DNA of 64,000 nt from the NCBI GenBank assembly GCA_001179505.1, contig CDMY01000338.1:49572-113571 (forward strand), given 5' to 3'. Below the pieces are notes generated by a model. That model saw only the letters and a program-made list of their open reading frames with translations, did no database searches and had not been told where the DNA came from. A program made the position numbers and the translations under genes. Within the stretch, counting starts at the first letter, position 1, and each line of letters begins with the position of its first letter. Origin of the DNA: Vitrella brassicaformis CCMP3155. Lineage: Eukaryota > Protista > Chromerida. Shown here in pieces: positions 1-64,000 of the stretch.

Positions 1-70
1 CAGCAGTGACGTCACCTCTCGTCAGCAGGCAGCCGGCCCATCCACGTGTGTGCTGAGAGCGACACAAAAA

Positions 71-1630
71 ATGGCGCGGCTTCAGCTGAGCAGCTACGCA
101 TTGCACAGCAGCGGGGACCGTCACCGATTTCTCGACGAGATATGGCCGTTTCTCATCCGCAACGAGGCCTATCACACGCATACCATCTCAGTTCTGCAAG
201 CAGCCGGGTGTCTTCCTCAGTCGCCTTTCTCGTCAGTGCCACTCCCATGCTTCGACAAAGACCCCTTTCGCCCACCCATCTCTTCATACGCCTTCGCCGA
301 CAGTGCCGCTGCATCCGGCGATGATTATGTAGAGGTGCTCTGCTACGCACTGGCAGCGGCAGCAGATGACCCCGCACAGCCAGCCTGGACGGCCGTGCGC
401 TGCGTGGCTGTGGTCGCCGTGCCCCGCGATGAGTCAACGGGAGAGGCCAAGGTCGCATTCACGCCGCTCTATGCGAGCGCATCATCCCACGGAGATGCGG
501 CGACCTTCACGCAGGCCGACCTGGATCAACCGGCGGTGGACTCAACTATTCAGCCTCTCATGGCCGCGGTGCAGGCGGTGATCAACGCTCATGCGTTTGA
601 GAAGATCCGCATCAACGGCCCGGCGCCCATTGTGTCGGGCATCCACACGGGGTGTGAGGCGGCTGTGGGTGAGAAGGAGGGGTGGCTGGGTGGCCTGTAC
701 GACAACACGGCGTGGATCAAGGACGGTGCCTTCAATGCATATGCGCTCGACCTGACCGACCTGCGCCGCACCCTCAGCGACCCTGATCTGTGGACAAATG
801 CGGTCGTCTCGCCCTCGCCGCTGCTTGGCGTCAACTTCACAGCCGCCGACCCGACGGTCCACCCGTCCCTCAAGGCCATGCAGCAGAAGGAGCCCATCGT
901 CATCTACCAGTGGGATGGCAGTGACGGGTGTGTCACTCCCGAGACATCCACTGGCTCGCTGCCGTCGGTCAACAGCAACAGCGACAGCAGCGGCGACAGC
1001 AGTGGCCAGGACGACCCTTTCCAGCCCCCATTGCCCCCGTACCAGTTGGTCTTCCCGTCCCTCTCTCCGGAGTCGGTCGACCGCCACGTCAAGTGGGAGG
1101 AGCACTACATGAAGCATTGGGTGCAGAGCTACCCGTTTCTGGCCAAGTATGCCGTGGCCGACGTGCTTCGTCAGCGCATCACGGAGTCCTTGTCGAGCGG
1201 ATCGATTCTCGTGCTGCAGCGAGGCGACGAGCAGCCGCTGTGTCGGTCCTTCTTCCGGATGTCTGAGGGTGGCGTGGCGGAGGTGGGGGGCATCATGACC
1301 TGGCCGCAGTACCAGGGGAAGGGCTATGCCAAGGTCATCACTGCCGCACGTAAGCAGCCTGACACACAGGGGAGGAAGGCATGTCCTTTACTGTGTTGTT
1401 TGTGTGTGTGGCTGATTGACTGGTCTTCAGAAAGTCTCTTGGCTTTCAGTCGCGGGTTTCGTGTGTGTCGCCTCATGACAGAGGCCAGCAACGGTGCCAG
1501 CAACCACATCTACAGTGGCCTCGGCTACCGGTGCATAGGCAGACCCACCCATCTCGAGCTGTCGAGAAAGGGCACCCACGAGAACAGTGCAGAGGCGGAT
1601 GCAGCTTGCGCCTCCAAGCTGTGCAGGTGA
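71..1630 (+). CDS. GNAT-family acetyltransferase (C-terminal FR47-like domain); one 81-nt in-frame intron at 1350..1430
   Basis: First ATG at 71. C-terminus has AEVGGIMTWPQYQGKGYAK (acetyl-CoA motif A) and, after splicing GTAAG..TTCAG, QSLLAFSRGFRVCRLMTEASNGASNHIYSGLGYR (GNAT motif B). Confidence 0.8.
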   Translation: MARLQLSSYALHSSGDRHRFLDEIWPFLIRNEAYHTHTISVLQAAGCLPQSPFSSVPLPCFDKDPFRPPISSYAFADSAAASGDDYVEVLCYALAAAADDPAQPAWTAVRCVAVVAVPRDESTGEAKVAFTPLYASASSHGDAATFTQADLDQPAVDSTIQPLMAAVQAVINAHAFEKIRINGPAPIVSGIHTGCEAAVGEKEGWLGGLYDNTAWIKDGAFNAYALDLTDLRRTLSDPDLWTNAVVSPSPLLGVNFTAADPTVHPSLKAMQQKEPIVIYQWDGSDGCVTPETSTGSLPSVNSNSDSSGDSSGQDDPFQPPLPPYQLVFPSLSPESVDRHVKWEEHYMKHWVQSYPFLAKYAVADVLRQRITESLSSGSILVLQRGDEQPLCRSFFRMSEGGVAEVGGIMTWPQYQGKGYAKVITAARKQPDTQGRKACPLLCCLCVWLIDWSSESLLAFSRGFRVCRLMTEASNGASNHIYSGLGYRCIGRPTHLELSRKGTHENSAEADAACASKLCR

Positions 1631-3580
1631 TCATGAGACAGCCGTCGATCCGTGGATGGTGGTGGGGTGGTGGAAGTGGTGTTTTGTAGTCGTATTGGTT
1701 GTGGCGCGCCTTTAGAGCGCCTTTCAATTTTCGTGGCGGGGTGTTTTATTGTCCTTCCGGCTTGCCTCTGACTGGCGTTTTGGACTGGTTGACGATTTTC
1801 GCGGACACCCGGCACCCTCTGTGTGTGAGGGCTGCATGTTTGTCGGATCGGATAAGACGTGACTATACGCTACACAAGCGTTGATTCTGATCCAGCAGTC
1901 GCGTCTCTCTCTTACACGCACGCAGGTGTGTCTTTGTCTCCGCTGCACATGTCGCACCCACACCGTAGGAAAGAGACTAAGTAGCTCGTCCGTCTCTAAG
2001 TGCCGTGGATCATGTGCACACTGAGCCAGCCAAAAGAGAGCACCAACAGGCGATCGACGGTCACACAATGTGTCCTTATGTTGGTCAGCACACACACACA
2101 CACACACATACGCGCTCGACTCGTACGAACGAATCAACACAAACACCACCACGCGCCAGACACATGTCTCAGCCCGACAAAGAAAATCCACCCGACACAC
2201 GCTGCCTGCAGCACGGAAGGCACACCACGACCGGCGATCGAAGTCCTCTTCCTGTACACACGCCCCTCTCCCCTCCCCCCCACCCCGACCTATGCGTGAC
2301 GGAAGAGACGCGGGACCATCGAGCAAAGCAGAAAAGAGCCATGAAGTCACAGGTGGAGGCCTGCCTGTCTGCCTGTGGGTGTGGTGTGGTGTAGTGCGGT
2401 GTGCAAAGACGCGAGAGCGATAGACACACAGACAGCGCATCCTCGGTTCGGGCAAAAACTCTCATCAGCCGTAGCCAACACCGATTCACCGACACACACA
2501 CACACACACACAGACTTAGACAGGGAGAGAAGAGGGGAAAGGCACACGCACGCAACGAAGGCCAGCCAACAACAGCGTTCGCCTTGCCCTCAATCGCATT
2601 CGCGATGAGATGATTGCTGGTCGGCCACCCCATCCCGCTCGCCATCTAGGCATCCCCCTACCGACAAAAATGCGTGTAACCGAACGAACAGGGGGTGTCG
2701 CACCTCGCTGCCTGTCTGGTGTTCTCATCGACCGCTTCTCCTGTCTCATCTGTGTCCCGCCTGTGCCTGTCGCTCACCGCCCCGCACTCGGCCATGGTCA
2801 CGAAGCATACTGCAGCCACTTGCCGTGGTGCAATGTGCTCCGTGACAAGGCCAAGGGCGAAGCAGAGAGGGGGCTGGTGCGGGGCATGAGACAGCGAAAC
2901 ATGACCACAAAATGGAGGGGATTGAGAGAGATGAACGTCGCAGTTATGACAACAACGTGTATGGACTTGTTGTGTGTCGGCTGGTGGTACGTGTCTGCTG
3001 TCCTGTGTGCAGCCGGCCGGCCCTCCTTGAACCTGCTCGAGATGTGAGTGTCTGAACACATCTTCCGCAGATCCAAGCAGACACACTCACTCAGAACATC
3101 AGGCACAACCACGCCCACTCACCAAAAGAAGCCACACAGCATAAATCCCTCGTTAGGAAACACAAGCCATTCATGGATGGATGGCTTTTCTGTCCGCTAG
3201 CTATGCCTTTCGTCTCGTGTCGTTTCGCTCATCTATCTGCCCCTCTGTCTGTCTGTCTTTCGTTCTTTCTACGGTCACCGTACGCACAGCAGACTATGTG
3301 TGTGCGGTGCGCATGTACGTGTGAGGGTAAAAACCCGCCCGCCCCTCTCATGGCATGGCGGCCAGCCAGCCCAGCCAGCCAGTGAGTCAAAATCGCCATC
3401 CATCCCACCCCGCCCCACCCCACCTCTCTCTCTCCCTTGGCCATCCTCTGGTGCGGTGCAGCCGAAGAAAAATAGCGGGCGGGCACCATGACATCACAAA
3501 CACGCACATCCAGACGTACACATTGTTGTCATTCGTCACATCACGCCACACCCCACACCCCGGGGGAGACACACCAAGTC

Positions 3581-5026
3581 TCATACGTCCCCGTGCGTCT
3601 TGCCCCTGCACTCCTCTCCCTCCCCCTCCCTCTCCCTCTCTGCAGCTACTACAGGCAATGCCCTCGACGCTTCCTCCTTCGCACTGCACTCGGTGATTGC
3701 CGGTGGAGACAAAGACGGTGACGATGGCGAGGATGGTGGCGATGACGCCGCTCTGTCCTTCTCCCCTTGCTTGTCAGCCGCAGGAGTGTCGGTGACGGCT
3801 CCCGCCGTCTGCAGCACCGTGATGGTGCTGACGTCCTTGTCCTCCCTCGCACCCACGGCTGCGGTGATGGGCCTGCCAGCCGGTGTCTCGATCTGGATGG
3901 ACTCGACGCGCGGCAGATGCAGAGAGGGGGTGGGAGGGGGAGAAGAGGGAGAGGGAGAGGGGGATGAGGGCGGTGTGTCTGAGGAGGTGGTGGCGGTGGT
4001 GGTTGTCTCGGCCTTGTTAGTGTCCTCTTGCTCGAGCTTGTTCATTGGCGAGAGGCACGACAGCAGGATGGACCAGCAGAAGCTCACACTCGCCGCGAAG
4101 GCAATCCGAAACTGTCAGCAAGGCAAGACCCACACACAAACAAACAGAGAGGGATGTCTGGCTGTCAGAGGTGGCCAGGCAGGCGCAGGTGAGTGAGTGC
4201 CTGCCAGACCAGACCAGACCAGACCTGCATGGGCATGAGTGGTCCGAAGTTGATGAAGTTGGCGGGGATCCATATCATGGCGTAGCGCGGAATCACACCC
4301 CCAATCTCATCACAGTACATTTGCACGCCCTAACAAGCCGCACACGCACTCGCAGATGCACGTGCAGAGAGTGTCCTTTCGTTCGTGCTCGCTCGTGTCG
4401 GCTGTTCTGTTGAATGGTTGGTGTGTTGTTGTGTTGTGTTGTGTTGTGTTGCGTAGCGTAGCGTACGTCTGTGACAGATTTGCCATTGAGGACGGCCTTG
4501 AAGAGGTAGTAGTTGGGCATGTACAGCAAAGGAATGTACACAAAACACTCTGACATGACAACACAACACAACACACACACAGAGGTGGCCAGCACTCACG
4601 TGAGGTTGAGTCTGTCTGTCTGGCTGTCTGTCAGTGTGGTGTCACCCCTTCTCGACTCGACTCACCGGTGAGTGTCTTCTTGAGTGCGTTGACCAGAGTG
4701 GTCGACGTGCCGTACATACGCGTGAACACCACATTGTACGCCCTGCACTCACACACACACACACACACATGCCCTCCCTCCCTCTGAGTGATCCCTCCCT
4801 CCAGGCAGGCATCCTTCCTGACTGACCAGTGCTGTATAGCGCCCGTCTGCACGGCTCCCCACAGAGTGAACTTGAGGTTCCTGCCGACGTCGAATTTGTC
4901 GTTTTTCTCGACGACCATCTGCGCGAGGCAGTCGCTGGCCGAGGCCTTGATGGCGCAGGTGCAGAAGGCCATCACGTACGGGTGCTTGTCGTAGTTCCGC
5001 TTGTACCAGCCGAAAAAGCCCCTCAT
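3581..5026 (-). CDS. Mpv17/PMP22 family membrane protein, multi-exon, with low-complexity Ser/Pro C-terminal tail
   Basis: Exons read MRGFFGWYKRNYDKHPYVMAFCTCAIKASASDCLAQ...GRNLKFTLWGAVQTGAIQHW, AYNVVFTRMYG, MPNYYLFKAVL, WIPANFINFGPLMPMQ, FRIAFAASVSFCWSILLSCLS; these match Mpv17/PMP22 family motifs. Confidence 0.85.
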
Positions 5027-6783
5027 CGTATCGTGGGTGGCGGGAGGGGGGTGGGAGGGAGGGGGGGAGGGGCAGACAGACGTGCAAGCGGGCCGATCGG
5101 CCTGTTCGGCTGCCCTTAGATGCTCACTCGACTGCAGTGATTGCTTTGCCTGCGCCGAAGGCAGTGATTGGGGAGGGAAGGATGTCGCGAAGCGTCGAGA
5201 ACCGGCTCGCAACAAGTGTTTTTTCGCACCCTAACTCGTCGGGCGACGGTTCTTTCAAATCAACGCGTATGTGCGTGTGTGTGTGGACAAATGCATGATG
5301 AGTGCATGGCAGTGTCTGCGGCCTCTGCAGCCAATGGATACAGTGACCAACCCGACGCATGTCTCTCGTTAACACACGGTTGCTGATGTGACTGACGCAC
5401 ACATGGCATGATACTGTCTGTCTGTCTACCCTGTTCGTTCTACACGCACCCATCCCCCCACCCCAACAGGCACAACAAGCACACACGCACGATGATGGAT
5501 GGCCGGGCCCATAAAGGACTTTGCAAATCACATCTAGTAAAACACCCGCACGCACATGTGCAACGTCACGCGCTCGGCAGGCAGGCAGGCAGGCAGGCAG
5601 GCAAATCAATCAATCCCCCCCGCCCATCGACACACACACACACACACACACCACACACACACACAGACACACATACAACGCACAGATGAAGCAGTCCCAC
5701 CAGGTGAGCCGGCCGGCCGATCGGCCTGTGTGAGTCGGCACACACGCATCCGGCCGGCCGGCCGGCAGGCACGCCGCAGCCAAGAAATGATAAGCACACT
5801 GTCTGTCTTACGCACCTACCTACGCGTGCGTACCAACGATTGGTAATACGAAAAAATGAATGGCTGGCTGGCTGGCTGGCTGTACAAGAAGAGATTCGTG
5901 GAGGATGGCTGGCTTGGCTGGATGGATAAGTGGATGGATAAGTGGATTGGATGGGTGTGGTTTGGTGAGTGTATTGTGTGTGTGAGAGTCTGTGGCCTCG
6001 CGTCGCGTGTGACTCGACTGTTTGGGAAAATTGACACGCGTGAGATGGCGTACGAACGTCCACCCATCCGCTTTGGGAGAGATAGTGCTGCTGAGCTGAG
6101 CTGACATCATCTACGTCTGGCTGGCTGGCTGGCTGGCTGCATGGCTGCATGGCTGGCTGCACGCACACGATGGACGGATGGACGGATGGATGGATGGATG
6201 GTACAACAAGACAGACGGAAAAACAGCCGTGACGAGCAACAGCCTGCCTGCGATTGGTAACTACGTAAGAAGGGCACCGCCCCGCCCCGCCCCGCCCACA
6301 TGCAATTTACTTGCGATAGATCGCTACGATTACTGCATCCACTCACTGTACAGAAGGGCAAATAACACACCAACCAACCAACCAAAAGCAAGACACACCG
6401 AACGAACATCCACCCCACCTGTACACTAAGTACAACACCCAACACACAACACACAACGAAGCCAATGCATGCACTATAATGTACAAAAAGACCAAAACAC
6501 ACCGAACGAACGAACGAACGAACCGACCAGCCCAACCTAACCCAGCGGGCGACACCCACCCAACCACGCACGCAAACCGTAAACAAAACCCAACTGGCTG
6601 ACAACACACACAAACCGAAAAACCGACCCTCACCCCAACCGACCCTCAACCGACCATCCGCCACACCAACAGGCAAGCTAACCTCTCTTTCTATACACTC
6701 ACTTCCACGTGGACCCACACACAACCCAACCCAACCCAACCCGCCGAATGAATGCATTGGGTCTGTCTGTCTGTCTACTTTCT

Positions 6784-7260
6784 TTACTTGCCCTTGAGGT
6801 GCCGAACGCGTGACGTTTTCTTGGCCTGCACGCACTGGCCCGTCTTGTCGTCGTACACAAAGTGCTTGGGGCAGCTGCGCTTGGGTTTGGCCGTGTCGAC
6901 CCGCTGACACCTCGCGCCCTTCTCGTCGCCCTCCACCGGAGAGTAGTTCTTGGGGCAGTAGGTCTCTTTCGCCTCATACGCCTTGCCCTCACACATACTG
7001 CAGACAGACAGACACACAAAGAAGAGACAGCCACGCGGGCATTGGAGTGAGTGACTGAGTGAGGGTGTGTTCGTGTGTTCGTGGGCGGGGAGCGAGGGAG
7101 GGAGAGGGTGCGGTACCTACCCAGTGTTTCGGTTGTATGTCGTGTCGTCCGAGCATTGCCGTGCAGGCCCCTGGTAGACGTCGGTGACGCACTCGCCGTT
7201 GATGAGGTAATACTTGGGCGGACAGTATCGCGTGGGCGGCACCTGCTGCGTCTGATGAAC

Positions 7261-7291
<31 letters not shown>

Positions 7292-9227
7292 AAAGCGACA
7301 CACACCGAGGTAAATGGTGTTTGTGCTTGCATGCTACGCGTGTGAATGTCCGTGAGTTAGTTACCTTTTCGCACATGTTGTCTTTGTACTCGTAGGACTT
7401 GGGGCACAGCAGCTTCGGCTGCCCTTGGAGCTCCTGCACACACCGGTCCTTCTCGAGGTCATACTCTGCACCAACACACCACACCAACAACACTTGAGGG
7501 GACTGGACTGCCGAAAAGGCCAACGGCCGATCTCACTCACTCACCAGGTGGGCAGTCGTAGTCGGGCCTGGCCTCGACGTACTTAATGCACACAGTACCG
7601 TCTTCGCTGAGAATGGTGCCCTTGGGACACCTGGGCTCCTCGTTGGCCTCTCTCACCCTCTCGCACACACCATTTCGCAGCGTGTACCTGACCAAACAGA
7701 GTGAACACAACACAACACATTACGGAAGGAACAACAGACACTGATAGATGCAGCAGAGATTGGGGCAGTACGCCCCTCCCTCCCTCTCTCTCTCTCTCTC
7801 TCTCTCTTCATGTGTGTGTCGCATACCCTTCAGGGCATTTCTGCGTGACGTTTGCCGTCCTCATTCGCACGCACGTGTTGTTGACCACCTCGTAGTCGGG
7901 CGGGCAAGTGAACTGAGGCAAGACCTCTTCCTCTTTCTCACACGGGGGAGGGCTGCCGTCCTGCAATCCACAACACACACACATACACCACACAGCACAC
8001 ACACATTTTCGAGCCCGTCTGTTTGCTGACGCACTCACTGACGCACTCACCGAGCAGACAGTCTCTGGCGGTTCGGTCATGATTTGGCAGACCGACTTCT
8101 CGCAGTTGCCTGTCTGATTGTTGTAGGTGTACGCTGCGGGGCACTTGATGACCTCGTCCAGGATCTCCTCCTTCTTGCACACCCCGTCGACCAGCTCCCC
8201 GTCGTCGCACGAGGCCGTGGCCACCAGCTGGTCCTCCTGCACACACTCGTCGTTCCTGCAGGAATGAAACAATGAAACGAACCAGCCAAAACACACACAC
8301 ACACACACACATAGGAGAGATCTATCGGTCACATGCCGTCCTGTCTGTCCTTGCAACGTACGCGGTGTATTCATAGCCCTCGGGACACTCCTTCTCAGTG
8401 TCGGTCTGCTCCAGTGCCACACAAGTGCCGTTCCGCCGCTCATAGCCGTCGGGACAGACCCCCTCAGCAGGGCCCGCCACCTGCTTGACGCATACCCCAT
8501 CGGCGTGGTCGCCCTTCTTGTGATGCTTCGGAGCCGCCACCACGTGCTTCTTGTGGTGCGTCTTCGGCGGCGTCACCTCTTTCTTGTGATGCTTCTCGGG
8601 CGCGGGAGCCGTCTTCTTGTGGTGCTTCGGGGGCGGGCTCTTCTTGGGCGGGGGCTCTTTCTTGGCTTGCAGCTGGCGAGTGTGCTTCTTGTGTCGGTGG
8701 GGCTGGAAGTCGTAACCGTCGGGGCATGACGGCGTGGGGTCCTCATACTTCTTGCGCACACACACACCTGGCACGCGACACACAGAAGAATCAATTGATG
8801 GGAGCATGCTTGCAGACCAGACCGGGGCATGGCATGGTGACCGACCGTTTCTGTAGGTGCCTTCGTCGCACTCCTCCTTCGGATGCAGCTGCATCACCCT
8901 GATGCAGGTCATCTCACCGGGCTTCTTCTCGTACCCCTTCGGGCACCTCATCTGTACAAGGAATGCACCAAACCCATGCATGGATGTGTGTGGTTCTTGC
9001 CTGCCTCAGGGGAGGGGTGTCTAGTCTACCTGGGGGTCCGCCCTCTTGGTGGTGACGCACTTGCCGTCGAACTTCTCGGTGCCGTCGGGGCAGTCGACGT
9101 CGGGCGGGTGCGATATCACCTTCACACACTGACGCTTGTTGCTGCTGTCCGGTTTGTAGCCTGTGTATGACACACACACACACAGACAGAGGCACAGAAA
9201 GGGATCTGCAGATGTGGCCCAATCTGA

Positions 9228-9261
<34 letters not shown>

Positions 9262-9384
9262 ATGTGTGTGTGTGTGTGTCGCGTACCACTTGGACATCGC
9301 ACCTCTGCAGGAGCGTACTCAACCTGCGTGTGTCCATGGAGCAATCACACACACGAACGCCCCCCACCAATCCGATCATCAACC

Positions 9385-9417
<33 letters not shown>

Positions 9418-9704
9418 CGTGGCCCCATGCCCATGCGCACCTTTTCGCATTGCTTGCCAATCATCTCATAGCCCTTGGGACACTCATGCGTCGGCGCTGC
9501 TACTGTCGACCCTGCATGACATGACAGGATGAAAACCATCACAACACTGAGGCAGGCCCTCATGCATCCCTTCATCTCATCTTCTCGCGCACCTTTCTTG
9601 GTGCCCTGGGCCGCACCCCTGAAGCTCATCAGCGCCCACAGGAAGAATAAAAGACGGAGGTGGAACGGTAAAGCGAACGACGACGATGTCGATGAGGGCC
9701 TCAT
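6784..9704 (-). CDS. Oocyst wall protein (COWP/OWP)-like secreted cysteine-repeat protein, many exons
   Basis: N-terminal hydrophobic signal (LRLLFFLWALMSFRGAAQG) followed by many regularly spaced CPxGY...C repeats (CPKGYEMIGKQC, CPDGTEKFDGKC, CPEGY, CPPDYEVVNNTC, CPKNY, CPKHF) and a His/Lys-rich insert. 3' end uncertain (possible GC donor near 6790). Confidence 0.8.
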
Positions 9705-10187
9705 CGGACAGACGAGAGAGACAGATCAGTCACACACACAGATAGATAAAAACGACAGAAAGAATCAACTGCCTCAAGGCTGTGGCTTGGGTGTGGTGTA
9801 TGCGATAGATGTGGGAGGTGCGATGCGATATCTGGTGCCAGGTGCGTGCGATGGTACGATAGGTACGAAACCTAAATGGTCTGGGCTCCCTCCTCCCCTC
9901 TGTTGGTTGCCGTGAGATCTCTCGCAAAGCAGTGGATCGCCGATCCACTGACTGAAAAGACGGGGTGTGTCTCTGCTGTTCTGGCCTTATTCGACGCGTG
10001 ACTGTGCTGTCACCATCCCCAGAGTCCACTGCTATCCATAGCGGCTCGAAACTCGCCGAGACTCGGGACCGCCCAATCACCCCCACCCCGACAGAACTGC
10101 TGAAGAGTGACACAGGGTGTGATTGCACTGTTGCAGCACGCACTGGGTCCCCCTGCACACCGCCCACTCAGTGCATCTCCATCCTTT

Positions 10188-13100
10188 ATGGCTGACATCG
10201 ACGGCAGCTCTTCTCCCCTCCCTCCCCACCCCTCCGGGCCCTCCCGCACCTATCCCGAAGCACGGCTGCCGCATCTTCAGGCCAGCAGGGCGCGGAACGC
10301 CATGTATGTCACGTCGAGAGGCACCATCGTTGAGCCGCTGCTCGAACGACGCTTCAAGCCAATGACCCAGACCACCGACAGCCCACAGCAGACAGAGAGG
10401 AAGACCGCCACATCTCAACACACCCGCCCACGCACCAAAGGTGCGAGGAAGCTGTCGGCACAGACCTTCCCGTATGAAGCCAGGTTCGCCCGGTCGCCCC
10501 AGCCGGTGCAGGCGCGTGTGACGAGGCATTCCCTTCTGCATCCTTTGACACTTGGAGATCCTGTAGATTCTGCTGATAAGAAGCAGAATGGTGGTGGTGC
10601 TGGTGGTGCTGTGGTTGGTGAGGATCGTGAAGCGGGCGAGAAGGAGAGGGCGGTGCTGCGGGAGATGGAGGAGGTCGCAGCGGTGCCTGTGGAGACACCG
10701 AGCCCTCTTCTGCTGCATCCGGCTGTACAGACCGCAGCAAGTAACGGGACGCGAGTAAGCACACACACACACGAGAGAGAGAGAGAGAGAGAGAGACATC
10801 TCCCCTGCACAGACACACCGACATTTTCTCTTTGCTCTTTGCTCTTTCTCTGTGGTGCTGCGTGCAGGTGGTTGTGATGAGTGAGGACGCCTGGAACCGC
10901 ATCAAGCGCGTCGTCAGCACCGCCGTCGACGCCAAGAACACCGCCGAGGCAAAACACCGCGAGGCACAGAACAAGCTCCTCTTCACCAAGAAAATCGACG
11001 ACCTCGAGTACAGAGTCGCCAAACTCCAGTCCGAACGCATCGAGCTCCTACGGGACCTCGGCACACGCGAGGCCGCCTTCTCGTCATCCTTCTGCCTGAA
11101 AGCCCGGCTGGAGGCCTGCAAAGTGGCGAGCATTGGCATGGTGGATGCGCTGGAGGCCTCCCTCAAGACAGTGCAGGAGCAGAAGCATGTCGAGGAGAAA
11201 CTGGAGGAGGGCATGACACACCTGGGGAGGTTCGAGCACAACGAGCGGAAGGCGCTCGACGCGAGAATGGTGGATGAGGCGCTGGCTGGTGACGAGGAGG
11301 CAGTATCCGCGTCGGATGACGTCGGCAGGGAGGCCGCGCAGTGGCTGCGGTGCGTCATGGGAGGGATGGAGTCGCATGAGGGGAGCATGGTGCTGCACCG
11401 GTCCTCGGGGATCATCAAGGTGACAGGCAAGGCCGATCCGAGCTCGGGCGAGGGCCGATACTGCGTTGTGACCATCTATATCACCTTTCTTGCCATGCCG
11501 GTGGGTCGGGTCGGTGGGGAAAAAGATACTTTACGACAAAGGGAACCATGGGAAGAGTGGGTAAGGGAGTGTCTTTGCTTTATCTTCAGGGTGCGTATGT
11601 TCCTTCGGCAGGTGAGGGTGCCCCGTTCCATCCACCGACGTACCTCGAGCACTCCAGACAAGCGGTAGGCGAGCCAAAAGGCTCGATACCTTGCCCTCCC
11701 TCACTGCTGTGGTGATGGTCAGGGATACTCCCGCGATCCTGTCAGCCCCGGCGCCAGCCCGTGTTCACCGCACGGAGCCGCGGCGGGCGTCCCTTCTGTC
11801 ATGCCTGAGCTGATTCTGGTGGTGTTCGACGTCATGGTGAGTCAGCCCGGCGTCATTATTCTCCGCCAACCGGTACCCTGTCTCTTTTTCTGTGTGCCTG
11901 TGTGTGTCAGGCGTCGACACACTATTGGGTACCGCTGCCTCTCGACATTCAGGTGGGCTGACCCGAGCCGACCTGCCTCTGCCTCTGCCTGTCTGTATGT
12001 CATCGGATGGATGAATGTTTTCAGGCGACATCAGTGGACGACCTGGCTCAGCAAGTCATCCCTGACTGCCACTTCTCGGTTCGTCGGTTCGGTACCCCTC
12101 CCTCTCACACACACACATTAAATAACTACCAGGGGGCGTAACGTCCCTGCGTGTGCGTCTCCCTCCCTCGGGTCAGGCTGAGGACTCCAACGGCCATCTT
12201 CAGTTTACCTTTGCCTTTGCCGGCCGGCACAGGCCATCCGGTGCTCTTGTGTGGAAGGGACACATGGTGCTGCAGACCAGGCATGGCGATCATGGCGATT
12301 CAGCAGGCCAAGGCAGAGGGAGACAACACGAAGGAGCCAGTAGTGGCCGGTTTGTTGAGATCACCATCAGCGAGGGGCCGTGCAGATACTTCACTGTCAG
12401 GTGAGGACGGACACACGATGAAGGGATGGATGGATGGATGGTTCTGTCCATCTGGTGGATTGGGTTTGTGTCTCGCTGTCGTGCACGCCGCATGGCATGG
12501 ATGTAGGGCTTTTGACCCGGCGGCATGTGAGCTGTATAGCTCATTTGTCGACAGAGACACGATTGAGGTATGAGATGTGCCTGTGCACCGAGAGACGAGC
12601 AACAGCCCACGGAGCGCCTGTCCGTGCCCTGTGGCCGCTCTCTCTCAGGATCTGGTTGAGTGCGAGGACGACGGCGGCAGTGACGCCGATACCTCCCCTA
12701 CTGGTGGCTCCAAAAGCACGACAGTAAGTGACCAAACAACCAAGCCCCCCTTCATCTCACAAACATACATACAAACATACATACCCCCTCTCTCCTTTCC
12801 TCACTCAGGTGAAAGCCATCCTCCGGCACCTCTTCCTGGACCTGCGCGCCAACACCCTCGCCCTTGACGAGGACATCATCGCCGAAAACGCTAGAATCCA
12901 GGCAACATCCCTCTCGCCAACACCGCGCTCGTCGGTCCCCCTGACGGCCGCGACGAGCGCCACTCCGCCGCATAAGGCGTTCCAGGCGATGGAGGAGGAT
13001 CGGCGGTGTGTGGTGTTCCGGCAGGCTAGTGCCATGGGAGAGAGAGGGGGAGACAAGAGGGGAGGGAGATACCACCTGGCGATAGTGCAGGCTAATCTGC

Positions 13101-13585
13101 ATAAGAAACGGCTCAAGATTGTCGTGTACGCGACATTGAAATGTGTGTGTGTGGTTGGATTGGGAGCTTCTCCTCTCTCGGCTTTCCTTCTTTTTCAGGT
13201 ATGACCCGAGCGCAGCGATCGAAGATAGGCGTGACAGCGCCGAAAGCGATCGCGACGGCTCGCCGTCAACAGGCGCCGTCTGGACAAGAGAACTGCCCCT
13301 CGTGAGCACCACCCATCCCCCACACCCCTGACACACCCACATACCTACCACACACGGATGTCTCTCTCCCTTCGCTGCCCATTGCAGGAGCCGACCCTCC
13401 AGGCGATGAAAGACCCCAATGCCTCCACTGCCCTGCAATGGGCTCGGCGCAGCAGCACAGAGGGACTGCTGCACGAGGGAGAGGGCGAGGATGAGGGCAG
13501 GGCTGCGCTGCAGAGGGCGATGAAGGTTATAGTGGAGAGGCTGTCGATGGAGAAGGACGGCAGTCTCACCGTCAAGCTGGCCTGA
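10188..13585 (+). CDS. Hypothetical multi-exon protein with a coiled-coil segment
   Basis: ATG at 10188; coding-like exons at 10868-11500 (heptad-rich KKIDDLEYRVAKLQSERIELL), 12809-13140 and 13389-13585 separated by GT..AG microsatellite introns. No family recognised; could be two genes. Confidence 0.6.
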
Positions 13586-13837
13586 ATCACTATGGTGGTG
13601 CATGGCGTGTGGTGTCTGTGTGCCTGTGGGTGTGGGGTGTGGAGTGTGGCGTGCTCGCCTGTGTGTCTCTCTGTTGGTCTGTGTGTGAGTTTATTGGAAC
13701 GTCTGACGCACACACACACACACACACATCACATCGATCCACATCGACGTATGTATTTGTCCACCCTCTCTCTTCTGCGTATATATTGACACCAGACATA
13801 TCTTACACGATGGATGCGCTCACACACAATTAATTGC

Positions 13838-16800
13838 TCACGCCTTCCCCCCACCACCCTCGCCACGCACCAGCCCCCCCACCAGCTCCCTCAACAAGAT
13901 CCTGTCAGCATGAAACCGGCGCAAAGACAGGCCGCCCCCGCCCTGCAGCCACATGGAGTCCCCCTGGCCCTCAGGGTCGATCTGGGCGTCCCTCGCAGCG
14001 AACCCATTGACTCGCCAGGCCCGTCTCAGGAGAGTGAGCGTCCAGAGTGCCTTGTTGTGGGACGAGGCCGTCCGCTGCCACAGGTTGCCTTCGACAGTCA
14101 GGTGGCCGAACCCGCAGCGGAAAATGTACTCCACAAAACCTGAAAGACCACCACAAGCAAGCGCTGCTCATTGGATGGGATGGCAGGCGCTTCAATTGTG
14201 TGTCGTGTCTCGTACGTACCCTCAAAGTACATTTTGCCGAGACACACATTCGGGGGCGGCTCCGCCCAACTCTTTTTCCGTGGTCCACTACTGCTGATGC
14301 TCCCAGCGGTGTGGGGCGGGCCGGGTGGCGGAGCAGTGGCAGCAAGGACAGACGGCATCCGTGATGACGATCGGGGTGCGCCTGCCCCGCTAGGTGGGTG
14401 TGTGAGGGGGCGGGTTGAGAGGGAGAGGGAGGAAGACGCTGTAGTTCCTGTGTGTGTGGATGAGGAAGTGGGGTCCTCCTCCTTGCCGCACTTGATGCGG
14501 CGCCATAGGTACTGGGCGTGGTAGCGGCCAATTTTCTGTTTGCAGAGAGAGACATATGTATATGAGATTGGGTGTGGGGTGTGTGAAATGGTCTGGCTGT
14601 TTACGTCTGGGAAGAAGTTGAAGTCGACCAGGAACTTCCAGAGGTCGCTGTACAGCAAGAAAGGCTCCTTCCTCACCGACTTATGACGCCTCTCCCGCTC
14701 TCTCCCCTTCTCACCCTCACCCCCACCCGTCTCCCCTCCCTCTCTCTCCCCAGCTGCCGCTGCTTTCTGCTTGCCCTTGGCGGACGAGCCTTCGTCCTTC
14801 CCCTGCACCAGCAAAATCTCCTTCCTCTGACCTTTCTTCGCCCCTGTTCCATTTGCCTTGGGGCCATACGGGGAGGTCGACGGCCGTCGCGCCGTCGCAC
14901 CAGCGCCCATCTGGGAGATCGACCCTCTCCTAGGAGAGGCCGAGGGCTTGTAGGCCTCGCGTGGCGTCCTGATGGAGGGCCTTGACTTCCGACGGGTTAC
15001 CTTTGGCGAAGACGATGGCGCACGGCTGGATGTGGCATCTGATCGGCGGATGAAACATGCGGCGTTGGCCTTGTCGATTCTTTTTTAGGGGCTCACCTTC
15101 TGGCGGTTCCGGTGACTGTGCGGGCGTTGGGTCCGGTGTGATGGGTGAGAGCGACTGCGGGGGGTTGACCAGGAGGGGGAGGGGCGAGGGCTCACGCGCA
15201 CGGATCCGCGGCTGGTGAGACAGGTCTTTCGGGTCTGAAGGGACAGACACACGATTGTTCAGGCATGTGTGTGTGAGGTGTAGGCCCATGGCTGATAGAC
15301 GGACCTTTTGGTGGCACGTGTGTGCGGGAGTAGAGGGAGAAAATGCGCCTCAGGGGGACCTCAAACTGAGCAATCAGCCGAATCACCTCTGGCTCGATCA
15401 GCTGCTGCTCGACTAGATGATGCAACCAGTAGGGGTTGCTGTGCGCCACTCTTGGGATGTCCAGCTCGAGCGGGCCAGCGTCGAACAAGAGCTCCTTCCG
15501 TGGAGTGGGCGGCAGCACCGACGCCGGCTTATCTGATGAGATCGATGACATGAGAGAGAGAGAGAGAGAGAGAGACAAGTGTTTTCGTACCTCTACATAT
15601 ACCTGTCAGTTTTGTGACTTGCGGGGTGGAGTGGACAGGTGTCCTGGTCGAGTGTGTGTGTTTGCCGGAGGAGGGCGCCTCACTCCCAGACGAGGGCACC
15701 AGCAGCGGCGGCAGCAAATCCTTCAGCCGCGGAAGATACTCTGCTATGAAACCACTGATGTCTAAACAACAACCAACGCAAACACAGAGACACCCCCGTA
15801 TGCCGGGATCCCTTTTCCGCATGAAGACTGAATTACAATGGGCAGGTGGCGGTTTCTTCCGCACGGTGCCCTCGACGGTTGGGGGGAGGGGGAGTGGCAG
15901 GGGGCAGCCGTCCTCTGCAGTGAGTATGTCGAAAAGTGCGCCGAGGAAGTTGCGGAAGGGCAGGCCGCCCCTCGATGTGAGGGTGAGGTGGGACACGTGG
16001 GGGTCGCGGTTGCACTCAAAAGCATTGATGGCCTGAGAGAGACGGAGAAACAGACATGTCCCCTCTGTGTGTCTGTCGGCATGTGTGTATAATCTACCTG
16101 TCCAAAGTCTATCACGCCTCCGTAGTTGCGCAGCAACGAAGAATCGATGAGAAACCTGCAAACACAGTGCAAAACAACAACAAAGAGGGAGGGAGTGTAC
16201 AACATCTATGTCTCACTCACTCGTTGACCCACCTGAACCATGAGCACCTCTGCATGGGCGCCTGGGGGCTGGGCCCGACGTACTGGGGATAGTGGAGCAA
16301 CATCTCGCGCAGAACTGTCATCATGGACGGACGAAAACACACGACACGACACAAATGAGCAGATGGACAGAGGGAACAGCAGATGATCATGAGGTCCACC
16401 TGTCTTCTGGTCCTCTCTGAAGAACACGACTTTCTCCTGCAGAGTTTTGCTGTCCGTGTCAGGCTCTGTCTGCAGCGTCTGAGGCTCCTCGCTGCCCTCT
16501 TCCCCAAAATGACCGACCAACGGCTCCAACTCAGCCCCTTCAGGAATAAACTGGTAATACTCCTCATCTCCGCCGAACAGCAGCCGACACCGGTGCTTCC
16601 GTATGGCAGCGTCGCTCAGCCCGGCTTCTTCCCTCATTGTCTCGCCTTCTGTCTTGACCACCTCTCTCCTCCCCTCTCCCTCCCCTCCCTCCATCGGCAA
16701 TGACATCTCGCGCAGCCCCTCCAGCCACTTCTCGACATGCCTCCTGTCTCTCAGCAACGCCCGCTTGGCATTGTAGGTCCGCTGCCATATCGGGATGGCG

Positions 16801-17000
16801 CACTTGGGGGCAACCGACCGGTGCAGGGAGGCCTGGTGCGGCACAGGCGCACAGCGGATCACCCAGTTCCTCGGCGACTTGAGGTCGAGAGTCCCGCCAT
16901 CGGTGAAGAACTCCCGCAGGGTGCGCTTCAGGAGTTTGGTTGGAGGCGGGCTGGGTGACGAGGGGGAGGCGTATTGCGCCGTGGGAGGCTGCAGCTCCAT
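13838..17000 (-). CDS. Hypothetical multi-exon protein
   Basis: Coding-like exons in ORFs 16206..17000, 15529..16161, 15192..15578, 14098..14910 and 13838..14134 (e.g. FLLYSDLWKFLVDFNFFPD, LIAQFEVPLRRIFSLYS) bounded by GT/AG. Function not recognised. Confidence 0.6.
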
Positions 17001-17049
17001 CGTTCAGATTGCCCCTGGGGGCTCCGGGGGCATCGAGCTCGCGAGACGC

Positions 17050-18942
17050 ATGCAGTGCATGCAGATCGTTCCAGCGTGCCTTGCAGCCATGACGGGGGCG
17101 GAATCACCAATCGATTTGCCTGTTGAGGCCCCATCGGCTGTCGGCGCCGTGTCGAGCAAGCGAGAGGGTGGCGAGTTGCACACACAGACAACAGGGGAGA
17201 CGGTGGCAGGGGACGGAGCGGAGGTGGGAGAGGAGGGGTATAGTAACGAGGGCGAGATGGAGAGAACCAGCCTGGATGATGTCCTCAAGAGCTCGGGGGC
17301 GCAACTGGAGGTAGAACATCAGTGAGACGCCTCGGATGGATCTGGGTACTGACTGACTGTCGTTGATTGGTTGACTCAGGTCAAGCGGGTCGACAAGGAC
17401 CGAACCATCATTGGCGACTCGTAAGACCCCAGCAGAGCAGAAACACTCCATGAGACAGACAGACAGACAGACGGACAGACCAACGGCAGTCTCCCTCCCT
17501 CTTTGCGTGTGCCGCGCGGCAGGAGTGCGGACGAGATGAGGGACGCGGCTTTGAAGCAGCAGCGGATGGAGGCCGTGTGGCGGCAGATCAAGGACCTCGG
17601 CCGGAGTGACAAGATGAAGTGGGCCAGCGACAAGAGACACAAGGCCAACAAACTCTACCAGCAACAGAAGTTCAAGTGTGTGCGTCGTTTAATCAAAGTA
17701 GAGAAATACAGAGAGACGTGTCCGTGTCTGTGTGGGGGGGCTCGTGCCTGCAGGCAGGCCATTGAGGAGTACTCAGACTGCCTGCTTGCTTTGGACTTTG
17801 GTAAGCCATCCACCCACCCACCCATGCCATCAATGCATGCCCCCTTTACAGCACTGTCGACAGTATACCATCCATCTCTGCCTGCCTGCCTGCCTGCCTG
17901 CATGCGTGTAGGCAAGAGCGAGGCAGAGGCGCGTGACTGCCAGGAGCACCTGCAGCTGCCCGTCGTCACCAACCTCGCCGCCTGCATGCTCGAAACCAAC
18001 GTTAGTACACACGCATCATGCGCACCAATATTGACTGACACGTATATATACATCGGCACACACGAACGAGAAGAAGACACTTTATATTGCTCACCTGCAT
18101 GGCATGCAGGAGAACAGGCGATGCATCGCACTTTGCGACACGGTCGGCGTCGGCGCCTACAAGGAACACACACACACGGGCATACACACCCATCGATGGG
18201 ACCTGAGACCTTTCTCTGATTTGAGCAGGCGCTGTCGATCGACCCCCGCTGCATCAAGGCCCGTTTTCGCCGCGGGGTGGCGCACCACAGACTGTGCGAG
18301 ACAGATGAAGCGCAGCAGGCAAGAAATACTACACGACGAGCGGCGAACCGTGCGTGGGTGTGGTGTGGGTGTGGATGTGTGCAGGATTTTGTCGAGACGG
18401 TGCGTCTGGTAGATGGGCTGGAGGAGGCCCAGAAAGCCGAAGAATCCCATGTATGTATGTCCCTACGGCTCGGGATGGGCGGTGTGGGGTGGGTTATGTG
18501 TTCCTTCCTTACTTGCTCCCGTGCATGCCATGCCATGCAGCTGCAGCTGAAGAAGCGGGCGAGTGTGTATCTGGACGGCATACAGAGACGCAAAAAGGTC
18601 AGTCAGCCAGTCGACGCTCCCCGCCCTGCCTGTCTATCTGTGTATGTCGGCACGTGTGTGCGTACTCTTAGGTGGACAAAGCCATGTATTCCAGGATGTT
18701 CGCCAAGGACAAACCCCTCTACCCGGTCAGCCAGCGGGCGCGTCACACGTGTGCCTTTTCCTTGCTTGCACTATGATGATTGATGAATGTGTGGACAAAT
18801 GCAGGATAAGCCATCGGCCGGCAGTGCGGCCAGCGGGCCATCTGTGTGGCGTCGGTGGGCGAGGCATGCTGTGCGGGTGTGTGCCCGGCTGCTTGTGAGG
18901 GTCTTCTGCCCAGAACGGAACACACCTAAGAGGGAGGACTGA
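17050..18942 (+). CDS. TPR-repeat protein (FKBP/TTC9-like three-TPR module)
   Basis: Spliced product has KANKLYQQQKFKQAIEEYSDCL, LQLPVVTNLAACMLE, ALSIDPRCIKARFRRGVAHHRL, then KAMYSRMF and a final exon ending PKRED*. Start could be 17050 or 17089. Confidence 0.8.
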
Positions 18943-19584
18943 CTCTGAGCCTCCATGTGTGTGTGTGTGTGTTTCTCTGTGTGGGAAGTTTCTTCATTGT
19001 GTGCCCTGCACTGCATGGACGCGCTGATTCGTTGGCGCGTTTTGGGTGTGTTTGGTGTATTGCGGGTCAGTCATGCCATGCCATGCAGACGAAGTGAGTG
19101 AGTGAGTGAGTGAGAGAGTGAGAGAGACACACACCAGACAGAAAAAGGGCAGGTCGGTACGTGATGTGGGTGTGAAGTTCCGACCTACCTGTAGCTCAGC
19201 TGCCTGCCTGCCTGCCTGCCTTACTACTCCTACTACCTTTATGATAGATATGAGCCAGGAAGGAATAATGGCAACAAATACACAAATGGAGAGACACACA
19301 GACAGAGGGGGCGGTGCGATGGATGCGATGCACCTACAGGCAGTAAGCAGCTAGTCAGCGAGCGACACTCTCTCCTAAATACGCCCGCCCGCCGTCTACT
19401 GACTGACTGCACCAAATGCACAAACGCATGGACGGACGCGATATGCTATATATGCAGCCTAGCCTAGACACACACCACACACACAGAGCCGCATAGTATA
19501 GGACAGCTTAGCCCCTTCCTGTAGATCAGATCGGCCAGCAGATCAGCTCATGTCGTCATGTACACGTATCATCGATATCGGTCT

Positions 19585-22245
19585 TCAATCGTCGCTGGTG
19601 GCTGTGGCAGTAAGCAACGCTTCCCAATCGATCTTCACACACACACACACACACACACAGAAGTATACACAGCCCGCCAGGCAGCCAGCCCTCTGCCTGT
19701 GCCTGTGCCAGCTCACCAATGCCTCAGAGGCCTCCAGATACTCATCTCCTGCCACCACACACATGGCATTACACGTGCCACCCCTCCCCTACCAGCAATA
19801 TACACACCTGTCATGCGTGTGCATTGCCTCGCGCCGCTGACCAGCCCCTCGCCATACGTCCGGCCCACATCTGACGCCTGCACACACACACGCACAGCGC
19901 TCTCTCTCTCTCTCTCTCTCTGACTCTCTGTCTGTCGGGGTGTGTGTGTGTGTGTGTGTGTGAGCTGTACCTTGAGAGAGCACTCGGCAGTGTCGGGCGA
20001 GTAGGTGAAGAATTTGCACCGAGCCTCCCGCTGGCACTCTGTCTGGCACTCCTCTGCAGAGGCCACACCGTCCAGCGGCTTAGATAGGATCTGCACACAC
20101 ACACACACAGGCGCGCACACAGACACACAGACACACACACACACACTCACACACACAGAGTGTGCTGATGTGTGTGTGTGTGTGTGGCGGCCGTACGTCG
20201 AGTCTCTCGAGGTTGACGTCGTATTCGAAGCACCCAATGGACACGTCAGCCACATCCCTGACAGACAGACAGAAGCAAGGAGAGCGGCCTCTGCGTGTGT
20301 GTGGGCAGCGGGGTATGTGGCCGCTCACTTGTCGTCATCTGCATCACCATACGTGTCATCGTCAGCAATGGTCACAGATCGACCTGCACACACAAACGCA
20401 ACGGACACACACACACACACACACACGCGGACGGACAGACACGGATGCACGCCGCGCCGTCATGCGCGCGCGTGTGTTTGTGTGTCTCCGTACGCTTTTT
20501 CTTCTTGCGTGTGACCTCCATGACTCGGCTGGGCGTCCCCCTCTTGTCGCCTCTCAGGAGGGGAATCACACGAACACGACACACAGAACCTGCACACACA
20601 TCACACACATCCCGCGATCAGAGAGAGAAGTGCGGCGTGTGGTGTACTGTGGTGCGTACGCTTGGAGCACTTGTCGGCCTTCCGGAGGGGCACCTTGTGC
20701 TCATACCTGTTGGACACAACCACCACATCACACGCACACACAGCATTCCATTCCCTCTGCGTCACTCGATGTGTGTGTGTGTGTGTGTGGAGGGGGGGGG
20801 AGTAGGGGCTGCTGACTTGTCCTTCTTGATTTCTGCGATCTTGTCTTTGGGCGGGTCATCCTTGCCAGCAAAGACTAACCAACCCTTCAAATGGGTCGCG
20901 CCGTTCCTGCACACACACAGACAGACAGACAGACACACAGACAGATGCCCACTCTGCCAGTGCAACTACAGACAGCATGATGTACACCCCCCCAGTGCAT
21001 TAAGTGAACGCACCAGCTGAAGTGGACGTGTCCGTCTTTGTAAGCGATGCAGGGCGGCTTGGACGGCCGGCCTGACCACCGGAACTTCAGCGCCTGCACA
21101 CACACACACACACACACAATGCACCTTCCTTTATCATCCGGCCACGTTTTGTGTGCTTGAGAACACACAAACCAACCAACCTGGTAGCTGCCATTCCTCT
21201 CTTCGAACTTCATCTCGAGCACTTTGTTGCCGTGTGCGTCGACCTCGGTGTAGAAGGGGATGTTGGTGCGGCCGGCGCCTCCCCAGTTGATGGCCCAGTT
21301 GGGCCCTTTCCCACTCTTATTACCACTTCCGCCGCCGCCAAGCCGCTGTGCACTTCCCATTGCAAAGCCGTACGGCCCCTACACAACCACACACACACCA
21401 TTCGCTCTGTGCGGGCTTGGGGCTGGCGACAGACAGACCTTCTTGCTGAAAACAGGTGTGGCGCGTCCCTTGCTGATGTCCATGTCATACTCGACAGCCT
21501 GTGAGTAGTGGCCCTTGTTTTTGTCGGGCCAGTGGTTGTCGAACATGGTGATGCGGTTGGCGGCGGGGGTGCGGACGTGGTGCTGGTACTTGAAGGGCTC
21601 GATGCCGTCCTTCTCGAGGGCGGTGATGGTGCTGAAGAGGGGGGAGCGGTTGGCGCCTCCGAGCATCCACTCGACCTGCCCGTCGTCCAGGGAGATCTTC
21701 AGCACCTGATTGATTGATAGACACCCACAGACACACATGTTCGTTGAGACGGTTTGTGTGTGCGTGTGCGTGTGTGTAGGGTAGTGTTAGCTACGCACGC
21801 ATAGAGGCCTGAGGGAGAGGAGAATGTTGCCGTCTGTGGTGAAGGCGATGCTGTTGGGGTGCGTCACGTCCAGCTTGCTCTTCTTGCGCTTCCCGATCCT
21901 GATGGTGTGGGTCGGTTGCCATGCCAACACAACGCAGAGCAGACAGCCATGCGGGCGTGGGCGTGGTGTCGTGTGGTGTAGTGTGTGCGTGTCTCTCTCT
22001 CTATGTGTCTCTCACTCTTTGAGCTTGGTCATGCTGAATTTGGCCTTGACGAGCTCCGGAAGCGGCCAGGTGTCCGCGGCACGCCTGACAACACCCATCC
22101 ATGCGTCCATCCATCCATCCATCCACATGACACGCTGACCATTCCATGACGACATCGCCGTTCTTGTCGGTGACCTGCACCACCGCCATGCTCACGTCCA
22201 TCACGGGCAGCCCCGAACCTGCTTTTTGGCACACACAAAGAGAAA

Positions 22246-22277
<32 letters not shown>

Positions 22278-25200
22278 TCCCATGCAGCGCATGTGTGTGG
22301 CTGTGGATGCACAGACTGACTGACCTTTGATGAAGTGTCCGAGGTCGATGGGCTGCTCGTCGTAGACTATCATGGCCTTGAGGTCCCGGTCGCTGTCGAT
22401 GGCTATGTCGTGCTGATCGATTTATTCGTGGACGGGACGCCCACACAGACACAGACACAGACACAGACACACACAGACACACAGACACACACACGCAGAG
22501 AGAGAGAGAGAGAGAGATGTTTGTTGGTCTGAGTGAGGGTCGTGCTGCGTGTCTCAGTCCGTCACCTGATCGGCGACGTGGCCGTGCTTTGCTCTGATTC
22601 GCTTGACGATTTTGTACATGCTGTTGACTTCGAGCCACTCGCGGGACTCCAGCGTCTCACCCGCACTACACCAACACACACACCCACACAATCTAATCTG
22701 TTAGTTCTGTGCCTTCGCCTCTCTCTCTCTCTGTGGGTCTGTCTGTCTGTGTGTACTTGTTGTGCTGCATGGCTCGGTCGTACAGCAGCAGCCTGCCTGG
22801 ATGCAGGGGATACACACACACACACACACATATATCCGTGTGTGTGTAGATGTAGCAGGTGTGTGCTGTGCACTGACCACGGTCAGTGACCCTGAAGACA
22901 CGCTGCCGTGAGTTGGTCCGGTACTTGCACCAAAACACCGGCTGCACAATCAATGAAGGGATGGACACATCGAGACGTGGTGCCCGCGGAAGGCGTACCT
23001 CTCCGCTGCTGTCGACCATCATCCTGTGTGTGTGTTTTGCCACACCGACGCACACACACACACGGGGCGGGGCGGGGTGTGCATAATTCTTGTGTGCGCT
23101 TGACGCAGATGCTTACACGAATGGCTTGCCGGCCACAACAGTGTCCTTGGTGAACGTGTTGACCAAAGACAGGAAGAATATGTAGCTGACACACAGGCAG
23201 ACAGACAGACAGGCAGGCAGACAGGCACACATGACGTCGAGGGACACACGCGCACACACGCAAACAAACACTTCCCACACATACCCTTCGTGTATGTCCG
23301 CATCGTCCTTCGCGCGCTCCGTTATCTTGATGTGCGGGAAGCCCTTCGGCAGTGTCACATAGCGCTTTGTTCTGCACACACGCACACACGAAGACACGAA
23401 GACACACACATCGATGGGCACACACAAATGTTTGCGTGTGTGCGTGTGTGTGTGTGTGTGCGCACGGATGTCTGGCCGACATTGTGCCTGCGTGAGGGTC
23501 CGCCTCAGTCGAGTTGACCACATTATTGAGGTCAGACAGCTCCTGCAGAGGCATACACACACAGAAAGAGAAACAGACAGAAGCACATTGAAATCGGCGT
23601 TCGTTCAGGGATGGGTCGAAGGTTTGCAGACATACCTCGGTCTTGAGATTGCGCCGTCCGCCACTCGCCCGGGCGTCAGGGGAAAAAGGCGTGTTGGTAT
23701 GGTTGTTGTTGTTTTTGTCGGCTTGTTCGTGGTCCTCTGGGTCGACCTGTGAGGGGGTCAACACGCACACACCATAGCCACAGACGGGCGTGTTGTCTGC
23801 ACACCACACACCTGCCAGTCTTCCCTTTCGAACGGACCATAGTCCCATCTCTCGAGCAGCCTCACAGACCACACACACACACACACACACAAAGACTCTC
23901 GTCATCGGTGCGTGTCTGGTGGTGGTGGTGGTGGTGGCGGTGGTGCCTTCCCACTCACTCAACGTGATCCGGTGGCGTGTGGGCGGCGATCTGATCTGCT
24001 GCCTTCGCCCGTTTGTGTTTGTGCGGGTTCTTCACCTTCATGTACTTCCCTCTAAACACACACACACACACACGTGTCAGGTGTGTTTCTGGCTGCCCGC
24101 CCGCCTCCCACATGACTTCAGCTTACACGGGTTTGTCGCTGACGGTGAATGTCCACTTGAGCCCATTGTACGCCTTGCCACCGGCAGACTCGATGCCCGG
24201 CGACACCTTGACAGTGACCTTCTCCCCTTCTGCGAACTCCTTGTGCGGTCTGAAGATCACCGTCCGCTTGTCAGCCTGAAATAAGACACACATCACATGC
24301 AGATGCTCACGCAGACAACGCAATGCGCGCAAGAGAGAGAGATTGGTACGGTTCTGTGCCGTGCCCTACCGAGGTGTATATGCTGCCGCCCATGAAGCCG
24401 CTCTTATCGCCCTTGACGCGCAGGACGTCCTTGACCGACTTCTGGGAGAGCTTCTGGCCTGCATCGACAGATGGATGGATGGATGGATGAATGGACGCAG
24501 GCGCGTATTCGTGTGACACATCACGCCCACGTATCGACCTACCTTGTCTCATGGCGATGGTCGTGACGGGCGACACCCACAGGGCAAAGGGCACCGGATG
24601 CACGTAGCTGAAGTCGCCTGCACACGGCAGAAAGACAGACCCACAGAGCATGGTGTGGTGTGTTGTCTTGTGGTGTGGTGTGGCGGGCTGACCGACCCAG
24701 GTGACCCTTGCCCTTGCCCTTGTCTTTGCCTTTGCCCCTTTTCTGCGCATCGACCATCCGCAGCCCCATGCTGCTGAACTGAGCCCTCCGCAGCTCATGA
24801 GCCGCCGCCTGCGACCCACCGTCACCAGATTGCATTGCACTGAGCCCATCGACCCCCCCTTCCCCTCAGACACGCTTATCACCTGTTCTGTGCCCCAGCT
24901 GGCCCACTGCTCCTCGTCCATGTCGCCCACATCCTCGTGGTAGCTGCACACACAGCAGGCACACAGTCGACACATGTATCCTCCCGTGAGTGTCTGTCTT
25001 TCTGCACGGCTCACACTTCGATGGGCTGGCCATCGTCGTCGAGCGGCACATCAGTGGGGCCACCGTCCTCCCGACCAAAAGTACCTGATGTGACGCGCGT
25101 GACGCACAGAAGCACTCATGTGTGTGTCTGTGTGTCTGGTGGGATTTATCACCCTTGTCGAGTGCCTGAGATGGGAGCCCCAGTCGCCTTTCGAGGGCGT

Positions 25201-25378
25201 CCAGGTAGGCCTCCCTCTCCTGCTCCACCCGAACTGTGTCTGCACTACCACAGAGGAGAGGAGGATACCGACACACAGCGGTTGACTGACCTTCCTGCTG
25301 TGGTTCTGGTGTTGTCGTCACATCTGCGTCGATGCCGCGAAGAGCCAGAGGGAGGAAGAGGAACAGGGTCCTCTTCAT
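19585..25378 (-). CDS. Secreted protein: signal peptide + SbsA/Big_5-like Ig domain + arylsulfotransferase (Arylsulfotran_2-like) + C-terminal PAN/Apple domain; more than 20 exons
   Basis: Signal MKRTLFLFLPLALRGIDA; Ig-like RTVIFRPHKEFAEGEKVTVKVSPGIES...LKWTFTV; ASST motifs DQHDIAI, VVMEWSAAD, DVTHPNSIAFTTDGNILLSLR, VEWMLGG, YQHHVR...ITMFDN, QGSAQRL, INWG, FYTEVDAHG, SWNGAT; Apple CFEYDVNL...SAEECQTECQREARCKFFTY...CSLK...GLVSGARQC. Confidence 0.8.
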
Positions 25379-25503
25379 TGCCAGCCACGTGACGCTGCAC
25401 TCCCTCTGTACTCCCTCTGTACTTTTATTTTGGCTCACGCTGCGAGCTCAGACGCAATGAAGATGAAAGATCTTTCTCCTCTTTTTGTAGCCTGACAGTG
25501 AAG

Positions 25504-26613
25504 ATGAACTTGTGGATGAGCAGCTGTTGGTCAGCCACCCTGCTCGCTCTGTTCTCTCTCACCCCTGTATGCCGTCAGTCAGCTGCATTCACGCCAACAA
25601 CGGTCTTGCGGCTTTCGAGGACTTCGCAACAGCATCAACAGCAGCAGGGGAGGAGAGGACAATGGACGATCCCAAGGGCTGCTGCTGCTGCGTCAGGGGT
25701 CAGCCCTGCCATCGAAGACCACCCCATCGCAACCAGCAGCACCAGCACACTCGACGATGCAACCAAGGAGACTGAAGACAACGACGCGTTATTCTCTGCC
25801 TACGCCAACGACACTCTTCCACCGTCTGCTGTCAGCAGCGTCATCAAACCATCCGAGCCCGGCCCGCCCATCCTCGGCTCACCCTTCCTGCGGACTCTCT
25901 GGGACTTCACCAGACCACACACGCTCATCGGCAGCGCATTATGCATCCCCGCCCTCCACCTGTTCGCGTGGCCGCTCGGCGCATCAGTGCCCCTGCAGCC
26001 ACTGCTCATGTCCATCTTCTGGGCGACCCTGCCGGCGCTGCTGATGAACGTGTACATCACTGGTCTGAACCAGGTGACGGACATCGAGATCGACGCCATC
26101 AACAAGCCCTACCTGCCCATTCCCTCACGCCGCCTCTCGCGGAGGGCGGCGGTGATCGTCGTGGCGTCGTCTCTCGCGCTGTCTTTGGCTGTTGGGTTTG
26201 GGTGTCCCTACTCGACTGGCGGGTTGAGGTGGACCCTCGTCGGGTCAATGCTTCTCGGAACCATCTACTCTCTGCCACCGTTCAGGTGCGGAGTGCATTC
26301 GATATGCGAGAGCCGTCATGCGATACGATTGTTCCACCGTTTTTGTTCTTCTTTTCTTCGTTCAGGTTGAAACGATTCCCGTTGTTGGCGGCCTTGTGCA
26401 TCATCGCGGTGAGGGGCGCGCTGGTGAACTTAGGGTTCTATGCCCATGCCACGCAGGGCGTGTATGCGCCGTGGTTCACCGACGCGCCGCACGCAACCGT
26501 GCTGGGGACGCTCCTGCAGGTAACTAAGTGAGTCAGAAATCATGGGGGAGAGCGCTGTGATGGGGCGTGATCGATGTGGGTGGTGTGGGTGGATTGGTGT
26601 CCCTTTTTTTGTT

Positions 26614-26650
<37 letters not shown>

Positions 26651-27262
26651 GACAGTGGTTGTCTGTTGACGACTCTGTTCTTCACCTGGTTCGGCGTGCT
26701 GATCGCTCTCATGAAGGACATTCCCGACGTCCAGGTCGGTCCTTAAGTCACACACACACCACTAATGACTCAGTCTGGCACACAGACACAGGTATTGTAT
26801 AGCCTGTTCTGTCTGTATGTTTCAGGGCGATCGTGCCTTTGACATTGCGTCTTTCTCAGTCCGCTTCGGCCAGCGGCAAATGTTCCGACTCACGTAAGCC
26901 AAACAAAATTCGCGAACCCAGCCATAACTGTTTGCCAATGTCTGTTCGGGGTCAGGTCCGGTGGGCTGATTGGCCTCCTAGCAGCAGCAGGCGTGTCCTT
27001 GCTCGCGTCAGCCGGTCGAGCACTCCCCTCTGCCCTCCCCGTCCACCCCTTCCCCTCCCCCTCCATCGCGGCCATGGTTCGGTGGCTCGCTCCGTCCCTA
27101 TCGCGGGCAGCGGTGGCTGTGGCTGCGTTGGGTCTCGCCTTGACGACGTGGCGGCGCGCGGCCGCGGTTGATTCCCGGTGTAGCAGTGACGTGTACAGGT
27201 TCTACATGTTCATGTGGACGATATTCTATGCCTCTTACTGCTTGTTGCCGCTCACAAGGTAG
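25504..27262 (+). CDS. HPT: Homogentisate phytyltransferase-like UbiA prenyltransferase with bipartite plastid-targeting presequence
   Basis: FTRPHTLIGS, NVYITGLNQVTDIEIDAINKPYLP, YSLPPFRLKRFPLLAALCIIAVRG, ALMKDIPDVQGD, C-terminus FYMFMWTIFYASYCLLP; N-terminal signal ending SAAF followed by a Ser/Arg/Gln-rich transit-like region. HPT versus HST assigned by motif resemblance only. Confidence 0.85.
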
Positions 27263-28215
27263 GTAGACCACGTGACGGAGAGAGGTAGACACGTAGCTCA
27301 GTGGCCGCATCCGTCCATCGCAAGGACGGGTGGGGCTGGTCGGGTGGGTTTTGGAGCTTTTGATGGATGTGTGTGTGTCGGCCGGTGAGAAGCGGGGAGC
27401 CGGAGGGGGGAGGGTGTAGCTAGAGGTGAAAGGGGGACGGGAGCTGTGCGTTGCGTTGTTCAGCTAGGCACTGTAATGTATAGATCTGTTTTCATGTACG
27501 TGCTGCGGAGCTGTGCAGATGGCAGACAGACGATTTGTGAATGGATGGATGGATGGCTGGATGGCTGGACGGATGGCCCGTGGTGGCCACCATGTCATGT
27601 GAGGCCCGTTCTTTTTGGTAGTGTGCCAGTGTGCCACATTTCAATCAAAAATCCGACGTACAGCTCTCAACCCAACACCAACCAACCAAGAGCATTAATC
27701 CAGTCCATCGGACAATTAAACAACACACTCTGTGTCTCAGTCTACGTGTCTCCCGCCCACATGAAAAATGCAGCAGAATATAAAATGCAGACAGCGATTC
27801 TTTCTGGCCCCTCGTTACGAGCAAATCGATCCATCAGATATAAAATGTAGGCACCGATGCTGTCTCTCCCGCCCCTCCTCACGCCTCCCAGCATCCCAGT
27901 CAGCAGTTCCCGTAAAGCTCCTCGCCACGACACGACCTGCATGCAGTAAGTATCCCCTCCTTGCCTTTCGTCAACCCTCCCACCTTGTCAATTGCCATGT
28001 TTAGAAGTACAGAGCCCTCGACAGGTCGCCACTCTTGAACACCTCGTCGCCCTGTGTCTTGAGAATCCTCACCTCCACCCGCACGTACCCTTGCTGCACC
28101 CACTGTCACTCGGGCGCAGTGCAGTGCGCCCCCCTCCCCCCCCTCCCATGGCATGCACCAAAAGAACCCTCCTGCACAGGTTGGCCACCGCATGGCCCCC
28201 CATCCCCATTCCCGG

Positions 28216-29636
28216 CTAGGTGATATAGATTCTTTTAGTGTGTGTGAACGGGACCACAGGCGATCATCCGGGAGACACTGAGCGTGGCCACACACATCCT
28301 AAACACACACATCCTAAACACACACACACACGTAGAGAGAGAGAGAGAGATCGATTCACGGACATGTGTATGAGTGTGATACGTTCATCCTACCCGGTGT
28401 CCACAAGGAATGAACGCGTGGGTTTTGAGCCCTTCCATGCACACCGTACACGTGAGCTGCCCCTCGTTCATATGCTCGGACGCCACCTCTGCTCGCAGCT
28501 GCGCCTGCGCCAGGTGGTCTCTGCATCACAGGACCACACACACAGTGGTTGTCATGTTGTGTGTGTGTGTGTGTGTCTGTGTGTGTGTGTTTGCGGACCG
28601 TGCGACACGGAGCTCCTCCTGTGTGTGTGTGTTTGCGGACCGTGCAACGCGGAGCTCCTCCCTGGGTAGTCAGGAGCACGTACACACACAGAAACACACC
28701 TCGTAATGGCTGTGGCTGTGTTGCTTTGTGTGTGTGTGTGCGGACTGTAGCTTGGACTGTAGGGCGGTCTGCTGCTGCCTGAGCGGTCAGCACCACACAC
28801 AGCCCAACACAAACAAAAGGAGATACACGCGTCGTGTGTGTGGGTATGTCGTGTGTGCGTACTCAAGGTCCTCTATGGCTGCGTTGCGGCTCTGTGCCGC
28901 TGCAACCAGAGGGTTAAGTGTCCAGACGGCTTCACTGGACGAAGACACACATACAGAACACCATAACGCCATGTATGTGCTGGTGTGTTGGTTCACTGAC
29001 TCGTGCTCCTCCTCGGCCTTCTGGATGCGCTCGTTTAGCTGGGCAATCTCAGTCTCTAACAAATCTATGCCTGTGTCACACACACACATGTGATTTGTGA
29101 TTTGTGTGGTCCACTCAAACGCACACACGACAAGTGTACAAGCGTCTGTCTGTCTGTCTGTGTTATGTACACTGGTCCTTCGGGTGGAGGTCGATCTGTG
29201 CCTTGGTGCGGTCGTCATTGAGGTCCCCTATGGTCCTGGGCACGCACATACACACACACGTGCACACGTGTTGCATTAATTAAGGGGAGCGGCTCACTTG
29301 TCCTGTTGTTTGACCCGCGTCTCGTAGGTGGCCAGTTTGCGCTTCAACTCCTGTGTACGCATACAGAGACATCCGCATTCGCGTGAGGTATATGTGTGGG
29401 CATGAATGCGTTGATCAGTACCTTTATCTCGTGTTGGAGGGCTTTGCGCGACTCGGTGATCTCTAAAACGTCTAGCTCAGACTTGGACCTGACTGGACCA
29501 ACGTGAGTGAGCACTTACCCCGCCACAAGAGGCCCAGCCTCTCCTTAAGCCTCAGCCACGTCTTCTCCGGCACAAACGTGGCTGCGAGGATGCCTCCCGC
29601 CACCAAAGCCTCGCCGACCAACAATCCGAACGCCAT
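28216..29636 (-). CDS. Protein with N-terminal hydrophobic anchor, coiled coil, and the N-terminal half of a RING (C3HC4-like) finger
   Basis: MAFGLLVGEALVAGGILAATF; coiled exons IDLLETEIAQLNERIQKAEEEHE and ELKRKLATYETRVKQQ; CTVCMEGLKTHAFIPCGHR. Second half of the RING and the 3' end could not be resolved. Confidence 0.55.
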
Positions 29637-31140
29637 AATCTCAGCAAGACCTGACAATCCTGAATACACGCAATCCCAGACGCATCCGACTGCTGGCGAG
29701 TCGGTCCGAGTTCACTGGAGGCTTGCCTAGGAGGCGACTAATCGAAGAGACGTCTGGCATCCACCGCGCACACGCGCGGGATAGGCATGTCCTTCTGGCT
29801 CTGGCCTATGGACACCCAAAGGCACCACAAACACGATTTGTCTATGCGTCCATCTCTCTCTCTCTCTCTTTCTCTCTCTCTCGTGTGAGTGTGTGTGCGA
29901 GGGGGTTGGGCGTATCTGAGCGGTCTCATTCTTGGCCATCTCTCGCCAGACGAGGTCGAACACGTCGATGGTGGCAGGCGAGAGATCTCGCTCGTTTGGT
30001 GGCAGGCGGGCGTAGGGCGTGTAGAGGGTCTCCGTGTGACGACTGTGGTTGGCGAGGAAGTCATTCAAATGGTAGGGTCTGATGACATTGCATTGTCATG
30101 ACTTCACGCACCATGACGCCACGCTCACCATCAGCACCGTAAGGAAGCCCGCGATGATGTACAATAAGCACGATAACGCCATCTCGAGCCGGGGGTGCTT
30201 CCACCACACCCCACGAGCAGGCTGAGCATCCGCACCACCAGCAGGCTGAGCATCCCCACCAGCTGCAGGCTGATGTCAGTGAGGCTTGGCGCCTCATGAC
30301 GCCTATATGCATCGGGCGGGGATGGAAGCGGCGGATGACCCTTAGGGGTAGAGGGAGATGGTGCGGACCACAAACGCGGCCGGAAAATGTGGGAAATGGC
30401 CTCGGAAATCGAAAATTGTTTGCGTTGGATCTCCGTCTCGAATTCTCGCCGGATTCTCTTGGCTCTAATTGTTTGCGGGTGTACGTTGACTGACGGGTTG
30501 AGGGAAGACTCTCTCCCCATAACCGTCCGTTGCTCGTACCGTTGCCGAGCACGACGCCAGGCAAGGCAGGCGGCCTGCCATGATGCCCTGGTGGCTCATG
30601 CAGAGTGGTGCATTGAAGTTTATCAGCTTCGTGTTCCATTCATCTTATTCGAAACAATGATTCGAAATCCTCCGAGTCTGCCTCCGAGGATTTCCTCCTT
30701 CGGAGGAGAGACGAATCGGAGGAGCTTTCCTCTCTCTCCTCCGAGCTTTCCTCTCTCTCCTTCTCCGAGCTACCCTTTTTCTCCTTCATCAGAAAATCTG
30801 AGATTTGCTCCACCTTGAACAAGACTGAGGGTCAAGGCATATCCGGAGATGTCTTGGTTGTTTCAATCTTCATCTAACGCTGCCTGTCTGTTTGCTTACT
30901 TTCGGTTCTAAACGACTCATGCTCATCCGTGAAATCCTTGAGAGCTGCAGTGCACCAAGCAAGTCTGATTGTGTGTCTTTTCTGTCGGCAGGATGACAGT
31001 GTCTGTCTCGCCTGTCATGACGTCAGGGACACTTGAGTCGTGATGATCCGCGGCCTCCATCCACTCGCCGATCCTGTTTTTGTAATTTTCACCTGACTGG
31101 ACAAGACAAAGGAACAAATCCAAAGAGGTGGTGAAAGAGG

Positions 31141-34100
31141 TCAGTCTGAGTTGACCAGGTCAAGAGGATCATCATCTTCCTCATCATTTTCAGCAGGGCC
31201 CGCCTGAACATTCCATTGCTCAATAGATAAGCCATTTTGATTGGACGGACCTAACCTTTGCTGTCACGTATTCGTACAGAAGATACAAGGGCACCACAAG
31301 GATGATACCGACTGTGCGGAATGCCTCGCAGATGTGGACTGTCTTCCGTATCTCTTTTCCAGTACTGTCCTTCGTCCAGTACTGTCGCCGCTGTATCGCG
31401 TCCGGTATCTGTTGTTGAAGCTCCCCAAGCCTTTCATAGATGGCTGCGGGCGCGAAGGCGACAGCGCACAGGAGGGCATCGATGCTGGAGTACAAGGCCG
31501 TCATCGACCAGAAGGCAATGCGGCAGAGTGCCACTGATGTCCGCTGATGAGGGAGGCGAGATGCCGCAGAGGTTCCAACACGACAACAGCTGCACATACA
31601 CAGATGTGCCCAGTGGTGGATGCAGTTGATGTCTCTTGTCGGTCGCCCCGACCGATGACGTTGAATGGCGGTGGAAGCCGCTCGTGCTGCGGCATATTCA
31701 GGTACTCATTCAACACGCGAATCCGCAGCAATCTGCACTCAGTCATTCACGAGTGGAGAGAAGGAGCTGATACATGTGTGCTGCTTTCATCTGCCTGTCT
31801 CCCTTGCCGGTTGTCTCTCACTGATATTGGCCGGTCTGTGTCTCTTCGATGGTCGCATACGTCGACGCCTGGCACACACAGAGAGAAACAGGAGCGTTGA
31901 TCAGTTGTCTACCTCGCATCTGGCTCACCATAATAGCGATGAGCAGGTTGAGCTATCGATACATGGGAGCAGAGAGAGACAAAGAAACATAGAAAATCAC
32001 AGTATCTGGCTCGTTTAGATGGATGAGTGGTGGTAAGCCTCTCGTACGAGTATGATGGATGAGAGGATGACGTATATGAACAGCAGGACGGTCCCCAGCG
32101 AGTCGTGGCTCTCGATGGCGTTGCTCAATGGGTCGCTGAATTCGCCAAGACCCCCGTAGAAACTGACGCAGTCACCCAACCAACAGAATGACGACTGGCG
32201 CTCTCTCTCTGTGTGTGTGTTGGTGTCATCAAGTACAGTGTGAGTGTGGCTTTAGCGAAGGAGCCGAAGTACTGGTGGTCTTCGTCGGACGAGAGGATGG
32301 TGAAGACGCCCGCGAAGATCAGCAGGATGTAGACGTACAGACACAGAAACATGCTAATGTCCGAAAACATCCTCACAACCGCACTGACACCCACATACCC
32401 ATCACACACAGCATGGGACACCTCCCTCTGTGTGTGTGTTGGCTCTCTCACTAACAGAATGAGTGGTCCGACGGCTGGGTGCAGGCTGGCGGCTTGCAGG
32501 AGGCGCAGCGCAAACAGGAGCGCTATAAGGACTCCTGAGCTCACTTCCGCCTCCGAGGACCAGCCAGCGAAGTGGATGGCAATGAAGCCGACGATCCACA
32601 GGGCGGTTCCTGCATCAAGCCGATTCCTGAATGCTTACACATACCAACAAAATACAAACAAAGCCGCCAGCATGACACGTACCATGAGTCGGCCCAGTAC
32701 GCTGCTGCCTTCAGGCGGATGAGCTGCATACACACAGGGGGCACACAGAGGACGATGACACATGTCATTGTCCATGAAGCATGTCTCCTCCCATCTGATC
32801 TGTCTTACTTGGAAGATCTCCACGACAATGAAGCCACTACCCGTGAGCACTGCCCCCCACAGCCACACCGACGGCCATGCCCCCGCCATCGTCATGCCGC
32901 TGTCTCCTTTAATCGACTCGATGTGCAGCAGCACAAAAGCCACCCTGACAACACACACAGAGCGAAGAGGTGCTATATGTCTCCACCCTGGCGTTTGGCT
33001 GCAGCTTTACATGAGGAGCATTGACAGGACGCGGGTAATGAAGACATCACGGGGCGCAAGTTTGACCCTCCAGTCTCCGTAGCCTTTCTTCCAATGCTCC
33101 GTGCCGAGGGACGTACAGTTGGCTGTCGCCATCATGCGAACCAGAAGGAACGGAGAGACGTGAGTCAACCGACAGACCGGGGAAATCTCTTGGATGGCTT
33201 ACCTTGAGTGACAACAGAGAGGGGTTCCGAAGACTCGAGCAGTGCAAACCATTCTCTCTCTTTGCCCCAAAGTGACCCTTGGAAGTTCCTTTCTCTGACA
33301 TTGCTGCAGAAGTTCTCCGTGAGCGCCTGAACCGATCGGACAATCAATGCAGACGTAAAGATTGCTATTTGTTTTCCTTCTCTTGTACTTCTTGCCAGTT
33401 GGAAATCTTCGACAAGTCACTACAAAAAGACAGCAGGGGAGAAAGAAAGCATGTTGTCCCTTTCTCTTCATTTATTCATACTCTGTGAGGGAGTCCTTCG
33501 GTCGCATTTTCGTCAGTTTGCGGAAGAAGGCACAGAGGCGAAGGCTGTTGAGGCCAAACGACTCAGGCTTGTCCTTCAGGAACTCCTTCGCGGCGGGTAC
33601 CACCGCTTTCAGACCCCGAGCCTTCAAGTCTTTAACTTTCACGCCTTGCTCGAGCAGCTCCGTGACCACGCCTGCGGCCGCGACAACCATCGGTACGACA
33701 AGTGACGGGTGTTTGGTTAGGGCAAAGTCGAGAGGCAGCTCTCCTCGCTGTAAGGGTCACGAAAAGAGGCGATATCGACATGCAGCTCAACAGGTGCAGT
33801 GCAGCCTACCCTGTTTCTGATCTTCAAGAGCTGTGGATTTACCCTCAACATCCACCACAACACATTGGCTTTGCCCCAGACTGCAGGGAGACACATTGAA
33901 GACTCATGCACTTGGTCGTCGTTTGCATCAGTGACTGACGTGCTGCCAGATGAAGCGGCGTCTCCTCATCCTGAATCACAGCACGAAGAAGACACACGCT
34001 GTTCAACGCACCAGCAGACATTCCCTCATCCCTACATTGGACCGAGCTTCCAGCAGCTCCTCTCCGCCCAACTCGACAAACTTCTCCACAACATCAACTG

Positions 34101-34878
34101 ACGCCCACCTTGCTGCCGTATGAAGAGGCGTCCAGCCGTTCTACAGACACAGCATGAAAGCAGCAGCGAGGACATCGGACTAATGGGCAGAACAAGTGTA
34201 ATTCTCGAGCATGATACCCTGTTTTTCAGGTTGAGCAGGTGTCGTCGGTTGTGCAGCAGCACATCAAAGACTTCCATGTCCTTAATGGCCCAGCACCTCC
34301 CTGAAAGACACATGCAGGGGCCACGTAGCTGCAACATGTGTGTACAGTGATGCAGGGATGCATACTTGCGGCGAAATGGATGGCAGTGCTTGATTTATTC
34401 CACAACGCGGAGGCTTTGGAGCCCCATTTTCATACGCCAGTTGTCAGCAGTTGCTCTGCTTCCTCAGGCGACAGATCGGCGAGGGCCTTGCGCAGGCCCT
34501 CTGCATCTGATTTGGCGATCGCCTCTGTGATAATGTCTCTGAGGCCTTCTGTCGGGTCCCACCCGTCGATCTCCTCCCCAATCTCCTCCTCCTCCTCCTC
34601 AACATCGTCGTCGTCGTCCTCCCCATGTTCCTCTTCATCTCCATCATGTTCGGCTGCTGGGGCACCCACCAAGGGAACCTGCAGACGAAACACAGACGTC
34701 CAAGAGACCTCTCAGAGTGTGTGGTCGTGCCGCTGTCAGCATCACAGCAACAGACCTGATGGAGGCGTCTCCGTTCCTTGGCGATGTCATCGGTGACGTC
34801 CGGCAGCTGGGGCTCCATCAGCCCCTGTCCATCGTCCTGCAGCAGAGGGATCTGATCACCCGAGGCCGACGCTGACAT
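31141..34878 (-). CDS. Ankyrin-repeat TRP-type cation channel with one in-frame TGA at 34430..34432 (possible pseudogene or allele)
   Basis: Ankyrin repeats TAIHFAA, NGWTPLHTAARW, DEETPLHLAALWG, GELPLDFA; TM region ALRLLQAASLHPAVGPLILLVVRMFSDISMFLCLYVYILLIFAGVF, pore YFGSFAKATLTLY, S6 LNLLIAIM, then LRIRVLNEY...LPPPFNVI. Confidence 0.8.
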
Positions 34879-35852
34879 CTGCAATGGATTGACGGAAAGA
34901 GGGACACAGGCATCAGGGGCCGATGGCCACACACGCAGAGATGCACTAGAAGCATTGCAAGGTGACCTTGGGATGGCCCGTCTGTGTGCGGTGGATGGCC
35001 TGCTGTGCGGCAGCGTCGGCCTCGTCAAATCTTGGCAGCTGGATGTAGCACTCCTTGTCAACACGACTGGGGCAGCCGTGGTGATCTCTCCCTCTGCCGC
35101 CCTCCTGGCCATGCAGACGGGGGGTGCGCTGGCCGTGCAGGAAGTCCCACATTCTTCTCGCCTTGGGGGGGGCGGTCCAGTCTCAGAGTCTCCGCCCCCA
35201 GAGCTTGCCACTGTAAATCAATCATCATCTCATGTTTCTCTTGGTCCTCGCTGCTGGCTCATTCCGTCAGTGTACGAGGCGGCCTTCTCTGTCAACCATG
35301 ACCACTATCTGCTTCGCATCTCGTCCCCTTCGCCCTCCCTCGCCACCTTTTCGCTTCCCACGCCCCCCGCAGACGCCATCGAGAAGCTTCTCCCTGCCTA
35401 CTCATGCATCGCACCCGCACTGGTCACGTCGGCAGCTGTCAGCGTGCAGTTCATGAGATTGCCGCTGTTGGTGATGACGCTGCGCAGCTGATGGGCCATT
35501 TCGAGGAGCTGCAGGCAGTGGTCAAGGAGGCGGCAGTGGGTTTTGTGGACGCAATCAAGAGGAGAAAGACCCGTCCGCACTCGAGCACAGTACATGCAGA
35601 CGCGTAAACGAACGTACAAAACACTTCCATGAATGACAAGGGAAAAAAGGCCCACGCCAAACACGACGACACAACAGACACACTTTGAACCAACACCACG
35701 AACAACACGTCCAAACTACGTAAGTGCTTATATCGACGACGACATCGACTCTACCCAGACGAAAACACCATAAAGAGCCATCATCCACCCATCCACCCAG
35801 ACACCTCGCGACCACAGAAGACGGAAAAACAATCAATCCGGCACTCTCCCCG

Positions 35853-37387
35853 TCACGCGCCTTCCAGCGAGTCATGCGGCGACGCCGTAGCCTGCGTGGA
35901 TCCGGTGTGCACAAGGGCGGGCTCACTGGCCTGCTGGTAGCCGTTGTCCTCCTCATCGTCAGTCTTCTTCGACATGTCCACCCTGTTGCCGTGCCTCTGC
36001 GGCACACACGTGGACACGACCCCGAGGAAGACCGTCAGCACTCCAAGAATCCGCTGGATGGATGCAGGGTGCCTCACAGAAAAGACACCGAACTCGTCCA
36101 CAAATAGACTCATCATCAGCTACAAGAAACAAAACCACCGACAACAGGAAGAGGAGAACGAGGGGTAGCCGCTGGTGCTGCTGGCGTATGCGTGGGAGGG
36201 CGGTGCTTGCCTGTCCGAAGATGAACATGACAAAAAACAGCGTCACGCCGACCACTCGAGGTATCGAGATGGAGAAGAAGAGGAACGCCACGCCCCACAC
36301 ACCACCCGTCCACATCCACCACGAAGCCTCGCCCATACGGCCGAAAGTCACGTCGTCATGCAACAGCCAATCTGAAAGAAGTGAGATGATCAATCGCTTC
36401 GTGCATCCCTTGTCTGTGGCAGGCTCACTCACAGGGGATGAGCGAGGCGACAGTACAGCCGATCGTCGCGACGATGTTGGATACGAAGGCCGCCCTCATG
36501 TTGCCGCGTACCCGATGTGCCAGCAGCTGGTTGATGGCCGACTGGATAGGCATATTGCACCCCACTACCACGGGGATTATGCAGGTGAGGATGCCCGACC
36601 AGCCCACCGCAGGCAGCCCCCCGCCGATGAAGAAGTTGAAGGACATGACTGTGCCTAACGTCACTAGCACACCACCAAGCACCTGACGCATGCACGCACA
36701 CAGAAAGCTCCACATTATGTCACCCTCAGCATGTCGTGTAGCCTTGCTTACTTTGAACAACGTCAAAGGTCTCCTTTTGGGAAAGCCGATTGTGTCCGAA
36801 AAGAGCGACGAGACTATGTTGCCGAAGATGACAAGCATCGTGTAAAGAGCCATGCCCAGGATGGGACTGATGACGATGCCCGAGGTGACCGCAAACGCGC
36901 CCAGTAGTCCACCGATCCACTGCCACAGCGGCATTCTGCCCGGGCCACACAGCGGGCCAAGCAGCCGCACCCAGCCGCAGTCCATGCCGACCATCACACG
37001 GCAGCACGTGTCCCGGCCCGTCTGCTCCAGGATGGCCTCTCCCCTCGGCGCCGTCATCACCGTGCACGCAAGGAGGCCGAGAATAGAGGTGGCTTGAGCA
37101 AAGTTGAATGTGCTGACATAGAGGCCGTGGCCTGCATAAGGCGATAGGGCGGCGCTGACACCCAGCTGAACCACTAAAAAGGCTCCAGCGATGATAGACA
37201 GACACGACAGGCCGAACATTCGTCCGCAGCCGACTTGTTCGACGATGGACTGCCTCCGCTTGACGTCTATTCGCGCCACAGCCTCGTCCAGACCAGCTGT
37301 GTTAGCGCCCAGCGGCGGCTCCAGGCCATCAGCGAGGGCCACATACGACACACGCGACTCAGGAAGCAGCAGAGAGCCGTCACTCAT
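35853..37387 (-). CDS. DMT-superfamily YdcZ/DUF606-like transporter, tandem copy 1
   Basis: Two internal repeats: GAFLVVQLGVSAAL...WQWIGGLLGAF and CNMPIQSAINQLL...WWMWTGGVWG...GQLMMSLFVDEFG; many TM helices. Confidence 0.8.
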
Positions 37388-37843
37388 GATGATCTGTCAA
37401 GATGGGCGAAACAAGGTGATCACGAACATTACGAGTGCTTCTTTGTGCCTCCATCCCTGCTCACTTTTCGCCGTTGCTTGGTTTAGTGAAGGCTGGCGGT
37501 GGTTGGTTATTGTGTTTAACGAAACTCACCCCGGAGGGGATCCTGTCCATGTCACGCACTAAACTAGCAGCATGCACATGCATAGAAGCATGCACACGGC
37601 CTATCTCCCCATCCCACCCACCCACTCGACATGCACGTGCCACCCTATGGTGCCACCCTATGATGGTCGTGTTGGAGGATGCATGGCTTCCAGCAACGGT
37701 TTCATGAGAATACCCTAGTCCCTTGATCCCAGGCGACCTCACTATCGACATGCAACATGCACCCCAACACGCAACACGCAGCACGTGACGGCTGACGACA
37801 GATCATCAGACCTTGAAGCAATGAGTCGTCTCTTTCACTACAT

Positions 37844-39274
37844 CTAACCGTGGGCCTCCTTTATCACCTCATCCCCGGCCATGTCCGTCTTGCCGTGCCT
37901 CTGGCATGTGGACACGACCCCGAAAAAGACTGTCAGCACTCCAAGAATCCGCTGGATGGATGCAGGGTGCCATACAGAGAACACACCGAACTCGTCCACA
38001 AATAGACTCATCATCAGCTGCACACAAGATGAACCGGTACAAGGAAGAGACAAATGGTGACGATGAGCTGTTATCAGTGGAACTGGCGTGCTTGCCTGTC
38101 CGAAGATGAACATGACGAAGAAGATTGTCACGCCGACCGCTCGAGGTATCGAGATGGAGAAGAAAAGGAACGCGACGCCCCACACACCGCCCGTCCACAT
38201 CCACCACGAAGCCTCGCCCATACGGCCGAAAGTCGCGTCGTCATGCAACACACAATCTGAACAGACGCCCAGAGTAAAAAGCAAAACGTGAGCCCACATG
38301 TGACAGGCTCACTCACAAGGAATGGTCGAGGCAATAGCACAGACGATCGTCGCGACAATGTTGGATACGAAGGCCGCCCTCATGTCGCCGCGGACACGGC
38401 GGGCCAGCAACCGGTTGATAGCCGACTGGATGGGCATGTTGCACCCCACTACCACGGGGATTATGCAGGTGAGGATGCCCGACCAGCCCACCGCAGGCAG
38501 CCCCCCGCCGATGAAGAAGTTGAAGGACATGACTGTGCCTAAGGTCACCAGCACACCACCAAGCACCTGACACATGCACGCACACAGAAAGCTCCACATT
38601 ATGTCACCCTCAGCATGTCGTGTAGCCTTGCTTACTTTGAACAACGTCAACGGTCTCTCTTTAGGAAACCCGACCGCATCCAGAAAGAGAGAAGAAACAA
38701 TGTTGCCGAAGATGACAAGCATCGTGTAAAGAGCCATGCCCAGGATGGGACTGATGACGATGCCCGAGGTGACCGCAAACGCGCCCAGTAGTCCACCGAT
38801 CCACTGCCACAGCGGCATTCTGCCCGGGCCACACAGCGGGCCAAGCAGCCGCACCCAGCCGCAGTCCATGCCGACCATCACACGGCAGCACGTGTCCCGG
38901 CCCGTCTGCTCCAGGATGGCCTCTCCCCTCGGCGCCGTCATCACCGTGCACGCAAGCAGGCCGAGAATAGTGGTGGCTTGAGCGAAGTTGAATGTGCTGA
39001 CATAGAGGCCGTGGCCTGCATAAGGCGATAGGCTGGCACTGACACCCAGCTGAACCACTAGAAAGGCTCCAGCGACGATGGACAGGCATGACAGGCCGAG
39101 CATTCGTCCGCAGCCGACTTGTTCGACGATGGACTGCCTGCTTTTCTCGTCCCTTGGCGCAACAGCCTGGTCCAGACCAGCTGTGTTGGCGCCCAGCGGC
39201 GGCTCCAGGCCATCAGCGAGAGCCACATACGACACACGCGACTCAGGAAGCAGCAGAGAGCCGTCGAAACTCAT
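37844..39274 (-). CDS. DMT-superfamily YdcZ/DUF606-like transporter, tandem copy 2
   Basis: Close paralogue of 35853..37387 with the same exon structure; ends KEAHG*. Confidence 0.8.
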
Positions 39275-39548
39275 GATGATCTGTCAAGATGAGCGGAAAC
39301 AAGGTGATCACGAACATTCCGAGTGTTTCCTTCTCCTTCCATCGCATCCAATGCGCGAGCTCAGAAAATTTCAACGTCCTCAACGGTGACCGATACGACG
39401 TAGAAATGACGGCCGGCGGACGGATCTTTCCCTCTCCCGTGCTGTCTATCCTTGAAGACTAAGTCGTGTTGCTTGAGCACGTCTTTCCCTGGCCTCTGCT
39501 CTCTTCTCACCTCATCCCTCCCGGATCCCTCCACCTCCCTCCCTCAGC

Positions 39549-42500
39549 ATGATGCGCCTCCTGCCCGGCCTCTCTATCCTCCTTGCAGCATCAACAGTCA
39601 CCTCTCAGTTCACTGGAGGCGCCATAACCATCGGGGCAGACGTGCCTGACATCCCCCCTGCAGCAGCGCTGCCGACTGGATGCACATGGGCAGACAGTGC
39701 TGTCGACGGCGGTCTTACCGCCACACTGGACGGCAAGAATGTCACCTCGACTGCTCGCGCGTGCCAGGCGGCCTGTCAGAGTGACCCGGAATGTGACTAC
39801 TTCACGCTATCGACTTCGGAGGGCGGGGAGAGGTCGTGCAGGCTGTATGAGGGGAGGGGTGCTGTGCGGGTGGCGTCCACTGAGGCAACGACGGGGCCGC
39901 GGACGTGCAGTGAGCAGACACGCATTGACAGATACACGCAGGAAACTTGCTCACCATTGTCGTGTGTGCGTGTGTCCGTGTGTCCGTGTGTGTGTAGGTT
40001 CTGAGTGCTCGGTTCTCTACGATGAGGACTGCAGCCAGACGCGGTGCTGCGCCCACCCAGAGGCTGTCTGCGTCGAGATGGACAAGGTAACAAGATGATG
40101 GTAGAGATGGCCTGTTCACCATCTTCTTGTGTGTCCGTTGTGTCCGTTTCGATCGATCAGGGCAACGCCCAGTGCCGGATGCTTGATGACCCCTGCCCTC
40201 CGCCAGAGTCATCCTCACAGTGGACATGCAACATACTCGGTCAGCGGCAGCCAGCAGACACACGTTCCGCACAAGTGGCTTCTGCTCACCGGGTGTTTGT
40301 GCTGTCCATCCACAGACAGCCCCTCCCTGTCTTGCTTCGAGGCCAACATCGGCTACGGTGAGGACCAGTTGCTGGACATCCAGGGCGCGTCCGACATCCC
40401 ATCGGCCGCTGAGTGCCAGCAGCTCTGCGCCGCGACAGAGGAGTGCAAAGGCTTCACCTTCTCGTTCCAAGACCGTGGGTCGTGCTTCCTAAAGAAGGGC
40501 AGCGCTCCCAAGCTGGTCGGGGAGGGGCTCGTGAGCGGACCGCAGCGGTGCTTGCCTGACGAGCTGCCGATACTGAGCCAATTGCTTGGCGAATACTCGG
40601 TGAGAGCGCAATGGTGATGGGCATTCTTGTTGTGACGCTGTGTGTGTCTGCGGCAGGACCTGACGACGTTTGTCGATGCGGTCAGGGCTGAGCTTCGCGA
40701 CGTGTGGGAGAGGATGGTCGAGGCGGAAGATGATGGCTCACCCCTGACCATCCTGGCCCCCACCAACACCGCCTTCGCGTCGGTGGATCTCGCAGCCGCC
40801 GATGAATCACTCAGACAGGTCAGCAGGCGGCAGTGAGGCCAACATCACCGGAGCAGAGCACATGTCTGATTCCTGTGCTCCTTTTCCTTTTCCAGATTCT
40901 CTTACATCACATCATTTCTGCGGAGCCGGCCCTCCTGTCTGCTGACGTGCAGCCCTCCACCAGTCCGTCGACGGTCGATTCCATGGCTGAGAGGCCCCTC
41001 TCCTTCTCCCGCTATGTCAACGGCTCGCTCTACGTCGACAGTGCACGGGTCCTGACGCCCGATGTCCGGGCCAAGAATGGAGCGCTGCATCTTGTCGATC
41101 GCGTGATCGTGCCGCAGGCAATGACCATCGGTGAGCGAAGATATGCCACACCTGTCGACCGCATTCACGTCACTCGCTGTCCCCCCCCTTTTGTTTTTCT
41201 TTGTCAGATTTGTCGGACCCCCCTGTCACTTTTGGAGAGGCAGCGACACAGACGGAGAGCAATGACTTGGTGGCCCCCAGCACAGGCAAGGCCAGCGACT
41301 CCCTGATCGAGGGTGTTGTGGCGGAAGAAGAGGCCGCCTCCCCCGCACCCGTTGAAGATGACGGTGACGACACCTCCCCAGCCCCCGACACCGATGAAGG
41401 TGACGACACTACCCCCGCCCCTGCGGACGATGAAACGGACACAGACAGATATGCCGCAGCCGTCCCGCCCGCCCCACCAGCAGCAGCAGCAGCAGCGGCA
41501 GCAGTAGCGGAAGTGGAGGCCATCGATCCTGACGACAAGGACATCATCGAGTTCCATGACGATGACGAACAGCCAGAGCCACAGCCCCAGCCACCATCCC
41601 CCTCCTGCCAGGATGCCTCCAATGCGAGGGCCGTCCTGGGGATGGAGTGTGCGGACGCCGTGGCGAGGCTGGGGTGCGACTACCGCGTGACGACAGTGCC
41701 GCCCTCGATCAGGGGGGTGGTCAGCGACCTCCCGCCACTCCTCTCCAGCACTCGTGTCAGCACGGTGTGTCGGTCCAGCTGCAGTGCGTGTGATGGTGAC
41801 ACTGATGGCGGCCGGCGGAGTGCGGCCGAGATGATGCGGGAGGCTGCTGAGGGAGAGGTTGAGGTGCTGCAAGTGAGGATCACCGAGCTCAGCCTGAGAG
41901 ACCTGGTCAGCAGCTGTGCTTGCACCATGCACAGGACGAATCTGATTGTCATTGTTCGTGTGTGTGTGTGTGTGTCGTGTTGTGTCGTGGCTGTGCAGAC
42001 AGGCCATCGTGAGGTCATTGAGGCGTTCAAGAGTGTGCTCGCGGACGCCCTCGCGCAGAGTCTCAACGTGCGGACCACCGACATGGAGATCATCCAGCTC
42101 CTCGGCGAAGACGCCATTATCGCCCGCTTCACGTACAACCACGCACGAAAACACGTGTCCGGCCCATCCACATGTGGGTGTGTGTAGGGTTGCGTCGAGT
42201 GCGTTGGCGGAAAGGTTCGAGGGCAGCCGCGTGAAGCTGCGCACCGCATGGATGGATATGGTGCAGAACCCCTCCTCCCCCTTCAGACGACAGTTCGCCA
42301 TCGACGGGGCGTACCCCCCGTTCTCCATCATAACGACCCCCGAGCTGCCACCCTCCAACCAAGACATTCAGGAGGTCACTTTGCCCAAAACAACCCCAGG
42401 ACAGCCCAAGGACGAGCAGACAGACGGTATAGGCCCCACCCACACCCACACCCACACCAACACGCACACAAGCCCGTGAACATTGTTTGTCTTATCTTCA

Positions 42501-42912
42501 CGTGCCATGCTTTGCAGCCGTCCCGGACCAAGCTGACGAGACGGGCGTCATCGACGGCAACCGCAGCCCCGGCAGCATGGCAGACGCAGCATCAGTCGAC
42601 AGCAAAAGCGCTGCTGCCGGTGGCGGGAAGGACAACAGCGTGGTGCCCCTGTGGGCGTGGGTGCTGGTGGGCGCCGGTGCGGCCCTCCTGCTGCTGACCA
42701 TCCCCATGTGTCTGCTGTCGGCAGCCAAAAGGAGAAAGGGCGTCAAGGGCAAGAGGAGGGGCGGGGTGTATGAAGCGAGGGCTCCTGCCACGACGCCGTG
42801 CAGCGACCATATGGATGGGGGGTATCACCATGATGGCCATGTGGACGAGAGCCCCCGAGGCAGCTCGTGCACGGCTGACACGGCGACACACCCTGGCAAC
42901 GTCATGGTGTGA
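39549..42912 (+). CDS. Type-I membrane adhesin-like protein: signal peptide, PAN/Apple, Cys-rich module, PAN/Apple, fasciclin (FAS1), acidic/Pro stalk, TM, short tail
   Basis: Signal MMRLLPGLSILLAASTVTS; Apple motifs CQAACQSDPECDYFTL and CQQLCAATEECKGFTF...CFLK...GLVSGPQRC; FAS1 motifs LTILAPTNTAF, ILLHHII, NGALHLVDRVIVP; TM WAWVLVGAGAALLLLTIPMCLL followed by KRRK. Confidence 0.8.
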
Positions 42913-43198
42913 GGATGAATGAGGGCGGCAAGGCTGTCTATCAGCCTGTGGCTGGGTAGCTGGACACACGAGGGAGTTGATGGTGTCACTGGTCTGAATC
43001 GCACGTGTCATGTCTCTTTGTCAACTGCTGCCTGGGTTTGTTGTGTGTGTGTGTGCATTATGTTGTGTGTGTGTGTGAGTGTGCAGAGGGGGGGCGGCAT
43101 CCATCTACCCGTCTGCCCGTCTAGCGCTGCTGACTGGCTCGTCTGTGTCTGCCTGCCTGCCTAAGCGTGTGTGAGAATTACAGAGAGAGAGAGAGGGG

Positions 43199-43498
43199 NN
43201 NNNNNNNNNNNNNNNNNNNNNNNNNNNNNNNNNNNNNNNNNNNNNNNNNNNNNNNNNNNNNNNNNNNNNNNNNNNNNNNNNNNNNNNNNNNNNNNNNNNN
43301 NNNNNNNNNNNNNNNNNNNNNNNNNNNNNNNNNNNNNNNNNNNNNNNNNNNNNNNNNNNNNNNNNNNNNNNNNNNNNNNNNNNNNNNNNNNNNNNNNNNN
43401 NNNNNNNNNNNNNNNNNNNNNNNNNNNNNNNNNNNNNNNNNNNNNNNNNNNNNNNNNNNNNNNNNNNNNNNNNNNNNNNNNNNNNNNNNNNNNNNNNN
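43199..43498. other. Assembly gap (300 N)
   Basis: Run of N. Confidence 1.
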
Positions 43499-44677
43499 CA
43501 CCAGATGGGCTCTGTACCTCATATTTGTGAAGTGTCATGTGTGTGTGTGTAGCTAATACATTCATATCCTTTCCTTCATCTGGCTGCAGGGGAGGGGTGG
43601 GGTGGGGTGGGTGGCAAACCCCGCCCGCCCGAAGACACACACACACACACACACCCTTTTCTGGTGTGTGTTCCCTCCCTCCCTCCCCTGTGTTGATGCA
43701 TGATGCATGATGCATGCACGTGTACGCAGCGTACTAAGTACATTATAGGTTGGTTAAGTACATCCATGGCGGGTGTTGGTGGGTGGATTTGTGTGGGTGG
43801 GTGTGGGGGTGGGTAAGGTGGGTCTGCCCCTCGTCGTCTTTTCGAGCGAGGGAAGATTTTCTCTTCTTAATTGCTTTAGTCAGTCAGTCGTCATAGATGG
43901 CATGGCATGGCATGGCATGGGTTTGGGTTGGTTTTGTTTTGGTACGGTTTGGTCGTTGGTAGCTGGTTGGTGTACAGTGTGATTAAAGAAGTAAGCAAGA
44001 CTAGTACTGAGTAAGTGCAGCTGATAGCTGGGACAATGGGCGGGCGGGAGGGCGAGGAGGGTTCATTTCGGTTTCCTGGGGGGGCAATTCGTGGGCTCAC
44101 CAGATGGGCTCTGTACCTCATATTTGTGAAGTGTCATGTGTGTGTGTGTAGCTAATACATTCATATCCTTTCCTTCATCTGGCTGCAGGGGAGGGGTGGG
44201 GTGGGGTGGGTGGCAAACCCCGCCCGCCCGAAGACACACACACACACACACACCCTTTTCTGGTGTGTGTTCCCTCCCTCCCTCCCCTGTGTTGATGCAT
44301 GATGCATGATGCATGCACGTGTACGCAGCGTACTAAGTACATTATAGGTTGGTTAAGTACATCCATGGCGGGTGTTGGTGGGTGGATTTGTGTGGGTGGG
44401 TGTGGGGGTGGGTAAGGTGGGTCTGCCCCTCGTCGTCTTTTCGAGCGAGGGAAGATTTTCTCTTCTTAATTGCTTTAGTCAGTCAGTCGTCATAGATGGC
44501 ATGGCATGGCATGGCATGGGTTTGGGTTGGTTTTGTTTTGGTACGGTTTGGTCGTTGGTAGCTGGTTGGTGTACAGTGTGATTAAAGAAGTAAGCAAGAC
44601 TAGTACTGAGTAAGTGCAGCTGATAGCTGGGACAATGGGCGGGCGGGAGGGCGAGGAGGGTTCATTTCGGTTTCCTG
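43499..44677. repeat. Direct duplication of ~580 bp with period 599 (43499..44078 and 44098..44677) between two gaps
   Basis: The copies appear identical base for base and are flanked by N gaps; likely an assembly artefact. Confidence 0.85.
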
Positions 44678-44709
44678 TCTTCATTTGTGCGTCTGCGGGT
44701 GTGTGCATG

Positions 44710-45009
44710 NNNNNNNNNNNNNNNNNNNNNNNNNNNNNNNNNNNNNNNNNNNNNNNNNNNNNNNNNNNNNNNNNNNNNNNNNNNNNNNNNNNNNNNNNNN
44801 NNNNNNNNNNNNNNNNNNNNNNNNNNNNNNNNNNNNNNNNNNNNNNNNNNNNNNNNNNNNNNNNNNNNNNNNNNNNNNNNNNNNNNNNNNNNNNNNNNNN
44901 NNNNNNNNNNNNNNNNNNNNNNNNNNNNNNNNNNNNNNNNNNNNNNNNNNNNNNNNNNNNNNNNNNNNNNNNNNNNNNNNNNNNNNNNNNNNNNNNNNNN
45001 NNNNNNNNN
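44710..45009. other. Assembly gap (300 N)
   Basis: Run of N. Confidence 1.
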
Positions 45010-45258
45010 GGGGGGGGGGGGTGTGGCCGTGGCCGCGGATGTGGGGCACACAACGAGACCGAGGCCGATCCATTCAGCAGGATTTGGTTTGATCAATCCA
45101 GACCATGCAGTCCCATGGAATGGAATCCAACGCAGTGCTACTGTCTGGCCGCCTGTCCGCGTCATAAGCGAATTCTCTCATTCATTAGGAAACTCACACA
45201 CACACGCACCACACCCCACCACACACACGAGTGAGCCAGCCGATCCAGCCACCGGCGC

Positions 45259-48200
45259 TCACTTGCGCTGCAGGAGGTTTGCCAGCGACCCCGCCGTACC
45301 GCCCTTCCCCCCTCCGCCACCCCCACCTGCTGCTGCTGCTGCTGCCGGTGCCCTCTTGGGATTGGCCTGCCCTCGACTGCAGCAAGCGACCACACCACAC
45401 ACACACACACACACACACATACATACACACATGCAGTAGTCTTTGGTGTGCGTCTGTGTAGTCATCGCTCACTTTGGAGGGGCCTGGCCGTGCGATGCGC
45501 CGCTAGTGCTTCCAGCAGGGTCGCCGGCACGAGACGAGCTGGCCGTCCACACCCACCTGACACACACACATGCAAACAAAGAGACGACAACTCGTCGTGT
45601 CCCCCGTGGCCATGTCACGAACGAACGAACATACCGTTTCCCGCCAGCGGCCTGTCCCTGTCGCGAGTCGCCCTCATCCATGGAGTCAAACTTGAATCCG
45701 CTACTGCTGCCCACGCCCATGCCCATACCCAGGCCAATACCCACACCCATCGAAGAGCCGTCTCCCCTCCCACCACCACCACCCACACCACCCACACCAC
45801 CCACACCCCCTGCCCCAGCTGCAGCGGCCTCCTCCTTTTTCTTTTTCAGGGCACCGAAGAGCCCCTTGCCGCCCTTCTTCGGGGCCCCCTTGGCCTTGCC
45901 CTTGGCCTGCGCCGCTGCTGGGGGGGCGCGTGTGCCGCCGATGGGCACCTCGTCGAGCAGACACGAGAAGTCTTGCGGGGGAGGGGCTGCGGGTGCTGGT
46001 GCTGGTGCTGGTGCTGGTGCGGGCTGCTGCTGGTCTTGCTGCCGAGGGCGGTGGGCGCGGAACATCGGATGGAGTTTGTCGTCTGATGCTGCAGTGGGGG
46101 GCTGTTTCTTGCCCTGGCCGCCACCCGTCATGAGCTGCTGGAGGCCGGATGAGATGGGCCGGCTCATCTGACGCTCCAGGTCCTCGTCCACAGGACCGAC
46201 AAACGCCACTCGCTTCACCGGGGGCGGTCGGCTGCCTATCTGGCTGCTCGAGTCGCCACCCACGCCGACGCCCACGCCCGAGGGTGCCGGCCCCTTCTTC
46301 TTCCTGTCGAAGATGCCTCTCGCCCGGTCCTGCACCTTCCACTCAGTGCCGCCCTCGCCCCTCTCTATGACGATCTCCTTGGGCGGCTTGGGGCCCTTCT
46401 TCTTCTGCTGCGCCGCGTCGGGCTGCTGCTGCTGCTGCTGCTGCTTGGCGGCGGCCAGGTGGGCTCCACTGCGAATGACGTTTTGGTTGTGGTCGATCTT
46501 GGACTGGTAGAGGGTGACGATGGTGTCGAATGTGGTGGCTTTGCTGGCGTCGAGGGCGATGTTGCGGATGCAGCGGCGTGTGAGGTCGGTGGCGGCCTTG
46601 AGGCGGTCGTCGCGGTGGGCCTTGTAGGTCCGGGGATTGGTGCGGAAGAAGGCCTTCAAGAGACGCAGCAACGGCCTGATCCAAGGAAGGATCGCAAGAG
46701 AGAGACAAGGATGAAGATTGTGTTGTGTGTCTGGGGGGATTGGTCGCCTACTTTTCGTATTGTCTGCGGGTCTTTTCGATGAGCATGTCGGCGACCTCCT
46801 GCTGGGTGGCCTCGCCAGCACGGAACCGCTGCACACATACACACACACACATGCGTCCACTGTGTCGATCCGTCGATCTCATATATCTGTGGCTGCCGTC
46901 CATCCGTCGGCATCCGTCGGCCCGTCTCACTCACCTGTCTGACGAGCTCTTCCTGTTGCTCCAGTCTCTGTCTCTTTTCCTCATCGTTGTCATCGTCGTT
47001 GTCCGCCTGTCCGTCATCCTGTTCATCGTCTTCGCTGAACTCCTCCGGCTCGAGGTCGTCAAGCTCATCCTCGCTGTCGTAGTCACTCGACACTGCGGAC
47101 AGACACCAGGGATGGGCAAAGAGACGTGTTGCGGAGGTAGCTATGTGTGGGCCTTCCTTCTCGCGTCTCGTCTCACTCTCGTCGTCATCTAGCTCGTCGT
47201 CCTCATCATCCTGGTCGTCGTCCTCCCCATCGAGCAGTTTCTGTCGCCTCTTGGCCTCGATCCGCTGCCGCCGGTTGAGCCCATCCGCCTCGTCCTCGCC
47301 CATCTCGGCCGCACGTCGCCGGCCGCGACGACGTCGACGGCCACCTGATCAATCCATCCATGGACACACACAGGCGTGGGTGTGGTGTGGGGTGGGGGCT
47401 GGGAGGCAGTGAGAGGTGCACCCACCCTTGAAGACGGCTTCGAGTATTTCTTCCTCCTGTTCGTGTAGCCACTCCTGGTGGAGGGCGGCGTTCTCGGCGC
47501 GCTTGTCGTCGCCCAGGAACTTCTTCTCCTTCTCCTTGGTCACCAGGTCAGACACATTGCTGACGGACGGACACATGCAACACCGACCGACGTTATACAC
47601 ACATGGATTGGATGTAGTGTGTCAGTGGGCAGCTTGGTGTACCTACCTATCAGAGTCTTCGTCATCATGCTCATCCCGTTTCTTCTTGGCGATTCGCCTG
47701 CCGAGCAGCGCGGCGCCCCCGATGCCGTCGTCGTCTTCCTCATCGTCGGCCTCGGCCTCGAAAAACTGACGCTCCACACGACGAAGGCGCTCCTTCTCCC
47801 TGTCCCAGCCAACACACATACAGACAGACACCATCAATCAGGCCATCCTCTTGGTTGACGCGTGTGTATGCTCAGATGAGATGCTCACTCCCGTCGTTTC
47901 TGTCTGAGCCGCTCCCGCACGAGCGGGTCGATGGCCACCTGCTCCTCCTCCTCAGACGAAGAAGACGACTCCTCAGGCCGCACCAGCCGGCGAATCTTGC
48001 GCTTTGCAGGCTTTGGGGCAGCCCCTGCCTCCGCACCCTCAACATCCGCACCACCACCACCACCACCCACACCATCACCACCACCGCCAGAACCCTCCAT
48101 TGGCACGTCGGCCGGCGGCTCTTGCTCCTTGATCGCCGCGTCACGCTGGTCGGCTGGTGCTGTCGGTTTTGCCTCGGCTGCCGTGGTGTCGGTGCCAGGG

Positions 48201-51094
48201 TGGGCGGCGTCAGGTGGGGTGTCGGGCTTCTGGCTCGGTTGGGGGGCTTTGCCCTTCTGCTGCATGGCGGCGAACATCTGGGGCAGGGGCCCGCTGGCGG
48301 GCGGCTTGGGCTTGGGCTTGGCCGCTGCCGCTGCATCCTTGTCCTGCTTGTTGTGGGCTGCGGTGTCGCCTTTGTCCCCATCCGTCTTGTGGAAGAAGCT
48401 GCGGATGTCGGCCATGCCCTTTTTCCTGCGCACATAGCCCCCGCTCTTGGCCTCAGCCAATGCCGGCGGCCTCTCCTTGGCGCTGTTGCCGTTGCTGGTG
48501 GTGGTGGTCTCTGGCTTGGCCGCCTCAGCGTCCTTTGAGGATGATGGCATGGGCATCTGCTCTTCCTCCTCGATCAGCGGTGCGTCGTCATCGAACGGCG
48601 GGGGCGGCTCGGACGGGGGCATCTGCTGTGGCTGTGGGCTGTCGGCCGCCTCCGACTGCCCTCTGCCCATCTGGCTCATATCCAGTGGCCCCGGCGCCGT
48701 CGCCACCGAGCACTCATACATCTGCGAGGGCCACCCCTCCGGCGGCCTCTCCATGCCCATGGCCATGCCCACATCACGCGAGACAAACCGGCCGGGCTGG
48801 CCCAGCCCCATCATGGTGGCCTCGTCGTCGGCGCCGCCCCAGTGCTGGTGGGCGTGCTGCCGGATGACCACGCGAGGGGGCGGCTGTGGCTGGGAGGGGA
48901 GGGTAGAGGGGCCGCCGTGGAACGGCTGCGTGGCCTCGGCGCACCGGTAGAGGTAGGAGTCGTCATCGGGCTGGCTGGCGGGGGGCAAAGGGGGGCGGGG
49001 AGTGCACGCCTGGACCGCAGACAGAGAGACATCCATGACAAGATGAGACAGATGCATGAGACACACAGGGGAGGGGGTGGGGGGTGGGGTGTGCTTGCCT
49101 CCATGGGTATGGATGAGTTGTCGTCATGGGACTTGCTCTGCGATTTGCCTTGCTCGCTGCCCACCCCTCCTCCACTACGCGAGTCCGCCGCGTCGACCGA
49201 TCCAACACCAAGCTGCCATCCATCACCAAGCAAACAAGACAGACACGCGCACCATCCACCAATCCAACACTCTGAGCACATGGCCCGCCCCCCATCCCTC
49301 CATTCTCTCACCGATGAGGAGACGCTGTCGTCCTTGCCCGCACCACCCTGGCTGCCCCCCTGTTGTGTCTCCTCCCCCACGGGCGACGCATCCGCTCCCC
49401 GTATGCTGTCCGTCGGCAGGTCAGGCACCTCAAACCGACCCGACTCATCCTTCTTGGCTTGTGGTGCGGCAGCAGCAGCACAAGCAGCAGCGGCCACCGG
49501 CGGCTGCTTTGACTGCTTGGGCTGCTTCGGAGGGGGTGGTTCCTTGGGTGGCACTTTGCGTGGTTTGGCCTTTTCCTTGGCCTGCGGCGGGGGTGCTGGA
49601 GGTGGTGGCGCTGGGGGCTGCATGGACTCCTCGTCGTCGACGAGCTCTATCTCGACATCGTCGTCATCCTCAGCCACAGGCCGGCCCGCTGGCACATGTG
49701 CTTTGGGCTGTGCCTTTGCCTTGGCCTTGGCAGCTGCACCGCCCGCATCCTTCGCCGGAGGGGCCGCAGGCGCCTTGGGAAGCCCACCTGCACCGGTGGC
49801 CATCCGGGCGTCGCTGGCTGTCCTACTGGGCGGCTTGGACGGGGGCTTCGACGCCGGCTGTGACTGTGGCTTGGCTTTAGGCTGGTTGCTGTCCTGCTGC
49901 TGCTGGGGCTGGGGCTGCTGCTGCTGCATTGATGAGTTGTGTCGCGAGATGCCTGTGGGGGTGGGTCTGGGTGGGGGAGGTGGGGGCTGCATGGACTCCT
50001 CGTCCGGGGGCGCTGAGGCTGTGGGGGTGGGCTTGGGCGGAGGGTTCTTGGGCTGCGGCAGACGGCCGCCGAGGATTTGCTGTCGTGAGGGAGAAGGGAG
50101 AGGAGACATGGGATGAATGTGTATATGTGTGTGTGTGTGGTGGCCGTGCTGTTGGAGTACCTGTGCGATTTTCTTTCTGTTCATGATGGCGACTCTCTCC
50201 TGGAAGGCGGCCCGCCTGGCGTCGAGGCCGTAGGTGTCCTCGTCAGCCTCGATGAACAGCTGCATGCACCCGCAACACCACACACACACGGACAGAACAG
50301 CCGGTGGGCATGCCTTTTGTCTGTTCTGGTGTTTATGTGTGTGTGCGCGCGTGTGCGCGCGTGTGTGTGTGTGTGTGTGTGGCTAACTTCGTCTTCTCCA
50401 AATTTGTCGCTTTTGCGTCCCTGTTTGTCTTCGCTGAATTTGATGTCGGCCATGATGGTCGTCTTGAGGAACTTCTGGGCCAGACGCAGGTTGCGCGCCT
50501 CAACACCACCTGACAGACACACACACACAGAAAGGCCACCACAGACAGACAGACAGCATCCGTCAGGGAAATGTGTGGTGGCCGTCCCTCGTCTGGCTGC
50601 CTTCCTTCGCTCTCACCGACCGTCTCTATTCCGTTCCTGCAGGGCGCGTTCTATCTTTCTGTCTAGCTTCCTCTTGGCCTTCTGCCGCTGCGCCTCCAGC
50701 CGCTCTGTGTTCTCTGCCACACACACACATACATACGAAATGCCCGTGTAGTCTCAACGCCTCTCTCCCTCTACCTTTTCAGTAGCTCACCAGGTACGGT
50801 GAAAAGTCCCGTGAGTTCGCCAATGTGACGGTCATTCTCGTCATGGCGCTCGCCCTCCTTGTCGTCGTCATTCTCTGAACAACACGACAGGAGACAGACA
50901 GACAGACAGACAGCGCCCCCCAGGAGTGAGTGCTGTGAGGGTAAGTGTGTGCGTACGTTGTCGCAATTGTTCGTCGTCCTGCTCGTTGAACAAATCCGGA
51001 TCGAATTCCACACCACCCATTTCTAATCAACGAGCCGCACACACACATGGTTCCACTTGTTCGTTCGTGCAGGCATACGCACCATGGCCAGCCA

Positions 51095-51132
<38 letters not shown>

Positions 51133-53864
51133 CGTGTATGTGTGTGTGGATCTCACTGATTGAGTCTTTGCATTCCTTCTTGAGTTTGGCGGCCTTGTGC
51201 TGCTCCAGTAACTTGCCGGCGTCCACCACGTTGGCCACCCGCCGCTCACCCCCCGGCAGGAATGACTTGGTCGTCGGCTCAGCCAGACGCAGCGCGCTCG
51301 CCAGATTCACCAGAAACACCAGCTGACATGACAGCACCAAAACGGCCCACATCACATGACACACACACATGCGACACGGAGCGGAACGCGTCGGTCTCAC
51401 TCACCGTGGTCCGTCCGTGTGGGGACAGGCTGAGTGGGCCCTTGTCGTTGTTGGCCTCCTTTGGCGCCTTGGCTTTGCTGCCGGGTTTGGGTTTCTTCTT
51501 GCTGAGGAAGTGCAGGTGGCAGTTGTAGAGCTGCACCAGCTTGTGCAGGTGCACCTTGCCGTCCTTGTCACGGTACAAACTACACACACATGAATGAGGA
51601 GAGTCAAGGACGGACACACACACACATACATACATAATCAGTGTGTGTGGTGGGGGGGTGGGATGGCTGACGTGCGTGTCTGGTCAGTGTCGAGAAAGTG
51701 GGTGGGGTGCGCCTTGGGGTTGGCCAGCATGTCGCCCACACCAGGGATCTCACCCTTGGCTCGCGAAAACCCCTCACTCGGATCCTTCTGCACACACAAA
51801 CACACACACACACACACACGGGGGCGGGTGCATACAGCTGTTTTCTTTGTGTGCCCATGGGTCTGGTCTCTTCTGTGGACCGACCCCCTCCCTCACCATG
51901 AACCCCTCAGTGAGTTGTTCGAGCAGCAGGAGCTGTTCCATCCACACCCGCTTGATGGCCCGGCCCTTGTCCTTGAGCACCTCCCGCCGCCCCTCGTTGA
52001 GCATCTTGACCACCACCCGGCTCCTCTCGTCGCTAGGAGCCAGGCGCCACGGCGCCGCTACCGTCCTCTCACACACCTCGTCCTCACCCTCAGCGTCTTC
52101 CTCCTCTGTCTGTTGCTGTCGTTGCTGCTGCTGCTGTTCGTCGGTCGCCGCGTCCGGCATGCGGCTGTCGTCATCCTCGAAAAGAATAGACTCGCCACCG
52201 ATGTGCGGTGGCTTGCCGTCATCCGCTGCTGTGGTAGTGGGGGCCGCTGCATGGTCGTCGGGCTTGGCTGCGGAAGCTGCTGATGGCGCCTGCTGATCGA
52301 TGGAGGTGGGGTGGGTCTGTGGCGGGGGCTGCCGTGTGGGGGCGTCGTTTTCCTCCATCTTGACCTCATGCTGCTGCTGCTGCCCCTCGCCCTCACTGCA
52401 GGGTGGCTTGGTCTCGCCACTCTCAGCCTTGGGCTCACCATCGCCGTCAGCCCCCTCCTCCTTCTTGACATGTGCTGCGTCTGCCGACTCAGCCCCACCC
52501 GCACCCTCCTCCCCTCCCTGCCCCCCTCCCTGGTCCTCCTTCTTCACTCCTGTGGCATTGTTGACGGACCTTTTGGGCGGGAAGAGGTAGGTGAGCGGCT
52601 TGAGGGATGCGTGTGGGTCGCCAGTCTCGGCGAGCCTTGTCTTGACGACGCGCCAGAAGGGGAGATGCCAGACGCCGAAGGTGACGTCGGCCTCCTGGTC
52701 AACCCGCCACTCGTCGTCCTCGTAGTTTTCGTCGGCAGGGTCGACCCGCTGCGGGCGGGCCATCTGGCGGAGGGACTCCTTGTCGTCCTCGGACTCGCTG
52801 GGGCTGGGGCTGCTGCTGCTGCTGCTGCTGCCTTCGGATGGGGCGCTGAAGTCGCTGCCGGCCTCCTCGCTCTTGGCGTCATCGGCTTCCTCCTTCTTGA
52901 CCTTCTTGACCTGACCCGGACGGAGGCGACGTGCATAGCACACGTGAGCAGAGTTCTCTCCTCCATGAGGGTACTACCTACCTTTGTCTTTTTGTTTTTG
53001 GTCTGCTTTTCCTTCTTTATCTCCTTCTTCTTGTTGTTGTTGGCTGGTTTGGCTTTCTTGCGCTTGGGCCCACCCGGCTTGTCCCTCTCCTCGATGTGCA
53101 GGTCGTCCTCTGCCGACGCACAACCAACCTGAATGAAGGCAAGCAGCAACACAACCAAGGAAGGACACATTACATATATCGCAGTGGCATGTGTGCAATG
53201 TGCATCTGCCGGCATGATATGATGCAGCCGAGCCGACCTTCTCGGTAGCCGGCTCCTTCCGCTTCTTGCGATTCTCCTCGGGCGCCTCCTCCATCTCACC
53301 TGCAGTGAGTGCAGCACACACGCAGCCAGCCAGGCAGCCAGATGTGCATCCACGCAAAGGCATTTGGTTCGTGCCTTACTACGTTTCCGCCTTGGCGGCT
53401 GCTGCCGCTCGCCACCACCCTGGTCCGATTTTTCATCCACCCTCTCCTTGCCCTCACTCCCGCTATGACCGTCACCCTTCCCGCCGCCGTCCGCCCTGCC
53501 GCCATCGCCATCCTCCTCCTCGTCCTCTATGACCAGCTCATCCTCCTCACCCGAATCCACGCCGCCATCTGCACCGCCACCCTGTTTGCCATCGCCATTC
53601 TGCTCCTCCTGTTTTGCTTTCTTTGGAGGCGGCGATGGGTCGGGACTGCGCTCGCTGTGGCGCTTGCCGGGCTGCTCGGCCGCCGGCGCCATGCTCTCGT
53701 CTTGGTCATCGGCAGCTGCTGCATTGGACTCGCGCTGAGGCCTCCGCAGCCGACGACCTCTTTTCCTGTTCCAATTCACATGTGATGTGATGATGATATG
53801 AGCATGGGATCTTCGCATCGGTAGTGGGATTGTGGCTGGCTTACCTTGGAGCGCTATCGTCCAT
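45259..53864 (-). CDS. Very large low-complexity (acidic, Pro/Ala/Gln-rich) protein containing an Mrc1/Claspin-like segment
   Basis: Exon 1 MDDSAPR (ATG 53864, donor GTAAG) splices in frame to the 53766 exon. Long coding exons in ORFs 52544..53818, 51774..52943, 48811..50289, 47885..49066 and 45469..46860 could be joined in frame at the junctions checked. The segment FFEAEADDEEDDDGIGG...AALHQEWLHEQEEEILEAVFKG..RRRRRG resembles the MRC1 domain. Confidence 0.6.
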
Positions 53865-54129
53865 ATGCGATGCTATTCCAACGCACAAACAGCGGCCGGG
53901 AATTCCTCGCCAACTCCCCGTGAAACCACAGACGAGAGAGAGAACTGGAAAAGGCAAGCGAAATCAGGGCGAAAGGGGCGAGTGGTGGATACACACGGGC
54001 CTGTGTCGCTTCATGTGTGTGACCTGACCTGCAGATCTCCCCATCCCCTCTCTCCCAACCAAGGAAGGCAGGCATCATTCATCACCCAAGGCAGGCAGGA
54101 AGGCGTTGAAGGTGAGTGAGTGAGCATCG

Positions 54130-55498
54130 ATGGCCGAGCTTGCGGTAGAGAAGTACGTGGCCGAGTGCATCGGCACCTTCTTCCTCGTACTCACGATCGG
54201 GTGCTGCGTCATCAACGGTAAGTAAGGAGGCTTTGGGGGGGTATCATAACAGCAGGGCTCACACACCGACAGCAATCTCTGTGTGATGGCGCATTTGTTC
54301 GTGTAGGTGTGCCGTTCGCTCCCCTTGCCATCGGGGGCATCCTGATGGTCATGATCTTCGCTATGGGCTCGGTGTCAGGTGAGCGAATGACGGCACACAC
54401 AGACACGCAGGCAAAGATCTATCCACCTACACGGCCCATCCATCCATCCATCCATCCATCGTCTGTTCTCCCCTTGGTTGCCACACTATCTATGCAGGCG
54501 CTCACTTCAACCCCGCTGTGACGACTTCTGTTCTAATCAGTGGCCGACAGAAGATCACGCCCCAAGACGCCTGCCTCTACATGCTGGCACAGCTGGTACA
54601 CACACATCTCGCATCTGGCAGACATACAACGCACAAGGCCTTGAGAGTGGGTGTAGGTCGGTGCTTGCTTGATGCCTGTGTTGTGTGTGCAGGTGGGCGG
54701 TCTGCTGGCGGGTCTGGTTTACTGGTACCTCACCGGCCTGACCTTCGCACTTGCGCCCGGCAAGACACACAACTGGCTTGATGCGTCAGTGGCTGAAATG
54801 TAAGACAGACAGACAGACAGACATGCAGAATGTGGGGAGGGAGGCAGTGGGGGAGTTGCCGTGACCTGTGCTGTGCTGGGTCCATCCATGTACGTGTCAG
54901 CCATTCCTTGGTTCGTTCAGGTTCTTCACGTGCGCCCTGTGCTTCGTCGTGCTCAACACTGCCACTACCAAGGAGGTGCGCTCACGCGACGGATGGATGG
55001 GGGACGTTTTTGCTTGATCTGTGCGTGTGTGTCTTTGGCTGGGTGGGTGGGGGTGGCTGGCTGCAGGACTCGCCAAATCACTACTTCGGCCTCGCAATCG
55101 GGTTCACCGTCATGGCCTCGGTGACTGACCGCAGTTGAAGAATGAATTGTGCTTCTCACTTATGTGTATCAATCATGTGCGTCGCGTCACACGTGTGATG
55201 CAGGCCTTTGCGATCGGGAGCATATCAGGTGCGTCGCTGAATCCGGCGGTGTCGTTCGGCAGCCTGATGGTGCACGGCATCCGCACGGGCGGTGGATGGG
55301 TCTACTTCCCTCTCTACCTGCTCGTCCCATTCGTCGGGAGCGCACTCGCCGCTGGTGCGGACGGACACGACGCATCAACACACTACTGCTAACACGCCGA
55401 CCGCACTTTCCTTTGTGTGTGCAGGTTTGTTTTACCTGGTGCGGCCGGCCGAGTATGGGTGGAAGCGAGCAGAGGGCGATTACAGGCAGATCCGATAG
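54130..55498 (+). CDS. AQP: Aquaporin (MIP family), 8 exons
   Basis: KYVAECIGTFFLV, SGAHFNPAVT, AEMFFTCAL, YFGLAIGFTV, SGASLNPAVSFG (two NPA motifs); ends DYRQIR*. Confidence 0.95.
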
Positions 55499-56436
55499 AC
55501 ATCTGAGATAGATAGATAACCAGACACAGAGAGAGAGAGAGAGATGTAGACAGACAGGCATAGGCGTTAGTACTAGATGATGATGATGACAAGCCCAGCC
55601 TCATCGATGCATCGATCGCACTCGCTCGTCAGCTTCCTTCCGAGAGGAAGCGTTTCTTCCCGTCTGTCTGTCTGCCATCTATGCCAGGCGGTTTTCGCAG
55701 AGAGAGGCTGGCACAGCGACAGAGAGGCAGACAGAGCGGCCTGCCTATTTTTAGTCAGTCGATGGAGCACTCGGACGGACAAGGGACAGCGGGTGTGGTG
55801 TGGCCTACGTGTGTGTGTGGGCACGGACGTTTTCTACAGTCAGCCAGGCACACAAGAAGGAACCTGATCGACCCTGTGTGTGTGGTGTGGTGTATTGTGG
55901 TCAGTGAGAGGGAGGGTGAAACGGCGTAAGTATGTTTGCCATCGAAATCGGAACGCTGTTGTGTAGCCGAGCCGCTTCAAGTTGATCGCGGTCAGTCTGT
56001 CCACTCCTTTCCATGCATCACTTGTCGAAACCAGCGGCAAGTACTTAAGCGTCATTTGTTTTGCATCACTAGTACTTGTCGATCACGCGTGAGTTTCATC
56101 ATGATGTACGTAGGTAGCTAGCCAGGCGCACACACACATATACACACAAGACGAAAAGGCCAAGCACTCACAGCGGTGCTTGTGCCACAGACAGACAGAC
56201 AGACAGACAGAGAGGCAGACACAGACACAGAGACAGAGAGACAGAGAGAGGCACACACACACGGCTAGAGAGGCACACACCCACGACTCACTCATGCACG
56301 GCAGGCATGACATACATACAGCTTCTCGAACGGCACATACACATGATGCACAGAGCCGACAGACGTATGGCAAACAAGCACGCACACACGCACACACGAG
56401 TGAGTTGAGTGCTTTCCACGTACGGCTCACTCATGA

Positions 56437-56736
56437 NNNNNNNNNNNNNNNNNNNNNNNNNNNNNNNNNNNNNNNNNNNNNNNNNNNNNNNNNNNNNNNN
56501 NNNNNNNNNNNNNNNNNNNNNNNNNNNNNNNNNNNNNNNNNNNNNNNNNNNNNNNNNNNNNNNNNNNNNNNNNNNNNNNNNNNNNNNNNNNNNNNNNNNN
56601 NNNNNNNNNNNNNNNNNNNNNNNNNNNNNNNNNNNNNNNNNNNNNNNNNNNNNNNNNNNNNNNNNNNNNNNNNNNNNNNNNNNNNNNNNNNNNNNNNNNN
56701 NNNNNNNNNNNNNNNNNNNNNNNNNNNNNNNNNNNN
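56437..56736. other. Assembly gap (300 N) hiding the body of one peptide-precursor copy
   Basis: Immediately right of the gap, the minus strand reads ATG ATG AAG GTC C (start at 56749), the same start as the other copies. Confidence 0.9.
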
Positions 56737-58193
56737 GGACCTTCATCATCCTTGTCAGGGGCAGATGGATGGATGGATGGATGGATGGACGCGAGCAAGC
56801 AGACCACCAGCAGACCGAGAGGCAGGCACGAGTCAGTGACAGACAACAAAGAGCGGGCTGTGGGCAGCACTCAGGGATGCTTAAGCTGTCTGCAGAGTGG
56901 TCGGCAAAGAGATGCTCGCAGTCGAGTGGGGATGAGGAGGATGGATGGATGGATGGAGGACAGCTCAGGCTGGCAACAGTGGGTGGATGCAAAAGACACA
57001 AGGCCACCAAGACAGTCGCACGCACTGCAGAGAGAGAAGGGAGGGAGAGAAAAGAGAGGAGTCACACCTCTCGCTCGCTGCCAATCAGCCTGCGATGTAC
57101 CTCATCGTCCACCATGGCCGGCCGACTGTGAGTCACTGAGGGCAGGGCTGGTCTTCGAGCGGTGCGACCCGTCTGCACGCACCAACGAACCAACAGGCAC
57201 CACGCCAACAGAGAAAGAAGAACAAATGCATGCGCTGCATTCGTCATTGCATAGATCTGCTTCATTGGTGTGTTTCCCGATCACCTGACGACTTTCCCGA
57301 GCTCTCCAAGCGCGCAGACTTAGGACATTTCGTGAAACCGTTCTCTCACTTCTTTAAAGGGACAGAAAAAAAGGAAACAGAAAGACACCCGACGTGTACG
57401 ATCGGATCAAATATGTATCCACCTCTTTAGACATACATATGTATTGTCATCAGACCTGATGGATGGAAACGCACTGGGTGGATGGCTTCTGCAGGTACTT
57501 ATGTTCTGGTTGTGTTGCGGTGCATGGGGCTGCTTTCGTCAGGGGCGGCGTCCTTTTTTGACCCTGTGCCGCTTGCTTCGGCGACTCCCCCTCCCTCCGC
57601 TCTCTGATCCTGGCCAAGCAGGCCTCAGTGGCCGTCGAGGAGCTCAGACGTCTGTCTGCATGCGCGGCACCGGGCCCTCTCACTGCCGACTTGTTGCCGG
57701 CCATTTGCAGTGGACATAGCATCAGATCTGTTGTACCACCGCCGCCTGTTTAAAGTGGCCGGGCAGTGTCTATAATCTGCATTAATTGTCGTGTGGTTCT
57801 GCAGACGGATATCTATCTATTGGCATGAACGGGCCAATCAATTGGCAACACATCGATTTATCTAAGCGTCATTTATTTTGCATCACTTGTCGGTCACGCG
57901 TGAGTCTCATCATTCATTCATTCGACGTACGTGTCTTTCCACACACACCAACCAAATCGACACACTCTGTAGGTAGCTAGCCAGGCGCACACACACATAT
58001 ACACACAAGACGAAAAGGCCAAGCACTCACAGCGGTGCTTGTGCCACAGACAGACAGACAGAGAGGCAGACACAGAAACAGAGACAGAGAGACAGAGAGA
58101 CAGAGAGAGCACACACACACGGCTAGAGAGGCACACACTCACGACTCACTCATGCACGGCAGGCATGACATACATACAGCTTCTCGAACGGCA

Positions 58194-58493
58194 NNNNNNN
58201 NNNNNNNNNNNNNNNNNNNNNNNNNNNNNNNNNNNNNNNNNNNNNNNNNNNNNNNNNNNNNNNNNNNNNNNNNNNNNNNNNNNNNNNNNNNNNNNNNNNN
58301 NNNNNNNNNNNNNNNNNNNNNNNNNNNNNNNNNNNNNNNNNNNNNNNNNNNNNNNNNNNNNNNNNNNNNNNNNNNNNNNNNNNNNNNNNNNNNNNNNNNN
58401 NNNNNNNNNNNNNNNNNNNNNNNNNNNNNNNNNNNNNNNNNNNNNNNNNNNNNNNNNNNNNNNNNNNNNNNNNNNNNNNNNNNNNNNNNNNNN
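58194..58493. other. Assembly gap (300 N)
   Basis: Run of N inside a repeat unit. Confidence 1.
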
Positions 58494-58587
58494 CGACATG
58501 CAGACAGACAGACAGACAGACAGATCTGCCCGGCCCAGCCCACCCCAGCCCTGTCTGTCCCCGGCCCCTCTGTCTGTCCCTCCTTTG

Positions 58588-59392
58588 TCAATAACAGGGA
58601 CCGCCGCAAAGCGAAAAGGCATCATTTTGAAGCTTGGTGGCCTTCTTGTGCATATGATTCGCGAGATTGTGGGCCCCAAGACTCCCAGCAACATTGGCAA
58701 TGCCCCGTTTGAAATTTCCACCGAACTGTTTGAGCTTTCCAAGGAAGTTACCAAATTGAAGTCCCCTCCGCTCGGCGGCGGCGGCGTCGGGTCCAGATGA
58801 CGCGCTGATACGCTCCTTGCGGAGGCTGTCGACGGTCATGCGGCTGCGGTCGTCGGTCCGGATGGCCGTGAGGGCCGACTCAAGATCCACAGGCGCCCCG
58901 CCTATCAGCTCGCGGAACTCAGAAGCTGTCTTGACCTCTGGCTCAACAACTGCAGTCAGTCGTTAACACACAACAGACATCCACTCACAGGTTGTGTGTG
59001 CGTCAGGAGGAACAGGCAGCACACATACCTGGTGCCTGAGCTGTCGACGACTGCTCCGTCTTGTCGTCTGCTGTTTCCACCGCCGTACGCACAACAGCCT
59101 CAGGCAGGACACCTGCACACACATAATATACACACACAGGAAGTATTGCCAGCCCGAGTCCGAGAGTGCAGACGTGTGGATGACTGACTGACTGACTGAC
59201 TGAGTGAATGGGTGTGTGCGTACCTTCAGTTGTGATTTCGTTGGCACCATCAGCTGTCCCGCCTCGCAATCGCCTCGCCAGCACAGAGGGTGCGGCACCA
59301 GCAGCAGCAGCAGCAACAGCAGGCGGCTGTGGATCAGCCGACGCCAGAGTGATGCCGACAACACACAGCAGCACGCTAAGGACCTTCATCAT
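58588..59392 (-). CDS. Secreted prepro-peptide, copy A (204 aa; exons 59392-59224, 59112-59029, 58949-58588); candidate antimicrobial/lytic peptide precursor
   Basis: All three exons join in phase 1 at canonical GT/AG, total 615 nt. Signal MMKVLSVLLCVVGITLASA, RRLR, acidic spacer, ERR, then GLQFGNFLGKLKQFGGNFKRGIANVAGSLGAHNLANHMHKKATKLQNDAFSLCGGPCY*. Function is inferred. Confidence 0.8.
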
Positions 59393-59759
59393 CCTTGTCA
59401 GGGGCAGTTGGATCGATGGATATACGCGAGCAAGCAGACCAGCAGCAGACCGAGAGGCAGGCACGAGTGAGTGACAGACGACAAAGAGCGGCCTGAGCAG
59501 CACTCAGTGATGCTAAGCTGTCTGCTGAGTGGTCGGCAGAGAGATGCTTGCAGTCGAGTGGGGATGAGGAGGATGGATGGAGGGCAGCTCAGGCTGGCAA
59601 CAGTGGGTCGTTGCAAAAGACACAAGGCCACCAAGACAGTCGCACTGCAGAGAGAGAAGGGAGGGAGAGAAAAGAGAGGCGTTTTTGAGCGTTTGAGCGT
59701 TAAAGAGAGGAGTCGCACCTCTCGCTCGCTGCGGATCAGCCTGCGATGTACCTCATCGT

Positions 59760-60400
59760 CCAACATGGCCGGCCGACTGTGACTCACTGAGGGCAGGGCT
59801 GGTCTTCGAGCGGTGCGCCCCGTCTGCACGCCCAATTGCAGCAGCTGGTCCAGGCTGTGCTCGATGCCCGCCGCTTCAGCCTTCAGCTGCAGGATGACAC
59901 ACACACGAAGACCATGCCAAACAAACTCATGCCAGCCTCCCAACTCGCAGCCGCTCACTTCGACAAGATGCCGTTTACCATATCATGCTCTAACTCGACA
60001 GAGGCAGGGGTGCATTCTTCCATGCATTCGTCGTCCCGCGCAGTAAACACCGCCCGCTCGTTATGGACAGCGACTATTTGAGCTGACGTTCATCGGCTCT
60101 GACACTCCCTCTCGTCCCTCTCCACGGCATCGTACGACTGTCGTACGGCGTCAGCCTGAGGGCTCTTGCTGTCGCGGCGGTGTAGCGGCAGCTCATCCAG
60201 TCTCAGCGAGCAGGGTCAGCCCCTCCCATACTTATGTACTGGTTGTGTTGCGGTGCATGGGGCTGCTCTCGTCAGGGGCGGCGTCCTCTTTTTGACCCTG
60301 TGCCGCTTGTTTCGGCGACTCCCCCTCCCTCCTCTCTCTGATCCTGGCCAAGCAGGCCTCAGTGGCCGTCGAGGAGCTCAGACGTCTGTCTGCGCGGCAG
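59760..60400 (-). pseudogene. Degenerate coding relic carried in the repeat unit upstream of the peptide gene (also at ~62290-62930)
   Basis: Exon-like stretches LRLDELPLHRRDSKSPQADAVRQSYDAVERDERECQSR*TSAQ...HDMVNGILSK| and LKAEAAGIEHSLDQLLQLG have splice-like boundaries but in-frame stops. Confidence 0.3.
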
Positions 60401-61461
60401 CGCAGCGGGCGCTCTCACTGCCGACCCTGGCTTGTCGCTTATGTAGCCACTTGTTGCCGGCCATTTGCAGTGGACATAGCATCAGATCTGTTCTACCAAC
60501 CACCGCCGCATTAATTGTCGTGTGGTTCTGCAGACGGATATCTATTGGTATGAATGGACCAATCAATTGACAACACATCGATCGATCTAAGCGTCATTAT
60601 TTTGCATCACTTGTCCACCACTCATGAGTCTCATCATTCATTCATTCATTCATTGACACACTCTGTACGTAGCTAGGCGCACACACACATATGCACACAA
60701 GACGAAAAGGCCAAGCACTCAAAGCGATGCTTGTGCCACAGACAGACAGACAGACAGAGAGGCAGACACAGAGAGGGAGAGAGGTACACAGACATGACTC
60801 ACTCCTGCACGGCAGGCATGACATACATACAGCTTCTCGAACAGCGCATACACATGATGTACAGAGCCGACAGACGTAGGACAAAGAAGCACGCACACAC
60901 ACGTGAGTGACTGACTGAGTGAGTTAGTGCTCCCTCCCACGTACGGCTCACTCATGACTCACACGACCGACCATGCATCGCTAGCGTACACAAACAACGC
61001 CTCGATTAGCGCCCACACCACCCCACACCCACGTCGCCACGCCCGCCTGCCCGCCCGCAAGCATCGACTAATCGAGTGTCCTCGATCGATCTGGCTCCTG
61101 TCCTGTCTGCCTCACGGCTGATGGACAAAAACGCAGGCGATGGAATGTGTGTGTGTGTGTGTGTGTGTGTGCTCAGTGAGTGCCGCACACACAGTCCACA
61201 CACTCAATAATCTACACACTAGGGTAAGTACTTACACAAACAATTACTCACCCACCTACACATGCACACATCTGACTGACTGACTGACTGACTGTGCTGC
61301 CTGGCTGGCTGGCTGGCTGGCTGAGTGATTCATATCAACACGGCACTCACTCACGGCCAGCGCAGCATGCAGCGCACGCACGACAGGCAGACAGACAGAC
61401 AGATCTGCCCAGCCCAGCCCAGCCCTGTCTGTCCCCGGCCCCTCTGTCTGTTCCTCCTTCG

Positions 61462-61925
61462 TCAATAACTGCAGTATTGATTGTAGCCGCAATACTTGTC
61501 GGCCTTCCTGTGAAAATGCTCCGCAAGATTGTAGGCCCCAACAGCGTTTGCAAAATTGGCAACGCCCCGTTTGAAATTTCCGGCGACCTTTCTAAAGAAT
61601 TCACCAAGAAGTCTCCTCCGATCGGCGGCGGCGTCGGGTCCAGATGACGCGCTGGTAGTCTTGACCTCTGGCTCAACAACTGCAGTCAGTCGTTAACACA
61701 CAACGGACACTGACTGACTGACAGACTGAGTGAGTGAGTGGGTGTGTGCGTACCTTCAGTTGTGATTTCGTCGGCACCATCAGCTGTCCCGCCTCGCAAT
61801 CGTCTCGCCAGCACAGAGGGTGCGGCACCAGCAGCAGCAGCAGCAGCAACAGCAGGCGGCTGTGGATCAGCCGACGCCAGAGTGATGCCGACAGCACACA
61901 GCAGCACGCTAAGGACCTTCATCAT
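61462..61925 (-). CDS. Secreted prepro-peptide, copy B (129 aa; exons 61925-61754, 61679-61462); candidate antimicrobial/lytic peptide precursor
   Basis: Phase-1 GT/AG intron, total 390 nt, intact frame. Signal, RRLR, acidic spacer, DRRR, then LLGEFFRKVAGNFKRGVANFANAVGAYNLAEHFHRKADKYCGYNQYCSY*. Exon 2 is absent from the ORF track in this frame. Confidence 0.8.
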
Positions 61926-64000
61926 CCTTGTCAGGGGCAGTTGGATCGATGGATATACGCGAGCAAGCAGACCAGCAGCAGACCGAGAGGCAGGCACGAG
62001 TGAGTGACAGACGACAAAGAGCGGCCTGAGCAGCACTCAGTGATGCTAAGCTGTCTGCTGAGTGGTCGGCGGAGAGATGCTTGCAGTCGAGTGGGGATGA
62101 GGCGGATGGATGGAGGGCAGCTCAGGCTGGCAACAGTGGGTCGTTGCAAAAGACACAAGGCCACCAAGACAGTCGCACTGCAGAGAGAGAAGGGAGGGAG
62201 AGAAAAGAGAGGCGTTTTTGAGCGTTTGAGCGTTAAAGAGAGGAGTCGCACCTCTCGCTCGCTGCGGATCAGCCTGCGATGTACCTCATCGTCCAACATG
62301 GCCGGCCGACTGTGACTCACTGAGGGCAGGGCTGGTCTTCGAGCGGTGCGCCCCGTCTGCACGCCCAATTGCAGCAGCTGGTCCAGGCTGTGCTCGATGC
62401 CCGCCGCTTCAGCCTTCAGCTGCAGGATGACACACACACGAAGACCATGACAAACAAACTCATGCCAGCCTCCCAACTCGCAGCCGCTCACTTCGACAAG
62501 ATGCCGTTTACCATATCATGCTCTAACTCGACAGAGGCAGGGAGTGCATTCTTCCATGCATTCGTCGTCCCGCGCAGTAAACACCGCCCGCTCGTTATGG
62601 ACAGCGACTATTTGAGCTGACGTTCATCGGCTCTGACACTCCCTCTCGTCCCCCTCCACGGCATCGTACGACTGTCGTACGGCGTCAGCCTGAGGGCTCT
62701 TGCTGTCGCGGCGGTGTAGCGGCAGCTCATCCAGTCTCAGCGAGCAGGGTCAGCCCCTCCCATACTTATGTACTGGTTGTGTTGCGGTGCATGGGGCTGC
62801 TCTCGTCAGGGGCGGCGTCCTCTTTTTGACCCTGTGCCGCTTGTTTCGGCGACTCCCCCTCCCTCCTCTCTCTGATCCTGGCCAAGCAGGCCTCAGTGGC
62901 CGTCGAGGAGCTCAGACGTCTGTCTGCGCGGCAGCGCAGCGGGCGCTCTCACTGCCGACCCTGGCTTGCCGCTTATGTAGCCACTTGTTGCCGGCCATTT
63001 GCAGTGGACATAGCATGAGATCTGTTCTACCAACCACCGCCGCATTATTATCGTGTGGTTCTGCAGACGGATATCTATTGGTATGAATGGACCAATCAAT
63101 TGACAACACATCGATCGATCTAAGCGTCATTATTTTGCATCACTTGTCGACCACTCATGAGTCTCATCATTCATTCATTCATTGACACACTCTGTACGTA
63201 GCTAGGCGCACACACACATATGCACACAAGACGAAAAGGCCAAGCCCAAGCACTCAAAGCGATGCTTGTGCCACAGACAGACAGACAGACAGACAGACAG
63301 AGAGGCAGACACAGAGAGGGAGAGAGGTACACACACATGACTCACTCCTGCACGGCAGGCATGACATACATACAGCTTCTCGAACAGCGCATACACATGA
63401 TGTACAGAGCCGACAGACGTAGGACAAAGAAGCACGCACACACACGTGAGTGACTGACTGAGTGAGTTAGTGCTCCCTCCCACGTACGGCTCACTCATGA
63501 CTCACACGACCGACCATGCATCGCTAGCGTACACAAACAACGCCTCGCTTAGCGCCCACACCACCCCACACCCACGTCGCCACGCACGCCCGCCCGCCCG
63601 CCAGCATCGACTAATCGAGTGTCCTCGATCGATCTGGCTCCTGTCCTGTCTGCCTCACGGCTGATGGACAAAAACGCAGGCGATGGAATGTGTGTGTGTG
63701 TGTGTGTGTGCAGTGAGTGCCGCACACAGTCCACACACTCAATAATCTACACACTAAGGTAAGTACTTACACAAACAATTACTCACCCACCTACACATGC
63801 ACACATCTGACTGACTGACTGTGCTGCCTGGCTGGCTGGCTGGCTGAGTGATTCATATCAACACGGCACTCACTCACGGCCAGCGCAGCATGCAGCGCAC
63901 GCACGCACGCACGACAGACAGACAGACAGACAGACAGACAGATCTGCCCAGCCCAGCCCAGCCCTGTCTGTCCCCGGCCCCTCTGTCTGTTCCTCCTTCG

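Follow-up and report, generated by a model that had tools for sequence, protein, structure and literature searches.

A tandem gene family of predicted secreted prepro-peptides with variable cationic C-terminal parts in the chromerid alga Vitrella brassicaformis

Known prepro-peptide systems and the Vitrella locus

In the skin peptide precursors of amphibians (preprodermaseptin/FSAP: dermaseptins, brevinins, esculentins), a signal peptide and an acidic propiece lead up to a basic cleavage site, beyond which lies a cationic amphipathic peptide at the C-terminus. They form a multigene family with a conserved prepro part and a hypervariable mature part, and some members carry a C-terminal disulfide loop. 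In cathelicidins (e.g. human LL-37) a conserved proregion likewise precedes a variable C-terminal cationic helix. The superfamilies of cone-snail conotoxins join near-identical signal and pro parts to a sharply diverging mature region with dN > dS, in tandem or multi-copy paralogues. Toxoplasma TEXEL, Plasmodium PEXEL and oomycete RxLR proteins carry R-R-L (R-x-L-R) about 20 residues past the signal peptide. Vitrella brassicaformis is a photosynthetic alga closely related to malaria parasites; it is a chromerid and sister to the Apicomplexa. The window analysed here, 64,000 nt of contig CDMY01000338.1, contains a tandem array of genes from this alga that can be compared with all of these systems. 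In the reading that we prefer, with a probability of about 0.5, the genes belong to a Vitrella-specific multigene family of small secreted prepro-proteins in tandem 2.5-kb units, and their peptides are of a convergent defence or allelopathic type.

The first-pass annotation had taken the genes for an antimicrobial peptide family built like those of frogs. The architecture, the chromerid origin and the lineage specificity of that proposal hold, while the likeness to the frog families is one of layout only because there is no sequence homology, and Pfam PF03032 did not match. Compared with FSAP, the Vitrella precursors carry ARRLRGG as an additional invariant element, have RR(L) where FSAP has KR, and end in longer peptides of 49-63 aa; the loop has the C-x5-C spacing of the Rana box in copy B alone and is otherwise C-x3-C followed by Tyr; and the organism is an alveolate alga. 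The cathelin-like proregion with four conserved Cys was absent (no Pfam match, and the Vitrella propiece contains no Cys). The B peptide starts with L-L-G-E-F-F-R-K, close to the start of LL-37, and this likeness is an eight-residue coincidence or convergence. Conotoxins are Cys-rich, knotted and directed at ion channels, whereas the Vitrella peptides have only one Cys pair and are for the most part linear helices. Our literature search turned up no chromerid or dinoflagellate family of gene-encoded linear cationic peptides built on a conserved prepro scaffold, and the word "antimicrobial" is absent from the Vitrella genome paper. Activity of the peptides would mean that a coral-reef alga had arrived independently at the strategy of frog peptides, cathelicidins and conotoxins, a constant delivery cassette with a fast-evolving warhead, and would make this alga a new source of marine peptide scaffolds.

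Tandem array, gene models and transcription

Table 1. Coordinates of the features of the array within the window.
Feature	Position	Strand	Remarks
Tandem array, units ~2.53-2.64 kb	56040..64000	-	ATG to ATG 2533 and 2643 nt; truncated where the contig ends
Assembly gap hiding the whole body of copy 3	56437..56736		at least 0.95 kb missing vs 300 N written (anchor distances, complete units)
Copy 3 start (ATGATGAAGGTCC), 13 nt coding	56737..56749	-	runs directly into the assembly gap
Assembly gap in the intergenic part of a unit	58194..58493		starts 94 nt 3' of the gene A stop codon; ~525 nt expected vs 300 written (from anchor spacing, complete units)
Gene A (P0001, 204 aa, 3 exons)	58588..59392	-	exons 59392-59224, 59112-59029, 58949-58588; introns 111 and 79 nt
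A predicted mature peptide, 58 aa from after ERR	58591..58764	-	net +6; 3 His; ends C-G-G-P-C-Y
RRLR codons of A	59264..59275	-	residues 40-43; sequence alignment
Gene B (P0005, 129 aa, 2 exons)	61462..61925	-	exon 1 61925-61754; intron 61753-61680 (74 nt, GT..AG); exon 2 61679-61462 including stop
B predicted mature peptide, 49 aa	61465..61611	-	net +4; 2 His; C-x5-C loop, then S-Y
RRLR codons of B	61794..61805	-	residues 41-44, within invariant ARRLRGG; alignments
5'UTR intron of gene B, 74 nt	62178..62251	-	joints in RNA contigs
Fourth copy, 3' flank only	63900..64000	-	coding sequence beyond the contig end at 64000

As shown in Table 1, genes A and B were obtained by splicing the minus strand at GT..AG introns. 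Both models had been proposed in the first-pass annotation, and every splice joint of A and B was present in transcript contigs. The joint of A intron 2 (58949/59029) was seen in all RNA runs examined (X1-X4), and the joint between exon 1 and exon 2 in four runs, three of which showed A-specific letters. The B joint 61679/61754 occurred in RNA contigs of two runs, X1 and X3, and B-type joints were also found as loose ends. RNA contigs contained the joints of 5'UTR introns equivalent to that of gene B in gene A (59645/59752) and in copy 3 (57024/57101), whose 5'UTR was transcribed (contigs 56803-57017). Contig depth of gene A in the RNA runs was equal to or higher than that of the neighbouring aquaporin gene, while part of the intergenic DNA had depth zero in the RNA runs and was covered about 100-fold in the DNA run. 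Several diverged copies were expressed together in ordinary cultures. The translations of A and B are identical to database proteins P0001 and P0005 of V. brassicaformis CCMP3155, the source organism of both genes, as the suggestion of a chromerid-type alga had implied.

An apparent joint at 58807/58928, taken as alternative splicing of a 39-aa module, was rejected. Its ends are non-canonical, three letters are replaced, and it equals B-type transcripts placed on A. Copies of the gene differ in this module by an indel at the genomic level.

Two further partial copies had also been reported. Both were traceable in the window, but they contain almost no coding sequence, none at all in copy 4, which consists of 3' flank only because position 64000 is the end of the contig. 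The gap next to gene A begins downstream of its stop codon, so that A and B are both uninterrupted. Word depth of the array in DNA run X6 was about 8-10 times that of the single-copy flank, a ratio that suggests about 8-10 unit equivalents. Tandem Repeats Finder, with a longest period of 500, is blind to a unit of 2.5 kb.

At least four complete paralogues were found at two loci, two of them on another contig, where the 2.5-kb unit recurs. A metagenome relative has a diverged copy, likewise within a tandem unit; in this relative P0004 and P0008 were rejected as real proteins, being gene-caller read-throughs of intron 1. A profile search of 1.84 billion representative proteins found no homologue outside Vitrella-like organisms, the only other match being one 1569-aa low-complexity protein, and the lineage specificity claimed earlier was borne out. 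None of 600 pattern matches in a scan of JGI metagenomes was a true relative. Against Pfam, neither eight full family proteins (E up to 1) nor single exons (E up to 10) matched anything above threshold; the sub-threshold noise included DUF5972 and PEX6_vert_N.

Precursor layout, peptide character and divergence between copies

Both precursors begin with a signal peptide (MMKVLSVLLC...ASA) with an A-x-A cleavage motif, by which they would enter the secretory pathway. An Ala-rich stretch and RRLR follow, then an acidic spacer that ends at ERR (A) or DRRR (B), and then the cationic tail (Table 1), which in both genes carries two Cys and a terminal Tyr. This order of elements, the lengths, charges and His counts of the tails, and a core pattern shared by the two tails had all been read from the letters alone, and the translations agree with them; the overall layout is that of a signal, an acidic propiece, a basic site and a cationic amphipathic C-terminal peptide. 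The propiece has a net charge of -2 to -6 and no Cys, and was modelled as disordered. A plastid bipartite leader was rejected because Asp follows the signal cleavage site and the propiece is net acidic. We suppose that the largely disordered propiece with its invariant ARRLRGG holds the cargo inactive or sorts it, and that a cut at the conserved [D/E]-R-R-(R)-L site would free a C-terminal peptide of 49-63 aa.

The predicted mature peptides of the family are rich in Gly and His, with a net charge of +4 to +7. The hydrophobic moment of the N-terminal 18-mer was 0.47-0.70, a value reached by only 0.4-4.9% of shuffles (for the B peptide, a muH of 0.63 was matched by 0.9%). Net charge and amphipathicity are those of linear cationic alpha-helical antimicrobial peptides, for which a length of 49-63 aa is long. 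AlphaFold2 modelled the mature part of A as a single long helix (residues 2-55, pLDDT 66), and the full precursor, with a pLDDT of 43, had no searchable fold. The tail usually ends in a small C-x3-C loop (C-x5-C in B). Nearest neighbours of the mature part in a language-model search were dermaseptin, frog AMP, bombinin and cecropin clusters, with scores of 0.5-0.6 that lie within the chance range. Among all PDB chains, phmmer with the B peptide picked out no antimicrobial peptide up to E = 10 and one chance match, to lactate dehydrogenase. The target of the freed peptides would most likely be membranes of other microbes, in defence or allelopathy.

Midway along the "mature" region the copies keep a dibasic pair (KR, KK or RK) before G-I/V-A-N, and P0002 carries three G-K-x-K-R repeats. 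Internal KR/KK pairs can be cut by a dibasic convertase, and the real products may therefore differ from the predicted peptides. The same pairs would suit signalling peptides, in the form of a pheromone, a gamete-recognition factor or a prohormone-like product, cut at RR and at internal KR/KK into several short peptides that would address Vitrella's own receptors, e.g. in zoospore formation or fusion. Ciliate pheromone precursors and prohormones also join a conserved prepro part to a variable mature region, and dN > dS is a feature of reproductive proteins too. Signalling nevertheless appears unlikely, given that diverged copies are co-expressed in ordinary cultures, that high net charge and amphipathicity persist while the sequence changes, and that the KK/KR-dense tails of a second subfamily, described below, would be shredded by a dibasic convertase.

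Copy-to-copy mean identity was 93-98% in the 5'UTR, exons 1-2, introns, propiece and 3'UTR, and the codons of the mature part had a mean identity of 72% (range 65-78%), plus indels. In every pair the drop started at the RR site and stopped at the codons of the C-terminal Cys loop, just 5' of the stop. By the Nei-Gojobori method the mature part showed dN of 0.32-0.81, dS of 0.13-0.51 and dN/dS of 1.24-2.8 in 10 of 10 pairs, on a basis of about 30-37 synonymous sites, non-independent pairs and an indel-rich alignment. Of the codon bootstraps, 99.4% gave a positive dN-dS. In the prepro part, mean dN was 0.044 versus a dS of 0.089. Selection of the arms-race type would diversify the peptide in this manner and keep the delivery scaffold constant.

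The dS of the mature part was also raised, 3-8 times that elsewhere, indicating that the pattern is due in part to gene conversion homogenising the rest or to a local mutational effect. Between the metagenome relative and CCMP3155 the prepro dS was 0.12-0.19, higher than among the CCMP3155 copies (0.017-0.079), which points to concerted evolution. Both values could be explained if the hypervariable block were a neutral by-product, i.e. if old paralogues had been homogenised by gene conversion except in one escaping stretch and the function of the peptide were not selected. This seems very improbable to us, because no complete copy has lost its open frame, charge, amphipathicity or Cys loop, because about 13 positions are invariant, and because in each pair the variable block, in which dN > dS, runs from the cleavage site to a point only a few codons away from the stop.

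The second subfamily and candidate processing at RRL motifs

Four other contigs encode proteins of a second subfamily that share signal peptide, ARRLRGG, acidic spacer and RR(L)/ERR-L site with A and B. Their tails are Lys/Trp/Tyr/Gly-rich, cationic, unrelated to those of A and B, dense in KK/KR, and end in repeats of the G-Y-G-R-G-Y type. One prepro scaffold with unrelated cationic tails, together with transcription, a family at several loci and variability confined to the mature peptide with dN > dS, strengthens the defence-type reading. Such tails might also be structural or adhesive, as cationic Gly/Tyr/Lys-rich components that would be incorporated into the laminated cell wall or the sporangium and cross-linked there; the terminal repeats fit this, as do the nearest language-model clusters, which are glycine-rich and cuticle-like. 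The A/B subfamily, however, is poor in Tyr and free of repeats, and it combines an amphipathic helix with dN > dS, features that are rare in structural proteins; a wall function is accordingly given a low probability.

ARRLRGG is invariant in 10 of 10 members and, on the aligned sequences, is the most conserved element of the whole superfamily; a second RRL stands immediately before the cationic payload in 8 of 10. Both motifs lie in a predicted secretory protein and fit the RRLxx consensus of Toxoplasma ASP5 (TEXEL), a protease reported to cut its substrates at both N- and C-terminal positions (PMC4764566). Cleavage of the two RRL motifs by a chromerid orthologue of ASP5/plasmepsin V is put forward as a tentative candidate step, and ARRLRGG as a possible TEXEL/ASP5-type site is perhaps the more interesting part of the precursor. 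A motif-specific protease would account for the escape of Lys/Arg-dense payloads from shredding by dibasic convertases. The plasmepsin V pattern RxLxE/Q/D of PEXEL was not found, the fifth position being Gly (R-R-L-R-G) in all members, and our literature search gave no clear statement on an ASP5/plasmepsin V orthologue in Vitrella. If such cleavage takes place, the PEXEL/TEXEL processing step, used by apicomplexan parasites to export effectors, would predate parasitism, and in the free-living ancestor it would have matured secreted defence peptides. Vitrella is a tractable non-parasitic system for asking what role the RRL (TEXEL-like) motif had before parasitism.

RRLR lies about 20 residues past the predicted A-S-A cleavage site and is followed by acidic sequence, and a signal peptide with RxLR within about 30-60 residues of the N-terminus is found in oomycete RxLR proteins as well. 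Host-directed effectors of the RxLR/PEXEL/TEXEL type, with RRLR as the mark for cleavage and for transfer into cells of a coral or another host, would agree with this position, with the match of RRL to the ASP5 consensus (PMC4764566), with the fast-evolving C-terminal part typical of effectors and with the automatic UniRef name "RxLR effector protein". The proteins nevertheless contain no E-E-R that would make a dEER motif; what lies 34-100 residues downstream is ERR or DRRR. They have neither a WY/LWY nor another Pfam domain, and their payload consists of one short cationic helix, not of an effector domain. In addition, the fifth PEXEL position is Gly, and the genes are expressed in culture-type RNA runs. 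Vitrella is free-living or loosely coral-associated, and PMC5864212 cites survey data which suggest that it may not be an obligate coral symbiont. Our literature search found no link between Vitrella and RxLR, and we consider an effector role improbable.

In the language-model atlas search, one tail of the second subfamily reached only glycine-rich or cuticle-like clusters or uninformative ones. Glycine/tyrosine-rich antimicrobial peptides of invertebrates (C. elegans NLP-29/31 type) resemble these tails in G-Y-G-R-G-Y repeats and basic charge, a likeness by description only and limited to the second subfamily on the other contigs. The tails of this subfamily resemble glycine/tyrosine-rich structural proteins as much as antimicrobial peptides.

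Gene models and transcripts of the array

A tandem repeat on the minus strand occupies positions 56040-64000. The first-pass annotation had reported two complete genes and two partial copies. The two complete genes, A and B, stand as described (table below), but the fourth copy does not: only its 3′ flank is present, because contig CDMY01000338.1 ends at 64000. The products of A and B are identical to the Vitrella brassicaformis CCMP3155 proteins P0001 and P0005, so the guess of a chromerid origin was correct. Their charge, histidine count, two Cys residues, terminal Tyr and shared core pattern were all recovered from the spliced translations.

Coordinates of the array features and of the metagenome copy (positions in the window unless a contig is named)
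Feature	Position	Strand	Remarks
Gene A	exons 59392-59224, 59112-59029, 58949-58588	minus	204 aa; GT..AG introns
Gene B	exons 61925-61754, 61679-61462	minus	129 aa; GT..AG intron
ATGATGAAGGTCC start sites of array units	61925, 59392, 56749	minus	
Aquaporin gene (Pfam MIP)	54033-55960	plus	six GT..AG introns, each seen spliced in RNA contigs
N run	56437-56736		begins 13 nt into copy 3; hides at least 0.95 kb, the entire gene body
N run	58194-58493		starts 94 nt past the gene A stop codon; ~525 nt expected vs 300
Unit microsatellites	56180-56300, 58040-58130, 60740-60790, 61290-61330, 63270-63340 and elsewhere		
Metagenome copy	L002:1671-2410 (ENA ERZ893782, k147_1865869)		diverged Vitrella-like relative; tandem unit ~2.7 kb

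The RNA-seq check proposed for the junctions found all joints of A and B in RNA contigs. The joint of A intron 2 (58949/59029) was present in 4 of 4 runs (X1-X4), as was that between exons 1 and 2; the latter carried letters specific to A in three of them (X1, X3 and X4). The B intron joint (61679/61754) was found in contigs of two runs, and a 5′UTR intron is spliced in each unit. The neighbouring aquaporin gene served as reference for expression and single-copy depth. In X1, X3 and X4, where its six introns are spliced, its contig depth was 45, 532 and 270 respectively, against 64-71, 752-839 and 311-326 for gene A. Intergenic DNA at 57243-57833 had zero depth in these RNA runs, though the DNA run covers it about 100-fold. 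Given these depths, the array transcripts are real and not rare. Unit 3 carries a differing insert upstream of its 5′UTR (57243-57520), which has array depth in the DNA run and is silent in the RNA runs; the units therefore differ in structure or transcription.

Following a CAG acceptor, each unit also contains a stretch resembling an exon (minus strand, 59836-59886 and 62369-62419), which reads L-K-A-E-A-A-G-I-E-H-S-L-D-Q-L-L-Q. In RNA contigs as long as 1078 nt it runs on, at 59836/62369, into sequence absent from the window and from L001, the second locus. It appears to be part of some other gene that was captured at the duplication breakpoint, and it now lies in a long spliced 5′UTR.

Family members and divergence of the mature peptide

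The genes belong to a family of predicted secreted peptides that is real, expressed, lineage-specific and rapidly diversifying. L001 (CDMY01000342.1), whose flanks are unrelated to the window, has the 2.5-kb unit too, with two further copies: P0003 of 164 aa and P0002 of 209 aa. The metagenome copy encodes a distinct mature peptide with C-terminus C-G-W-K-C, and in noncoding DNA its contig shares 65-79% identity with the window; this copy is also tandem, because the two ends of the contig correspond to one and the same stretch of the unit. A profile search over 1.84 billion representative proteins, followed by a search with its match P0007, led to a second subfamily (P0007, P0009 from an MMETSP transcript, P0010, P0011 and P0012), whose genes sit on four other Vitrella contigs, one at L003:8001-8560 (CDMY01000748.1). 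Shared with the window genes are the signal peptide, A-P-S-A-V-A-R-R-L-R-G-G, the acidic spacer and T-E-R-R-L-G; the tails are unrelated, cationic and Lys/Trp/Tyr/Gly-rich, some with G-Y-G-R-G-Y repeats. As the first-pass annotation had supposed, the family is lineage-specific in the searches run, which, the profile search included, found no member outside Vitrella-like organisms. No Pfam family matched, and no relative was found in the PDB.

When four genes were aligned as DNA, the codons of the mature peptide averaged 72% identity (range 65-78%, with indels besides). Mean identity was 93-98% in 400 nt of upstream DNA, exons 1 and 2, the two introns, the 3′UTR and, within the last exon, the pro part. 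Identity falls immediately after the D-R-R-R codons, and the low stretch ends where the conserved Cys loop is encoded near the C-terminus, shortly ahead of the stop codon. By Nei-Gojobori on five sequences, mean dN and dS were 0.555 and 0.324 in the mature part, vs 0.044 and 0.089 in the prepro part; dS, too, is raised in the mature part. Mature dN/dS was 1.24-2.8 in all ten pairs, and dN-dS exceeded zero in 99.4% of codon bootstraps, figures drawn from few synonymous sites, non-independent pairs and an alignment with indels. Prepro dS was 0.017-0.079 within CCMP3155 and 0.12-0.19 between CCMP3155 and the metagenome relative. Outside the mature part, copies resemble one another more closely within CCMP3155 than they do this relative; concerted evolution therefore keeps the scaffold uniform, while the mature peptide ("warhead") escapes it and gathers amino-acid changes.

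Peptide properties, proposed processing and proposed role

The predicted mature peptides carry net charge +4 to +7, 5-10 Gly and 1-4 His; the propiece carries -2 to -6. The best 18-residue window is N-terminal, with a hydrophobic moment of 0.47-0.70 matched by just 0.4-4.9% of shuffles, and a weaker second amphipathic stretch follows. In the AlphaFold2 models the mature part forms a single helix over residues 2-55 (pLDDT 66), and the propiece is disordered (pLDDT 43 for the full precursor). Language-model neighbours of the A peptide lay in dermaseptin, frog AMP, bombinin and cecropin clusters, at scores of 0.5-0.6 that serve as leads only.

All 10 members have ARRLRGG. Eight of them also have RRL at the second site; the exceptions are A, with RRGL, and the metagenome copy, with RRSL. 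Midway along the mature part lies a conserved dibasic pair, and P0002 has three G-K-x-K-R repeats, so a kexin-like enzyme would cut the peptide further. These internal sites and the KK/KR/RK-dense tails of the second subfamily mean that the predicted "mature" boundaries need qualifying. Because a general dibasic convertase would destroy such tails and R-R-L is invariant, the motifs point to a motif-specific protease. Toxoplasma ASP5, with the published consensus RRLxx, cuts substrates at N- and C-terminal positions (PMC4764566). The motifs also fit a site-1-type protease (R-x-x-L) or a minimal furin site (R-x-x-R). Of the leads from this family, the conserved RRL motifs are the most novel.

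For all steps after translation, we infer that the signal peptide would admit the precursor to the secretory route, the acidic propiece would mask or sort the cationic cargo, and cleavage at the conserved RR(L) site would free a membrane-active helix directed at other microbes. An antimicrobial or allelopathic role is the best-supported reading, unproven, with a probability of about one half. Frog preprodermaseptins, cathelicidins and conotoxin superfamilies likewise join a constant prepro cassette to a hypervariable product; every test of homology to them was negative, and the likeness is therefore convergence, not membership. UniRef automatically names the proteins "RxLR effector protein", presumably from a signal peptide followed by RRLR. 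The literal RxLR of oomycete effectors is present, but their dEER motif and WY domain are not, and the fifth position of PEXEL is not matched. Full-text literature searches found this family nowhere described. Vitrella with "antimicrobial peptide" returned only papers that by title and abstract concern other subjects (the peptides discussed in PMC5864212 are the coral host's), Vitrella with "RxLR" returned zero, and the word "antimicrobial" is absent from the Vitrella genome paper.

Assembly gaps and copy number

The assembled array is a collapsed or broken tandem repeat: the contig ends inside it, and the N runs understate the missing DNA, as estimated from anchor distances in complete units. 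A and B are untouched by either run. In the DNA run X6, word depth rose from 11-13 on the single-copy flank to 95-124 across the array. The genome would accordingly contain some 8-10 unit equivalents vs six assembled, a rough figure since contig depth is a poor measure. Microsatellites, (GTCT)n, (CAGT)n, (CATC)n and (CA)n, are scattered through each unit and probably caused the gaps. Two more assembly gaps lie outside the array, at 43199-43498 and 44710-45009.
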